NCBI RefSeq assembly: GCF_037042905.1
Contig: NC_087251.1
Coordinates: 31,188,001-31,252,000, forward strand
Direction of reading: 5' to 3'
Origin: Lytechinus pictus
Taxonomy: Eukaryota
DNA: 64,000 bases
Made by a program: the position numbers and the translations under genes. Under the pieces are notes generated by a model. It did not search any database. It was not told the origin of the DNA and saw nothing but the letters and a program-made list of their open reading frames with translations. Below, in pieces: positions 1 to 64,000 of the stretch; positions within the stretch are counted from its first letter, which is position 1, and every line of letters starts with the position of its first letter.

Positions 1-1073
1 CATATCAAAATGTGTTGCAAAATATACAGCACATAGGAAAATACTCATCAAACAACTCTAAAATATGTTATCAAATAAGAATCGATAAAAAAACTTTGTG
101 AAGTTCTCTCTTGTAAAATAAAACTACGAAATATCCCCTATTTTAATTATATTTATGCATGTACCTGGAAAGTTGCAAAGTGCATTGTCATTGAGGTGTT
201 CCCCATGAGTTAATGTATTTTACTCTTCATGATTTTTGAAAAACTTTGGAAATTGACCAAGCTTACTTTTATTTGGATGGATAATGAAATATTCCATATA
301 GAAATAACACAGTATTGGCTGGCGTGGCATTATTAAGTGTCAATTTTTGAAAAGGGGAAAAGTTTGCCAAAAATTTCAATCCATTTTGCAACAGTTACCA
401 GGTCTGGGTTGGAATGGGGGGGGGGGGGGGGCTTTGAATCTTAAGCCTGGTGCACACCACACAATCTGATCCAGTGAATTCTGATTTTCGAAGCAATTGT
501 AATAGAATTTGATATACATATACGTCCCAACCTATACAAATTTTAAATCTTCAGATGTAAGAATACTGAAATTGAAATTCCATTCTATTTTGAGCCTCCC
601 TGCAGAAATAAAAGCCATGATAAAATCATGACGTCAACCACAAGTTTTGCAGTAAAGCAGAATTCTAATTTTCCACCATTATGCCAAACTTCAAATAAAA
701 TTGTTTACTTCTAAGAACTTTCATATCTAATGGAAAATGCGATTTGCTAAAAATATTGATTTATCAGATTGTGTAGCGTGCAGCGGGCTTAACTACTGTA
801 AGCCAAAATATGACATTCTTGAAGTATAAGCTGAAATAATCAAGGTTTTGCATTTCACCAATTTCTACCTTGAAAATTTCTGCATGCTTAAATGTGCCTG
901 TACAGTGTACAAAAAGGTAATTGAAATAATGAGGGTTGACAAACAAAATTTAATAAATCAAGGCATTAAAGTTTTATATTGGCCTTGTACCTAAAAAGAA
1001 AATTGTACAATGATGCACTGCACATCAGCCTTCTAAGTTTGGATTACTTTCTACACTGTACAGTACCCATGAC

Positions 1074-1229
1074 CAGAGGTGGATCCAGGATTTCATAATG
1101 GGGGGGGGGGGGACAGAGCACATTTTATAATACAGGGGGTGCAGACAAACAAAATTGCTATATAAATGTAGGCTGATGTTAAATGGGCGATTCTCAAAAT
1201 ATAAAGGGGGGGGGCTGGATCCGCCCCTG
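1074..1229. mobile_element. Short TIR element (MITE)
   Basis: cagaggtggatccag / ctggatccgcccctg termini; flanks atgac/gtgac. Confidence 0.6.
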
Positions 1230-3099
1230 GTGACAAATATGAGCAGATTTCAGGAATGTCAGTTTTGGCTTGCAGAAAAAAAGGAGGGGGGGGGGTAGGG
1301 GACATCACAAAAGATTTAAAGAAAGGGGGGGGGGGCAAGTTTGTTTCTACATGGGCTATGATGTTTCACAGTATACAGGCACACTATGTGTACAAACAAG
1401 CATGACAATAAGGCAAGAATTTTTCATTTTCCAAGTGATTTATTAGCTATTTTCTCAAAGAAAAATATACAAAAAAAAATGACCAGCAGCCCAGAAGATT
1501 CATCCAAGTTGTATCACCATAGCAACTGACCCCTTGATTAAATGGAACAAACCCTAACCCTCACAAAATGACCTCAAGCCTGATCCTTGTGAGCTAGGAT
1601 CTTCTTGCCAAAACCACACAATATATGACATCATTACCAAAAGTCCTATTTTAAAGGGTACAGAGTGGGACACCGGACACTGTCACACATGATATACCGC
1701 ATCTTTAATGTAGGTGCTTTATTTTCAAGTTCAATGTTACTTTGTGTAGCCAAGATTATGCAAGACAATGCATTGATTTGTATAATGTTACTAAGGGTAA
1801 CAATTGTATTTTGGGTTACTTCCTTCCCCTACTCTTCCATCACCCCCTTCTCTTCCCCACCCCCTTATCTTCCCAATCCTATCCCCTTCTCTTACCCCAT
1901 CCCCACGTCTTACCCCACTCCCCTCTCCTCCCATACCATATGAATCAGTCTGTTTATCTCCTTTGTAGTCTTTCTTCTAATCCTTTAACAAAGCCACCAC
2001 CTTATTTCCTTTAATCTGCTCCCTTCCTCACTACCATATTCCCCTCCCCTCTATTCCCACTTTTCTCCTCCTTTTACAAGTTTAGCAGTTAATCCACTAA
2101 TTGTGCTCTCTCTCCATATCTCCCTGTACTATCCATCCAAGAGAGCATTTCATGAATATTTTTGTCAGTGGTTTTCACTGGCTAAATTCTGGCATGTGAC
2201 TGGCTTTATAGAGCAAATTAGCCTGTGATAATCACTGAAAAAAAATAACTTCATGAAATGCCCCTATATCTGTCAATCATCCATCATTTCACATCATTTC
2301 AACATTTATTATCCATGACTGATATTACAATGTTCTAAAATTTAATTAAATTAAAAGGTTTTTAGTATTATTTTCTTATCATTGTCATATCATTTCAAAT
2401 TATTATTCAATAATCTATTTGATTCCATGTTAAATGATTTTTAAAAATCTATTATTTATCTTTTGAAATTTAATTTATTTTCATTTAAAAAAAATTATTT
2501 GTTTTTTATCTTGTTCTGCTCTGAAGTGTCTTGAGCATCTAATCGAGATGGAAAGTGTTATTATAATTTGCATCATTAATTTATATTCATTTTTTCAAAT
2601 TTAATTTATTTCTTTTTCATTTTAATTTCATTATTGAAATTTTTTATTTTTTATTTATTTATTCATTTATTATTATTATTATTATTTTTTTTTTTTTTGG
2701 GGGGGGGTTTCTTTTTTAATGAGCAAATGAAAAATATTTCAATTTTGCATATAAATATACCCTTTTCTGTACATGATTCAATTGTGTCTCTGTGAACACT
2801 GCATTGTTCAAATATTTAGAAAGATGCAAATAGGAAAAAGAATACTTTGTTTTGAGTTTTGTTTTCTTTGTTTCCCTGTCAAGGTCATTCATTCATTCAC
2901 CATCATAAAGGAACCAAATGTTTGTGATTTTATACTACAGTTACGCCACAGTTTTGAAAGTGGGGGGCTGACCATGCAAAATCACAATCTGATGGTCGTT
3001 TTTCCATTTTTGTACATATTTTTATTGTTGAAAAGGCCTCCCATCCCCAAGTTGAAGCCCCTGTATTGTATCCATCACTCCACCACACAACTCTGAGAG

Positions 3100-5470
3100 A
3101 TAAGGCGAAAAGAGATGGCGTTGGCAAGATATGTGAATCTAGATCTAATAGGTTGGACCCTCAACATAGGCTCATCATGAGGAAGTGCACTTTATTTCCC
3201 ACAATGATTTGTAATACCCAATCAATCATTACAATACAATGCTTGTATCCTAGTCATGAAGTGCAATGTCAAATTTCACAAACGACAACCAACAAAAAAC
3301 TGGAAGTAGGAATCGATTTCTTTAGCCAAGGAGTTGTTACGAAGCAAATTTCTTGAGACGGCACACAACGAAATTTCTCAAACTGCATCCAGATGGGACG
3401 TGTAAACCATTTCTTTAGCCAAATGTTCAATGACACTGACAGTCGGAAAAATGTAACAGAAGAATTTCACGGGCAACATCCAATAAAATTTCTAAGCCTC
3501 GATCCAGCGGAATGTAGGAAACAACCTTATTAACCACAGGGTCATTGACAGCTGGAGCAATCTACCCATCAATTGAAAGACAACTGGATCAACTAAATGC
3601 CTCCCCAACATAGCAACCTCTCTCACATAAATCCAGCCAAGTAAACATATCCAATTCTCATCACAAGGATATGACTTTAAGTGCTCCCTGAGGAAAAAAG
3701 AAACCCCTGACGATGCAACAATTGATGAAACATGGAAATCTGAGAGTTTAGAAATGAATATTGACAATCCGTTGGATCACTGCCCAATCACAGACCAGAA
3801 GGGGGATGAGGAGTCCAGCATCGTATACTCATGTCAAGCCCAAGGATCTGGTTAAGAAACTTCAACTTCCCTGAGACATCATCAGAGGGACCACAAACAA
3901 AATGAAGGAACTGATTCTAGGAAGGTCTCCAAATGCTTTGTATCTTATTACAAAGACAGAGAAAGACTCGCAAGATCCCATGAAAGATAACTAGATGGCA
4001 CAAGATCAAGAGATGCAGATGTTGTCATTCTGGATCATTTCCAGTGGAGGTCAATGAACAAACGATCACCTTGCAGTTTAGCATCACCGATACTTGGAAG
4101 GCACAAGCAACCTGAATATTAAACTGATTGGAATTGATAGGTCCTCTTCCCAATATAACTGACAAGGGTAAGCAGGAGTACCATGAGCAAATTTTGAATG
4201 AACTACTATTCAATTCTTTCCAAGGAAAGTGTTGGCTCCTAGACAAAGAATAGGAATGTTGACAATGGCCTCCAAAAATTCCCTTACTAGAATTTAAACA
4301 AATATGTGACTTGAAATGATGTATTCAAGAGCTCTGGACCTCAAACACAAGATGAAAAGAACACCATTCCTCTTGGTCGGACACCCAAGGGGAGAGGGGG
4401 GGGGTCACACTCACCACACCATGTGCTACCCAAGCGTGTCCACAAAATATTTTTTTTTTTTTACTGCTAATGGAGTATTTCATGTGATACCACTTTGTCA
4501 AATTTGTACCCCTAATGGTTCTTTTCACGCAATCCCTTAAGTGCAATTGTACCCTGATGGCATTCCAGTTTAGAAATGGACCCTACTATATCATATTGAT
4601 AATTAAAATCTGTAACTTCAGGAGATTTCCATGGCGATATTCAAATCTGCATTTTAACATTTAGATGGAATTCAATTTGATACCCCAACATCAAGGACTG
4701 GATTTAATTTTTGATACCCTAAAATCGAATGAAGTAAACAACAAAAAAACCCATCCCATTTTAAGGGACTGAAAACAGATTCTTTTTTATGCTTTTGTGG
4801 ATGCGCTTGCATAGCACTCAATGTGGAGTATATGACTGATGAGGATCGTCAAAACTTTGCCAGATTTCCGAACGTAAAACACAAAGATGTCACATGTAAA
4901 TGAAACAAAATTCTGAAAGTCAGCAGCCCTCTCATTAACCGTAGGTCAAAAATTCATCTCTTCTCTTCTTTGTGCAGACTCAAAAAGTATCCTCACTGGG
5001 CCAAATTGGAGTGCAAACTGGTTTTTGATCGATCTTGATCAATGCTGAGTCCCAAAGCCGTGCTCCATTGATGAAATAGACAACGTGTTAAAGTCCCATT
5101 ACAAATATCAACAAGAGATGACTAAAAAATTACAACAGCAAGGCACTCGTGTAATTGCTTGAAGAGTAAACGGCAATTGCGGGAAAGATGGAAATCAAAA
5201 TCTGACATTGCACTTCTAAAACTAGATTCTAGACTAATATGTATTGCTCTGATTGAAGGAGCATTGTATTTTACTCATTGTGGAAAAAAACCATTGAAGC
5301 ACACAATGCTCATAAAAAATGGGTTGAAACTTTACATCCGAAAGTGAGTAAAAAGACATTTTGGTGGATGAACCGATATTGAGAAGCCACCTTCATCACG
5401 GTACCTCTCCAACGGAGCCATTGAACCTCTACTCATTCTGTGATTTCATGATGGTACGTGTATTTTCACA
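3100..5470 (-). mobile_element. Possible highly decayed LINE (L1/Tx1-like) remnant interrupted by a MITE
   Basis: Less AT-rich tract with weak motif traces (DFN near 5090, AKE..IW..RN near 3370-3420); no long ORF. Confidence 0.3.
4403..4837. mobile_element. MITE-like element with imperfect ~45-bp TIRs
   Basis: gtgctacccaagcgtgtccacaaaa (4423-4447) vs ttttgtggatgcgcttgcatagcac (4793-4817). Confidence 0.55.
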
Positions 5471-8400
5471 AACGTGAGGCTTATGGTGAAAGGACCCAGA
5501 TAAAATTTGAAATATTAACTCAAATTAGCCTGTCCAAAAAATTAACATGTACAGAAAAAGGGAATATCTTTATCACAAAATTGTTCATACTGCTCTATTA
5601 CAGCTCTACAATTAATAAAAGATCAAAGTTTGTATTTAATTTCCTTAACATTTTTTTATCTTCTTAGCACATTATTACATCAGTCATGGCAAATATCATG
5701 TTGAAATGACGTGAAACAAATAATTCAGAGAACAGCTATAACAGATAGTACAGGGATGTATATAAAGAAAGAACACAATCAATGGATCAACAGATAATGC
5801 AAGTATTGTCACTGTAAAAGGAGAGGGAAAAGTGAAACATGAGGGGAGGAGGGTGGAGTAATGAAGAAGAAAGAAGATTTGGGAATAAGAAAGGAAATGG
5901 CTAGATGTACAAGGAAGAATAGAAAGACTACAATAAAGATCAACAGAATGAGACACATAGCCAAGAAAAGGATTTAAGAATGGGGAGACGGAAAAAAGAT
6001 TGCAGTCATTTTTCTTTAAGAGAAAGAGCAATGGAGATTTTGTATATTAAGTCCCGTTGAATTTATCAAAATTGCCTTTAGAAGTATTGTTTTGATAGAT
6101 TTACACGAAAAGGATTTCATGTTAAAGATAAAAGAAAATGCCCAAATTCAGAAAATGCAAATGTGGTAAAGCATGGATAAACAGCCCAAAGTGCACGATA
6201 ACACTGCACAATATTTCTAAAAAAATTATCCCACACATAATAATTACTGAAAAACCTATTGCATTGTCTTGCATACTCTTGGCTACACAAAATATCATTA
6301 AAATCAGAAATAAAGCACTTACATTAAAGGAAGCTGTATACCATGCACAACAGTGTCCGGAGTCCTTCTCTGCACACCCCAAAAATAGATCTCTTGGTAG
6401 TGACGTCACTAATTGTGTGATTCTGGCAGGAAGATCCCAGCTCAAACCAGACAGAAGCCATGTTTGTGAGTTCAAGGGCCTATCCCATTAATCGATGAGG
6501 TCAACTGCTATGGTCTTCCAACTTGGATGAATCTTCTGGGCTGCTGGTCTTACATTCTTTTCAGGCAAAAAAATAATCAAATCATGAATACAAAGCAAGC
6601 ATAGACAAAGCATAGTACAGACAATCAAAACACTCTAGGGCAGGTCCAAGCTATCTGACATATTGACATAAAGAGAAAAATCAAAGAGGTGTTTCACGAA
6701 GATGTATGCATGAAAAAAAAATCACTCTTAAATTCCAAGTTATGCGTGGAAAAAAATGGATCACGCTTGTGGAATATGTTCTTCTGCATATTTATCAATG
6801 AGAATGCACATTACATCTTGTGCACATTAACACTTAAGCATAACTTTTAGTCAGATTTAACTGTTTGTGAAAACCTCTCTGGATTTTAATTTTTCTAGTA
6901 GATTTAACTATTTGTGAACACCTCCACTGAATTTATGTTTTTCTAGTGTAATGGACTTTTCATGGATTAAAAATGACACAAAAATACAAAGTACCTCACT
7001 ACCTCTCTAACACTACTTAATGTGCAGTATTTGACAGCACCATATATCACTGGCTCTGTAGGAAATTTGAAAAAGACTATCTAATAAAAAAAAATCCCAA
7101 ATGAACAGTTCCAAAGCATGGTAATATATATATATATATATCAATACATAATTTCACCCATAAAATCTGTCAGAAACTGTGTAAGCATCGACTTCATAAT
7201 TCTGATATCAATACAATGAACACAGACAAGCTGATCTGAATTATGAATATATTGTTGGTATTCATCCAAACTATTGTATCAGTCAGTCTTTGAGATTTTG
7301 CAAAAAATGAAAGTGGAAGACTCGTTCTATATATGTGACAAAAGTTCTATGTAGTATTTTGTTTCAGTTTCTCAGATATGAAAAAGAATTTCAATGTATA
7401 GGACACACAAATTTTGTACCAAATGTGCCTTTTCCCTAAAAATGTGTACTGTAGCAAAGCAAAAGTGTATTCCCTATGGCATCTTAGTACAGAGGAAATA
7501 TAGTAGACCGTTCAGACCAAAATTACAAGCATATAGCTCTCCAGCATTATTTCCTCCTAATTCTTAATTTGAGTAAAAACAAATATACACGATTTAAGAA
7601 GAGATCTTGGGCATTACTGTCATGTACTTTTAAAAGAATGAATTTCTCACATGACACTTCCACTTCACAAAAAGAGGAAATATGAGTTTTGCACTGTTGC
7701 ATCAATGATAAGACACTTTGAATGATCACCAACGATATGACTTAATAACCACTACAGATTGAACAAGCATTCAATAAGCATTATGGAACATTGAATGACA
7801 ATCATGCAACAAATCTATTATGGATATTATGTTTAAAATGCAAAAGGCAGCTGCCACGTCCGCACACAGGGTTCTGAAAGAAACTTTGACCAATATAATT
7901 TTTGCCATCTATCAGAATCGGAATATTCAATACTTTGGTTGTTGCAGATATAGGCATAAACAAATTGGTAATAAAGACTATTAAACAATGCCAATACATG
8001 ACATTTTGTACACAAAGAATATCCTTTATCTCTATCTAGCAATCAAAATAGATAATATTGAAAATTGATAAAAATTGGGCAGAAAATATAACAAAATTCA
8101 TGGCAAAAAAAAAATATATATATTATGCCCATAATTCGGGGGGGGGGGGGGGGGGGTAATGTTTGTGTTTAAGGAGAATCCAACCCAAAATTAAAATGGT
8201 GTGTTTACAGGAAAAGGAAATATCAGTCAAGGCAAGATGATGGTGAAAGTTTGAACACTATCAGACAAACAATAAGAAAGTTATGAATTTATAAATGTTA
8301 TTAAAAAAATTGTTATATAAAAAAAAATGAAAATCTGTATTATATTGTTGAAAATAGAAATACTCCAAAAATTAATTTTGCCCAATTGATCATGGGCCCG

Positions 8401-10984
8401 GCAGCCACTGGGCAGCACCAGATCGATGTAGCTCTATATACCTTGAACTGTTGAACACCAAACAGGGTAGCAGCAACTCCCCTCTTTTAACGTCTTTTGG
8501 TCTGACGTGGCCGGGGTTTTAACTCCCGGTTGTGAGCCAACATATGGAGACTTCAAACTAACCATTTTCAAACCAAATTGCAATTTAAATTCAAATTTAA
8601 AATTAAAATGTTCTTCTTAAAACGACCATATCTATTGTATTGCTTTTCCAATTTCTTCCAATCTTTCACCATTCTCTTTTTTTTCCTGATTTTCCTGATC
8701 CTCTACACACCATTTTATGACCAAGGTTGAATTCCCCTTTAACAATTCTACGACAAGTAGATCCAGGGTAAAAAACCAGAGATAAAACTCAATAGGCGAA
8801 AACTCTGGAAAACCTTTGGATCCACTTTTGCAGAATAAAAAAAAAAAAAAAAAAACCACAGAAATAACAATATCAAGATAATGTTAAAAAGCAAAATTAC
8901 TCCATAAATAGCTACTATAGGCCTTGATACCATACTGTTTTATGAAGCTTAACACTAAATAAATCAGTAAAGTGAAATATTTAATGAATTTTTTCTCTGC
9001 TTTGTGCAACTGTTGACACCAAATTTGTGATGACCGGGTATGCAGTTCTGAAATTACCCAAAATTACTTCCGTACATGTCAGTCAGGTAAAAAATTGCTC
9101 AAAAATGTGATTTCTTATACACATCCAATGCCTATTCTGTTTCGATCCCAAATTAATGATATTTTTTTTCTGATCAATTTCCATTCATTTCATATTGTTT
9201 GTGATCAAAAGAGTGTTGCTGACAATTTCCATTGAAAAAAATTCAAGAAGTCAATAAACAATACAATACATGAGAAATTAAAAAAAAAACCCAATAAAAT
9301 ACATAAGAAAAACACTATTAAAGGTTTTACCCTGCAATATTTGTCAACTATTTCAAAGCTTATGCACAAACTATTGATTTGAGATGATAGCTTGGACCTG
9401 CTCCTTGAAGCTATACAAATATCATATTAAAATCCATTACAAAATATAAAGTAAAACATGGTGTTTGCTTCTCTACATACCAGGGCTATATAACACAAAA
9501 GTTTGTGATGAAATGCAAATATAGAACAACTATTCTGATTGTTTCCTGGTGCATGTTACAATGATCTTGATTGGTCACTGCAATTACAGTACACAAACAA
9601 ACCCGACATTCCATATAGAGGATGATTGTGTCATGTCCTTTCCTGGTAGACTATCTCTCTCATTCATGCTTGGAAGATGATTAACATCAGAAAGGGGGTG
9701 TATCCATGAGTGACATGACTGCAGATCTATGTAAAGTGACAGGATAAAATATTGTTTCAATACAATGCTTTTTCAAAACCACCAATAATCTTAGTGTGAT
9801 ACATGGACAAAGGAAACAAATGAAACATTTAAATCATCATTTTCCAAATCTTTTATTTGATGGGTTTGCACCATTGTATGTACATATATCAAGAAAATGG
9901 ATGAATCTTCTTCAGGTAAAAGAAGTTTTAAAGTCAGAAGAGAGAGAGAGAGAGAGAGAAAAAAACAACCAATTTATTCACATATTACTTTTACAGCTCA
10001 ATGGTCATGAAATTTGCAATTTAAAGCAGTTGTTAAGGCACATAAAGTAATATATTAAAGATAAATTATATCTTCTTTTTAGTATATTCATTACATTTTT
10101 CTCTACAACTTAGAAACAAAAAAATCTTGAAAAAATAATGTACAATTTTCTCATAGGTTACCTTCAATGTTGGATTTTTGTTTAAATTGGCAAATTATTC
10201 CTATTTAATTGGACGGGTCAAACGTCACAGCCTTGGCAAAACCATTTCCTCTGCATGCACTGTATGTGCGCACATTAATTGAACATTTGTAGTAACTAAT
10301 TGGGTTGGGGTAATAATTGGAGTTGAATCTGGATAGAGTTTGTTGTCTTTTCTGCTTTTCATTTTTCACTATTACCATATTAGATGTAATAGATTTCAGA
10401 GTTTGTCTAGTATTATTCTTGGGCAAACCGGTTGAGTTATCTGCCAAAATACCCACACAAGAGGGATGGTTCTTACTTTACACTGAAATTCCCATATCCA
10501 CAGCTTGTTGTACCTGTTGATCAAAGAATTGTGATTATTGCTGGGAAATCAAGCCTGCTGGTTGTATAGCAGGTTGTGCAATAGTCACCGGATTGAATAA
10601 GATGCATGCTCTTGACTTACCTTCTGATTCATCCATATCTTTCACAGCCTTCTCCTTAGCCTGATCCATTGCAAGGTCAATAGGCCCTTTATGTTTGGCA
10701 AGATGACGTTATTGGTCAGAATCCATTCATCCCTCTTCTAGCATTCTCTACCTTGTTCTGCTATATAGCAAAAGGACAAAAAATAAAGGGTATTCAGTGA
10801 GATAATGAATACGCCAAGTGATATCATAAATGTTTTTTTTTTACTTGTTGCAATATTTACGGTAGTCACTAATCAAATATCATATCAAGAATGCTTCTTA
10901 GAAATGGAACTTGGACCACCAAGCTTTATGATTGATCATATAGTTGATTTTGAATGATTGATTGCAGAAAGTAATCAATTTAAA

Positions 10985-11180
10985 TATCATCATCATCAAC
11001 AACTATCAACTATCACCATCATCATAAACATAATTATCATCACCACCACCATCATCATCATCATCATCATCATGATTGTCAGTGTCAACATCATATTCAA
11101 CATTGCCATCATCATCATTACCAATATATTCTTTATCACCATAATCACCATCAATATCATCATCATCATAATCACCACAA
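10985..11180. repeat. Imperfect (CAT/CAC)n trinucleotide repeat
   Basis: Directly visible. Confidence 0.9.
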
Positions 11181-11496
11181 ACTATATTCCGATGACTATC
11201 AACGAGTAAGGATGTGCTTTGTACCCTCTCCCTGTTTTATATACATGTATGGTATCACGGTTAATTATCTACTCAATCCAGTCCAGACCAATTTTGGCAT
11301 ACCATCTGTATGAAGACATATTTAGTTTATTTCTTTGAAAAATCGATGAACAGTTGTTAGCAGTTTTAAGAGCCGATTTCATTTGTAACTTTTCAAGTGA
11401 AAGAAATACAAGAATTGGCAGTGATCTACAAGAAGAAAGTGAGTTGAAGGAAGGAAAGAATGAAAGCCCCATTTTTACTGACTTTCCTCATACATA

Positions 11497-11790
11497 GCGC
11501 AAGAAAACATTGTTTTCCTGGGGATGCCAGAAAGTGGACAAAAGGAAGAAAACACAAAGGAAATTTTGAACAAATTTCTAATACAGTTTCTCACAAGTTC
11601 ATCATTTCCACACTATCCACACACCATGTCCTACTACGGCAAAGTTTCTCAGATTTGCCGAAAAGGTAACAATAGAAGCCAATGCCAAAGTGCTTCAGGG
11701 GATCAGTATGTACATTACACAAGATTTACCCTAAAGAATAAGAGGAATGAAAGCACAAGCTCCCACATTATAAGTGGCAAGAACGACCTG
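11497..11790 (+). mobile_element. Decayed LINE ORF1p-like (RRM/CTD) fragment
   Basis: Across frameshifts: ENIVF/PGMPESGQKEENTKEILNKFL ... PCPTTAKFLRFAEKVTIEANAKVLQGISMYITQDLP*RIR, matching N...GIPE...PRP...KF....K......L.G....I..DLP of LINE ORF1 proteins. Confidence 0.65.
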
Positions 11791-14027
11791 AAAACTTGTT
11801 TATTTCTCGAAAGTTGAGCCAGCAAAATTCTTTGTCGCAGGCAAATGGGTTTCACGCAAGAACCTAGAGAGACTAATGGAAACCTGTGAAACACCGAATA
11901 GTGTTGTAGTGAGCCCCCATCCCTACAAGACACCCTGGGATCCACCAGGTTTAGGATGGAGCTGGGTGGAGAATAATATACAAAAGCATGTGACAGGCAT
12001 CCAGCTATATTACAAGGAAGATATATGTAAGGAGTGACGAGGTTTCAGTCTGAGAAGTCATAGTAGTAATAGAAAATAGTGGTATTGATTCTGGAATGGC
12101 AGCAACACAACAAGAGCGGTATCCAGGCGCAGTAGGAAGAGAAAATAGAAAAGAATCTTATTCTGCAACATTAATTAATTTTATTTACCAAAAATTGGTT
12201 GACGCAAATTACTTCAGGATGTTAACTGATAAAGGGGTTGGTATCACACAAAAACATACAATCCTCAATACTGAAGTCAGGTAGCTTCATAATAGGGCAG
12301 TTTAAAAAATCAGTGAGTAATACCCACAAATGTTAACTTTCCAGTTAATAATAAAGAGCAGGAACAACTAGAATTCTTGAATTTTATTATCCAGATTTTA
12401 GAAAGGAAGAAATTCCAAATCAAATATTATATTATAGGTCAGGTCTCTCCAATACTGTCAGGGATATATATCCAGCAATCCCAATAGACATATGGCATTT
12501 CAAAAAATGTTTCAAAGAAACAATTTACATATCTGTACCACTTCTCTTTTTCAAGAACTAGCTATGTACAGACCAGATAGCAGCATTAACTTTGTTGTAC
12601 AGACACTGAAGCAGATCAAGGATACAGATCTATGAGGATATCGCATGTCATACATTAAATGGGGTGAACTGCACCTTGATGTACAATGTATTTACAAGTG
12701 CAAAACAGCAAGACATTGTCACTGTTGACACAGATAAGAAATCAGTTGTAATTGGGAATTAACTATGTTTTCAACCTAACATTTAACATTGAAAGTGTTA
12801 TACACGAGAAATACATGAGAAATTTTTAAACTATAATATAATACAAATAAGTTGTGCCTTGTGTTCATTCGGCTTAAAAAGCCAACAGCAGTTGGTGAAA
12901 CCTCGTGACCACAGAGAATGGAAAGTTTCTATTTTATAATTTTCACCATTTCCAGAATAATGATTCACAAAGTTCTGACTAATACTTGAAGATAACTTGA
13001 TGAATCATAATATTCATGGATGTAGTAATACCTTCATTATCAGATGATAACTAAGAATTGCTAATAGAATTGAATGTCAAACTAATACTACATTCCATCA
13101 CACCTAAAATGAAGACAGATTACTGGAAGAGTTTAGGTAAAGATAAAGAGACTATAAGCGAGGACTTGGGGAGGTAGGTGAAAAGAGCGGTTCTAGGACA
13201 ATTACCTCCCGGACAACTACCCCCTGAGGACAACTACCCCCGAGGACAACTACCCCCGAGGACAATTACCTCCGAGGACAATTACCCCCCGGACAATTAC
13301 CCCCCCAAGGATAATTATTATATTCTCGAGTATCTTAGAATCAAACGATCACCGCTGTAAGAAGCCGTAAAAAGTCAGCTTCATCTGCAAATCTTTACGA
13401 AACCCAGAACTCGTACAAACGCATCGCTCGTACGATCATAATTGTTATGTCACCGTAGCATAAGATCATTCATTTTGGCAATCTTCGTATGACCAGCACA
13501 ATTTTTTTCTTGGCTCGCCATGTAGGCCGCCAAAAGATGTGATTGAAGCTTTTACATTCCAATGTAAATGTCGCGCAGCTGAATAACCGCTACTTCCCGT
13601 GCGTTCAGGCGTGCTAAAATAGAGGGGGAAAGAACAAGAGATTTGAATGAAAATGTAAAACTATATTAAGAAGGTATAAAGTGATACAATGGATTTGTTG
13701 TTGTTGTTTTTTAAATGCTGAATAAAGAATATTCCAGCTTATAACATCCTACTGGGGTTTGAACTTCGTTTGTAACAATAATCGACACGGCGCAAATCCT
13801 ACATAACAGTTTGCCTTATTATTAGGTTTTGGTATAACTGTTTTGTGTTTGAACAGAGGTATTATCATAATTATCTGGCGCGCGCGAAATATCTGTAGTG
13901 TTGATTTCTTTTATGAGAATGCTCTACTTAATCAATGGCAAAATTAAAAGGGAATTGGGAGACTTTTCTATGCAAACCATATGACCCGCCATTGATTTGG
14001 TACATGAGTCCGTCACTATTTGCAAGG

Positions 14028-14175
14028 ATGGAGTGGGTACAGACGGAAAGGGTTCGGAGGAAGCTCCTCTTGGATGGATTTCTATATGTAAAACAAAAGA
14101 ACCTTGCTGATGGATTTGAAGGCTTCGAGTGCGAGCTAAGAAGAAATAAGCACCAGTGCAAGGCACGGGTTAAGT
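14028..14175 (+). pseudogene. MULE transposase N-terminal FLYWCH-like zinc-finger fragment
   Basis: MEWVQTERVRRKLLLDGFLYVKQKNLADGFEGFECELRRNKHQCKARVK fits the L..DG(F/Y).Y....C..R....C.A pattern of FLYWCH domains at the N-terminus of animal MULE transposases. Confidence 0.75.
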
Positions 14176-14517
14176 TAAGTATTGCCATGGACTTATTTAG
14201 CCCAGCAGTAATCTATCACAAATTAATATTGTTTATTTTAGGGGCGTGGAGCATATTTGAAAGGGTGTTAGCTAAGAAAGAAATTTGAGGGAAATTTAAT
14301 CCATGATATCCCATTGCCTGTTTAAGGAATCTTATTCAAGAGGATTTAATGGATCTTAATATATCCAGTTTAGAAATCAATTTACAAACATAATTTCAGG
14401 TCGCACATCAAACTTTTTCATTATTTGAATTACACATCCTGTTGTGTGGAGAAAAATATAAACATACTTGCTGGAGACTCAACCCCTTCCCACTTGTCAC
14501 GACCTGTCTACGCCCTT

Positions 14518-14698
14518 CAGGGGCCGCGGAAGCGGGGGGCTGGGGGGGTGGTGGTGCTTCAGCCCCCCACTTTTTTTCCATAACCGTGTACAAAAACATA
14601 AAAATGACCATAGGATTGTGATTTTTTGCATGGTCAGCCCCCGGCCCCCCCACACTTTTGACTCAGCCCCCACTTTGAAAACCGTTCCGCGGCCCCTG
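14518..14698. mobile_element. Short TIR element (MITE) inserted inside the MULE
   Basis: 14-bp perfect TIR caggggccgcggaa/ttccgcggcccctg; 5-bp flanking duplication CCCTT (14513-14517, 14699-14703); partial inverted relative at ~2940-3062. Confidence 0.8.
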
Positions 14699-15059
14699 CC
14701 CTTGATTTCAATAGATATGTTGCAATACTTATGAACAGGGAGGTAGATTGAATTTTGTCAAAGAGGTAGTTGGGTTGGGGAAAGAGGAGAATACAGCCAT
14801 GGTGTGAGAAAAAAACACAAGGCATAGAGCGTGAGATTTTTGGACAGGAGATCTTCCGCTGAAAATGTGAAGGTTGGAGTATTTGAAGTATTACCAGAGT
14901 AGTTCTAGAGCTATAATCATTTATCTTATCGTGTGTGCATGATGTGGTATGCAGGTTTCAAATATGATAAGTCAAGGTGACCGTGACACATAGGCGGTTC
15001 AAGGGGGGCTCAAGGGGCCCGGTCCCCCCTATTGGCGGAGCCAAAAAATGAAAGCGAGG

Positions 15060-15380
15060 TTTTCTACATTTATGTGGAACATGCACCAGGCAACTCAAGA
15101 TGGAAATTTAAGGACAAACAACCATGTCGAGGGTTGGCACTGACGTTTCCAGATGGGTGTCGGTGCCCACCACCCTTCATTTTGGAGGTTTCTGACCGCG
15201 TGGAAACAAGAACAGGCAGTCAACGAAGTCCAGATCGGCCAAATACAGGCGGGGATGCCACCACCACCACGTAGGAGGGTCTATCAAGATGTTACCAGGA
15301 GACTCGTCAGGCTGGTGACAAACTATGACCAAAGAGAAATTTTAGATTTCTTAAGGGGCGTGGCCCATAACCTCAATTGA
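15060..15380 (+). pseudogene. MULE transposase C-terminal fragment with in-frame stop; central catalytic region missing
   Basis: Frame reads FSTFMWNMHQATQDGNLRTNNHVEGWH*RFQMGVGAHHPSFWRFLTAWKQEQ...DFLRGVAHNLN*. WN..RTNN..EGWH..HP..W.F is the typical MULE motif. TGA at 15141-15143. Confidence 0.85.
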
Positions 15381-16376
15381 TTTACATATTGATCATGTTT
15401 ATGTTGCCTTAGGATTGGTATATCATTCATATCATAATGTCATTAAGCACAACTATTTCTTGCACGGCTTTCTTTTAACTATATATGCGGGAAACTTATC
15501 TATCTCTAATTACATTTTTCTGTAACGATCAAAATAATTTATAACTTTCTGAATAGTGATACTCAACTTGTCCTTCACTAAATCAATTCGATGTAGTGTC
15601 AAAGTAGTTTCTATTCACAATGTTGTAGGCCTAATGTATATGGTTGGCAGGGAATTTGTCATGTCTGCTGTTCTTCCTTGTTATTATTCTTGTAACCTAC
15701 GCTCCTGCTGTACAGTGCGTATCAAAAATAGGTAACAAATTTTAATGTCTTCTATTTTCGCGATGTATCGTGTAGAAAAATAAATACGAACCCATTACTT
15801 TTCTGGGATCAGGGATATAGCAACCGAGTAACTTGAAAATGAAGGTGACAGATACAAAACTCCATTTTATGGCAGTTTTGAAAGATAAACAAGACTTCTG
15901 AATATTGGGTACATAAGGATTCAAACAGCCTGTTCATGCTGTTACAGGCTGATCTACAGTATTTGGAATCCAGTTTGCATGCATTAGTTGTTATCTCGGA
16001 CAATATGTTTGTGCGACTCATCAACAACTATGATCTATGGAAACTGGATTAGAAAATTGTGGTTCATTATTCAATAACAGGTTGTTTAAAAACATTGTTA
16101 TCCTTAAGTTATAATAACTTAGATTACCCGCTTATTATGAAAATACTTACGATGATTTTCTTATTTACGAGATAACTGGATATACTCATTTGATTTGCTA
16201 GTTCATTACGATTAACTTGCACGCCGAATAAAAGTACACAATTTTTCCTGCGCGCGCGCAGCATCTCCCTACGCACGCACTATCCCAAGATCATCACGCA
16301 AAAAGGCGTCCATTTCCTCTCATGAGCCTGAACGCAAGACATGTTGCCACGTAAGGCGAGGGGTCGGTGGGAGGGT

Positions 16377-16475
16377 TCAAATGAGTATATCCAGTTATCT
16401 CGTAAATAAGAAAATCATCGTAAGTATTTTCATAATTTACATCAATAACTGGGATATACTCATTTGATTTGCTAG
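16377..16475. repeat. DIRS internal complementary region (ICR)
   Basis: 16377-16436 is the exact reverse complement of 16134-16193 and 16435-16475 is the exact reverse complement of 22816-22856, so it spells the end-to-end circle junction ...gtattttcataATttacatc... Confidence 0.92.
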
Positions 16476-16599
16476 ACCAACACGGATTCAACGTGAAGGG
16501 AGGCATGTCTAGACTAAGAAAGTGCGTACAAAAATAGGGAGATGAAGACACGAAAGGCCGCTGCCTTAAGGACAGAGGAGGAAAATAAGGCCTCATGTG

Positions 16600-17090
16600 A
16601 AGAAAGGTCCTTAAGGACAAGGAATTAGAAGAGTGCCAAAAAGGCGGTCCTCAAGATGTCGTATACGACGATTCCATAAAAAGAGCCCAAGAAGAATGAT
16701 ACTATAATATCATGGGCCCTCGGCCTAGTGTCAGAAGGAGAACATCATCACCAACTGACTTGATCGTTTCAACAATCCAGCGTGAGAAGATGTCTCGAGA
16801 AGCTGCCGCAAACGGCTCGCGCGACAAAACAACCAACTGCACAGAGTTGGGAATTGTCTGAAGAATGGCAAACAAAGACGAGGGTTAGAAGTAACACCTA
16901 ATCTAAGCCTATCCCGGCAACGGTCCGGGAGCAATGCATAAGTATGCAAAGCTTTGTACTGTAAATGGTTATATATAAACAGATACAGGAGGGATCTCGA
17001 CTGATAGACAGACAAAAGATACCCTGAAAACCGACCCAAGAGGGAGTTAGTCAAGCGTCAAGAACGACCGACAGGTGCCATGACGGACTA
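16600..17090 (-). pseudogene. DIRS tyrosine recombinase remnant (frameshifted)
   Basis: Peptides across shifted frames: PSWHLSVVLDA ... PFAAASRDIFSRWIVETIK ... RPRAHDI ... SSWALF ... DILRTAF/WHSSNS, matching DIRS YR motifs PSWDL..VL, SRW, AH..R, W.S...F. Confidence 0.8.
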
Positions 17091-17574
17091 AGCCATACAA
17101 GCTCAACGTTTGAGAAAAACTTAAGAGGTTGTAAGATTCGGATTGAAGGTATTAATCATCCGTAACCGGAGGGATGATAATTGCCGATGATCAAAAAACG
17201 ATCCGATTTTGTTGAAAATTTCGACAAGAATCGTGATCGGAAGACTGAAACTTGTACGGTTCAGTAAGTGATCCATCAATCAATCTGAGAAGGCGACAGC
17301 GGGGCTAATAAAAGCCACGGTCAAGTCACCGGCTTAATAATTTAAGCCAAGCCGCAACCATGCAAACGTAAGGAATGCGAGATAACTCAGAAGCCCCCGC
17401 GTGGGAGAAGGCGCCCAGAATTCGATATCTGTCTCAAATGCGTGAGGGCAGAACATCTGCAGAATTCTGATAGAGAGCTGTGGCAGGACGTTTCCAGCGG
17501 TCCGAAAAGGACATGGAACGACAGAGAGTAAGGTTGAAGTAAACCACTCGTAAGGCAGTCAATGTGTCGAGAAA

Positions 17575-17815
17575 GGCGACTGAGTGCCATTCTGTTAACA
17601 GAAAATGCCACGGACCTGCTGTCTATGTAGAATAGAACAGTCTGGTCAAAGCAGCTCAAACGGGCGTGTCGGAGAAAAACGCGGCACGCATCACGACATA
17701 ATAAGTGTGATAGACAGCGGATCCCTTTTGTCCCGTACTAAATAAAACACCCGCCCGAGGGTGCAGTGCCCGCGGCGGGAGAGGTGGGCGGTGGTTTGGC
17801 TGAAGCCACCATCGC
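17575..17815 (-). pseudogene. DIRS RNase H remnant
   Basis: RWWLQP ... HTYYVVMRAAFF ... QTVLFYIDSRSVAFSVNRM resemble degenerate DIRS RH motifs (WW, HIN.LE..A, VL...DN..V..YIN); position upstream of YR fits the DIRS domain order. Confidence 0.55.
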
Positions 17816-19629
17816 CGAGAGGGTCCGTAAGACTAGGCTACGATGGATGTCCGCTGAGCGGAGTAATCCCTAGTCGCAGCAAGCGTACGCCAGAGATGAG
17901 CTGGCGAACAATGTCTCTGTCATGATCTTACGTGTAAACGATGATCAAGAGATGTCGGTCAAGATGTTCTGAACCAACAGACAACGCCAGACATGATACC
18001 TCAACAGTTACGTTCCCGACGGAATCGAGTGAGGTAACAACGGCCCTGTCCTATCAAGGTTAGGGACGGAAACTGGCTAGGAGTGTCTAAGTCCTCGCTT
18101 GACGAAACAAGCGGAGGAGAAAGGCGACTTGAGGAAAATAATCACCAATATTTCCCTCGTCTGCGATGAGAACCAGTTGTTTACGAAAACAGCCACAAGG
18201 CCTGGTTTCTCTGGTGATCGCAAGGGCAAGCACCGCCGGCGCCGGTTGCAACAGCATGGAACAGTCCGATATCGGTAAGATAAGGAGTTCCGAGAAACTG
18301 CGGGGGGCGGCGAAAATGACGCCCTAAGCAGCGGGGGATGAGAATCTATGCTTCTAAAAAGAAGAACTCCAGTGAAGTAAATCACTTTCATGGAGAGACT
18401 CATCCACAGTCGGCCCGAGAGAAAGCGGGTCGTGGTGATCGTGGTTAGACAGGCATAAGTATGCATACACACAGTATACATTTTATACATAAATGTATAT
18501 CCACCACGATTACATCATCCTCGGTCACATACATAGCATGGAAGGAGGATGAAAGCAGCCTGCGAGGCATCTCAAGTGTGCCGATTGAAAAAGCTTCTAA
18601 AAAGAAGACAACTCGACACACGGGCACGGTAAATGCATCGACCGTAGCCCACTCCACACGAGGAAGCGGCGGAGACGCCCGCAAGCTTGACCCACATAGA
18701 GGGCAGTCTATCGGATAGACTGTTCGAGCTCGACCGATGGCCTGGTGGCGGACAGTTTGGTGTGAACTCGCCGACCCGGCACGGTGGGTGCGTCCAGGAA
18801 GTAGGCATAGAAATGCCGACAGAAAAAACCTGGGGCTTGAAACAAGCCTGAACGCACGCACACAGCCGACAATCTAAAGAGATATATGGCTGTTTCTTTC
18901 CACCGAGATGATGCTTACCCGACCGGGAAAGACTCGGGGAACAAGTTGTGAATGTCAACAGGAGGGGTATCTGGCGTATAAATAGCCGATTCCCTCCGGG
19001 CGTTCGGTGCGGGTGCTGCCGGCGGGGTCCGGGGGGACGACCGATGATGGCAGCTCGGGCAGGGCTCGCACGAGTCGCCCGAATACGAGACAAATAGGTT
19101 ACAAAATAACCATAATGCACCGGGTGGTGAAGGCATAGCGATTATTAAGTATAGGAGAACTATTAATCGCCGTGACATTCAGATCCGATATTTATGCTCA
19201 TAAGCTCGGCAGAGCTACGAGATAGTGAGACATACCGCTGAGCGGTGATGGTGCTAATATCGGAGTCGCCCTCACTACAGCGGCGATCGCTGGAGGACGG
19301 GTGTCTGTACTAGCCCTGACTCTAACCTTGCAAGGAAGAGAAGGAGTTAAAAGTAAAGACAGGGCACCCTTACTTTCGTATAGAAAGTGAGGTTCAGGCC
19401 AAAAGCTGACGGTCCCGTCGCCTGGGCGGACGGTCCGCGGGCGTGATAGGTTGCCCTCTCAAAAACAGCCAAACATTCTCATGAGAGAAGGAAGGCATGC
19501 GGTATGTTAGAAAATCTTACCTCCAATCTACAGGCCCGCCTAGGGGGTAGAATGGAGAGAGTTACCGCTGAAAGAGCCGTTGCCGAAAGCGATGCCCGGT
19601 CAAAACTGTGAGGCTTGACGTAGAGGGCG

Positions 19630-20740
19630 AATTCGGGAGTACCTGCATATTAATGGGGGATACCCATGCAGGTGAACTCGCCGACGGCTCCCCGGAGTGC
19701 GGGCTGGCGGGAGGAACTCAATCCGCTCAATGCCCGTCACCGGCAGTAAGACCGACAGAAAACAGTCAAGCGGCTGCAGCGACCAACCAGCGACATACGG
19801 GGGCTTGCCGACTTGCTGGGTGAGACCCATACGTCAGCAGCACCTGTGCATATCATGAAAACACCCGTGCGGGTGAAAAGGGGCCGGCAATTTCAAAGAA
19901 AAGGGCCGGTGGCTGGTGCGAGGCTGTTGATAAGCCCAGCCGTCGCGTAGCGGCGGTCTGTAATGACGGAGAACACGAGGGTAAGAACCCGTAATGCTCG
20001 GGACGTGTTGATGCAACCTGTAAGGATGCAACGTCCAGCCGTCGGTCATCGAGAGCTTGCCGACATGTTGGCTTGAAACCCGTATGTTGGAAGCACCTGC
20101 ATGGAACGGGGTCACCGTGTAGGTGAACAGCGTTTCAATAAAAGCCCGGCGTGAGAGGGCAGGTGACTGCTTGAACCGCACGGTGCTTAGCACGGCGGCT
20201 AAAGCTGACATGAAGCGGGAGTCTGGTGACATAATGGGGACGATGCCCGTATGTCGATAACACCTGTGTATTAGCGGGAATTTCCCTTGCAGGTGCGTGA
20301 GCCGGCGAATCATGAAATTGCCGGTGACTCTCCGAGGTATGAGATGGCGAATGTCTGCTTGGCCTGCCCGGTGCTTGACACGGCGGCTGAAGCTGACATG
20401 AAGCGTGGGGGAATTTACCCGCACTGCTCGTGGGCGTGTGAAGCAACATGAGAGTTGCGACGCGTGACCAACAATTATCGGGAGTCTGGTGACATAATGG
20501 GGGGCGATGCCCGTATGTCGATAACACCTGTGTATTAGCGGGAATTTCCCTTGCAGGTGCGTGCGCCGGCGAATCATGAAATTGCCGGTGACTCTCCGAG
20601 GTGTGAGATGGCGAATGTCTGCTTGACCTGCCTGGTGTTTGACACGGCGGTTTTAGCTGACAGAGAGCATGAGGATAAAAATCCGTGATGCTCGAGGGCG
20701 TTCTGTTGTAACATGAAGTTACGACGCCTGACCATCGGCA
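19630..20740. repeat. GC-rich tandem array inside the DIRS element
   Basis: Near-identical ~185-bp direct repeat at 20216-20404 and 20479-20662, with more diverged related units back to ~19630. Confidence 0.75.
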
Positions 20741-20909
20741 CAAGAATTAGAAAGAAAGGGTCTGCCCGCGAAGCGGGGTTAGCAACCTAGAATTTCTTCT
20801 TCTTCCTCTTCTATGCGGCCCCCGCTGGGGGGCAGAATAGGGCACAAGAGACAGGGGGGACGTGATATCTCGCATGAGAAAAATCACCCAAATCTGATCA
20901 AGCCGTTTA

Positions 20910-21403
20910 GGCACATGAACGCTAATTCCACGGTTCCACCTTTAAGGGCACGTGGACGCGATTCCACAGTTCCACCCTGATCAGATAATCGTGAGAATGA
21001 CGGAGTCGAGCTCACGTGTCTCTAGCGACTAGGGGCTGGTAGCCCTTTGCTAATGCTCCCTGAAGGAGACTGACAAAGCATCGAGCCTAGTCTGTGCCGG
21101 GAAAAGAGTCCCATGCTCTTAACCCGGACTTGATGGACCCGATAGCCGGTGGGTAAAGCAGCCCTGGAGGAGTGAAGTTTTCTATACTAGTACCACACTC
21201 CCCAAAATAGGTTCAGGTCCCGTCGAGGGAGCCTTGGCTATCACCTTTCAGGCACGTGGCCGCTGCGCCACGGTTCCACCCTAAAACGCTCGGGTACGTG
21301 GGCGCGGTTCCACGGTTCCACCCTCTTGGGCACGTGGACGCAACTCCACGGTTCCACCCTCCTTTTTCCAAGGCACGTGGACGTAACTCCACGGTTCCAC
21401 CCT
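20910..21403. repeat. Six copies of 32-bp unit GGCACGTGG-N8-CCACGGTTCCACCCT in two clusters
   Basis: Two copies at 20910-20978 (first one degenerate) and four at 21251-21403, separated by short variable linkers. Confidence 0.85.
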
Positions 21404-21745
21404 TTATAGAGCCCATCGCAAAGGGTCTCACTCTCTTGCCCTCATACTCACCGCCGCTGATCACGGGAACAATAATACCATGTCTGGTTCTCTCACAGCG
21501 GCAGGTTTGGAGTCATCAGGAGATGAGTCAAAAGAGCTCATCTACCTGGTAAGTTCTTAGCTGAAAGAACAAAAGGAGGGTCGAAAACAGAGAGGGGGCG
21601 GAGGGGTGGGTGGACAAGAAAGGTGACAAGCAAGATCCTTATCAGAAATATTAATAATAAAATTAATAACTTCGGAAGAACAGGATCGACTTCTTAAACA
21701 TGAGATCAAACAAAGTTAAGAAGCTGAAGTGAGAAAAAAAAACTA

Positions 21746-21780
<35 letters not shown>

Positions 21781-24700
21781 CAATTACACGTAAACATGAC
21801 GTTAATTAATTAAAAACAGAAACGTCTAAGTCCAAGGACGAAGAGCAGGATCAGCTAAGAAAAAAAAACACATGTTTTTTTTTTTTTTTTTTTTTTTTTT
21901 GACAAGGGTCAAAAGAAAAAGTAAAGGAGCTGATCTGAAAGGAAGAAGTAAAAACTTACTTCCCTTAAACTGGAAAGCCGAAAACTCATTAGCGAAAACT
22001 TTTTTAAAGGACGCTAATAGAAAACAGGGGGGCTTCCCAAAAAATTTTAAGAGAAAAAATTTTTTAAGACAATAAGTCTAAAAGAAAAAATTTCAATACA
22101 AAAATAATTATTAAAATTAATTAATAATTAAACAATTAACCAATTGGTTAATTAACAATTAATTAATTCATTAATTAATCAATCAATCAATTAATCAAAC
22201 AAAAACAAAAGATTGATTGAGACAATCAACCAACTCACAAAGGAACAAGTTGAAAACAAGTTTGAGAACAAACAAGGGCGACGCTCCTATCTGTCCCATA
22301 GCCTAAGCTGTGGGGAGGAAATAAAATCAATTCAATTCAAGACGAGGCAAAGGTGCAAGTCAAGAATAATAAAGAATTAAAACGATTTGGCGTCGTATCA
22401 ATGCCTGCGGCACGCAGGAATAGTGCGCGGAGCTACGGGTAAGGGAAGCGGAAGCAACCCGTCTGTGAGAAAACGAAACTGACGTTCGGAACTCACAAGT
22501 TTATTTAAAGAAAAACGTGAATAATAACACGAATGCTCCATGCACTATGATATAAATGACATCAATCTATAGCCGAAAGGCAAGGATTGAAATAGGCTGT
22601 AAATACATAGATAAATATGTAAACAACGGACACTTTTTATAGAAAAGTGGGAGTGTACTTAGCTAACGTCTGCTCACGGCGGCAGGCGAAAGTAAAAGAG
22701 GAAATGGACGCCTTTTTGCGTGATGATCTTGGGATAGTGCGTGCGTAGGGAGATGCTGCGCGCGCGCAGGAAAAATTGTGTACTTTTATTCGGCGTGCAA
22801 GTTAATCGTAATGAACTAGCAAATCAAATGAGTATATCCCAGTTATTGATGTAAATCATTCATGTACCTCATACATGTACATGTACGCATGTCTGCACTG
22901 TAAACACCGTTTTAGTATCCATGGTTCAACAGATGTAAATTCATGGGTTTATAATTCTTATTATTTACGCTTCCTTGTAGTAATTCGATTTTGTTTGGTC
23001 AGGTTACATGATTATGAAGAGACCACCGATAAAGGATCCATATTGTACAAGCCATATTTATTTTCAGTTGATGCCTCCATTTCTGTTACTGCAAATGATT
23101 ATGATTGACAACATTTTGTGATAATCCAACTGTTTCCATTATGTTCATAAACATATCTTTCATAAATCATGTTTTTCCTGTCTGTTCAGTTTGCTCGTTA
23201 TCGCTATTTCTTCAGAACCAGTGGATACATAAACTTCAAACTTTAGGAAAGATTGTATCACCATAGAAAGACAAGCTGATGAAATATATAGAGTACATGG
23301 TCAGACTTCAGGGACGCAGTGTCCGTTTGTGAAATTCCTTGTATTATGCTTATTTGTTATTATATCAAGTTTTAGAAAAAAATGTTTAAGTGATATTTTG
23401 TGAAATTATATATTCGCAACAAGAAGAATATCTGAATGTATTTTAAGTACACAGGTCTAACGTCAAGATGCCCAGGTCAGCTAATGTAGCCTATACATGT
23501 AATTTGAGATTCTGATTTCGTTATCATATTTCTTGAACTTCGTGACAATCGCCATTGGAAGATTAGAACTCGAACTACTCTTATGTAGGGTAAATTTCAA
23601 GCGTCAAGAATAACTTGTAACGTAAACTTAAATGGTTAAGATGGTATGCATCACCTAAATGTCCTGATAAGAGATCGGAGTACATTAGTTCAAAGATCAA
23701 TAATCACAGATATCAACTTATGAAAATCTATATGTTGACCTCGTATCATATTATATTACCTATTATATGCATTGAACCATTGTATATACAATTCAAAATC
23801 AGGACAATGTTGGTCAAACGTCACAGATGCAGAGGACACAGTTGAATCTGTCTAGCTTGTTGTTGTATGTTTGGGGTTTGTATATTTTTTTTAATAATAT
23901 AGTTTCTTTGTTTACCCATTCATGACAGTAGTTGTTCAGGGAAATTAAGATAAACCTTTCATCTTCAAATTGACAAGACCTGTATTTTTTTTAAATAAGT
24001 GTTCCATACTATAAACAAATTGTATATGCTTAACACTATCATGATTGTCAATTTGTATGTAAAACACTGTATTTGATTATGTCATATCGTTTACAATTTA
24101 GTACTTAATTTCCTTCTTTAACGTTTAATTACTTTCACCCTTAATGGTAAAATTTCATGGTGTTCTTGTGTGTATTATCTTTGCTTTAAAGTTATTAAAC
24201 TTACTGTAATACGTTATAAAATCACGCTTTTATCTGGAATGTGCACCAATTGTTTCATTATTCTTAGCTTCTTGTTTGTTGAATTGTTTTAAATTGCAGT
24301 TTTATACTTGTCAGTGTTAGTGTTGATGGTTGCGTTATCGACTTTCATTATTTCTACCTATGAATGTGTCTTTTGAACGTTTTATCTATTTTCCTGATTT
24401 TTTTTCTTGAAATTTATCCCAAACTCAATTAAAAAAAAATCAGATCAGTTTGAATCAGAGATATTCAGCATTTGTGATTATTATGTGTAATTGTGTCCTT
24501 TCATGAATGTTCAATTGTTCTATAAAAACTTGAAAATAAAAGGTAGTATGAGGGACACTTTACATATTATCTGATGCATATGTGTAACCAAACGGGAGGT
24601 TTGGGGCGCAAGCCCTGAAGTAAAAAAAAAAGGAGAAAAAAATGAGAGAGAAAGAGAGAGAGAGAAAAGGAGAAAGAGCAATATAAAAGAGAAAAGGAAA

Positions 24701-25052
24701 GAGAAAGTTATTAAGATAAGATGAAGTAGAAAATATTTCGAAAACCTGTGCCACCGGCCAAGACTTACAATGGGTCCCGCTTGATTCTAACATTGATGCC
24801 GGAGAGGAGGGGGGGGGGGGTTATTTCTGAGGGTAAATGTCCTGGGGTATATGTCCTCAGACGTAATTGTTCGGGGGGGAAATTGTCCTCAGGGGTAGTT
24901 GTCCTCAGGGGGTAATTGTCCTTGGGGGGGGGGGGGGGTAATTGTCCGGGGGGTGATTGTCCAGGGGGTAGTTGTCCTGATACGGAAAAGAGCATCTTAT
25001 AAATTGTTGTTTATTCTGTAAGGTTTAGACCATGTATTTACTTATCATCTTA

Positions 25053-25350
25053 ATCACCACCACCACCACCACCACCACCACCATCAACACCAACATGACC
25101 AACACGACCATCATCATCATCACCACCACCATCATCATCATCATCACCATCACTATCACCATCACCATCACCATCATCATCATCATCATCATCATCATCG
25201 TCGTCGTCGTCGTCGTCGTCGTCACCACCACCACCAACATCATCACCATCAATATCATCATCATCTTCATGACCATAACCACCAATATCGTCATCATCAT
25301 CATCACCATGGTAATCATCATCATACATCATCATCAGCAATATCCTCATC
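25053..25350. repeat. Compound (CAC)n/(CAT)n/(CGT)n trinucleotide repeat
   Basis: Directly visible. Confidence 0.9.
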
Positions 25351-26072
25351 CTCATAAAATCACAAACATGACCGTACTGTTATCATCACAAAAATCTCAG
25401 TCATCATCCATCACTGGACTTAATTTATTTCTACTACTCACTAATGATTCCTTTAACTGAACTGAGGAAATTCATCAGAGCACCATACATCTCCAGTCAA
25501 GCCTTGTCCCTTGAGATACCCTAATCAGTGATGGTCAAGAGTACTGTAGTGCTTTGAGCATCATGAAGCAGAGTAGATAGTCAAGCCCAGTCAGTCTACA
25601 GGTACCGATACTTTGCTGTGAAGAAAGCGATAAAAATTCATTCATTCATTTGGTTTCAGTTCAACAAAAGAAAAATTATGAATAAAAATATGCACTTTCT
25701 AATAATAAGTGGAATGCCTCTAGAAGTCTCGCTTGTATTATGCAATTAAATATGCACAGGAGTATGACACTCAAGTATCAATATCATATCCTTTCCATTT
25801 ATTATTTTAATATACAATGTTATATACAAGGTAATAAAGGGGCAATGATGAGGATATCCAGTTCGCTTGCCTCAAGGTCTGTCTTATTATCGTTCAAAAC
25901 TTTTGGCACCCTTTTTAATTTCCACAATTTATGCTACAGTTCAAAAGGCTGGAGTTTGACATCATTTCTGCTTTTATTTATTTTCACTATTACCTTATTA
26001 AAGACAAAATGGGTTTAATATGAGATTTAAGAGTCTGCCAAGTGTTTTTCTCATGCAAATAGGGTGAGTAGC

Positions 26073-27386
26073 CAACCGCGTAGCCAGGATTTCATTTTGG
26101 AGGGGGCGGTAAATGCACGCGAAGCGTGCCAACACTTACAGAGCGCGCGAAGCGCGCTCCCTAGGGGGTGGGTGCAGGGAGGGGGAGTTTCCCCCTCCCT
26201 TGCGAAGCGCGAAGCTTTTGGTGTTTCATAAATTAAAATGAAAAGGAGCCGTCTCTAGTACCTATATATCAGCTCCAATTCAGTTGACTATATTGTGATT
26301 TTGAACCTTGTTTTAAAAAAAGATTGTGAACGCACAAAAAAGGAATACAATTGATAAAACTAAAGCGTTTTATCAATTTTTTGCCATGAAAAGGGTCCCG
26401 AGAAAAGGGTATTCTCAAACACATATTGAATACTTCCCTTGGAAAGATCAGATTTGATTACAAACAATTTAGCAACAGTGCATATGTTTAACTCGCAAAA
26501 CAACGAAACTCTGAAATTTCAAAGGGATGATTATTGAACTTCATTACAAGGAAAATAGTGCGCAAAAAGTTGAAACTTCTGTGATTAATTGAAATTATAT
26601 AAAAAGGATACCTAATTTCTTTCACTTATCCTGAAGCTCTTCATTTTGAATTATAAAGAAACTTTAGTGTCATTCAAAATTTCAAACTGAGGGCGCAAAA
26701 CAGGACAGGAGATGAATGTGCAGGGAAATGACATGAAGTTTAATAGAATTTGATAAAAAAATATTGTACTTTTTTATTTAATACGATACGAATTTTATAC
26801 CTTCCTCTTTTTAAATTAGGAACCTGTTTGCCCCAAAAATTATGGTTGTTTAGTAATGAGCTGAAAAGCGGGAGAAGTTGACTTTATTGAGGTGACGGCA
26901 GAAATTGATATAAAGATTTCACCCGCCCGGAGCCGACCCGACCAGAAGTTGCGCGATCAATAAAAAAAAAGATAACTTCATATACTTCGGCCAAACCTTA
27001 CTCTAATTCCATGCCCTAATGTATACATTTGAACTTTAACTGGCAAGAAACACATATAGCTGAGGTGGAAAAACAGGGTTAGAGAAAGGGTGGGGGGAAC
27101 AATGAAGATCTTCAATATTGTCATTTAACCGCGCGAAGCGCGGGAGCAAAATTCATATATAAAGCGCGGAAGCAAAATTCATATATAAATTTAGAGCAAG
27201 AGTGAAGGAGTTTCTCTTTTGAGAAAAAAAAAAGAATAAAAAGAAAAAAAACACAAAGCTACCTTTCTTCCCTTTCCTCCCTTCCCTTTTCCTTTTCTCC
27301 TCTCTTTTTTCCTTCTTTTTTCTTCTTTTTGGGGACGTTTTGGGGGGGGCGACCGCCCCCACCGCCCCCCCCTGGCTACGCGCCTG
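26073..27386. mobile_element. Non-autonomous DNA transposon with 8-bp TSD (hAT-like)
   Basis: TSD TGAGTAGC at 26065-26072 and 27387-27394; 16-bp TIR caaccgcgtagccagg / cctggctacgcgcctg; absent from the paralogous segment near 10435. Confidence 0.85.
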
Positions 27387-27944
27387 TGAGTAGCAAATAC
27401 CCATACAGAAAGGATGGTAGACTGAAATTCCCATACCCACAGCTTAATGTGCAAAGGCTATTGCATGAAAGCTTAATGGGAAGATTTGTTGCTCATAGAG
27501 TCATGATTTATGCTGGGTAATCAAGCCTGCTGGCTGTATAGCAGGTTGTTCAATTGTCATCGGATTATAAGATGCATGCTCTTAACTTACTTTCTGATTC
27601 AACCAATGCTTTCACAGCCCTCACGTCTCCTTAGCCTCCGTTGCAAGGTTGATAGGCCCTTCATATTTTGTAAGGTATTAACTGGGAGGTCAGAATCCAT
27701 TTATCCCTCTTCTAGCATTCTCTCCCTTGTTATAGCGGCTACAGAAAAATGACACATTAAAAAAAAAAAAGAATTGTATCAATATATAAAATGGCTTTTA
27801 CTTCAATCATTATTTGTTCTAAGAAAATGTGAGAAAAAGGTGTGATTATATTGTCAAAGAATGCTTGTGATTTTATGTTGATTATGATTTAAGAGTAAGA
27901 AATAGCTTGAAGAGGGCTGAAAAAATCAAATCAAGAGTATTTAA

Positions 27945-28338
27945 AGATAAATTCCAGTTTTGGTAACGATCTCAAAATGACTTTTTACAGAATCTAATAT
28001 AATGACCACCCAAGTGTCTGTTTGTATGAATAAAAAATATGTGCCAAAGGATTCTGGAAGAAATTGTGTAATTGCTGAGAAATAAGCAAAATAAGCGCGG
28101 ATTCGGTCACTTCCGTCGGGTCTTTATTTCAGCAATAATAATACACTGTCCCACGTGTGCCTATCTGTGTTGGTGATCTTCAGTGTGAACATTTTTCAGC
28201 GTAGATTTCAAGATTTCACAAAGGTCAGTTTATGTAACTGTACCAGATCTAGATCCTCGATGATATACTGACAATTAAGCCTGGTTTTACAGACTTTCTC
28301 ATAAAATCAGTGTTTACTGCAACTACTGGCATTTCTCT
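27945..28338. mobile_element. Non-autonomous TTAA-inserting element (Kolobok-like ends AG...CT)
   Basis: TTAA at 27941-27944 and 28339-28342; imperfect 14-bp TIR agataaattccagt / actggcatttctct. Confidence 0.7.
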
Positions 28339-30673
28339 TTAATGTTATGTTCAATGATAACATGTATATATCCATCAGTCTCATAATATTTTATCGCTTA
28401 TTTAACCATAATAGCAAGAATGCTTCTTAGAAATGGGTCTTGGGCCACAGAGGTTAGATTGGTCATATACTTGATTTAAATGCTTGCTTGCACAAACTGA
28501 TCAATGTAACAATATGTTGCCAGGGATAGAATTCTTACTTTTGTCAGAAATGCAACATACCCACATGAGAGTAATGTATACATGTGCCATCAATTTGTAT
28601 AAAGCTGGCAAATTATATAACGGTATACATTTGTCAGTGCTCATTCATAGAAAATGCAGGCAGGCTATTGACTGTATTTCAACTACAGTGAGCGGAGAAA
28701 AGTGATTGTTTACCATATCACAAAAAGTTATTAACAAAAGTTGACATTTACATTCACTAATTCTCTGTCTGTGACGGATAAAATTATAAAAAAAGGACCT
28801 GAATTATCATAGTGCAACTGTAAGTAATTTTTTCAAAAATTCAATATTCCCTACTTTCTTGACTCTGAAAATATAATTTTCCAGAAAATTTCAATTAAAG
28901 ACGAACATCATGTACATGTGGGGAAATCTTGCAACACCTCCATAAGACATTTTCGTAAGAATATATATAATATGCATTGTATGCCAACCTGTGGTATGAA
29001 CACAGCGAGTTTAATTATTTTCATCAGCAGAATTACTCGCTGTCATGGACCGTGAAATCGATAGGCACGTTGAAATATGGCACACGGAAGTGATAGGATA
29101 GCTTCCGAGAAAATAAGAGAGGAGGTTTTGAGTTTTTTTCTTGGTTATATCACTCAAATCATGATACATGAGTACAATTGTAATGTTAGATCTGAATAGC
29201 ATCCTCATTCCTAATGACTTTGATTTTCTACTGGTAATTTCATTGTCACGGCACAACCAAAATGCAATCTTTATTCATTTTTTCTCTTGTATCATAAGTA
29301 ACTTGCTTGTAATGAAAAAATAAGAACAAAAATGAAAAAGCAAACAATAAAGAAATTCCCTCACTTTGTTGACATTGAGAAAGTAAGCAATAAGACAGAA
29401 ATGTTTGTCTTTCATTGGTTATCTATTGGTTTCAGAAATGAAACACCCACCTTCAGAAAGAAGAGGCCTGCAATGATCTGGAAATAACAGGATCAGATCT
29501 CCTCATGTCCTGAGATGGAAAATTAAAAGTGAAACCATGAATTCAAGGCTGGTGCCAAAAATTTGTGATTACTTGTGCAATATAATAAAGCAAAAATAGC
29601 ATCATAATGACATTCTCACAATTTTTTAGTTTTAAAATCAAAGTTAAATAAAAAATTGAACAAATAAATTGAATTTTACAATATAATTAGATAAAATTTT
29701 TATAATTGTTATAGTTCCCCCGGGGCTTGAACTCCTGACTTCCCAGTTGTGAGATGGATGTTCTACCTACTGAGACAAAACACCAGTACAAGGGATAGAG
29801 CAAAGTCGATTTGGCACTGCACAGTGTCTGCCGGGCCCACGATCAATTAGGCAAAATTAATTTTCGGAGTATTTATATTTCAGATTCTATTACGAACAAT
29901 AAAATATGGATTTTCATTTAATTTCTATTTTTATTTCTACATGTAGAATAAAATCTAAATTAAAAAAAAAAAAAATTCATGTGCATATACACTGTATGGA
30001 GATCATATTGACCTGTCTCGAGATAGGAAGGACAGGTAAGGGGATATTGATATAATATTATATGACCAGGATGTGCTTTTCTGCAGGTATGGAGCACCAA
30101 GGACAATTACAATTTGATGAAATGACACATTAACTGAACTTGACATTATTCATACATAAATAAAAAGTTTAAGAGTTAAGGCTGGCATACAGTGGTGCAG
30201 TGAGATTTTTGTAAATGTGTCATCTTTGATCCTTTTTTTTCCTTCAAAAAAGGTTGGAGAGATAAAAAATATTTCTTGTTGTTGTTGTAGTCTTCAACTG
30301 ATGTGAACATAGGATATCCACAGGAAATACAACAAAGATTCCAGTAAGGCAAGTTGAGCAATTTCCTCTTGACTATTAAATGCAATGATGAAAAGTATAA
30401 AAATTCTGCAGAGTAGACACAAGGTAATTTAATCCTTTGACGACATATGGTGATTAAACATTAGACACTATCACACTTGAACTACACGGGAAATTTGTTT
30501 CTAACTGGAAAACTGTTGCATAAATTGGTAAGGTAGATAATATTCATAATTATTTATGTCCAAATATAAAACTTTATAGGCCTAAACCTATATTCTTAAT
30601 CTCTAGAATCTTAACAAATACTGCTTTATTTCTTCATTTCTCTTTAGGAGTTTTGCCTGCTGTGTGTTTAATC

Positions 30674-31765
30674 ATGGATGACTTGTACACAGTCCAAATG
30701 GATAGCACTTTGAATGTTACTACAACTTTTCAACCAACTATACCCTTGATCTACACCAGCCAAACTCATGTTGAAGTCATTGCTTCCCTGACCATTACCA
30801 TCGGAATACTGGGCATTGTTGGAAACTTAATGGTGTTCCTGGCTGTTGCCCTCTCAAAGGGTCTCCAGAACTCCACCAATGTCTTTGTGGTGAGTCTATC
30901 AATATCTGACTTCATTTCCGCCATTACTCTGCCATTTCAAGGTGCTTCAGTGCTCTCTGAGTCTGGCTGGCCTTTCAGGAAAGGACTGTGTGACCTCCTG
31001 GGAGCCTTATTCATCTGGACAAACTCAACCAGCATCCTGACTATAACAGCCATTGCAGTCAATCGTTATATCATTATCACTAAGACTATAAGAGTTCAGC
31101 AGAGGATCTATACACACTGTGGAAACACCTTGATGGTAGCACTGCTATGGACGTTTCCATTCCTGGTTTTGGTGACTCCTCAGCTCATTCCTGCAACAGG
31201 TGATATAGTGTATAATCCTGTCTACAGGTTGTGTATCTGGGATTTGGAACATCCTTCAGCCATTGTGTTTCAAAGCATAGGCTCGGTTATCTTCATCAGT
31301 TGCTCCGTCATCATAGCCTACTGCTATGCAGCAATCTATCGCTTTGTCCGAAGACATGTCAAGAAGACAGAAAACACCCTCAGAGAATCAAGTGAAAACT
31401 TAGAAATGACAGATCAAACCAACAGAAAGAAGCCACCGAAAGGCCCAAGCATCAAGCAAATCAATATCACCAAGAACTTGGCTGTGGTTGTGGTGGTATT
31501 CTCCATCTGTGTTCTGCCATACACCCTAAACCTGTATGTACCATTGTATAGCTTATACACAGCCTACCTAGCTGTTCTTGTGGTTCTTCCCAATTGTTTG
31601 AACCCTATGATCTATGCAGCACGGCACCCTCTATTCAAGGTAGTCTTTAAATGCATGTTAACCTGCAGGTTCCGGGATATCCCTCATCCTTCTGAATGGC
31701 TCAAAGCTCTTCTTCATAATACAGGTTCTGCCAACAGAACCTCACAGTCCAGCTCTACAGTTTGA
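30674..31765 (+). CDS. Rhodopsin-class (class A) orphan GPCR, intronless CDS, 363 aa; melatonin-receptor/moody/Tre1-like NRY motif
   Basis: Seven hydrophobic segments with GN (TM1), LSISD (TM2), AVNRY (TM3), W (TM4), FSICVLPY (TM6), NPMIY (TM7); Cys at start of TM3 and in ECL2; N-terminal NVT sequon. First in-frame ATG at 30674 follows a pyrimidine-rich acceptor (tttctctttag ending 30647), implying upstream non-coding exon(s). Confidence 0.93.
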   Translation: MDDLYTVQMDSTLNVTTTFQPTIPLIYTSQTHVEVIASLTITIGILGIVGNLMVFLAVALSKGLQNSTNVFVVSLSISDFISAITLPFQGASVLSESGWPFRKGLCDLLGALFIWTNSTSILTITAIAVNRYIIITKTIRVQQRIYTHCGNTLMVALLWTFPFLVLVTPQLIPATGDIVYNPVYRLCIWDLEHPSAIVFQSIGSVIFISCSVIIAYCYAAIYRFVRRHVKKTENTLRESSENLEMTDQTNRKKPPKGPSIKQINITKNLAVVVVVFSICVLPYTLNLYVPLYSLYTAYLAVLVVLPNCLNPMIYAARHPLFKVVFKCMLTCRFRDIPHPSEWLKALLHNTGSANRTSQSSSTV

Positions 31766-33399
31766 TTATCAGTCAGATTAAATCAAGTAGTTTAATCTGT
31801 TGCTGACTGGAACTGAATGGTTCCTGTACAAAGCCTATCAATGGGAATTGCAGAATTCAGTTGTCAACCGGATAACAAATGTTCCTTCCATTTCTCATCA
31901 ACACATAGGATTTCACAATGACTTTCCTGAATCCACAATGTTTTGAATATAGTGAAACTTAATTTAACCCATTGAATACTGGGAACAGGTAATAACCACT
32001 GTACAAAGCTTATGCAAATAACAAAATTTAGTAGTCAAAACTTAGATAATGACTTTCAGGCCGGTTGGGTGTCAATTTCTACATCTTCAACCTGGTGTCA
32101 TCCTGGCAAACCAGCTTTTCTTCTCAACTTTGCCATACCTGAAGGCTCTGTCACATCGTTCTGTGCAAGCCTTGCGTGTGACTTACGGGTGACTATTCAT
32201 GCTACCCACAGGTCACCTGCATTGACAGTATCTGACTGTCTCCCTAGCATCTCACACGCATTGCCCGCAGAATTACATGCAAGTCTGATTTGCACGCAGA
32301 AAAGTTTTGAACATGCTCAAAACTTTGTTGCGGGTGATTGACCGCAACTCATCCACAAGACTTGCACAGAAGGATGTGACAGGGCCTTTAACTAATCTAG
32401 ATATTGGCCAAATTAACATAAAAATTCCTAGATAATGGGTAGCCGTAATAAATCATAAGACTTTGAAAAGAAAATCAGATTAGTCTTTAGTATACTTCTT
32501 CAAAGCCAAATTCATCATGCTCACCCAAAATATGGTGTATTAAACAATGAAAAGCATATGAAGTTTTTTATGATGTCATTGATTTGGTACTCGATACACA
32601 CAATCTGGACATTGGTGATGTCTGCACCCATTACATACTTGATACAAAATACCCATGTGTCCATACCATTTCAAAGTGCAAGAGGTAACAGCTAATGGAA
32701 CTTACTTATAAATGTTCTCTCAGGCATAAGACACATCAACAACAGTCAAGATGATGATGAGTACTTCCTCTTTGATATTGATACTCCAGGCCAGGGGCCC
32801 ATTTCATGAAGCGTTACAGCTTTTGTAACTTTGCCATTATGGCAACATCCATGGTAATGGGGCTTATAGCAGCCAACCACAATAAAGGTTTCCATGGTAG
32901 TTACAATAATAACAAAGTTACAAAATATAGCTGTTAATCTTTATGAAACAGGCCCCCTGTTGAAGGAACTTCTTGGTCTCCACCAGGAACTGATGAACCT
33001 GAAGATTTGCCCCCAGTGTGGAACTCCTGCACCTATTCACATGACCATGGAAAAAAAAAAAAAAACTTGGTGAAACTACAAAAGCTTTAGGATTCATCAA
33101 ATCACCAAACCTCATTCAAAATAAGCACAACCTCACACACTTGGATGAATTCTAACAGAGTATTTTGCTCAACTTGTGATATAAACATTTATCAATGCCG
33201 CTCAAAGTATTTTATTTCTTAGTATTCTTTTATCATCAAGAGTACATACATGTATGTGCCTATTTCAGGCCCCACCAAAACCTATATTGTTGTTGTTGTT
33301 TTTGAGATATTAAAGAAAATATATTTCAAGGCAAATGCTCAGTTTCCCCATGGAAAAACGCAGCATCTACAGATGAAAGAGAATTCCATTCAGTTCTAC

Positions 33400-33838
33400 C
33401 GAAATTGCCTCACTAACAAGAAATAATGTATCAATGTGTAATTCAAAGGGAAATTAATAGCTCAGAAATTGAAGGGCATCCTCTACCAACAAGGGCGCCC
33501 TCTGCGGTAAAGTACCCCCAAAATCATGAAAATGGCAAAAAAATAACGCAAAAATTCTTGTAAAGTTTGTAGTTAACAATTCTCCTGAGTTGCTGCGTTA
33601 ATCTATTTTATCCCTCTGAGTTTTTACTTAGATTTTGATGTACTAGTAATACTAGCTTAAAAACACTGGGGTGCCCTCTACAAATTACGGCACCCTCTGC
33701 AAGTAAAATTCCAACCTTCTTGAGACAATCCCGTGAAGTTGGGACTTTGCCACAGAGGACGCCCTTCATTTTCTTAGCTTTTAATTTCACTTTGAATTAC
33801 TCATTGATACATTATTTCTTGGTACTGAGGCAATTTCG
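33400..33838. mobile_element. MITE with long (>80 bp) imperfect TIRs
   Basis: cgaaattgcctca...gaagggcatcctct mirrored by agaggacgcccttc...tgaggcaatttcg. Confidence 0.75.
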
Positions 33839-34049
33839 ACTGAGTAAGTTGTGTAGATAAAATGCATTTAAGTACGTTCCACAGTTATGTTTGTGCGCAT
33901 CATGATCTGCGCATATTTACACTCTGCGTGCTGACGTCACAATGGATGAACTGGTGATTAATCAGCTATAGGTATTGTGAGCTGATTTTTCTCCTTATCT
34001 GCACTAACTGCAGATCCGATGTGTTATTTCATGAAGCTAATGAAAAGGA

Positions 34050-35280
34050 ATTATTCCATGGACCATTTTTTTATTCCTCTACAATTTCAAAATACTTTTC
34101 TATGTAGTGCTGCAAAGTATGATGAATATGACCTGGAGTTTGAATAAGTGGTAGAGTGGTTCGGAGTTTTTCCTCACATAGATGCAAAGCTTTTGGCGCG
34201 TTTTGGGTGTCTTAAGAAGAACATTTGCTCTAATAAGAGTGCTGATAGTTTGAAAACAAGCACATGAACCCATTTTTTCAATGTTTGCACCTCTTAGGTA
34301 TACCTTCCTCTACAACTTTGCAAAGTTTGGTGAAAATGACATGGATTTTGAATAAAGTGCAGTTCTTTTTCTTCTTAAGTGTGTTATTGAAATTTGAAAT
34401 TTTTGAGGTTGAGTATTTATCTTTCCCGCAATTTCTATGAACTGAGAGTGCTGTTAGACTTAAATGAGCAAACGATTGAAAGCACTATAAATAGATTATC
34501 CATCTTAAGGATACAATTATTAATCATTTTGCAAAATTTGACGAAATTTTCATGGATTTTGACTGAGTAATAGAGCTTTAAACTCATTAATGTGATCTCG
34601 TGAGGTCTAAACATGCCAAATTCTTTTGAATGCGAAATTTTGAAGAACATCCATTTGGGTTAACTTTGAAGCTCTATGGCAAAAAATCAAGCACATGGGC
34701 CCATGTTAATTTTTGCATATTTGGAATATTCAGGTGCTAAAGTATCTATGTGCAGAGAATGATGAAAATGACATGGATTTTCAATGTTTGGGAGCCAGAC
34801 TACGGAACCATTCGCATTTTAGATGGTATTAACAGACTTTTGCTTGTTTTCGGCGTATTTTGGGCTGTTTCAAGCCAACTCGCAATACTTTGGACACTGA
34901 TAATTTGAAAACGAGCACATGGACCCCATAGTTTAAATGTCTTAACTTCCTTAAAATATATTCCTCTACAAATCTGGAGATCATGATGAAAATCACATGG
35001 ATTTTGAATGTTTGGGAGCAGGACTATGGAACCATTCACATTTAAGACATTTTGGACGGTAATAGACTTTTGCTTGTTTTCGGCGCATTTTAGGCGATTT
35101 TCAAGCCAACTTGCAACCGTTTAGACTCTGATAGTTTAAAAACGTGCACATGGACCCCATGCTTTTAACATTTTAACGTCTTCAAAATAAATTCCTCTAC
35201 AACTCTAGAGGGTAGGATGAAAATGACATGGATTTTGAATGTTTGGGAGCAGAACTAAGGAACCATTCATATTTTGGACA
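34050..35280. repeat. Diverged tandem array, period about 225-230 bp
   Basis: gatgaaaatgacatggattttgaatgtttgggagc recurs at ~34761, ~34986 and ~35217, with more diverged copies near 34330 and 34120. Confidence 0.7.
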
Positions 35281-38200
35281 TTTTTTTTTCTTCATACGTT
35301 GACTATGACCTGTAATTTTCGATTATATAATTATCAAAATGCGTTTTTGAAACTACAACTTATTTATTTACCAATCACTAAATTGTATATAATTTTTATC
35401 TATTATGATGTTTATTCTGCTTTGTATACTATATGTGTATATGTTTGTTGCTATGTTTATTATCTGAAAATGAAAACAAAATGGAAAAAAAAGGGTCATC
35501 AGTCGTGCGTAAAGTCATGCATATCAGGTAGGTTTTTACCTACAGTAATAGAAGGAAAGTGTTTACATGTATAGATTTCTAAAGAGAGGAATGGGGTAGG
35601 GAAATAACAGCAACAAAGAGATCGTAACCAACCTGCAGATGCCTCTTTTACAGCGTCGTCTCACTGCTTCCGAAGATTCTCCATGATACATCTCTGCATA
35701 ATAACCATGAGCTCGACCTAACATCAATAATGGTGGGAGGAGGAGGGCTGGGTAGCTGGAGAAATAAACAAAGCTACCTAGGTTAAAATTTGGTCAACAA
35801 TAATAAGAGTTAGTAAGGAGACGACATATGACAGTGAAACTGACTCCTCCAGATTTTATGGATATTTTGTGGAAGAATCAGAGTTGAGCTGTATACAAGA
35901 ATGTGACCTGTATCAGCGGATATGGAAGCGACAAAAATGAAACTTCATTGTTAAAAAAAAAATTATGGCCACTTTGAGTTGAAATACATCAAACTTGGGC
36001 TCTGATAGAATATCAGGTAGAAAAGAATATTTTATGGTATCATTAAGTTGTTTTTAATAAATCAACACTATTTTACAAGGAATGGTTCCATAGTGGAATA
36101 ATCTACTAGGAAGACATTTGAATATTGATGGAGGTTTTACAAATTTATCAGAAACATCATCTTTGTTGAAATTTAATATTTTATTATTGATAAAGACAAG
36201 CTGTACCTAAAATTTGGTTTTCAAAATCATTGACTATAAAGACCACCAAAAGTCTGCCGAGCTGAATATACCCAAATTAAAAATTGGTACTTCAGTAAAA
36301 TGCTTAATTCAAGAAACATTAAGATACTTTTACAAATATGTTGTACATCACACAGGGCATTCAAAATACTGTTTAATGAAAAGTGAAAAGAATCTTATAA
36401 TGGAGGAAAATACCGGTACTTGTCATGGAGAAGAGAAGAAGACAAAATACATGTTTTGATCACATGTAAAGTGAATCAAAGCTTTTGGACATACTTTTGT
36501 TTATTAAAAAAGTCTTTCAAACACATGTTCATGTTATTATCGATGTCGATCTTTTGATAAAGAGGACACCTGTAAATTGTAATGAGCACAAAGATAATAT
36601 CATTCATATAGCTTTTTGTTTGGACTTTGTATAATTTTCTATAAATCAATTTTGTTACATAATTACAAGGAAGAAGACAATAACCCATTTTGATTTGCAT
36701 TTGAATTGCATAAGAGACTTGAAATTAACAAAAACTGTACCTGTGAGGTAAATAAACCTTTTAATCGTCCATATGTATTTGATTACAGTATGTTTGATGT
36801 TTTTTATGTAAATGTGTAATGAAGATACAGACAAAGTGATTACATATAAATACTAATGAAACAAAAATAAATATAAGTGCCCAAACATATGCAGTGCCCT
36901 TGTCTGTGCAAATGCCTATTTGCACAATATTTATTACGTTTATTACACGACATGCACCTACATGTAACACAAGAAAAACTGGTGAAAAACATTTGATTTT
37001 TTTTACACAAGGTTCAAATTGCAATGTTCCTAAATCTAACCGAGTGTGTACAAATTAAAATGAATGTCTACACTGATATTCATCTCAAAATGGCATGGCC
37101 ATGGTTTCTTCACATTTTTTTATATTGGTCTGCATAATACAGTACTGGACTACTGGTTCTTATTTTTATTTATTTTTTCATATTGGTACCAACTTTTGTA
37201 GGATTAAAAAATCCAAAATGCAGTGTGTATACTGAGAAAGTTAAATAAATGTGTGTTTTTCGAAAGGGTGATATATGTACAAGCTGAATTACTGTAGCAC
37301 ACTTATGCATGAAATCTGCCTTATCCATGGCGATGTAGTTTCCCGTGTAGTTTAAACCTGTTTTGTGAATACTGCACAGACATAGGATTCTGTATAGCTC
37401 TGTACTGTATAAGATTACAGAATATTCCTTCAAATAGAGATTAGCTATAAATGGGTGATAATTCAAAACTAAGTTTTACAATCTCACTGAAGTAGAATGT
37501 TGTCCTGAAAACTTCTGATTGATATGATACAATTTTGAAGAAAATCAGGCAAAGAATGGAACAATAAGGACCAAAAGCTCATTTTAGGGGCATGGCCTAA
37601 AAATGCTGAGCCATAGTCTGCTGGAAATGTGAAAAGCCCTCATTTTCTAATTAGAATATAATTGAGCAGATCAGTGTGATTTAAAAAAATATATATATAT
37701 AGTAAATATATAGCATGAAAACTAAATTGGCATTGTAAAAAAGTTTTACAAATATTTTTAAAGTATTGAAGCAATCAAGCAAGGTCATTTTGGTTTGGAC
37801 CCTCAATGGTGAAAATATTCAAACTGACTGGTTGCCAAATAATAAGAAGAACACCCCCCCCTCAATATATCTAAGAGCTGATTTCCCCCCAGTCATATTG
37901 TACATACATGTAATACAGTGATGGCAGCCATTTTACTGTAAAAATACAGCACATGTAAAATTTAATATTTTTTTTAAGAAGACAAAAAATATCTGATAAT
38001 ATAATCCCAAGTTTAATGGCCCAAGAAATATTACAAGTTCCATTTATTATGATAAAATATTTTTTTAAGTAATGAACAAAATGTTAATTCTAATCCAGTT
38101 TTATTGATCTGAAATGACCTTTGACCTTGACCAGTAACCTGAACTGTCTTGAAACTACCCTATGTCTAAGTACTGTAACATAACATAATCATACCAAGTC

Positions 38201-38741
38201 TCATGCCTCAGCCCCTTATCTTATTCTCACATGCCTACAAGTATATTGTTAAATTGATCACAAATCAAAGCATGGCATATGACAAAGGAATACAAATGCA
38301 TCAACAATATATCTTGTATTGGGCAGGGAATTCCCAATTGCCAGCGAGAATCACTATTCGAGTCAGAGGGAGATTGGAATAGGCACCACTCATTAAATGA
38401 AGGAGGTTATGATATAATCTTGTTCTCTGTGTGGGGAAATAAGGTTGGCAATGTTTGGCTTATTTTCTTTTGTTCTTGGGGACAAATGCTTTTTATACAC
38501 TCAGTTTCAGTTTTTAGATGTTGACATTGCCGGCTTTCCATAGTTGTGATTCATCAGATCAATCGGAAACTCTTTGTAAGATGGGGCAATGAATAGCACT
38601 TTAGTGTGATCTATGGTAGATATGAATACATCACCAGTACACATGAGGTCTAGGCTAGAGTGAATCTATAGGGAATATTAATATCTGTACTTTTACAGAC
38701 TGTTTCAGACTTTTATTTTCCCCTTCCAAGTTAAATAATAA

Positions 38742-39332
38742 AGGTCAAGTTCACCCCAGAAAATTGTTGATTCGGCGAATCAATGGAGAATAATCAAACA
38801 AGCATAACGCTGAAAATTATAAACATTTTTGCCTATTTTTCACAAAACAGTTATATGCACAACTCTGTAACATGCAAATGAGAAAGTCGATGATGATCCT
38901 CACTCACTATTTCTTTTGTTTTTTATTGTTTAAATTATACATTATTTCAATTTTTTACTGTTTTGACAATAAGGACTTACATTAATGCACCATAAAATGA
39001 AAAAAAAAGAAGGTAAGTTCACATGTTCAGGGAGGGAGGAATAACATGTATTTGTTTCACAGGACAATGAGGAGAAATCAGAATATTTCATATACAGTAT
39101 AATAAAATACAAAAGAAATATTGAGTGGGTGACATCATCAGTCCCCTCATTTGCATACTGATCAAGATGTGCATATATACATGTAGGGCTGTTTTCTAAA
39201 ATTAAGAGAAACTTAAAAATGTCATAACTTTCTTAAATTTTACAGCTGTTTTTTATGAAATTTTCAGTGTTTTGCTAATTGGATTTTTCTCTTTTTATTC
39301 AAATCAACTGTTTGTTGGGATGGACTTGTCCT
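38742..39332. mobile_element. Non-autonomous TTAA-type (Kolobok-like) element, copy 1
   Basis: aggtcaagttcacccc...gggatggacttgtcct then TTAA; colinear with 57687-58288. Confidence 0.8.
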
Positions 39333-40041
39333 TTAACAAATTATGTTACGGGGGCAGCTCTCCTCCTGGCCATTTTATAGTTGGGACATTTTTTAACAAA
39401 TCTGGTGCATACTTTAATGCAATACAAAGTCATGAGCTTTGGTATACCTGTAATGGACAGAATTTACTTATCAAAATTTTCTCACGAGTATGCACTAGAT
39501 CCCATAGTTTCAAATCTAAAAACCTCTCTACCGTGAGAGGGGAAGACCCCCCCCCCCCCCCGGCTCAGTCACTTTGCTCCCTTGAATGGTCTCACTCCAA
39601 GCCACTTCATAAGCTTGGAATATCTACCCTTGTGAAAATTATTTTTCATCATTTATAATCATTGTACAAAATAGTATGGCTACCGTTTTTAATTTTAGAA
39701 TTCACTTAAGAAATCATACATTTTATTAACTTATTGAATGCCTCTAGCAGTCTTGCATACATGGACATAATAACAGCAGTGTTAATTTTGAAAAGAGAGA
39801 GAGAAAAAAAAACCACACATTCATTCGATACCGGTAATAAAATTTCAAGTTTGGTGACCTCAAATTATCTTTGGAGTTAATTTAACTCAAAGAAACCTGA
39901 AATTATATTCATCCCAAATCCTGATACTTTTCAACCATTCAACATTTTACATCCATGTTTAACATAATATTTTAAATGCATATTTCAAAAGAGAAATCAA
40001 GCAAGTTAGGCATTATCGTGGTTTATGTCACCAGTCCATTC

Positions 40042-40530
40042 TAGTCTTGAGGACTCCCATGATGATGTTTTATCAATCTACTAATTATTTATAATCACGT
40101 AATAAGTTTTAATATTCATAAAATATTTTTTTTCTTCTATGAATTGTTTTTCAAAACGGCATCGTGCATCGAAAGTACGTAATACCTACGTAATACATAA
40201 GCAGTTCAAGGGTCGTAGCCATTGTATTTGCGTTGTTTACATGTGGAACGAGGGGGTCTTCGCGACATCAGTCTGGTAAGAAACCCTATTTTTTATACTT
40301 TTTAAGTGACCATTTGTAAAACCTTCCTACGCATTACGCGTGGGAAGGTGTAGAAATTAATAAAATAAACCTATTTCGTGCGATTCTAGTGCACAAAGAT
40401 GGATTTCCTGGGGAAATCCATCTTTGTGTACTTCCTTCGCTTACGTGTATATGAAAACCTGTTCAAGACTCCCATGATAGTAAGTATTTGTCAGATTGAT
40501 AAAACATCATCATGGGAGTCCTCAAGACTA
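40042..40530. mobile_element. MITE with perfect 38-bp TIR and 9-bp TSD (Mutator-like)
   Basis: TIR tagtcttgaggactcccatgatgatgttttatcaatct; TSD AGTCCATTC at 40033-40041 and 40531-40539. Confidence 0.9.
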
Positions 40531-42374
40531 AGTCCATTCACTGCCTTTTATTTCGTCAGCGGTGGTGACATCTTTCCACTCCCATTGACTTTGTACACAA
40601 CGAGCGCGCACACACGAGAAGAGAGGTGACAAATTTCACAATAAGGCCGCAAGTTATTGCCACTCATTCAATAAACAAGGAGTGGTTCATGAACAGTAAT
40701 TAAAAAAAAAATTAAAAATGTCAGTGATTTTCACTGACAGTGAGAGGACAGAATAAGCTACAAGTACAACATGTACGCCTACTGCCATGACTGCAATCCT
40801 TTAATTTATCTGATTTACTGCTCAATAGCAAATCAATTTAAGTTTAAAACCATAAAAAAACTTTTCATGAAACACTTCATTGAAATATGACGTTTTACTT
40901 ACCACCCGGTCCGAGTCAAGAATAACCTCGTTCGAAGGATGAGTGGAATCAACTTTAATTTTTTTAATATTCAAATTCCAATCAAAACAGATGAATTGAA
41001 GCACTTTGTACTAGACGACAGGTCAGTAGAACTCAACACTAGTCAGCTGAATAATCCAATTAACAATCAGGAATGTACAGTTATTTCGGAGTTATTTTCC
41101 GTTTGATTGGATATGATCATAATGAATGGGTGAAAATTCCAGGTAAGTTTCAGACTCAGAGTGGTGACATTCAAGCAAATACATGGGACTGTACCGGTAG
41201 TGTAGTGTAGCAAAAGCCTGGGAGTTGATTTTGACAAGTTCATCAATTTCTCGATGTAGTAAAGCAACTGAGTTATCTGCAAAGTTCCTCCTACTCAGTC
41301 CTAGGTATCTATGAATCAGCACAACGATCACATATTGGCAAAATCGCTATTAGAATTGTCAAAAGCGCAGCAATTTCAACGAAAAGTAGGCCTTTTCTCC
41401 ACACATTGGTCACCGCCAGTGCAGCTAATCCATCCCCCGGCGCGGGCGCGCCGCGCCGGGGCGCGGCGCCGGCGGGGGAAGGGGGTCTTGCAGTATATTG
41501 GCATACGAGGGTGTGCTCCGGGTGTGCTCTTAGAGGGGTTGGATAAGTGTGCCGCTTTAATAATACATACGCCACCTTTTTGTAAAAAAAATCCTGAAAG
41601 GGTATTAGTTTTGAGCTGGAAAATCCTTAAACATGGCCCATTCTTCGCTCTTCAATGATGACTTAAAAATTATCAATTTTTTCGTTAAAACATGGGTCTC
41701 TTTTGAGGAGAAAATCCTTAGTAATGGTTACCGTTTCTGCCCAAATTACTCTATATGTATGGGTTTCACTGCACATTTTTCTAAAAAGTATTCTTTCTGC
41801 TTCTTCCAGTGAATACTATACAAATAATGCATGCAGCCGAGTGCGTTAGTGGAAATGCAGAGCACGCGAGGTTTCTTTAGATAGGAGTCGCACTGTGCAC
41901 GAGCCGCTTGCGGCGAGTGCCCAGTGTGCTCCATCTGAAGAAACCGAGCTTTCTCTGCATTTACTTTTACGCACGACAGATCAAGTGCATTATTTGTTTT
42001 ATAAAATAGCAACACAGAAACAATTTTTTAAAAAGTTACAGTACAGTTTTGTTGGACTTCTACCGCACTGGTTTGCTCGAGCGTGCAATGTCAATTTTCG
42101 TTGCACACCTTTTTGCACTACCGTGCAGTGCACAAAAAAAGTTGGATGTCATGTGACGCGTATTGACCAATCGCGATGCTTGAAATAATACAGCTATTTT
42201 ATAAAAACATATACTGACTTCATAAATTTCATAACTGCACCATGCATGCACCCCGCCAACTCGGATTAGAACCCCCCCTGGATTAGACCAAATTTAGATC
42301 CTCATTAGACCACATTGTTATTAGACATAATTCGGGCCAATGGTAATAAGACAAATGAATGAAATGTGGGCCAA

Positions 42375-43262
42375 GGGGCAAGGGAGAATAGGGGATCGAG
42401 GAAAGGAAGGGGGAAGAGAAACAGAGGGAGAGAAAAGGAAACAGAGGAAATAAAAGGAAGGGAAAAGATGAAGAGAAAGGAAAAGGAAGAGCGGGGGGGG
42501 GGGGAAGAGATTAAAGAGAAAGAAATTGAAATTAAGGACCTCGGAGAAGGGAAAAAAAGAGGAAAGGGTTGGGACAAAACTTGGAAAGATAGGACCGATC
42601 AGCAAAAAAGGGAAGGAAGGGGAAATTAGAGAAATAGAAAGAAAAAGGAAGAGTGTAAAATTATCTTGCCTTTGGCAGGCGGGTATCGGGGGCATGCCTC
42701 CCGCCAAAAAAGGGGAGAAGATAAGGAAAATTAAGAAGTGACAAACTAGGGAACATCAAAATAAAAGTAAAAACAGGTTGGAAAGGGGGGAAATGAGAGA
42801 GGGAAAAAGAGCTGTGTCAATCGGCCTTGCACATACCCTCCTACATGAAAAAAATGAGTTAGATAGGGGCGGGGGGCGAACTACACAATGAAGGAATGAG
42901 GGGCAGAAACAATCTTATCCCACACTGCTTGCTTATCCCTCCCAGTAATTAAGATATATGCATAGAGCATAGAGGAGAGTAAAAGAAAATAGAGGAAAGG
43001 GAGGACGAAAAGAAGGGTAAAGAAGTAAGTAAGGAGGCCGAAGTGGACATAGTCCCCCTATAATTGGCAGTGAAAAATAGAGGGGAAGAGAGAGAAAAAG
43101 AAAGGAGGAAGGGAAAGGGGGAAGAGAAGGAGGGGAAAACAGAGAGACGAACAGATAGAAAGAGAGGAGGGGAAAGAAAGGAAGGATTTAAAGAGAGAAA
43201 AAGAAAAGGAAATAGGAAAGGGAACGGAAGAGACAGGAAATAAAGGGAAAAGAAGGGAGAGG
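42375..43262. repeat. Purine-rich (GA) low-complexity tracts
   Basis: Long stretches of almost only A and G on the + strand. Confidence 0.8.
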
Positions 43263-46200
43263 ATATAATTATCATTATTCTTAAATTCATTAAAATGCAT
43301 AAAATATCCAGTTTTGGGTTCAGTACATATGAAGTTTGTGCTTTGCACTCGCATTTGTTTGCTAATAATCTAATATAACTCATCCTGTTTGTGAATTCCA
43401 ACCTGAAGTACATCGGGTAAGTATATTACATAATTCTCTAATTACATATTATTCTCTTGAATAATTAGCATAGTTCAGAAAAGAACATATCTTTGTGAAA
43501 TAAAACATCGTTTGAGGTAACATTACATGGGCATACCACTTTTTCTAGTGATCATGAAGTGAACGAGAGACCCCCCCCCCATCCAACCCCGTCATCCCCA
43601 GTCTTTTTATGCATCAATAGCCCAGTTATATAAGGTTAAAACCCTATAAAACAAAAGGCTAAAGCGTACTTCATGTATTTACATTACACTCTTTGTTATA
43701 TTCAAGTTTGTATTGAAGCAAACATACAAATTTAACAAGATAATGCAAGTCGGGGGATATGAAAGGGGCATTATCCATTTATGAAAGACACAATAACATG
43801 AAAATGAGGACTCATATTGTGATGTTTTTGCTCAGTTTATTGGGCATTTATTCAACAAATCATATTGAACTTCAACCATAAATTTTGACTGCAATCCAGA
43901 CATACTATTGAAATCAAAGACTGTTCTTTACTAGCAATGGGTCAACAAGCAGTACTGTCAAACACACAATCATCCCATTACACTATTACAATCTAATCCA
44001 TATCGTATTCCATTAGTTGAAAAAAATGTGCAGTTATCTAATCTTATCATTCCACAACTGTCATCATGGCTTCCACATTACTATCTCTGCATTTATAGCA
44101 TTACATCATTCTAGTTATATAATAGTGAGTATTTATCCGAACATAAAAAAAATTAATTGTTGTGCAAACATGCAAGATGCCCATACAAAAACATACCTGT
44201 ATGCTCACATTCTATTCAATACCTGTACGGTATACACCAAGCTTAGCGATTGATCGCGGGGCTGACTTTAACAATTGATTATACACAATAACCATACAAT
44301 CAATCATTAGAAACATCAGACCAACGATCGATCGCTCAGCTGTGTGTTACAGGGCATGTGATCTAGGCTAATTCTTAACAATGAAAAAATCCTTTAAAAA
44401 AACTACTTTCTTCAACCATGGTTCCGTTTTGACTGGTTCAAGTGGAATATATACTGGATTATTGAATTATTATACCCTGATTAATGGTGGGTTTTAAGAA
44501 AAAACAGATCCTTTCTTGCTTTTGAACCTCCCATTCAATGGGAATGCTATCTTAAAGAATACATCTGACTAACAGATTTGCTGAATTACAAAGAGTTTGA
44601 CTTCTCATTTATATTTCACAAAACTACTTTAAATCATTACCAAAACATGGTAAATGCTAAACGTAACAAAACAAGTCTCATACAAACTTTTAAAGTTCAA
44701 CCTACAACAAAATTTGGATTCAAACATGCAAATATACCTTCATAAACAGGAGTTGTGAACATTTGGTTGCTGACTATCAATGCCAGATGTAAACAATTGT
44801 TTAAAATGTTCATGCCATCTATCGGTAGAAAAACTAATAACATCAATACGATGATATTCATTGAAAGTGCACTATTACAATCAATACACATTGATATAAT
44901 TACAAATTAATAAAAAAATTACACAATACAAACATAAAATGAACTATAAGTGCTGTCTTTCATTAAAACACTAAATCATTTCAACATAGGCAAATTCCAC
45001 TTATGTAAATTAATTTTGCAACATAATTAAAACATTTGACATGTATAACTTCAGCATACTTCACTGCATCAAAGTATTCAAATACTCTCTGGATGGATAT
45101 ATTTCCATTGCAATACTTAATGATCTTATATACCATATAAGGCCATTAGAAAAGCTCTATCAATAGGAACATATTATGTGATGCTATCAACTGTGCAGTC
45201 TGATTTTATTCACTTTTGAAATGTAGATGATATAAAAATAGTTCACTTACATTTCCTATCAATAAAAGATCTGGCCCCGTAACATATAGCTTAGTGATTG
45301 ATGATACACATTACTCTTAATCTTACAAATCAGCCAAACGATCAATCGCTAAGCTTTATCTTAGAGGGCCCTGATTTTTCTAAATCAGACAGATAAATAA
45401 TAATAATGATAATATTCCACTTTTCTGAAGTGCCAAAATACCCTATAATAAATCAGGATCATAAATCCTTATACTGTATAGACATTGCCATAATGAACAA
45501 AAATCGAAATTATGTCGAATACTTTTTGGCATAATTTTTTCTAATTGAAATAATGAGTTTACTTGGTATTCATAAAATATAACAAATCTAAATATAATAG
45601 CAATATATCACTAAGTCATTTCAAATGGTCTGTTTTTATCTAATTATTAGCCACTATGTAGAAAAATAGGATTATGAAGATGTTATAACTAAGAAAATCA
45701 ATTTCTATTACCATGAATTGCTATGCAACTGACAAAGAACATTTACAGTCAATATAAAATCTGAAACATAACAATTCTTTCACAACTCTCTAAAGATCTT
45801 AAATCTCTGTATATGATAATGTATTAGAAGCTAAAATCATTTTGCATAATTCCATTGATTTTCAAGGTACAGGCTATAGCATCATACAATGTATACTTTA
45901 TTACTAATATTAGCAAACAATCATTACATTACTAAAATGTACACAAATACAACATATCAACCTCAAAACTTTTAGACTATTTGAGACTATCACACTATCA
46001 TTCCATGCAAACAACACATACCTTTATAACATACAAGGAAACTATCTTCTACCACAAAATGCAGATGGCTTTGCATTATGTTTCTATTTTATCTTGAAAC
46101 AAAAGTGAAAATTTCTGAACTATTTCAAAGATCAACATATATTCAAATGCACATGACACAGGTTGTCTGGCACTGAACTTATATCTTTAAAATATTTTTG

Positions 46201-47361
46201 CGGTTATATAGACAAGCATCTGTGATTCCAACCAATGTCCAATCGTCAAGCGGGTCAATATATATATATATGATATACATATGATTGTGTGATGTAATTG
46301 ATTAAACTGGAAGCACAAGGTATTTCAGCATATCTCTCAAACAAATAGGATAGCAAAAAACAAATATTGTTACTTGTCAATGTATGTATATTCTATTTCA
46401 TATCTCTGTCATAAAATACATCTCCCCCACATGTGAACAAGGTAAAAGTCTCTATTATACATGTAGAATGTTAAAGTAAAAATAACAAGCTATAATTTCA
46501 AATGGACATATTTCTTATTGCTTATATTTCACTCCCCAACTTTTCATTTATGAACCTTACTGAATCATGATGATAACCTGAATTATATAAACACCTATAT
46601 TCAGATATAGATGTATCTTCATTTATATTATTAAAACTCAGTAGTCTTTTGGAAAGAACATAAATATTACAACTCCTAATAAATTTATCTTCTTTATAAT
46701 TTGGTCTACATGAAGGAGTTGCGGTTTAATCACCAAATAGCTTTCAGAGGGGGTCTACATCGGAACTAAAAAAAAAAAAACTTAGATTAAACACAGGCTC
46801 TAATAATAGTAATAGATATTCAAAAATATTCATCACAGTATTCAGTGTGTAATGTTGTGTTTGAAGCTCAACAAATTTACCAAACATGACAACCCTTTTT
46901 AACAATGATATTTGTAATCCTATTTTTTAAACTTAGTACATGTTAAGTTAAAGCTACTTATTTAAATATAATTATGTAAATACCTGATTATGGTATTATA
47001 CTCTAAGTCCCAGTGTACTCAAAATTATACAAACTATAAAAACTCAATGGCATAGTCATATCTTAACTGATCTCTTTGATCAACAGGTTGAATACGGACA
47101 AACCTTGAAGTGTTGATCACCAACCTAGAACACATTCTCATTAAACCACCCAAATGCATCATATGCCCTCATATCTACATCACGATCGTAGGGGTAAAAT
47201 CTACCATTTGCAAAAGTCAAACTTGATCACATTGTGGAATTATATATGATAACCATACATCAGGATTCATTTGCTGATGGGTGCAAAACTATATTTCAAA
47301 CTGATATTTGCCATACTTGACACCAAACTGACATGCTATTGATTTATATATATATAGTTCA

Positions 47362-48122
47362 GGGGCCGTATTCTGAAAATTGTCTAAGAGAAATATTCTT
47401 GTATCTTTGGAGTTACAATAAAATCCGTATTCTGAAAATTATTGTATCTTTTCTTGTAACTTTCACTGAGCGCGTATGATGTCAGAGCTATAATGATGCA
47501 TAAGCCTAAATACCTACGTGTGCAAGATAATATATAGAGATAAAAGTTATTCTGAAAATTCTCTTATCTTTGCGTTCTGTTAACTTTCTAGCAAAAATAC
47601 AAGAAAATTTACAAGAGGTAGGGGGCTATTGTAACTTAATGTTGCATGCGATATTTCTAGATCAAAATAATAAATTCTTGCTGCACCCCGCAAGAACATC
47701 ATGTTTTACTGCAGGAGACATTCCGAAGACATTACAGGGACGGATTGGTAGACTTTTCAGCAATTAAAAATTGGTAATTGAGATGATGAATCTTTTCAAA
47801 GAAAATATGACTGAGATCAGCCATGTGCATTTTTAGCACAGTGGCGCACATGCATAAGCGTCGGGGGCGCAAGGAAAATACGCCTCGTGTCAACAATGCG
47901 CTTATAATAATATTCAGAAGAGACACTGCTATTGGTTGGCCTAAGCATATAACAACTTTATTGATTGGTTGATGACAGAATATTGGGCGTGTGAGAGATA
48001 AAATAGAGGACGTCCTTACAGAGATAAGACAATTTTCAGAATACCTATTTAAGACAATTTTAGCGAGCTGTTATCTTGCTGAGTTACAAGAAAAGTTAAG
48101 ACAATTTTCAGAATACCACCCC
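47362..48122. mobile_element. MITE-like element with repeated subterminal motif
   Basis: gtattctgaaaatt repeated at the left end and aattttcagaatac repeated at the right end; ends gggg.../...cccc. Confidence 0.7.
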
Positions 48123-48690
48123 AGGAAATTGAAAGATAAAAAAAAATCTGATCATGGTTTCACACATTTCTTCATTCTATTTTTATTTCTCATCAGATCT
48201 CTTACAAAGTTGATATTGTCTAGAAATATAGTCATTGTGACATTCTGAATATTAAAAAATTGAAGATCTGAGAATTTCAGCCAACAGTATCGCATTCTCG
48301 GTACAATTCATCTTAAAAAAAGTATCTTCTTTGCATAAAAAAATAATAAAAAGTCCTATTATTTCTTTACCTGGTAATACATTGTAGTAAATATTCAATA
48401 ATTTTACTTCTAATGAAAGATTTGTGATATGAATAGATTTTAGAAATAAATACTGTGATAAAGTGCCAACAGGTGACATCAACATTTGGAAACTAGTGTT
48501 TAACACAAAACTATATCTACCCTTGGAAGATATGATACATACAGACAGTGGGGGATTTGGCAGTAATCAAACAGTGAATATAGATCCATATATTGCTAGC
48601 ATGGTGTTAAGGACGACAAAAGGATTATATCAAATTGCGATAATGTCTTGTATTACGTGGGTAATGGATATATCATTTATCACCATAAAT

Positions 48691-49085
48691 TAGGGCTGCA
48701 CGATACTTGAGTATTTGGATATCGTCAGCTGGGAAAAAACCCCACAAAATAGTGATATATCATCCCAAATGAATAATGGTCAAATGTTGTGGAGTTATGC
48801 TCACATACTACTTTTTTTTTCTATGACTACGACTGTTTAGGATGACATTTTTATGACCCTTTTCTAAGGACCCTGGTGAATTTAGTTGGAGCAATGGGAA
48901 TAATGGAAGAATTTAATAGCATTTCAAGAAATATTTCTTATGTGAAACAGATTAAAACCTCAATGATTAAAATTACTGTTAGAGGCGATATATCATGGAC
49001 CAAATATCGTCCATTCACTGGAGTATCAATGTCACAGTATATCGATAATATTGTCATATTAACCGAGAATTATCGTGCAGCCCAT
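48691..49085. mobile_element. hAT-like MITE just downstream of the phosphorylase stop codon
   Basis: tagggctgcacgata / tatcgtgcagccc termini. Confidence 0.6.
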
Positions 49086-49140
49086 CTATAAATGCAATAA
49101 AAGTGAGTAGCAAGATGAAGTGGGTCGGTAGATGAGATCT

Positions 49141-49302
49141 TTATGCCTTTCTAACTGGTTCTTCATGAGGGTCAGGAAGCTTAACTGGGTTTGGTTTGAC
49201 ATCCCATATCTCTTCAGCGTACTCTTTGATGGTACGATCACTCGAGAACTTACCAGACGACGCTATGTTATGAATGCACTTTATCGTCCATTCCTGTTGA
49301 TT
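49141..49302 (-). CDS. PYG: Glycogen phosphorylase last coding exon (162 nt to stop)
   Basis: ag|[53 protein letters not shown]. Confidence 0.93.
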
Positions 49303-52300
49303 CTGTTGATAAATATAAATAAAGTACCCTCAATATCAATAAGTGCATTTTAAAGATTCTATTAAAGGCATTGAGTATCTCGGTTTCAAAATAAAAATTA
49401 CAGATTTGGCTGTTAATTAAATTATGATTGCAACCCTTGTTAGACAAATGGTGAGAGGTTTATAATCCAAGCTGTCAGTTATTCATCAAGGTATCTAGGA
49501 ATTTGTGATAAGGGTACCACTATTACCTCTAAGAACATTTCCTGCATGAATGTTCTCTGTGTGTTTCATGATGCTACATGTACACTGCACTGCCCACGCA
49601 GTGTGCCTACTGGATGAGCTCGGGCATGGAGTACGGTGATCCTCAATTATATCTCGACTGTTTAGATAATTAATGACTTCCAAATTGTCTAAAATGCTCA
49701 GGGGCCTGACACACAAAGCTTAGCAATAACAATTGTTGAACATTTTTCTACAATTGATTGCATTGACTACAATGTACAATCAATCGTAAAAATGAAGTGT
49801 ACAATTAATCGCTAACTTTTGTGTTATGGGACCCAGGTGTTCTTGATTAGACACTGGGAAGAGATAAAGTACACCATAGGGGTTGGGAATAATAAAAAGT
49901 TGAATATTTGATGAAATTAAGCAAATGCTTATATGACTACTTACCATGTAGAGTTCACTAGCACGGCTCTGTGCTGCGAGATAGGACTCAAAGTCTGCTA
50001 GAAGCATGTACCTGATTAATAAAACAATCAATAATAAAACATAATAATAATGTTTTATCTACCCAGGGTAGCCACTTCAGTTAGGAAACTGCTCTACCAG
50101 TGAGCCCTGCATTACATACTATATCATTATTACTCTTCTCCAATCTAAATGCTGAGCGCCAAGCAAGAAGGCAGAAGGTCCCATTTTTTCTTCGGCCGAG
50201 GATCGAACCCACGCCCTCCCGTTCATGAGGTGGACGCTCTACCACTGAGCCAGCATGCCCAGTGTCCATTGAGACACTCAGTAAATCTTTAATACTTTCA
50301 AACTAGGGTTATTTTACAAATCTATTCAATTAATAGGAGATGCTGTATGAATTTGAATGATTTGCAATTTTCTTGTCCACAACATACTTTTCAAAATATA
50401 TTTTCATCTAAATGATTAACTGTGAGTCAGTTATGAAGACTTTGAAATGTTTTTTTTTAAGAAAAAAAATTGATATGGATTAGCAGATATAAATTTATAA
50501 AGATAAAAAATGTATTACCTATGTATCTATTGATATATTGTCAATTTATAGATCCATTGAAATATTTCACCTTATGCGAATAGACAACCGCTTGTGGGTA
50601 ATTTGGTAAATCTTGCTAGAAATGGATACAAAGGGGGTTAAGAAATAACTTACGTGTCATGATTTAGAAGTGAGTTGACAATATCATGGAAAGCACCTGG
50701 ATCATTTGGTGTGAAGAAACCGTCTCTGATCTGGTCTATAGCTTGCTTCAATTCACCATTCTTCTCATAGAATTCACGGGGATTATACCTTCAAAGAAAT
50801 AACAACATCACTTAAACTATTCGTTTCCGAATACCCTTGTAATATGGAACGACAATCTAACTGCATGCCATATATGCCACATAGAACTAAACTCTTAATT
50901 CCTCCTGAATGTATAGTACACTTAATTAATTCAAGATATTATTTGTTTTCTCACAATTTAATATGCAAGGAGAAGTAACTTTCTGAACACATCTTAAGTA
51001 AAACTTCTTTCAATGTGTATAGAATTAAAAAACAATCTTTTGTACTCTCATTGTCATGAACCAACTCCATAAGTTGGTGCTCTTATGGGGCAATTAATAA
51101 AACCATAAAATACCATACATATGAGTTATGGCACTTTAGGCAAGTCGAAAACAGCCATTTAAATTTTTTTTGTACCAGCTAAATATAGGTGGTTTTAATA
51201 ACAAGTGGAACGCCTCTGGCAGTCTCGCCTGCATTACGCGATTTAATATAGCAGCAGTGCTAACTTTGAAAACTACTATAAAATAATCATTCACAAACAC
51301 ACCATTCATATAATGACATAATACCACGTTCATTGACCATAGATGACATTTGAACGGTGACTTAAGACTTGTCAAATACACCCATGTCCACATTTCATTC
51401 ACTTTATCCATAAACTTTCAAAGTTATGATGGCAATTCAACAATTACCCCAACATGGCCTAAGTTTATTGACCTTAAATGACCACTGACCTTGGTTTTGT
51501 GACCTGAAACTCACAGGGGATGTTAAGTGATACTTGATTACTCTTATATCCCAAGTTCTATGAAATAGATCCATAAACTTCAGAGTTAGGATGGTAATTC
51601 AACAAAGACCCCCAACACGGCCAAATATGCAGGCGAGACAAAAACTATAGATCAGAGGACAAGCATATTGGCTCAAATTCATGAATGTAGTTTAGGTTAA
51701 CACATGAATGAATATGTGTCACAGCATGTAATATAACACATCATTTTATAACTAATGACACGATTTAACCCTGGGTCAATCAAACCCACTCACTTAAATG
51801 GCCACAGGTTAAAACTTAACCAACTTTCTTGAATTGGAGCCATTTAGTTCAATGAAATGAATGAACTTACCCGGGCTTTCTTTTGTTGACCTCATCCACT
51901 GTCATACCAAAGATGAAGATATTCTCATCTCCCATCTCCTCTCTCATTTCAACATTGGCTCCATCCAGGGTGCCGATAGTCAGACCTCCATTTAACTAGA
52001 TAACAATAATAATGATTGTATTAATAATACTGTGTGTTTATTGCACATATCACTACCTGAGCACCTCAAATCATTGAAAACATTCAAGAATGCATCTAAA
52101 TTCAACTATAATAATCACATTTCTACAAAACTTAATGCATCCCTTTCTCTGTTCATTCAAATTTTAATGTTTAAAACACTGTAGGAAGAACCGTGCAAAT
52201 CTGTGAACATATAGCAATTTGGCCTGCTACATCCAAAATACTTTGACTTTAATTAACAAACCATTCTATAAAACCTTTATTACAGTTGGAGTTGGGTTTG

Positions 52301-55300
52301 GATATTCTCTTCTCTCTTCATTTCATGATTTCCTGAAGAACATCTTAACATGTTGATTTCAAACAAATTCATTATGAAAAGTACACTTACCATGAACTTC
52401 ATATTGCCTGTGCCCGAAGCCTCAGTGCCTGCCAGTGAAATCTGCTCTGATAAATCACAGGCTGGGATCACTGTATCAAAAAGATAAAAATATCCCAGTC
52501 ACTGATGGGAGACAATTCCTAGGTAACTTTGTATCTTAAACACCATGAGACGGTGATGATGATGATGGTGGTGGGGGTGGTGATGATGATGGTGGTGGTG
52601 ATGATGATGGTGGTGGTGGTGATGGTGGCGAAGATGATTATGGTGGTGGTGATAATGGTGATGACAGTGGTGGTGATGATGAAGGAAATGTCTTTGTGAT
52701 GATGTGATGACAACAGTGTTTAAGACAACAACAACAATAATGTTGATGATTATTATGATGATGATGATGATAATAATGACATCAGGGTCCCGTTTCATGT
52801 AGACTTCTTAATAACAAATGCAAGATTTCTATTACAAATTTACAATCAGCTTATGAGACTGACGGATTTCAGTGGCTTAAACTATTATTGTAAATTTGTT
52901 ATTGTAACAAGTATTATAAAACGGACCCCTGATCTTACACTATCCCATGTCCCTCAGTACCATCTCACAGGTGAATATAATGCCAAAGACAACATCACTT
53001 GATTTCCACAAAGCAACTTATCTAGAGACAGTGATTTTCCGTTTAAAAAAATTGTCTTTTTCGTTTCTGAAAATCTGTAATTCCGTTTCAACGTGATCTA
53101 AAAATGGAAATTCCGTTTTGTCACTGAAAATGTACACAGCAAAAAATTCCATGAATTTTACATGAAAAGAACCAAACGTAATTTCGGTTTTATTTAACGG
53201 TAAAACGGAAAATCACTGTCCCACCTTATCTCCAACTCACCTTTCTCTGCAAGCGAGACTCTGTAATTCTCCAGGAAGATAACCTTGAGTTTGTCACCAA
53301 CGATGGGGTCACTATTGACCACCCTACCAATACTGTTGATGAGATAGATGATCTGTTTGGCCATGTAATACCCTGGAGCAGCCTTGCCACCGATCATCAC
53401 TGTGCGTGGAACAAACTTAGCACTCGGATCCTTCTTGATTCCTGGTGAGAAAAAAATGTAATGGTCAAAAATACATTTCTAGAAATGAAATGCATGAACA
53501 TACACATTAGCAAGAAAATTATACTTGCAACAATGAAAACTGAATAACAGAAGAAACATAAGTTACCTTATACGTGAAAATCAGCTTAATTAGCATTTTG
53601 GATTTTATATTCTCTTTAGAATTAACCATTTGAAACAACAAGAGGTTTATACTCAGCAAGATGGTTTTAGGGGGATAGTCCATCCTTTATTAGTCTAAGG
53701 ATTGGGTATACAAGTAAAAACTATTACTCAAACTCAAGGGCCCGAATTCACAAAGCTGGTTTTGAAAACCCACGGTTGAATCCATGGTTTATGCAGATTT
53801 CCTATATAAATTACGCTTATTTTACCGCATATATAAAAAAATGTCCAATGCGGATGCGCGCTTTTGTCACAGTGTGCCAACTTGATGCCTGTTACCATGG
53901 TTAGATACGGTATTTTATTTATGAGTCCACTATTTTGAATTAATGAGTCCACTCTTCAAATAGTGAACTCATGAATAAAATACTGTATCTAACCATGGTA
54001 ACAGGCATCAATTTGGCACACTGTGACAAAGCGCGCATCAGCATTGGACATTTTTTAATATACGCGGTAAAATAAGCGTAATTTATACAGGAAACCTGCA
54101 TAAACCATGAACTCAACCGTGGGTTTTCAAAACCATCTTTGTGAATTCGGGCTAATATGACTGCTATCAGGGAGCTAAAGGATTACAAAAGCAGAATTGA
54201 GAATTTCCTATGCAAAATAAACAAAATTTTATTTACAAAACCACAAGATAATTTTCACAATACAATTTTCAATCTGTAAAATGCAATGAGTAAACTCACT
54301 GTTATAGAGACAGATGACGTGAAGAGCATTGAGCAGCTGGCGTTTGTATTCGTGAATTCTCTTGACTTGAATGTCAAACATGGAGTCCACATTGATATGT
54401 ACTCCACTGTGTTTCTCAAGGTATTGGGCTAGCTTCATCTTGTTCTCCTAAAGATAGATAGAAAAATGATTATCATTGTTATTTATTCATTATCATATAG
54501 CTTGGTGCCACCTTTGACCAGGATGCAAAAAATGAACTAGATCACTGTGAATTGCAGGTGTTTCTCCTCCTGATATAATCTGACTGGGGGGGGGGGGTGG
54601 AGGTCCACTTCATGCCCCCCCCCACCAGTGACTCTTATTAGAATAGTGGAAAGGGTTCTTAACATGATAAGGTAGTGACTCTCATCTACATAGGGACGGC
54701 AACAAAACCTACATCTGTGAAACAGGGGAGTGGGTTGTCAACACAAGCTTCAGTCTCCTTCGCGGAGAAGACTCAAGCCCCTTATCTTTAATTTGACAGG
54801 CAAACAGGGGGGGAATTGAAATGTAACTTATTCAACATATAGACTAGACAAAATCTGTTGAATTATATAGTCTATGTAGATTCCCTATCAGAATCTGTAT
54901 TAATGATACAGCTTTACGATAAACTTGCAAGGCTTGTTGCTACTCTGATTCGTCTTCTACACAAAATACAAGAGGCGCATGCTTCATGCAATCGATGCGT
55001 ACACACTAGGGCGTACATCAACTTAAAATCAGCGATTGACGTCACCTCAGTGAATATACCGCCACCGTTTACAATACAATGCAGATATATTCACCAAGGT
55101 GATGTCAAAACCTGGAATATAACAAATGCGATCCTTACAGCTATTAATCATGTGGTGTATTGTCCTATCACTGCTTTGAAGCTACATAATACACCCACCT
55201 GTTTGACTCGAGCAACCGACTGGATGAAGGCTCTATCAGAGACATGTTGTTTTAGGCTCTTCAACTGGAACAGGTCGGTTGTCCATTCATCACCGATTTT

Positions 55301-58300
55301 CTGTCAAAAAGAAAGAGAGGCAATGATGTAAGGATGGTAGTAAGTCTAATTACCTGTATTCTGCCCAGTGATATGAACCATCACTCTCTTACTGGTTGTA
55401 GCACAGTGTCATGGGTATGGAAATTTTTGGCAATTTTAAACCATGGCCACTTTAATCATTCTCTACATTTGTCCTTCTTGTTTGGGGCTCTGATTATCAT
55501 CTATATTTAGCTCTGTTTATCTGTGGTCACTTGTTCAATACATATTCCCAAACATCTTTTTTTTTCACACAAAAATTCTGAAATACAATGTTCTATTGTC
55601 TTTAATATCATGAAATGACAACCAAACATTTTCCTTTTCTATTAAAGTTCAGTACCTTCAACAAATCATCAATGTCAGTATTAAAAAAGCAAATTTTTAA
55701 ATAAGTATACACAGATTGGCACCCCTTGGTAAGGAGCTTTAGCCATTAATCCTCTAGTGTTAACAAACATACATTCATGCTTTCTTAATTAACAGGCAAA
55801 ATGGCCACCACCATTCATCAAAATACACCTAAATGCCTAAATATGTAAATATTTTATTTGACCAATGTGAAGATACTTTATCAGAGGCAATGACTTACAT
55901 CGAAAATGGCATCGGATAGTCCGGGGTTACACATGAGCAACCACCGACGAGGAGTAATTCCATTTGTCTTGTTCTGGAACTTCTCAGGATACATCTCGTA
56001 GAAGTCCTTAAACCTATCAACATTAAACCATACAGAGCAAATATTAGTCTAAAGGTATTCTGGAAAAACATAAATTTGAAGAAACTATCAGCTCATTTTT
56101 TGTGGGTAATATTTACCATCCGTCTAAACAACAGGGTTAGTTATAATCTGGTCATTATGCAGGAAAAAAGTAACGTACGAAAAATTTACATATTCATTAC
56201 ATTTCTTTTCGCTAATGTCAGGCAAAATATACATATGCCTTTCCCCAAAAAATATTTCATACTTGACTTTAGCATCAGGGATGCAAGCATGAACCAATTA
56301 AGAATTTGAAAACCTTGCAGTGGTGCCAGAACCTTCTGGTTAGACAATGGTTTAGAGGGTCGAACCATGTCAACACATATTGGATTGCCCCCCCCCCTTT
56401 AATCTTTGTCTGACCAGGGCCCCCATGGAATAAACCTGTGGCTGACTCTATAATTGCTGCATTGAAGATTGCATATGATCAATCGTGACTATCAGCCCAA
56501 TGATCAATTCGGTGGATTCACAATATGGTGCGCCATCTATCGGTTGCAGCGGATAGGCCAATTTCTAACTTCGGGGTCGACATCGCGCGCAGGTGCAGGC
56601 AGCACACAGTGCTAGTGTCCTGTAATATGATTGGCATGCCTCAAAAATGAAAATCATATGGCAAGAATTCACAGAAAACGGTCTAAATTTTGTAAAGAAA
56701 TATGCGGCAAATTTCTCTCCCTGCTCATGGACCCTGATAATCAGCATAATTTCATGCAAGCCGGCCAAGCCACAATGGCCAGGGCAGCATAATCGCATGC
56801 GCTCGTGCGTGCGACAGATGTTGACTTTCTCCCATGAGGCATGGCGAATTTTGGCCTGTCCGCCGCAACCGATGATGGCGCACTGTCTTATGAATCCACC
56901 GCATTGCCAAGCTTTATGTAAAGAGGCCCTGAGCATTCCGGTTCCACCGATTCCATCCATATGAGGTGGTCAGCCTCTATATCAGACTCTACCAACTTAC
57001 ACACTAGACTTGATGAGTTCAGAGTGAATAGCTGCTACACCATTAACAGCGTGTGAGCCTACAATGGATAGATGGGCCATGTTGATACGCTTATCATGGT
57101 CTTCTTCAACGATAGACATACGACGCATGCGGTCAAAGTCTCCTGGGTATCTCTCGCTGACCACCTGAATATTGAATAAACATCAAGGCGATGATATGAA
57201 TGTCACAAACATGATATCAATGTCAAACTTTGATGGTAATGAATATTTTATCAAAATTATTGCTGTATGATAAGAAATGTACATGTACAAACATATTTGA
57301 GAGATTGTTTCCAGGAGTATTGATGTAAATTCTGATTTATTGTGGTGTAAAAAAACAATATTTCATTCCATGACTTTTTCATGACTTTTCCATGACTATA
57401 TTGCTGCTTTCCATGACTTCCCGTGACGTCCCGGGAGTTATGTAGAATTTGGGATGTCACAAAACAGGGAAAAATGGACACCATTAACACCAATTATAAT
57501 AGCAGAGTATGAGTCGTGAGACACAACAAACTGGAAAGCTGCCATAGCCAAGAGGTAAATGCAATTCCATGACTTTTCACAAATTTTCTAATTTCCCTGA
57601 CTTTCCATGACCACTAATTTTTCCAGGATTTTCCATGACTGTGGGAACCCTGGTAATACACAAAACACTAATACTACCATTATTAAAGGTCAAGTCCACC
57701 CCAGAAAGTGTTGATTTGAATAAATAGAGAAAAATCAAACAAGCATTATGCTGAAAATTTCATCAAAATCGGATGGAAAATAAGAAATTTATGATATTTT
57801 AAAGTTTCGCTTATTTTTCACAAAACAGTGATATGCACAACTCAGTGACATGCAAATGAGACAGTCGATGACGTCCCTCACTCACTATTTCTTTTGTTTT
57901 TTATTGTTTGAATTATATAATATTTATTTTTTTACAGATTTGACAATAAGGACCAACTTGATTGAACCATATAGTATTAAACAATGCTAATTCCACATGT
58001 TCAGGGAGAAATTAATCGTTGTTTCACACGACAACAGGGAGAAATTAGGAATATTTCATATTTCACATAATAAAATACAAAAGAAATAGTGAGTGAGTGA
58101 TGTCATCAGTCTCCTCATTTGCATACCGACAAGGATGTGAATATAACTGTTTTGTGAAATTAAGCGAAACTTTAAAATGTAATAACTTTCTTATTTTACA
58201 TCAGATTTTGATGAAATTTTCAGCGTTATTCTTGTTGTATTTTTCTCTTTTTATTCGAATCAACTTTTTGTTGGGGTGGACTTGTCCTTTAAATATATAC

Positions 58301-61300
58301 ACTGCCCTCACAAGGTAGAGATTGAGCATCCACTATCTTACATTCATATGATGCATGTTGACATTATAGATGATCTCAAGATGGCGTGGTAAGACGTATT
58401 CCAGGAGACCGACTGGCCATCTCTCAAGAGCTTCCGGTAGGATGGTATGATTGGTGTACGCAAACGTACGTACAATGATGTCCCAAGCCTGTTAAACAGA
58501 ATATGAATAAGAAACATATTTAGTATTATTATTACCATTTATTATCATTCACTCGATCAAAATAGAATGCACAAGTACAATACAGCACAGGAATGAAATA
58601 ATAATAAAGTAAACCTGTAAAGAACATGGGACTAGTAAATGGGTCGGGGGGGGGGGGGCAAAAGTGAAGTTCAACACTGTCACCCCACACATGCCACTTC
58701 CACTTTATAATCAAAATAGCAGATTTGCTACACAAAATGAAGGAAGACAAAAAGAGATGGATTGGGATTGTTCATTTGCTAAAAATTCTCTAATTTTTTC
58801 TCACAAAAATGCATTGCTATTTTTATAGCAATAAAAGTAAATTCAGCCTATGACTAATTTATTACACAATAAGTGACTAATCTGAGCTTTAAATGCACAT
58901 CCTTTCCATTATGTTGTATGGTAACAATAATGCAAATCACATAATATATGTACCAAAAATATACTGTGACATAAGAGTGAGCACATTCTTGGCTTTCTCT
59001 CTCTCAATAATTTCAATAACTGCGATTGTAAATGCCACTTTCACCTTAAGAGAAAAGTCAATTGAATAGTACAGTAAAGTATTATTTTCCATATAAAAAT
59101 ATAAAAATACAAAACAGAAGGATAGGCCATATCCAGTTTTGTCAATAAGACAATAATATGTTCTGCCATGGGGGTCCATAGAATCTGGATATCAGTGGAC
59201 TTAAACCTTAGTTGTAGCAATCGTTCTGCTTCTTCATTTCTTCACGCACTTTTGAATAGTTTGGACCAACCACATGTAGATGGTGCAACATGAGTGTAGT
59301 ATGTGTATATATCAATCACATGATGACATTGCAGAAACCAGGGGGTGTTTCACAAAGATGTAAGTATGACTTAGAGTCGCACTTAAATGCCTAATTGCAT
59401 GCGGTATAAAAGACATGACCGCACTGATCAGATCGTGCCAAGAGAACGCGTACTACTGCGTATTGATCAATAAGATTGCGCGTTGCATATCATGTACGCG
59501 TCGGCATTAAGTGCAACTCTAAGTCATACTTAAATCTTTGCGAAACACCCCCCAGGACTTCCACCTTACAAAGGAATGTGATTGTTCCAAATGCATGTAC
59601 TCTAAACTATGGAAAGCCAGCAACACCAGGATTCTTCGTCTATAGATTAACACATTAATCCTTTCGTAAACGAGATGTGGACCAAGTCAATGATAAAGCG
59701 CAAGTAATATATTTTAGGCCAAGATTGGAAAGGGCATATTCATTGTGCATTCTGGGTGATGATGTCACTGGCTTCCCATAGTAAGATTGATTCAATCAAG
59801 CACAGTCCTTTGTCAGAAGGTGCCCATGTGAGTTTTCATCAACATCTGATGTCTGACAGATTTTCAGACAAAACTACTTTCCTCAGTTTGCATTAAATGT
59901 ACCTTAAAAGCACAGGTGTCTGACTGTAACACTGGTAAATGTGGGATAGAACAGAGTTTGTCAGATAACTATTTGACAATTCTTTTTTTGAAACTCCCAA
60001 CCCCTGTGTCTCGAGGGTTCCAAGACATTTACTCCGGCAACAACTGCTCTGATGGTAAATCTGCACGTTAAGCCAAACAAAAATCTAACCTCTGGAACTA
60101 AATAAAACTAATTCTTATTTTTACATTATTCTGAACCAAAAACTCCATTACAATCCTAACGCTAACCCTTTGCCCTCTGAGATATTAAGACCAGAGCAAA
60201 TGTGGCAGGAGCAAATGTCGTGTCACCGTCTCCAGGCTATCGATCATCAAGAAACGATGACTCACCTTCTCCCATTCCATTCCTTCAACATCTATTAAGA
60301 TCCTCATCAGCTCTGGGATAGCCAGGGCAGGATGGGTATCATTCAGCTGAATCGCAACCTACAAACATTCAAATACAAATTATTCGTTAACCTAACTTAT
60401 TCATTCATATTATATTTTTATTTTGATTAAAAAAATACAATAAAAATGTACAATCATGTAAAACACAGGAATTTAAAGGATAACAACTCTTTAAAAAATG
60501 GTGAGTAAACCCCAAAAGCATGAAAAGCTTGTGAAACAGTTTCCCAGAATTATATTATGAAACATATAGCAGAATAAAGACTTCAAGATATGAACAAATC
60601 ATGCAAAACAATTATGAACTAATTTAGTCTTCATGTTAATCATTTTAATGTTCGCTCAAGAACTAATGTACTTTTGTTATTTTTGTTTTGGGTCTGATTT
60701 ATGCCTACTCTAGAAGAAAAATAATTATGTATATATATTTTTTTTTCATATACATTTCTTTTTTGGATATATTTATATACATATCACTTATAGATACATA
60801 TTTACACTTACCTTCTTCTCTTAGTTTGTTTAATGCTTTATCATATATACTTATATGTCTTTTGCACATTATCAGTTGTTCCCCATTCCTTTTCTTTTTT
60901 TCCCCCCACTCTTATGCACCAGTTTATTAAGCCTTTCTTTGTAACCTGTTTGACCCACCTCTCACTAATTCTCTTGTTTTTCATCCCATTATCACTGTTT
61001 TGTTCCAGATCCTGTTTGATGTTGCCTGCCTCATTATTTTAATCCCTCTTGGCTTGAGGTCTTTTACTGGCCTTACTTACACTAACTTCCCTTTGTGTCT
61101 GCCTACTCCTTTTCTTTCATCCCCTTCACTAACCTGATTGGTCTTCTCTACTCACTAATGCCCCTTTTGTCTCCTTGTTTCTAGTGTTGCTGTAGCTTGT
61201 TTGTGGTCTATATTATGGTTGTTCCACTTTATATGTTTGTCATTTTGCCTCCGACGAAGATTCTGCTAGGATCGAAAGCTTAGGCCCCCTTTTTGACTTT

Positions 61301-63277
61301 CAAATTTACTCCATTGGCTCTCTTTTATTAGATAAGCAGTTTTCAGCAGCTTCTTTTTGCCATATATATATTTCTGGCGCTTCATACATATATCTCTACA
61401 AATTTACACGACAACAAAAAGAGATATGATTTTAGATGTCTTTTAAAACAATTGTATATGGGCTGGCAAACTGTTCCACAATTTGGAATCACAAAAAGTC
61501 AAAGCCAGCTTCCCCATTTTTGAAACTCTTGGAATGTTTAAGATTGAAGTGCCTTCTCTTAAATGAAATCTGTAACGTGGCTGGTGTGGTGGTTTCACTA
61601 AACTTCTGAGGTATTCGGATGCCAATTTTTGTGCTTATATGCAATCCATGCAATAAATGCTGTATTTTATTTCCAATACTTTGCTTTTTGTCAATTTTTG
61701 TTGTTGTAATGTCATTCCAAAATCTCAAAATGGCCAAAAGGATTTATGTCATTTTGTTTGTTAACACTTAAAATAAGCAAAGAACTCTGAAATCATACTT
61801 TAGATATCACTTATAATCCACAAGTATTTTTTTAAAAATCTTATAACACATAGACTGGTAAGTCAAGTTTGGCAATTCTACATTTCTAGGTTTTTTTCTG
61901 GAAACAGAGAACTATCACAATTTATCACTTTCCAGTTTAGTTGGGGAGTGTTTCATGAAAAAAATATTCAGTGATTTTCACCAACTAAATTGCTCTGAAC
62001 CAATCAGATGTAAGGATTTGTTAGCTTATACTGAAAACAAAGAACTATCACAATTTATCACTTTTCCAGTTTACTTGGAGAATATTTCATGAAACAAATA
62101 TTCAGTGATTTTCATCAATTATGAAAAGTTCCCGATATGAATAGATGAACATACCTTCTCAGGGAAGGTGTCAAAGGTCGTCCTGACAGGATCCCTGCAA
62201 CCAAACCTAGACGACTTGAAACGTCTGATGATATCTTGAAGAGACGCAGTCACCATGAAGTATTCCTGCTTCAAACGCAACTCCTTACCTTCACAGACCT
62301 AACATAAAGGCAAAAAATTACATTTTTTATTTCAAGGGCTACTTTTCACAACTTACTACCCGAATATGCAACACTGGATAAGCTTTCAAATGACAACGAA
62401 TTGGGATTTTCCAGGCTCTTTCTTTGGGGGTGAAATGGAACCATGCCCCCGTGTAATTTTTTCACTGCCAGCATAACAAACTCAGCCAATACAATTCAGG
62501 CAAAAGCTAAAAAAAAGGCCTTAATATCTCAATACCACCAAACCTGCTTTTAGTAACCACCTGTATAGAAGGATCGCCTGTCTTTAAAGAACACATAGTT
62601 GGTTTCCCTTGGATAGATTACCCCATAGAAATATGTATCAAAGGAACTTGCCTATAGAGACCAACTGATCTTTCACTGTAATTTGTTATAAACATCTAAA
62701 TCTATCAACTAAAAACAAGTATTAACATACTATATAAATGACATAATTGTGCAATAGATATGTGCAATATATATATCATAAAATTACATTTAAAAATAGA
62801 TAAAAAGGCATATTAAAAAGTTAAGATGAAACAAAATGAATTCTCACAATTTTATCAGCTTGTGATTTATAGATCAAGTTTCAAAGGTGATTTTATGTAG
62901 GACCATTAAAATTTTCATAGCAAGTTTAGAAAATTGTAAAATTAATGATGATATGAGGATCGGGGGGGGGGGGGGTGTTTCACAAAGAAATCAGTATGAC
63001 TTAGAGTCGCACTTAAATTCCAAGTTGCACATGGTATAAAGGGCATTACCACACTGATCGAATTCATGCTAAGAGAATGCGCGCAACTGCATTTTAATCA
63101 ATAAGGTTGCATGTAACATATTGTGTGCGCATTGGGACTTGAGCATAACTTAAGTCACACTTAACTCTGTGTCACACCCCACTGGAAGACTTACATTGTC
63201 ATTAGGATAGAGTACACGGGTGATGTTTTCTGCTATATTCCTATCAAGTACAGCCTGAACATAGTCACCATCATTGA
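49141..63277 (-). CDS. PYG: Glycogen phosphorylase (PYGM/PYGL/PYGB family), 5'-partial; 14 coding exons in window
   Basis: Manual splicing of 14 GT-AG exons (1766 nt, frame continuous to TAA at 49141-49143) gives family motifs [68 protein letters not shown] (PLP lysine), [18 protein letters not shown]. Confidence 0.98.
49945..50011 (-). CDS. PYG: Glycogen phosphorylase exon (67 nt)
   Basis: ag|.[22 protein letters not shown]|gtaagt. Confidence 0.93.
50041..50263 (-). mobile_element. tRNA-derived SINE
   Basis: Minus strand has Pol III A box TGGCTCAGTGG and B box GGTTCGATCC, then a non-tRNA body and (ATT)n tail. Other SINE-like fragments lie at ~8330-8540 and ~29720-29940. Confidence 0.8.
50654..50788 (-). 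CDS. PYG: Glycogen phosphorylase exon (135 nt)
   Basis: ag|.[44 protein letters not shown]..|gtaagt. Confidence 0.95.
51200..51645. mobile_element. Helentron/DINE-like non-autonomous element
   Basis: Starts aacaagtggaacgcctctggc; asymmetric subterminal inverted repeat gtctcgcctgca / tgcaggcgagac followed by an A-run; internal tandem units; truncated relative at ~25705. Confidence 0.5.
51871..51995 (-). CDS. PYG: Glycogen phosphorylase exon (125 nt)
   Basis: ag|[41 protein letters not shown]..|gtaagt. Confidence 0.95.
52391..52470 (-). CDS. PYG: Glycogen phosphorylase exon (80 nt, PLP-binding lysine)
   Basis: ag|..[26 protein letters not shown]|gtaagt. Confidence 0.95.
52552..52780. repeat. 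Imperfect (GAT/GGT)n trinucleotide repeat, intronic
   Basis: Directly visible. Confidence 0.9.
53028..53220. mobile_element. Short TIR element
   Basis: gacagtgattttccgttt / aaacggaaaatcactgtc perfect 18-bp inverted ends. Confidence 0.7.
53241..53441 (-). CDS. PYG: Glycogen phosphorylase exon (201 nt)
   Basis: ag|..[66 protein letters not shown].|gtgagt. Confidence 0.95.
53740..54152. mobile_element. Fully palindromic MITE (about 200-bp arms)
   Basis: gcccgaattcacaaag...ctttgtgaattcgggc with arms complementary almost to the centre (~53945). Confidence 0.85.
54300..54447 (-). CDS. PYG: Glycogen phosphorylase exon (148 nt)
   Basis: ag|[49 protein letters not shown].|gtgagt. Confidence 0.95.
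55199..55300 (-). CDS. PYG: Glycogen phosphorylase exon (102 nt)
   Basis: ag|[34 protein letters not shown]|gtgggt. Confidence 0.93.
55899..56013 (-). CDS. PYG: Glycogen phosphorylase exon (115 nt)
   Basis: ag|.[38 protein letters not shown]|gtaagt. Confidence 0.95.
57001..57164 (-). CDS. PYG: Glycogen phosphorylase exon (164 nt)
   Basis: ag|[54 protein letters not shown]..|gtaagt. Confidence 0.95.
57687..58288. mobile_element. Non-autonomous TTAA-type (Kolobok-like) element, copy 2, intronic
   Basis: TTAA both sides (57683-57686, 58289-58292); TIR aggtcaagtccacccc / ggggtggacttgtcct. Confidence 0.85.
58342..58488 (-). CDS. PYG: Glycogen phosphorylase exon (147 nt)
   Basis: ag|[49 protein letters not shown]|gtaag. 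Confidence 0.95.
59341..59552. mobile_element. Palindromic MITE family member (relatives at ~62970-63180 and ~6687-6878)
   Basis: gggggtgtttcacaaagat...agtatgacttagagtcgcactta mirrored by taagtgcaactctaagtcatactt...atctttgcgaaacacccc. Confidence 0.8.
60266..60358 (-). CDS. PYG: Glycogen phosphorylase exon (93 nt)
   Basis: ag|[31 protein letters not shown]|gtgagt. Confidence 0.95.
60900..61365 (+). mobile_element. Probable Penelope-like retroelement terminal-repeat fragment; boundaries approximate
   Basis: Pyrimidine-rich tract leading into the hammerhead motif; no RT or GIY-YIG ORF seen. Confidence 0.4.
61247..61285 (+). ncRNA. Minimal type I hammerhead ribozyme motif (Penelope-like element type)
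   Basis: gcct-CCGACGA-a-gattct(gct)aggatc-GAAA-gctt-aggc: helix I gcct/aggc, 6-bp helix II, GAAA box, palindromic loopless helix III (AAGCTT). Core has C instead of U at position 4. Confidence 0.6.
61440..61740 (-). mobile_element. LINE (CR1/L2-like) ORF2 3' remnant
   Basis: [53 protein letters not shown] carries the Y..R..L..P....F....LWN.LP..I C-terminal signature of CR1/L2 RT proteins. Confidence 0.7.
62155..62298 (-). CDS. PYG: Glycogen phosphorylase exon (144 nt)
   Basis: ag|[48 protein letters not shown]|gtatg. Confidence 0.95.
63195..63277 (-). CDS. PYG: Glycogen phosphorylase exon (83 nt)
   Basis: ag|..[27 protein letters not shown]|gtaagt. Confidence 0.95.
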
Positions 63278-64000
63278 CTACACAGAGGATAAAAAGAAAT
63301 GAAAACGAAATCTGAAACCTTCTTAATTTCGTATACAATAAATATAAAACTTAATATATTTTAAACATTACTCCTATGTGTCTGTTAAAGACGATCCTAA
63401 CATATCTTCTAATAAGAACCATCAGCACTTCAAAGAATTCTTCTAGCTTTGCACCCATTTACATTACATGTCTCGAGCATGGCAAATATCAGTATCGGAT
63501 CCAGCCGGATGAGACAATTGGACCACTGTGCACAAACAATATGGCCTGTGAAATTTTATTGTGCCAAACCCTTGCCACTGAATATATTTATTGATAAATA
63601 TTTCTCCAAATGATATTAGAGTGGAGTCAGGATTCTCAACCATATGGATACATGATTGATTGATTACTCAATTTGGTCATAAATTTTCTACATTGAAGGA
63701 TTTCTGATGAGCTGAAACATCTAAATCGTCATTTAGGGCCTCAAATATACACTGTAAGCACAGGCTGCTTTTCAGAGGTCCTGGCTCATTCATATGTAGG
63801 CTATCTGGTTTTTTACTTTGTAACTTCTTGATTGTGTTTTGTTGGAATATAAATTGAAATGAATTAAATCTTCATCATATTCTATTCTAATATAACAAAC
63901 TAAATGTCACAACAGATATATAGAAGCCACAATACTCCTTCAGTGTCAGTTATAATTTGTGTCAACATTGTAGACAGAATAACAACCAATATGAAGGTAA

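Follow-up and report, generated by a model that had tools for sequence, protein, structure and literature searches.

We found that a 6723-bp element of DIRS1-type order, located on the minus strand at 16134–22856 of a 64,000-nt stretch of Lytechinus pictus DNA (the window; NC_087251.1), very probably (about 0.85) belongs to a long-lived non-autonomous DIRS1-like family that is mobilised in trans. No further copy of the element was found in the window. A preliminary description of this DNA had argued from perfect ends and old coding decay that the element was copied in trans by an autonomous DIRS. The data presented here support that argument, in which the helper and the copying at RNA level are both inferred.

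The ends are those of a DIRS1-like element: ITRs with a right extension, and close to the 3′ end an ICR that is complementary to both termini and holds the circle junction (Table 1). The ITR core (16178–16320 against 22697–22839) is complementary at 143 of 143 positions. The same description had reported ITRs of about 150 bp identical except for one G, a 99-bp ICR matching both ends exactly and reproducing their GG versus GGG difference, and a junction sharing only AT with the target, and each of these observations was reproduced. Positions 16172–16320 and 22697–22846 agree at 149 of 150 sites, with a single extra G, and the ICR matches the reverse complement of 16134–16193 (60/60) and of 22816–22856 (41/41), and preserves the GG/GGG difference between its two sides. 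Its two halves (60 + 41 bp) overlap on AT at 16435–16436. Compared with the intact clade members L001 and L006, the ICR region is 74–77% identical at the DNA level and the junction letters are invariant.

The insertion junction reads ccgctt-AT-cattc. An empty orthologous site was found in a relative's DNA, where contig record 9 of run X10 joins 15398–16121 to 22855–23229 with flanks that are 93.6–93.8% identical. No target-site duplication is seen; only the 2-bp AT is common to junction and target, and the empty-site contig has 13 letters against 12 expected. A second flank, carried by a contig of sample X1, extends the junction match to ATT. Furthermore, the observed/expected CpG ratio is 1.04 within the element compared to 0.40 and 0.49 in its flanks.

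Table 1. Features of the element, in window coordinates.
Feature	Coordinates	Strand	Basis or remark
Whole element: 5′ ITR, interior, pol remnant, YR remnant, ICR, 3′ ITR + extension	16134–22856	−	repeat/ICR comparison, empty site, CpG
Right extension (rE), 29 bp	16134–16162	−	complementary to ICR only; G at 16151 pairs with C at 16419
Right ITR	16163–16320	−	conserved part 16178–16320 (143/143) and short divergent part 16163–16177
ICR, 99 bp	16377–16475	−	circle junction at 16435–16436
YR C-terminal remnant	16556–16857	−	best-kept coding piece; 71/97 identical to P0053, 6 frameshifts
YR N-terminal and middle remnant, weak, shortened	16924–17520	−	position inferred from collinearity
Probable methyltransferase-region (MT) remnant, weak	17395–17560	−	end of lenient pol alignment
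Tether and RNase H remnant	17570–17857	−	score 55 vs shuffles 40.3 ± 4.2, max 49, n=40
RT remnant	18159–18724	−	score 64 vs shuffles 41.0 ± 3.8, max 53, n=40
Possible gag end, not established	18730–19020	−	one short patch, lenient alignment; score not above shuffles
Internal duplication array, period ~264 bp	20148–20734		two long copies 87% alike
36–43-bp repeats, two clusters	20903–21404		20903–20978 and 21244–21404; contain all 5 CACGTG words of the element
A+T-rich 5′ region	21732–22198		T30 (21748–21777), T26 (21875–21900), AATT-type palindromic run (22110–22198)
5′ terminus (left ITR)	22697–22856	−	starts ATT; 22816–22856 pairs with one ICR half

Judged from the alignments, the core is what remains of pol and YR, fossilised in collinear order and with the catalytic motifs lost. 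YR and RNase H had been described beforehand as frameshifted, eroded traces, and this holds: YR is strong at its C-terminus (score 264 vs 38 ± 4 for 12 shuffles; profile E 3e-15), and RNase H is weak but above shuffles. The description had also failed to find an RT YxDD motif. Indeed, no Y/F-x-D-D/N motif occurs in any minus-strand frame, but RT itself survives in eroded form, with FVNNW at 18187–18173 where the intact relative has YLDDW. RT, RNase H and the YR C-terminus all score above shuffles and are collinear in the DIRS1-like order (RT-RNase H-MT-YR), and the whole pol reaches 255.6 in lenient alignment (shuffles 120.6 ± 13.7, n=20). The N-terminal and middle part of YR scored 45 in strict alignment, within shuffles, and 71.6 in lenient alignment (54.8 ± 7.5, max 71, n=20), while the MT region alone did not exceed its shuffles (60.6 vs max 65.8). 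For gag, four of five queries did no better, or hardly better, than shuffles; the fifth, P0029, exceeded them and was rejected, its strict and lenient alignments being placed differently.

The intact gag, pol and YR frames of an autonomous element are missing, and the three minus frames of 16600–19300 contain 23, 30 and 33 stops per 900 codons. In the six read-through frames no Pfam family passed, with one noise match (SH2, E 0.22), and a pol profile built from 40 relatives had no match in straight frames; the pol remnant is visible only to frameshift-aware alignment. An open frame of 272 aa (19834–20652) was treated as spurious, as it lies within the duplication array and has no Atlas match (recognition 912). 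A placement of RNase H/MT at 18400–18900, made by eye, was dropped because the alignment shows RT there.

The ruined core was recovered from other samples. Over 1069 nt, record 1 of X1 reproduces 16755–17823 without gaps and with a single mismatch, and X1 records 1, 3 and 4 are 99.9, 99.8 and 99.6% identical across the core. X5 records 15 and 16 are 99.0 and 99.5% identical; 16377–18792 is covered at 99.0%, record 15 having 22 gap letters over 2.4 kb. Flanks are missing from X5, whose records were filtered, so that their absence was not counted as proof. Runs X11–X20, with small shares, did not enter the comparison. These independent contigs (X1 record 1, X5 record 15) refute the idea that an intact DIRS only seems ruined through assembly or sequencing errors, one of three objections listed in the preliminary description, none of which was upheld. 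The long T30 and T26 runs near the 5′ end speak for such errors, but errors would not account for how little amino-acid identity to the intact relative is left, and we give this idea practically no credence.

The second objection, a single copy with private lesions, fails on evidence from other loci. The loose end of X1 at 16438 carries a flank unlike the present locus (that X1 represents RNA is a guess). P0002, an L. pictus gene model from another locus, has eroded residues in common with the element (32/35). P0004 matches off-frame readings of 18470–18184 at 59–74% and is similarly shortened, with 95 aa for 287 nt where P0053 has 112 codons. In total, X10 yielded 5994 records, from which 1376 matched at 99% or more, 2113 at 95–99%, 2041 at 90–95% and 464 under 90%. 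Mean depth per contig was 4,100–9,300 at six sites (16419 to 19482), compared to 21.7 for the empty-site contig, and dropped to 146–940 at four other sites. The X10 relatives (85–99%) stand at roughly 100–400 times flank depth, per-contig figures being rough and summed depth being no copy number. Of 66 joints, the 15 listed stem exclusively from X10, with internal deletions among them (depth 62–581). Several independent insertions sharing lesions, as expected of a non-autonomous family, are seen in these fragments; no second full-length copy was seen.

The third objection attributed the ITR identity to local gene conversion; the element would then be a single old, dead DIRS with homogenised ends, in favour of which the ICR and the 3′ end are only ~240 bp apart. 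Conversion leaves the empty orthologous site and the second flank unexplained, and it is also opposed by the near-identical ruined core in two other samples, the high-depth relatives and the lack of CpG loss. We consider it very improbable, and the second insertion flank refutes it, provided that genomic DNA bears out the contig concerned.

The ICR also carries a variant that bears on the copying step. Position 16419 is C in the present copy and G in X1 (93.5/93.5), X5 (11.9/11.9) and X10 (169,869/171,060), and the C is mirrored by a G at the paired end site 16151 of the present copy. In addition, X10 has lost a single base at 16151 and likewise at 16418; the state of 16151 in the relatives is not among the 40 variant rows listed of 594. 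Such mirrored ICR/end variants are predicted by ICR-templated copying. Across 244 site pairs of the ends there was no mismatch (95% upper bound 1.2%), whereas the core, set against its closest intact relative, is down to amino-acid identities of 63/172 in RT and 34/95 in RNase H, with frameshifts. Together these two clocks support an old non-autonomous family and a young insertion.

Movement without an RNA step, by recombinase-driven excision and integration at the DNA level or by segmental duplication, appears improbable to us. The RNA evidence is weak: only 64 of 8.7 million X23 reads match, 59% of those continue into dissimilar sequence, and neither a cDNA circle nor, among the reads listed, a circle-junction read of the family was observed. 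The run search recorded no RNA holder, which weighs neither way. On the other hand, exact ends at the AT junction, the empty site and the second flank exclude segmental duplication. A DNA-only route gives no role to the perfect ICR and the mirrored variants, both of which reverse transcription with ICR templating predicts.

The closest intact relative in both pol and YR is P0053 (L. variegatus LOC121425366), which ranked first among 110 pol proteins (265 vs 203 for the next) and 127 YR proteins (265 vs 185) and keeps YLDD and RAHDTR. The YR of P0003 shows 93% identity to that of P0053. The P0053/P0003 family is collinear with the element over 18724–16556; the element differs in a pol that is broken along its whole length and has ~1330 nt in place of 550 codons, a comparison made at protein level. 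Within the trans-mobilised reading, this family is the most likely helper, and we lean towards it with some reserve. The nearest L. pictus relative, P0003/P0007 (LOC129258014), runs off frame just before the RAHD motif, and that copy is therefore no full helper. A helper carrying these ends did not come to light: among metagenome and viral contigs the 21-base ITR motif had 0 matches, and the seven metagenome loci L001–L007 are distant, none with both ends.

A different DIRS family might now move the same elements, leaving the P0053/P0003 lineage as ancestor only. The off-frame P0003/P0007, near the YR catalytic motif, would fit such a switch, as would the 74–77% likeness of ICR and junction even in distant clade members. 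Five X23 reads track the ITR to 22849 and then show a related junction with a different extension, which points to a sister ITR family expressed in organism A. We nevertheless regard a switch as rather unlikely. Against it, the 100 codons adjoining the ICR resemble P0053 much more strongly than the remainder does (71/97 vs 63/172). This higher identity fits continued exchange with, or constraint by, the P0053 lineage.

Taking mobilisation in trans as the preferred reading, we propose that this is a recent insertion of an old family descended from the P0053/P0003 DIRS lineage. Coding capacity would have been lost long ago, and numerous small deletions and frameshifts would since have eroded the family in place, with selection preserving the ITRs, the ICR and the circle junction. 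The minus strand would be transcribed from the 5′ ITR, with which the reads are weakly consistent, and an intact DIRS would supply the gag and RT/RNase H that package and reverse-transcribe the RNA. Missing ends would be rebuilt from the ICR, a step that the sequence supports. The cDNA would then be circularised, and the helper's tyrosine recombinase would insert it where a short AT(T) match exists, leaving no target duplication. Of this, the junction and the empty site are observed, and the integration mechanism itself comes from the DIRS literature. These steps follow the DIRS replication model in the available portions of PMC5633606 and PMC3266345, the former noting that ICR-rebuilt ends, circle and recombinase are not fully proven experimentally.

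TOC1 of Chlamydomonas reinhardtii is ~5.7 kb long and has split direct repeats, whereas the present element has ITRs and an ICR. In repeat libraries, the suffix '-N' denotes a non-autonomous family. As far as the consulted parts of the cited papers go, TOC1 resembles the element in being a mobile non-autonomous DIRS-order retrotransposon derived from an autonomous partner, TOC3 (PMC9940879, PMC5613634), and differs in its green-alga host. SIRE of Trypanosoma cruzi is likewise a non-autonomous derivative of a tyrosine-recombinase retroelement (VIPER), but is an internal deletion derivative of ~430 bp with split direct repeats, whose mobility in trans its authors left open (PMC6681497). Zebrafish 'DIRS-N1' is a named DIRS repeat (PMC5400779), likened here by name alone. 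The earlier claim that large non-autonomous DIRS elements are little documented holds in so far as they are rarely described, but TOC1 and SIRE are in print and DIRS-N1 is named. The papers searched contained no large ITR/ICR-type non-autonomous family in an animal, which does not show absence from print. The element is no new class, as non-autonomous DIRS-order elements are already known.

Animal DIRS1-like elements, in the extracts of PMC3266345 used here, share with it ITRs of ~150 bp with a short divergent part, a 29-bp right extension, ICR halves of 41 + 60 bp, a start with ATT, a core of >10 nt in all four repeats, the apparent lack of target duplication and the gene order RT-RNase H-MT-YR-ICR. 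Its end sizes are near the SkoDIRS and TnDIRS1a rows. It differs in lacking an intact ORF and catalytic motifs, in a junction match of 2 bases instead of 3, and in its length of 6.7 kb, above the compared rows of 4.0–6.3 kb. The LARDs of plant LTR retrotransposons are also large, non-coding and assumed to be complemented in trans, but are LTR/integrase elements whose non-coding core has conserved RNA structure (PMC7215508, in part), whereas the present core is a recognisable pol-YR fossil. The long terminal direct repeats and integrase-type insertion of LARDs are absent, the ends being inverted repeats plus ICR; the element works like a LARD and is not one.

To our knowledge, the packaging and priming signals of DIRS elements are poorly mapped. 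A multi-copy family free of coding constraint reveals which sequence is needed in cis, and the mirrored ICR/end variants make the templating step testable copy by copy. We tentatively suggest that a LARD-like parasite lineage of DIRS1 type has come through tens of percent of decay in its coding sequence, that it persists in three labelled organisms, in one of which it exceeds its helper by hundreds of copies, and that the final 300 nt of YR are kept as an undescribed cis signal (packaging or priming). If the cis-signal reading is true, the copies would serve as a natural deletion scan of what DIRS replication requires in cis. Organism B's flankless 99% copy might even stem from a recent transfer between species. 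The screen of Piednoel et al. (2011) excluded degenerate elements by design, and domain-based surveys of this kind (PMC3266345, in part) can miss abundant, recently mobile DIRS families, since Pfam and the 40-relative pol profile were blind here.

An Rfam scan of the element gave 4 matches, all far below gathering scores. Repeat arrays, said in the preliminary description to make up much of the interior, cover 1138 of 6221 interior bases (18%), so that their share had been overstated.

The element on the minus strand at 16134-22856 is, at a probability of roughly 0.85, real, inserted recently and part of an old family of non-autonomous DIRS1-like elements that was mobilised in trans. As proposed in the preliminary description, it probably belongs to a non-autonomous DIRS family, a reading supported by shared lesions, an empty site, a second insertion and relatives in X10, a public sequencing run labelled organism C. 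Its end structure was confirmed. Once extended, the inverted terminal repeats (ITRs) match at 149 of 150 positions, the sole difference being an extra G, and the internal complementary region (ICR), read in reverse complement, matches 16134-16193 (60/60) and 22816-22856 (41/41) exactly, its two halves overlapping on AT. Since the ICR lies near the low coordinate, the element was placed on the minus strand. Its proportions (right extension of 29 bp, divergent part of 15-16 bp, conserved part of 143 bp, ICR halves of 41 and 60, start ATT) all fall within the DIRS1-like size ranges in the relevant part of PMC3266345, and passages of PMC8969392 also confirm the end structure. The ICR region of intact clade members at two metagenome loci (L001 and L006) is 74-77% alike to that of the element, with the junction letters kept; by this likeness, ICR and junction are inherited from the clade.

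Searching Pfam with the six read-through frames of the element gave no real domain match. Across 16600-19300, stops number 23, 30 and 33 in the three frames of the minus strand (about 900 codons each). HMMER with the 900 read-through codons against 1.84 billion proteins returned four matches, some of them DIRS proteins of sea urchins in which RT and recombinase domains are present. An onward search from these reached P0053, a Lytechinus variegatus gene model (LOC121425366) with intact YLDD and RAHDTR motifs, which was the top match among 110 pol proteins (265 vs next 203) and 127 tyrosine recombinase (YR) proteins (265 vs next 185). Judged by the named hits P0002, P0003 and P0053, a Lytechinus sea urchin is the probable host. 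In a frameshift-aware alignment, P0053 was collinear with the minus strand of the element. With lenient gap costs the whole pol scored 255.6 vs 120.6 ± 13.7 for shuffles (n=20), and the frameshift counts obtained at these costs (pol 20, YR 13) are overestimates. The pol alignment fits 550 P0053 codons into about 1330 nt, and therefore many small deletions have shortened the pol gene. At the RT catalytic site stands FVNNW. Taken alone, neither the N-terminal YR nor the methyltransferase region reached significance in the P0053 alignment, and gag was not established by alignment with gag queries. The element is DIRS1-like by structure and ancestry, and does not qualify as autonomous.

Structural features and coding remnants of the element
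Feature	Position	Strand	Evidence
ITR, conserved part	16178-16320 and 22697-22839		complementary 143/143
ICR	16377-16475		
RT remnant	18695-18159	-	63/172 identical to P0053, 5 frameshifts, score 64 vs shuffles 41.0 ± 3.8, maximum 53, n=40
RNase H remnant	17857-17570	-	34/95 identical to P0053, score 55 vs shuffles 40.3 ± 4.2, maximum 49
YR C-terminus remnant	16857-16556	-	71/97 identical to P0053, 6 frameshifts, score 264

The YR tail, which adjoins the ICR, is far better kept than RT and RNase H; a cis signal or a recent exchange with a helper, an autonomous DIRS supplying enzymes in trans, are both possible. The earlier impression that much of the interior consists of repeat arrays was overstated, as these cover 1138 of 6221 interior bases (18%). 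All five CACGTG words of the element, which we take to be E-boxes, lie inside 36-43-bp repeats (20903-21404), and the remaining 57 kb of the window have a single one; these repeats may be a promoter or enhancer array.

Twenty of the 24 public runs listed (8 studies) contain part of the stretch, six of them half its words or more, and four runs were aligned to window 15234-23756 at 85% likeness. Sample types are by guess: RNA for X1 (organism A), DNA for X5 (organism B) and X10. Contigs from X1 match 16755-17823 with one mismatch and no gap; two mismatches each separate others from 17897-18938 (here there are also 18 gap letters) and 18916-19436. The same run contains relatives at 94.5% and 88.3%. 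In X5, one 2438-nt contig spans 16377-18792 at 99.0%, a distance that rules this run out as the window's source. The lesions are neither assembly errors nor private to this copy, two of the objections foreseen in the preliminary description, because X1 and X5 contigs reproduce the ruined core.

Two protein records add independent loci with such eroded readings. P0002, an L. pictus helicase gene model, opens with two exon-like pieces of another copy, whose identity to the eroded readings is 9/10 and 32/35 and which correspond to window 17813-17758 and 16857-16753; its helicase part has no match within the window. These pieces may reflect exonisation or an annotation artefact. In the window, a CAG acceptor-like site stands just ahead of the second piece. 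Off-frame readings of 18470-18184 are matched at 59-74% by P0004, a frame of 95 residues on an ENA contig. It is shortened to roughly the length found in the window (287 nt); P0053 takes about 112 codons for this stretch. A clearly diverged relative therefore already had these deletions.

An empty site was found in X10, where record 9 joins 15398-16121 to 22855-23229 at 93.6-93.8% identity and depth 21.7, with 13 letters at the join vs 12 expected. X10 contributes 5994 records that align to the element, and 5530 of these reach ≥90%. Mean depth per contig was 4,100-9,300 at six sites (16419 to 19482), about 100-400x the empty-site contig, and only 146-940 at four other sites, which is read only as many copies, unevenly kept, and gives no copy number. 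Of 66 joints, the 15 shown are all X10 joints, and some of them are internal deletions (depth 62-581). Moreover, an X1 contig follows the element's 3′ end and then enters a flank that does not resemble this locus (loose end 16438), representing a second insertion. CpG observed/expected was 1.04 inside the element vs 0.40 and 0.49 outside; undepleted CpG between depleted flanks fits a recent arrival. Neither a second full-length copy nor a circle of the family was observed in the public-run records.

Over 16089-22928, X5 contains the element at 98.5-99.5% and its flanks are without coverage, possibly through low coverage, filtering, mixing of samples or a transfer from one species to another. 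None of the words occur in two sister runs made from that sample. In organism C the flanks are present at 94%, and the element copies are more diverged than those of organism B. We consider it rather unlikely that both of two things hold: that the retained YR tail acts as a cis signal, and that the lineage, as the runs suggest, spans species.

The ICR-templated replication model, as set out in parts of PMC5633606, predicts variants mirrored at paired ICR and end sites. The 244 paired end sites showed 0 mismatches (95% upper bound 1.2%). Of 594 variant rows 40 are shown, and in 11 of these the window stands apart from X1, X5 and X10 alike; the variants in question therefore belong to this copy's own lineage. 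Among them is C at 16419 in the ICR, with the complementary G at the paired terminal site 16151. The sampled relatives lack this variant, which the element has at both sites of the pair; this is as the model predicts and implies at least one copying round after the shared lesions arose, the relatives' state being known at 16419, with 16151 outside the 40 of 594 rows shown. The ends would be rebuilt from the ICR during copying. Local conversion could have produced the mirroring at this one site. In X10, one base is lost at 16151 and likewise at 16418.

In X23, a second organism A run, 64 of 8.7 million reads match the element, mostly with the first mate on plus, and 59% run on into unlike sequence. 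In most stranded libraries, a first mate on plus corresponds to RNA on minus; transcription of the element from the minus strand is weakly suggested.

An ITR motif scan of metagenome and viral contigs revealed no helper with the element's ends. The near-intact L. pictus relative P0003/P0007 (LOC129258014) is 93% identical to P0053 in YR and leaves the YR frame just before RAHD, within the same few codons as one window break (16740-16705); at the protein level, the two breaks could be a single event or separate ones. Five X23 RNA reads run along the ITR (loose end 22849) into a junction-like sequence whose extension differs. They show a sister ITR/DIRS family, a candidate helper, and therefore another family could be the helper.

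The statement that such elements are little documented held in part. No account of a large ITR/ICR-type animal family with an eroded pol-YR core was found in the literature, supplements and repeat libraries being outside scope. The '-N' suffix of the name DIRS-N1 denotes non-autonomous. A zebrafish repeat of that name is in print (PMC5400779, in part), as are the non-autonomous DIRS-order elements TOC1 (portions of PMC9940879 and PMC5613634) and SIRE (a portion of PMC6681497). Many Xenopus DIRS consensus families are likewise degenerate, according to a section of PMC9210276. The element works like a LARD, as described in an extract of PMC7215508, yet is not one. Its ancestry is unusually easy to trace, and it brings with it a test of the ICR model.

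Elsewhere in the window, a 413-codon stop-free frame (30524-31765, plus strand) resembles by eye a single-exon seven-transmembrane receptor, and a 231-bp unit is repeated 2.3 times at 82% (34754-35284). Two arrays of the same 15-16-bp unit, probably copies of another dispersed repeat, lie in opposite orientation (13195-13304 and 24831-24979), and on the outer side of each there is an ATC/CAT microsatellite (10986-11174, 25053-25356).
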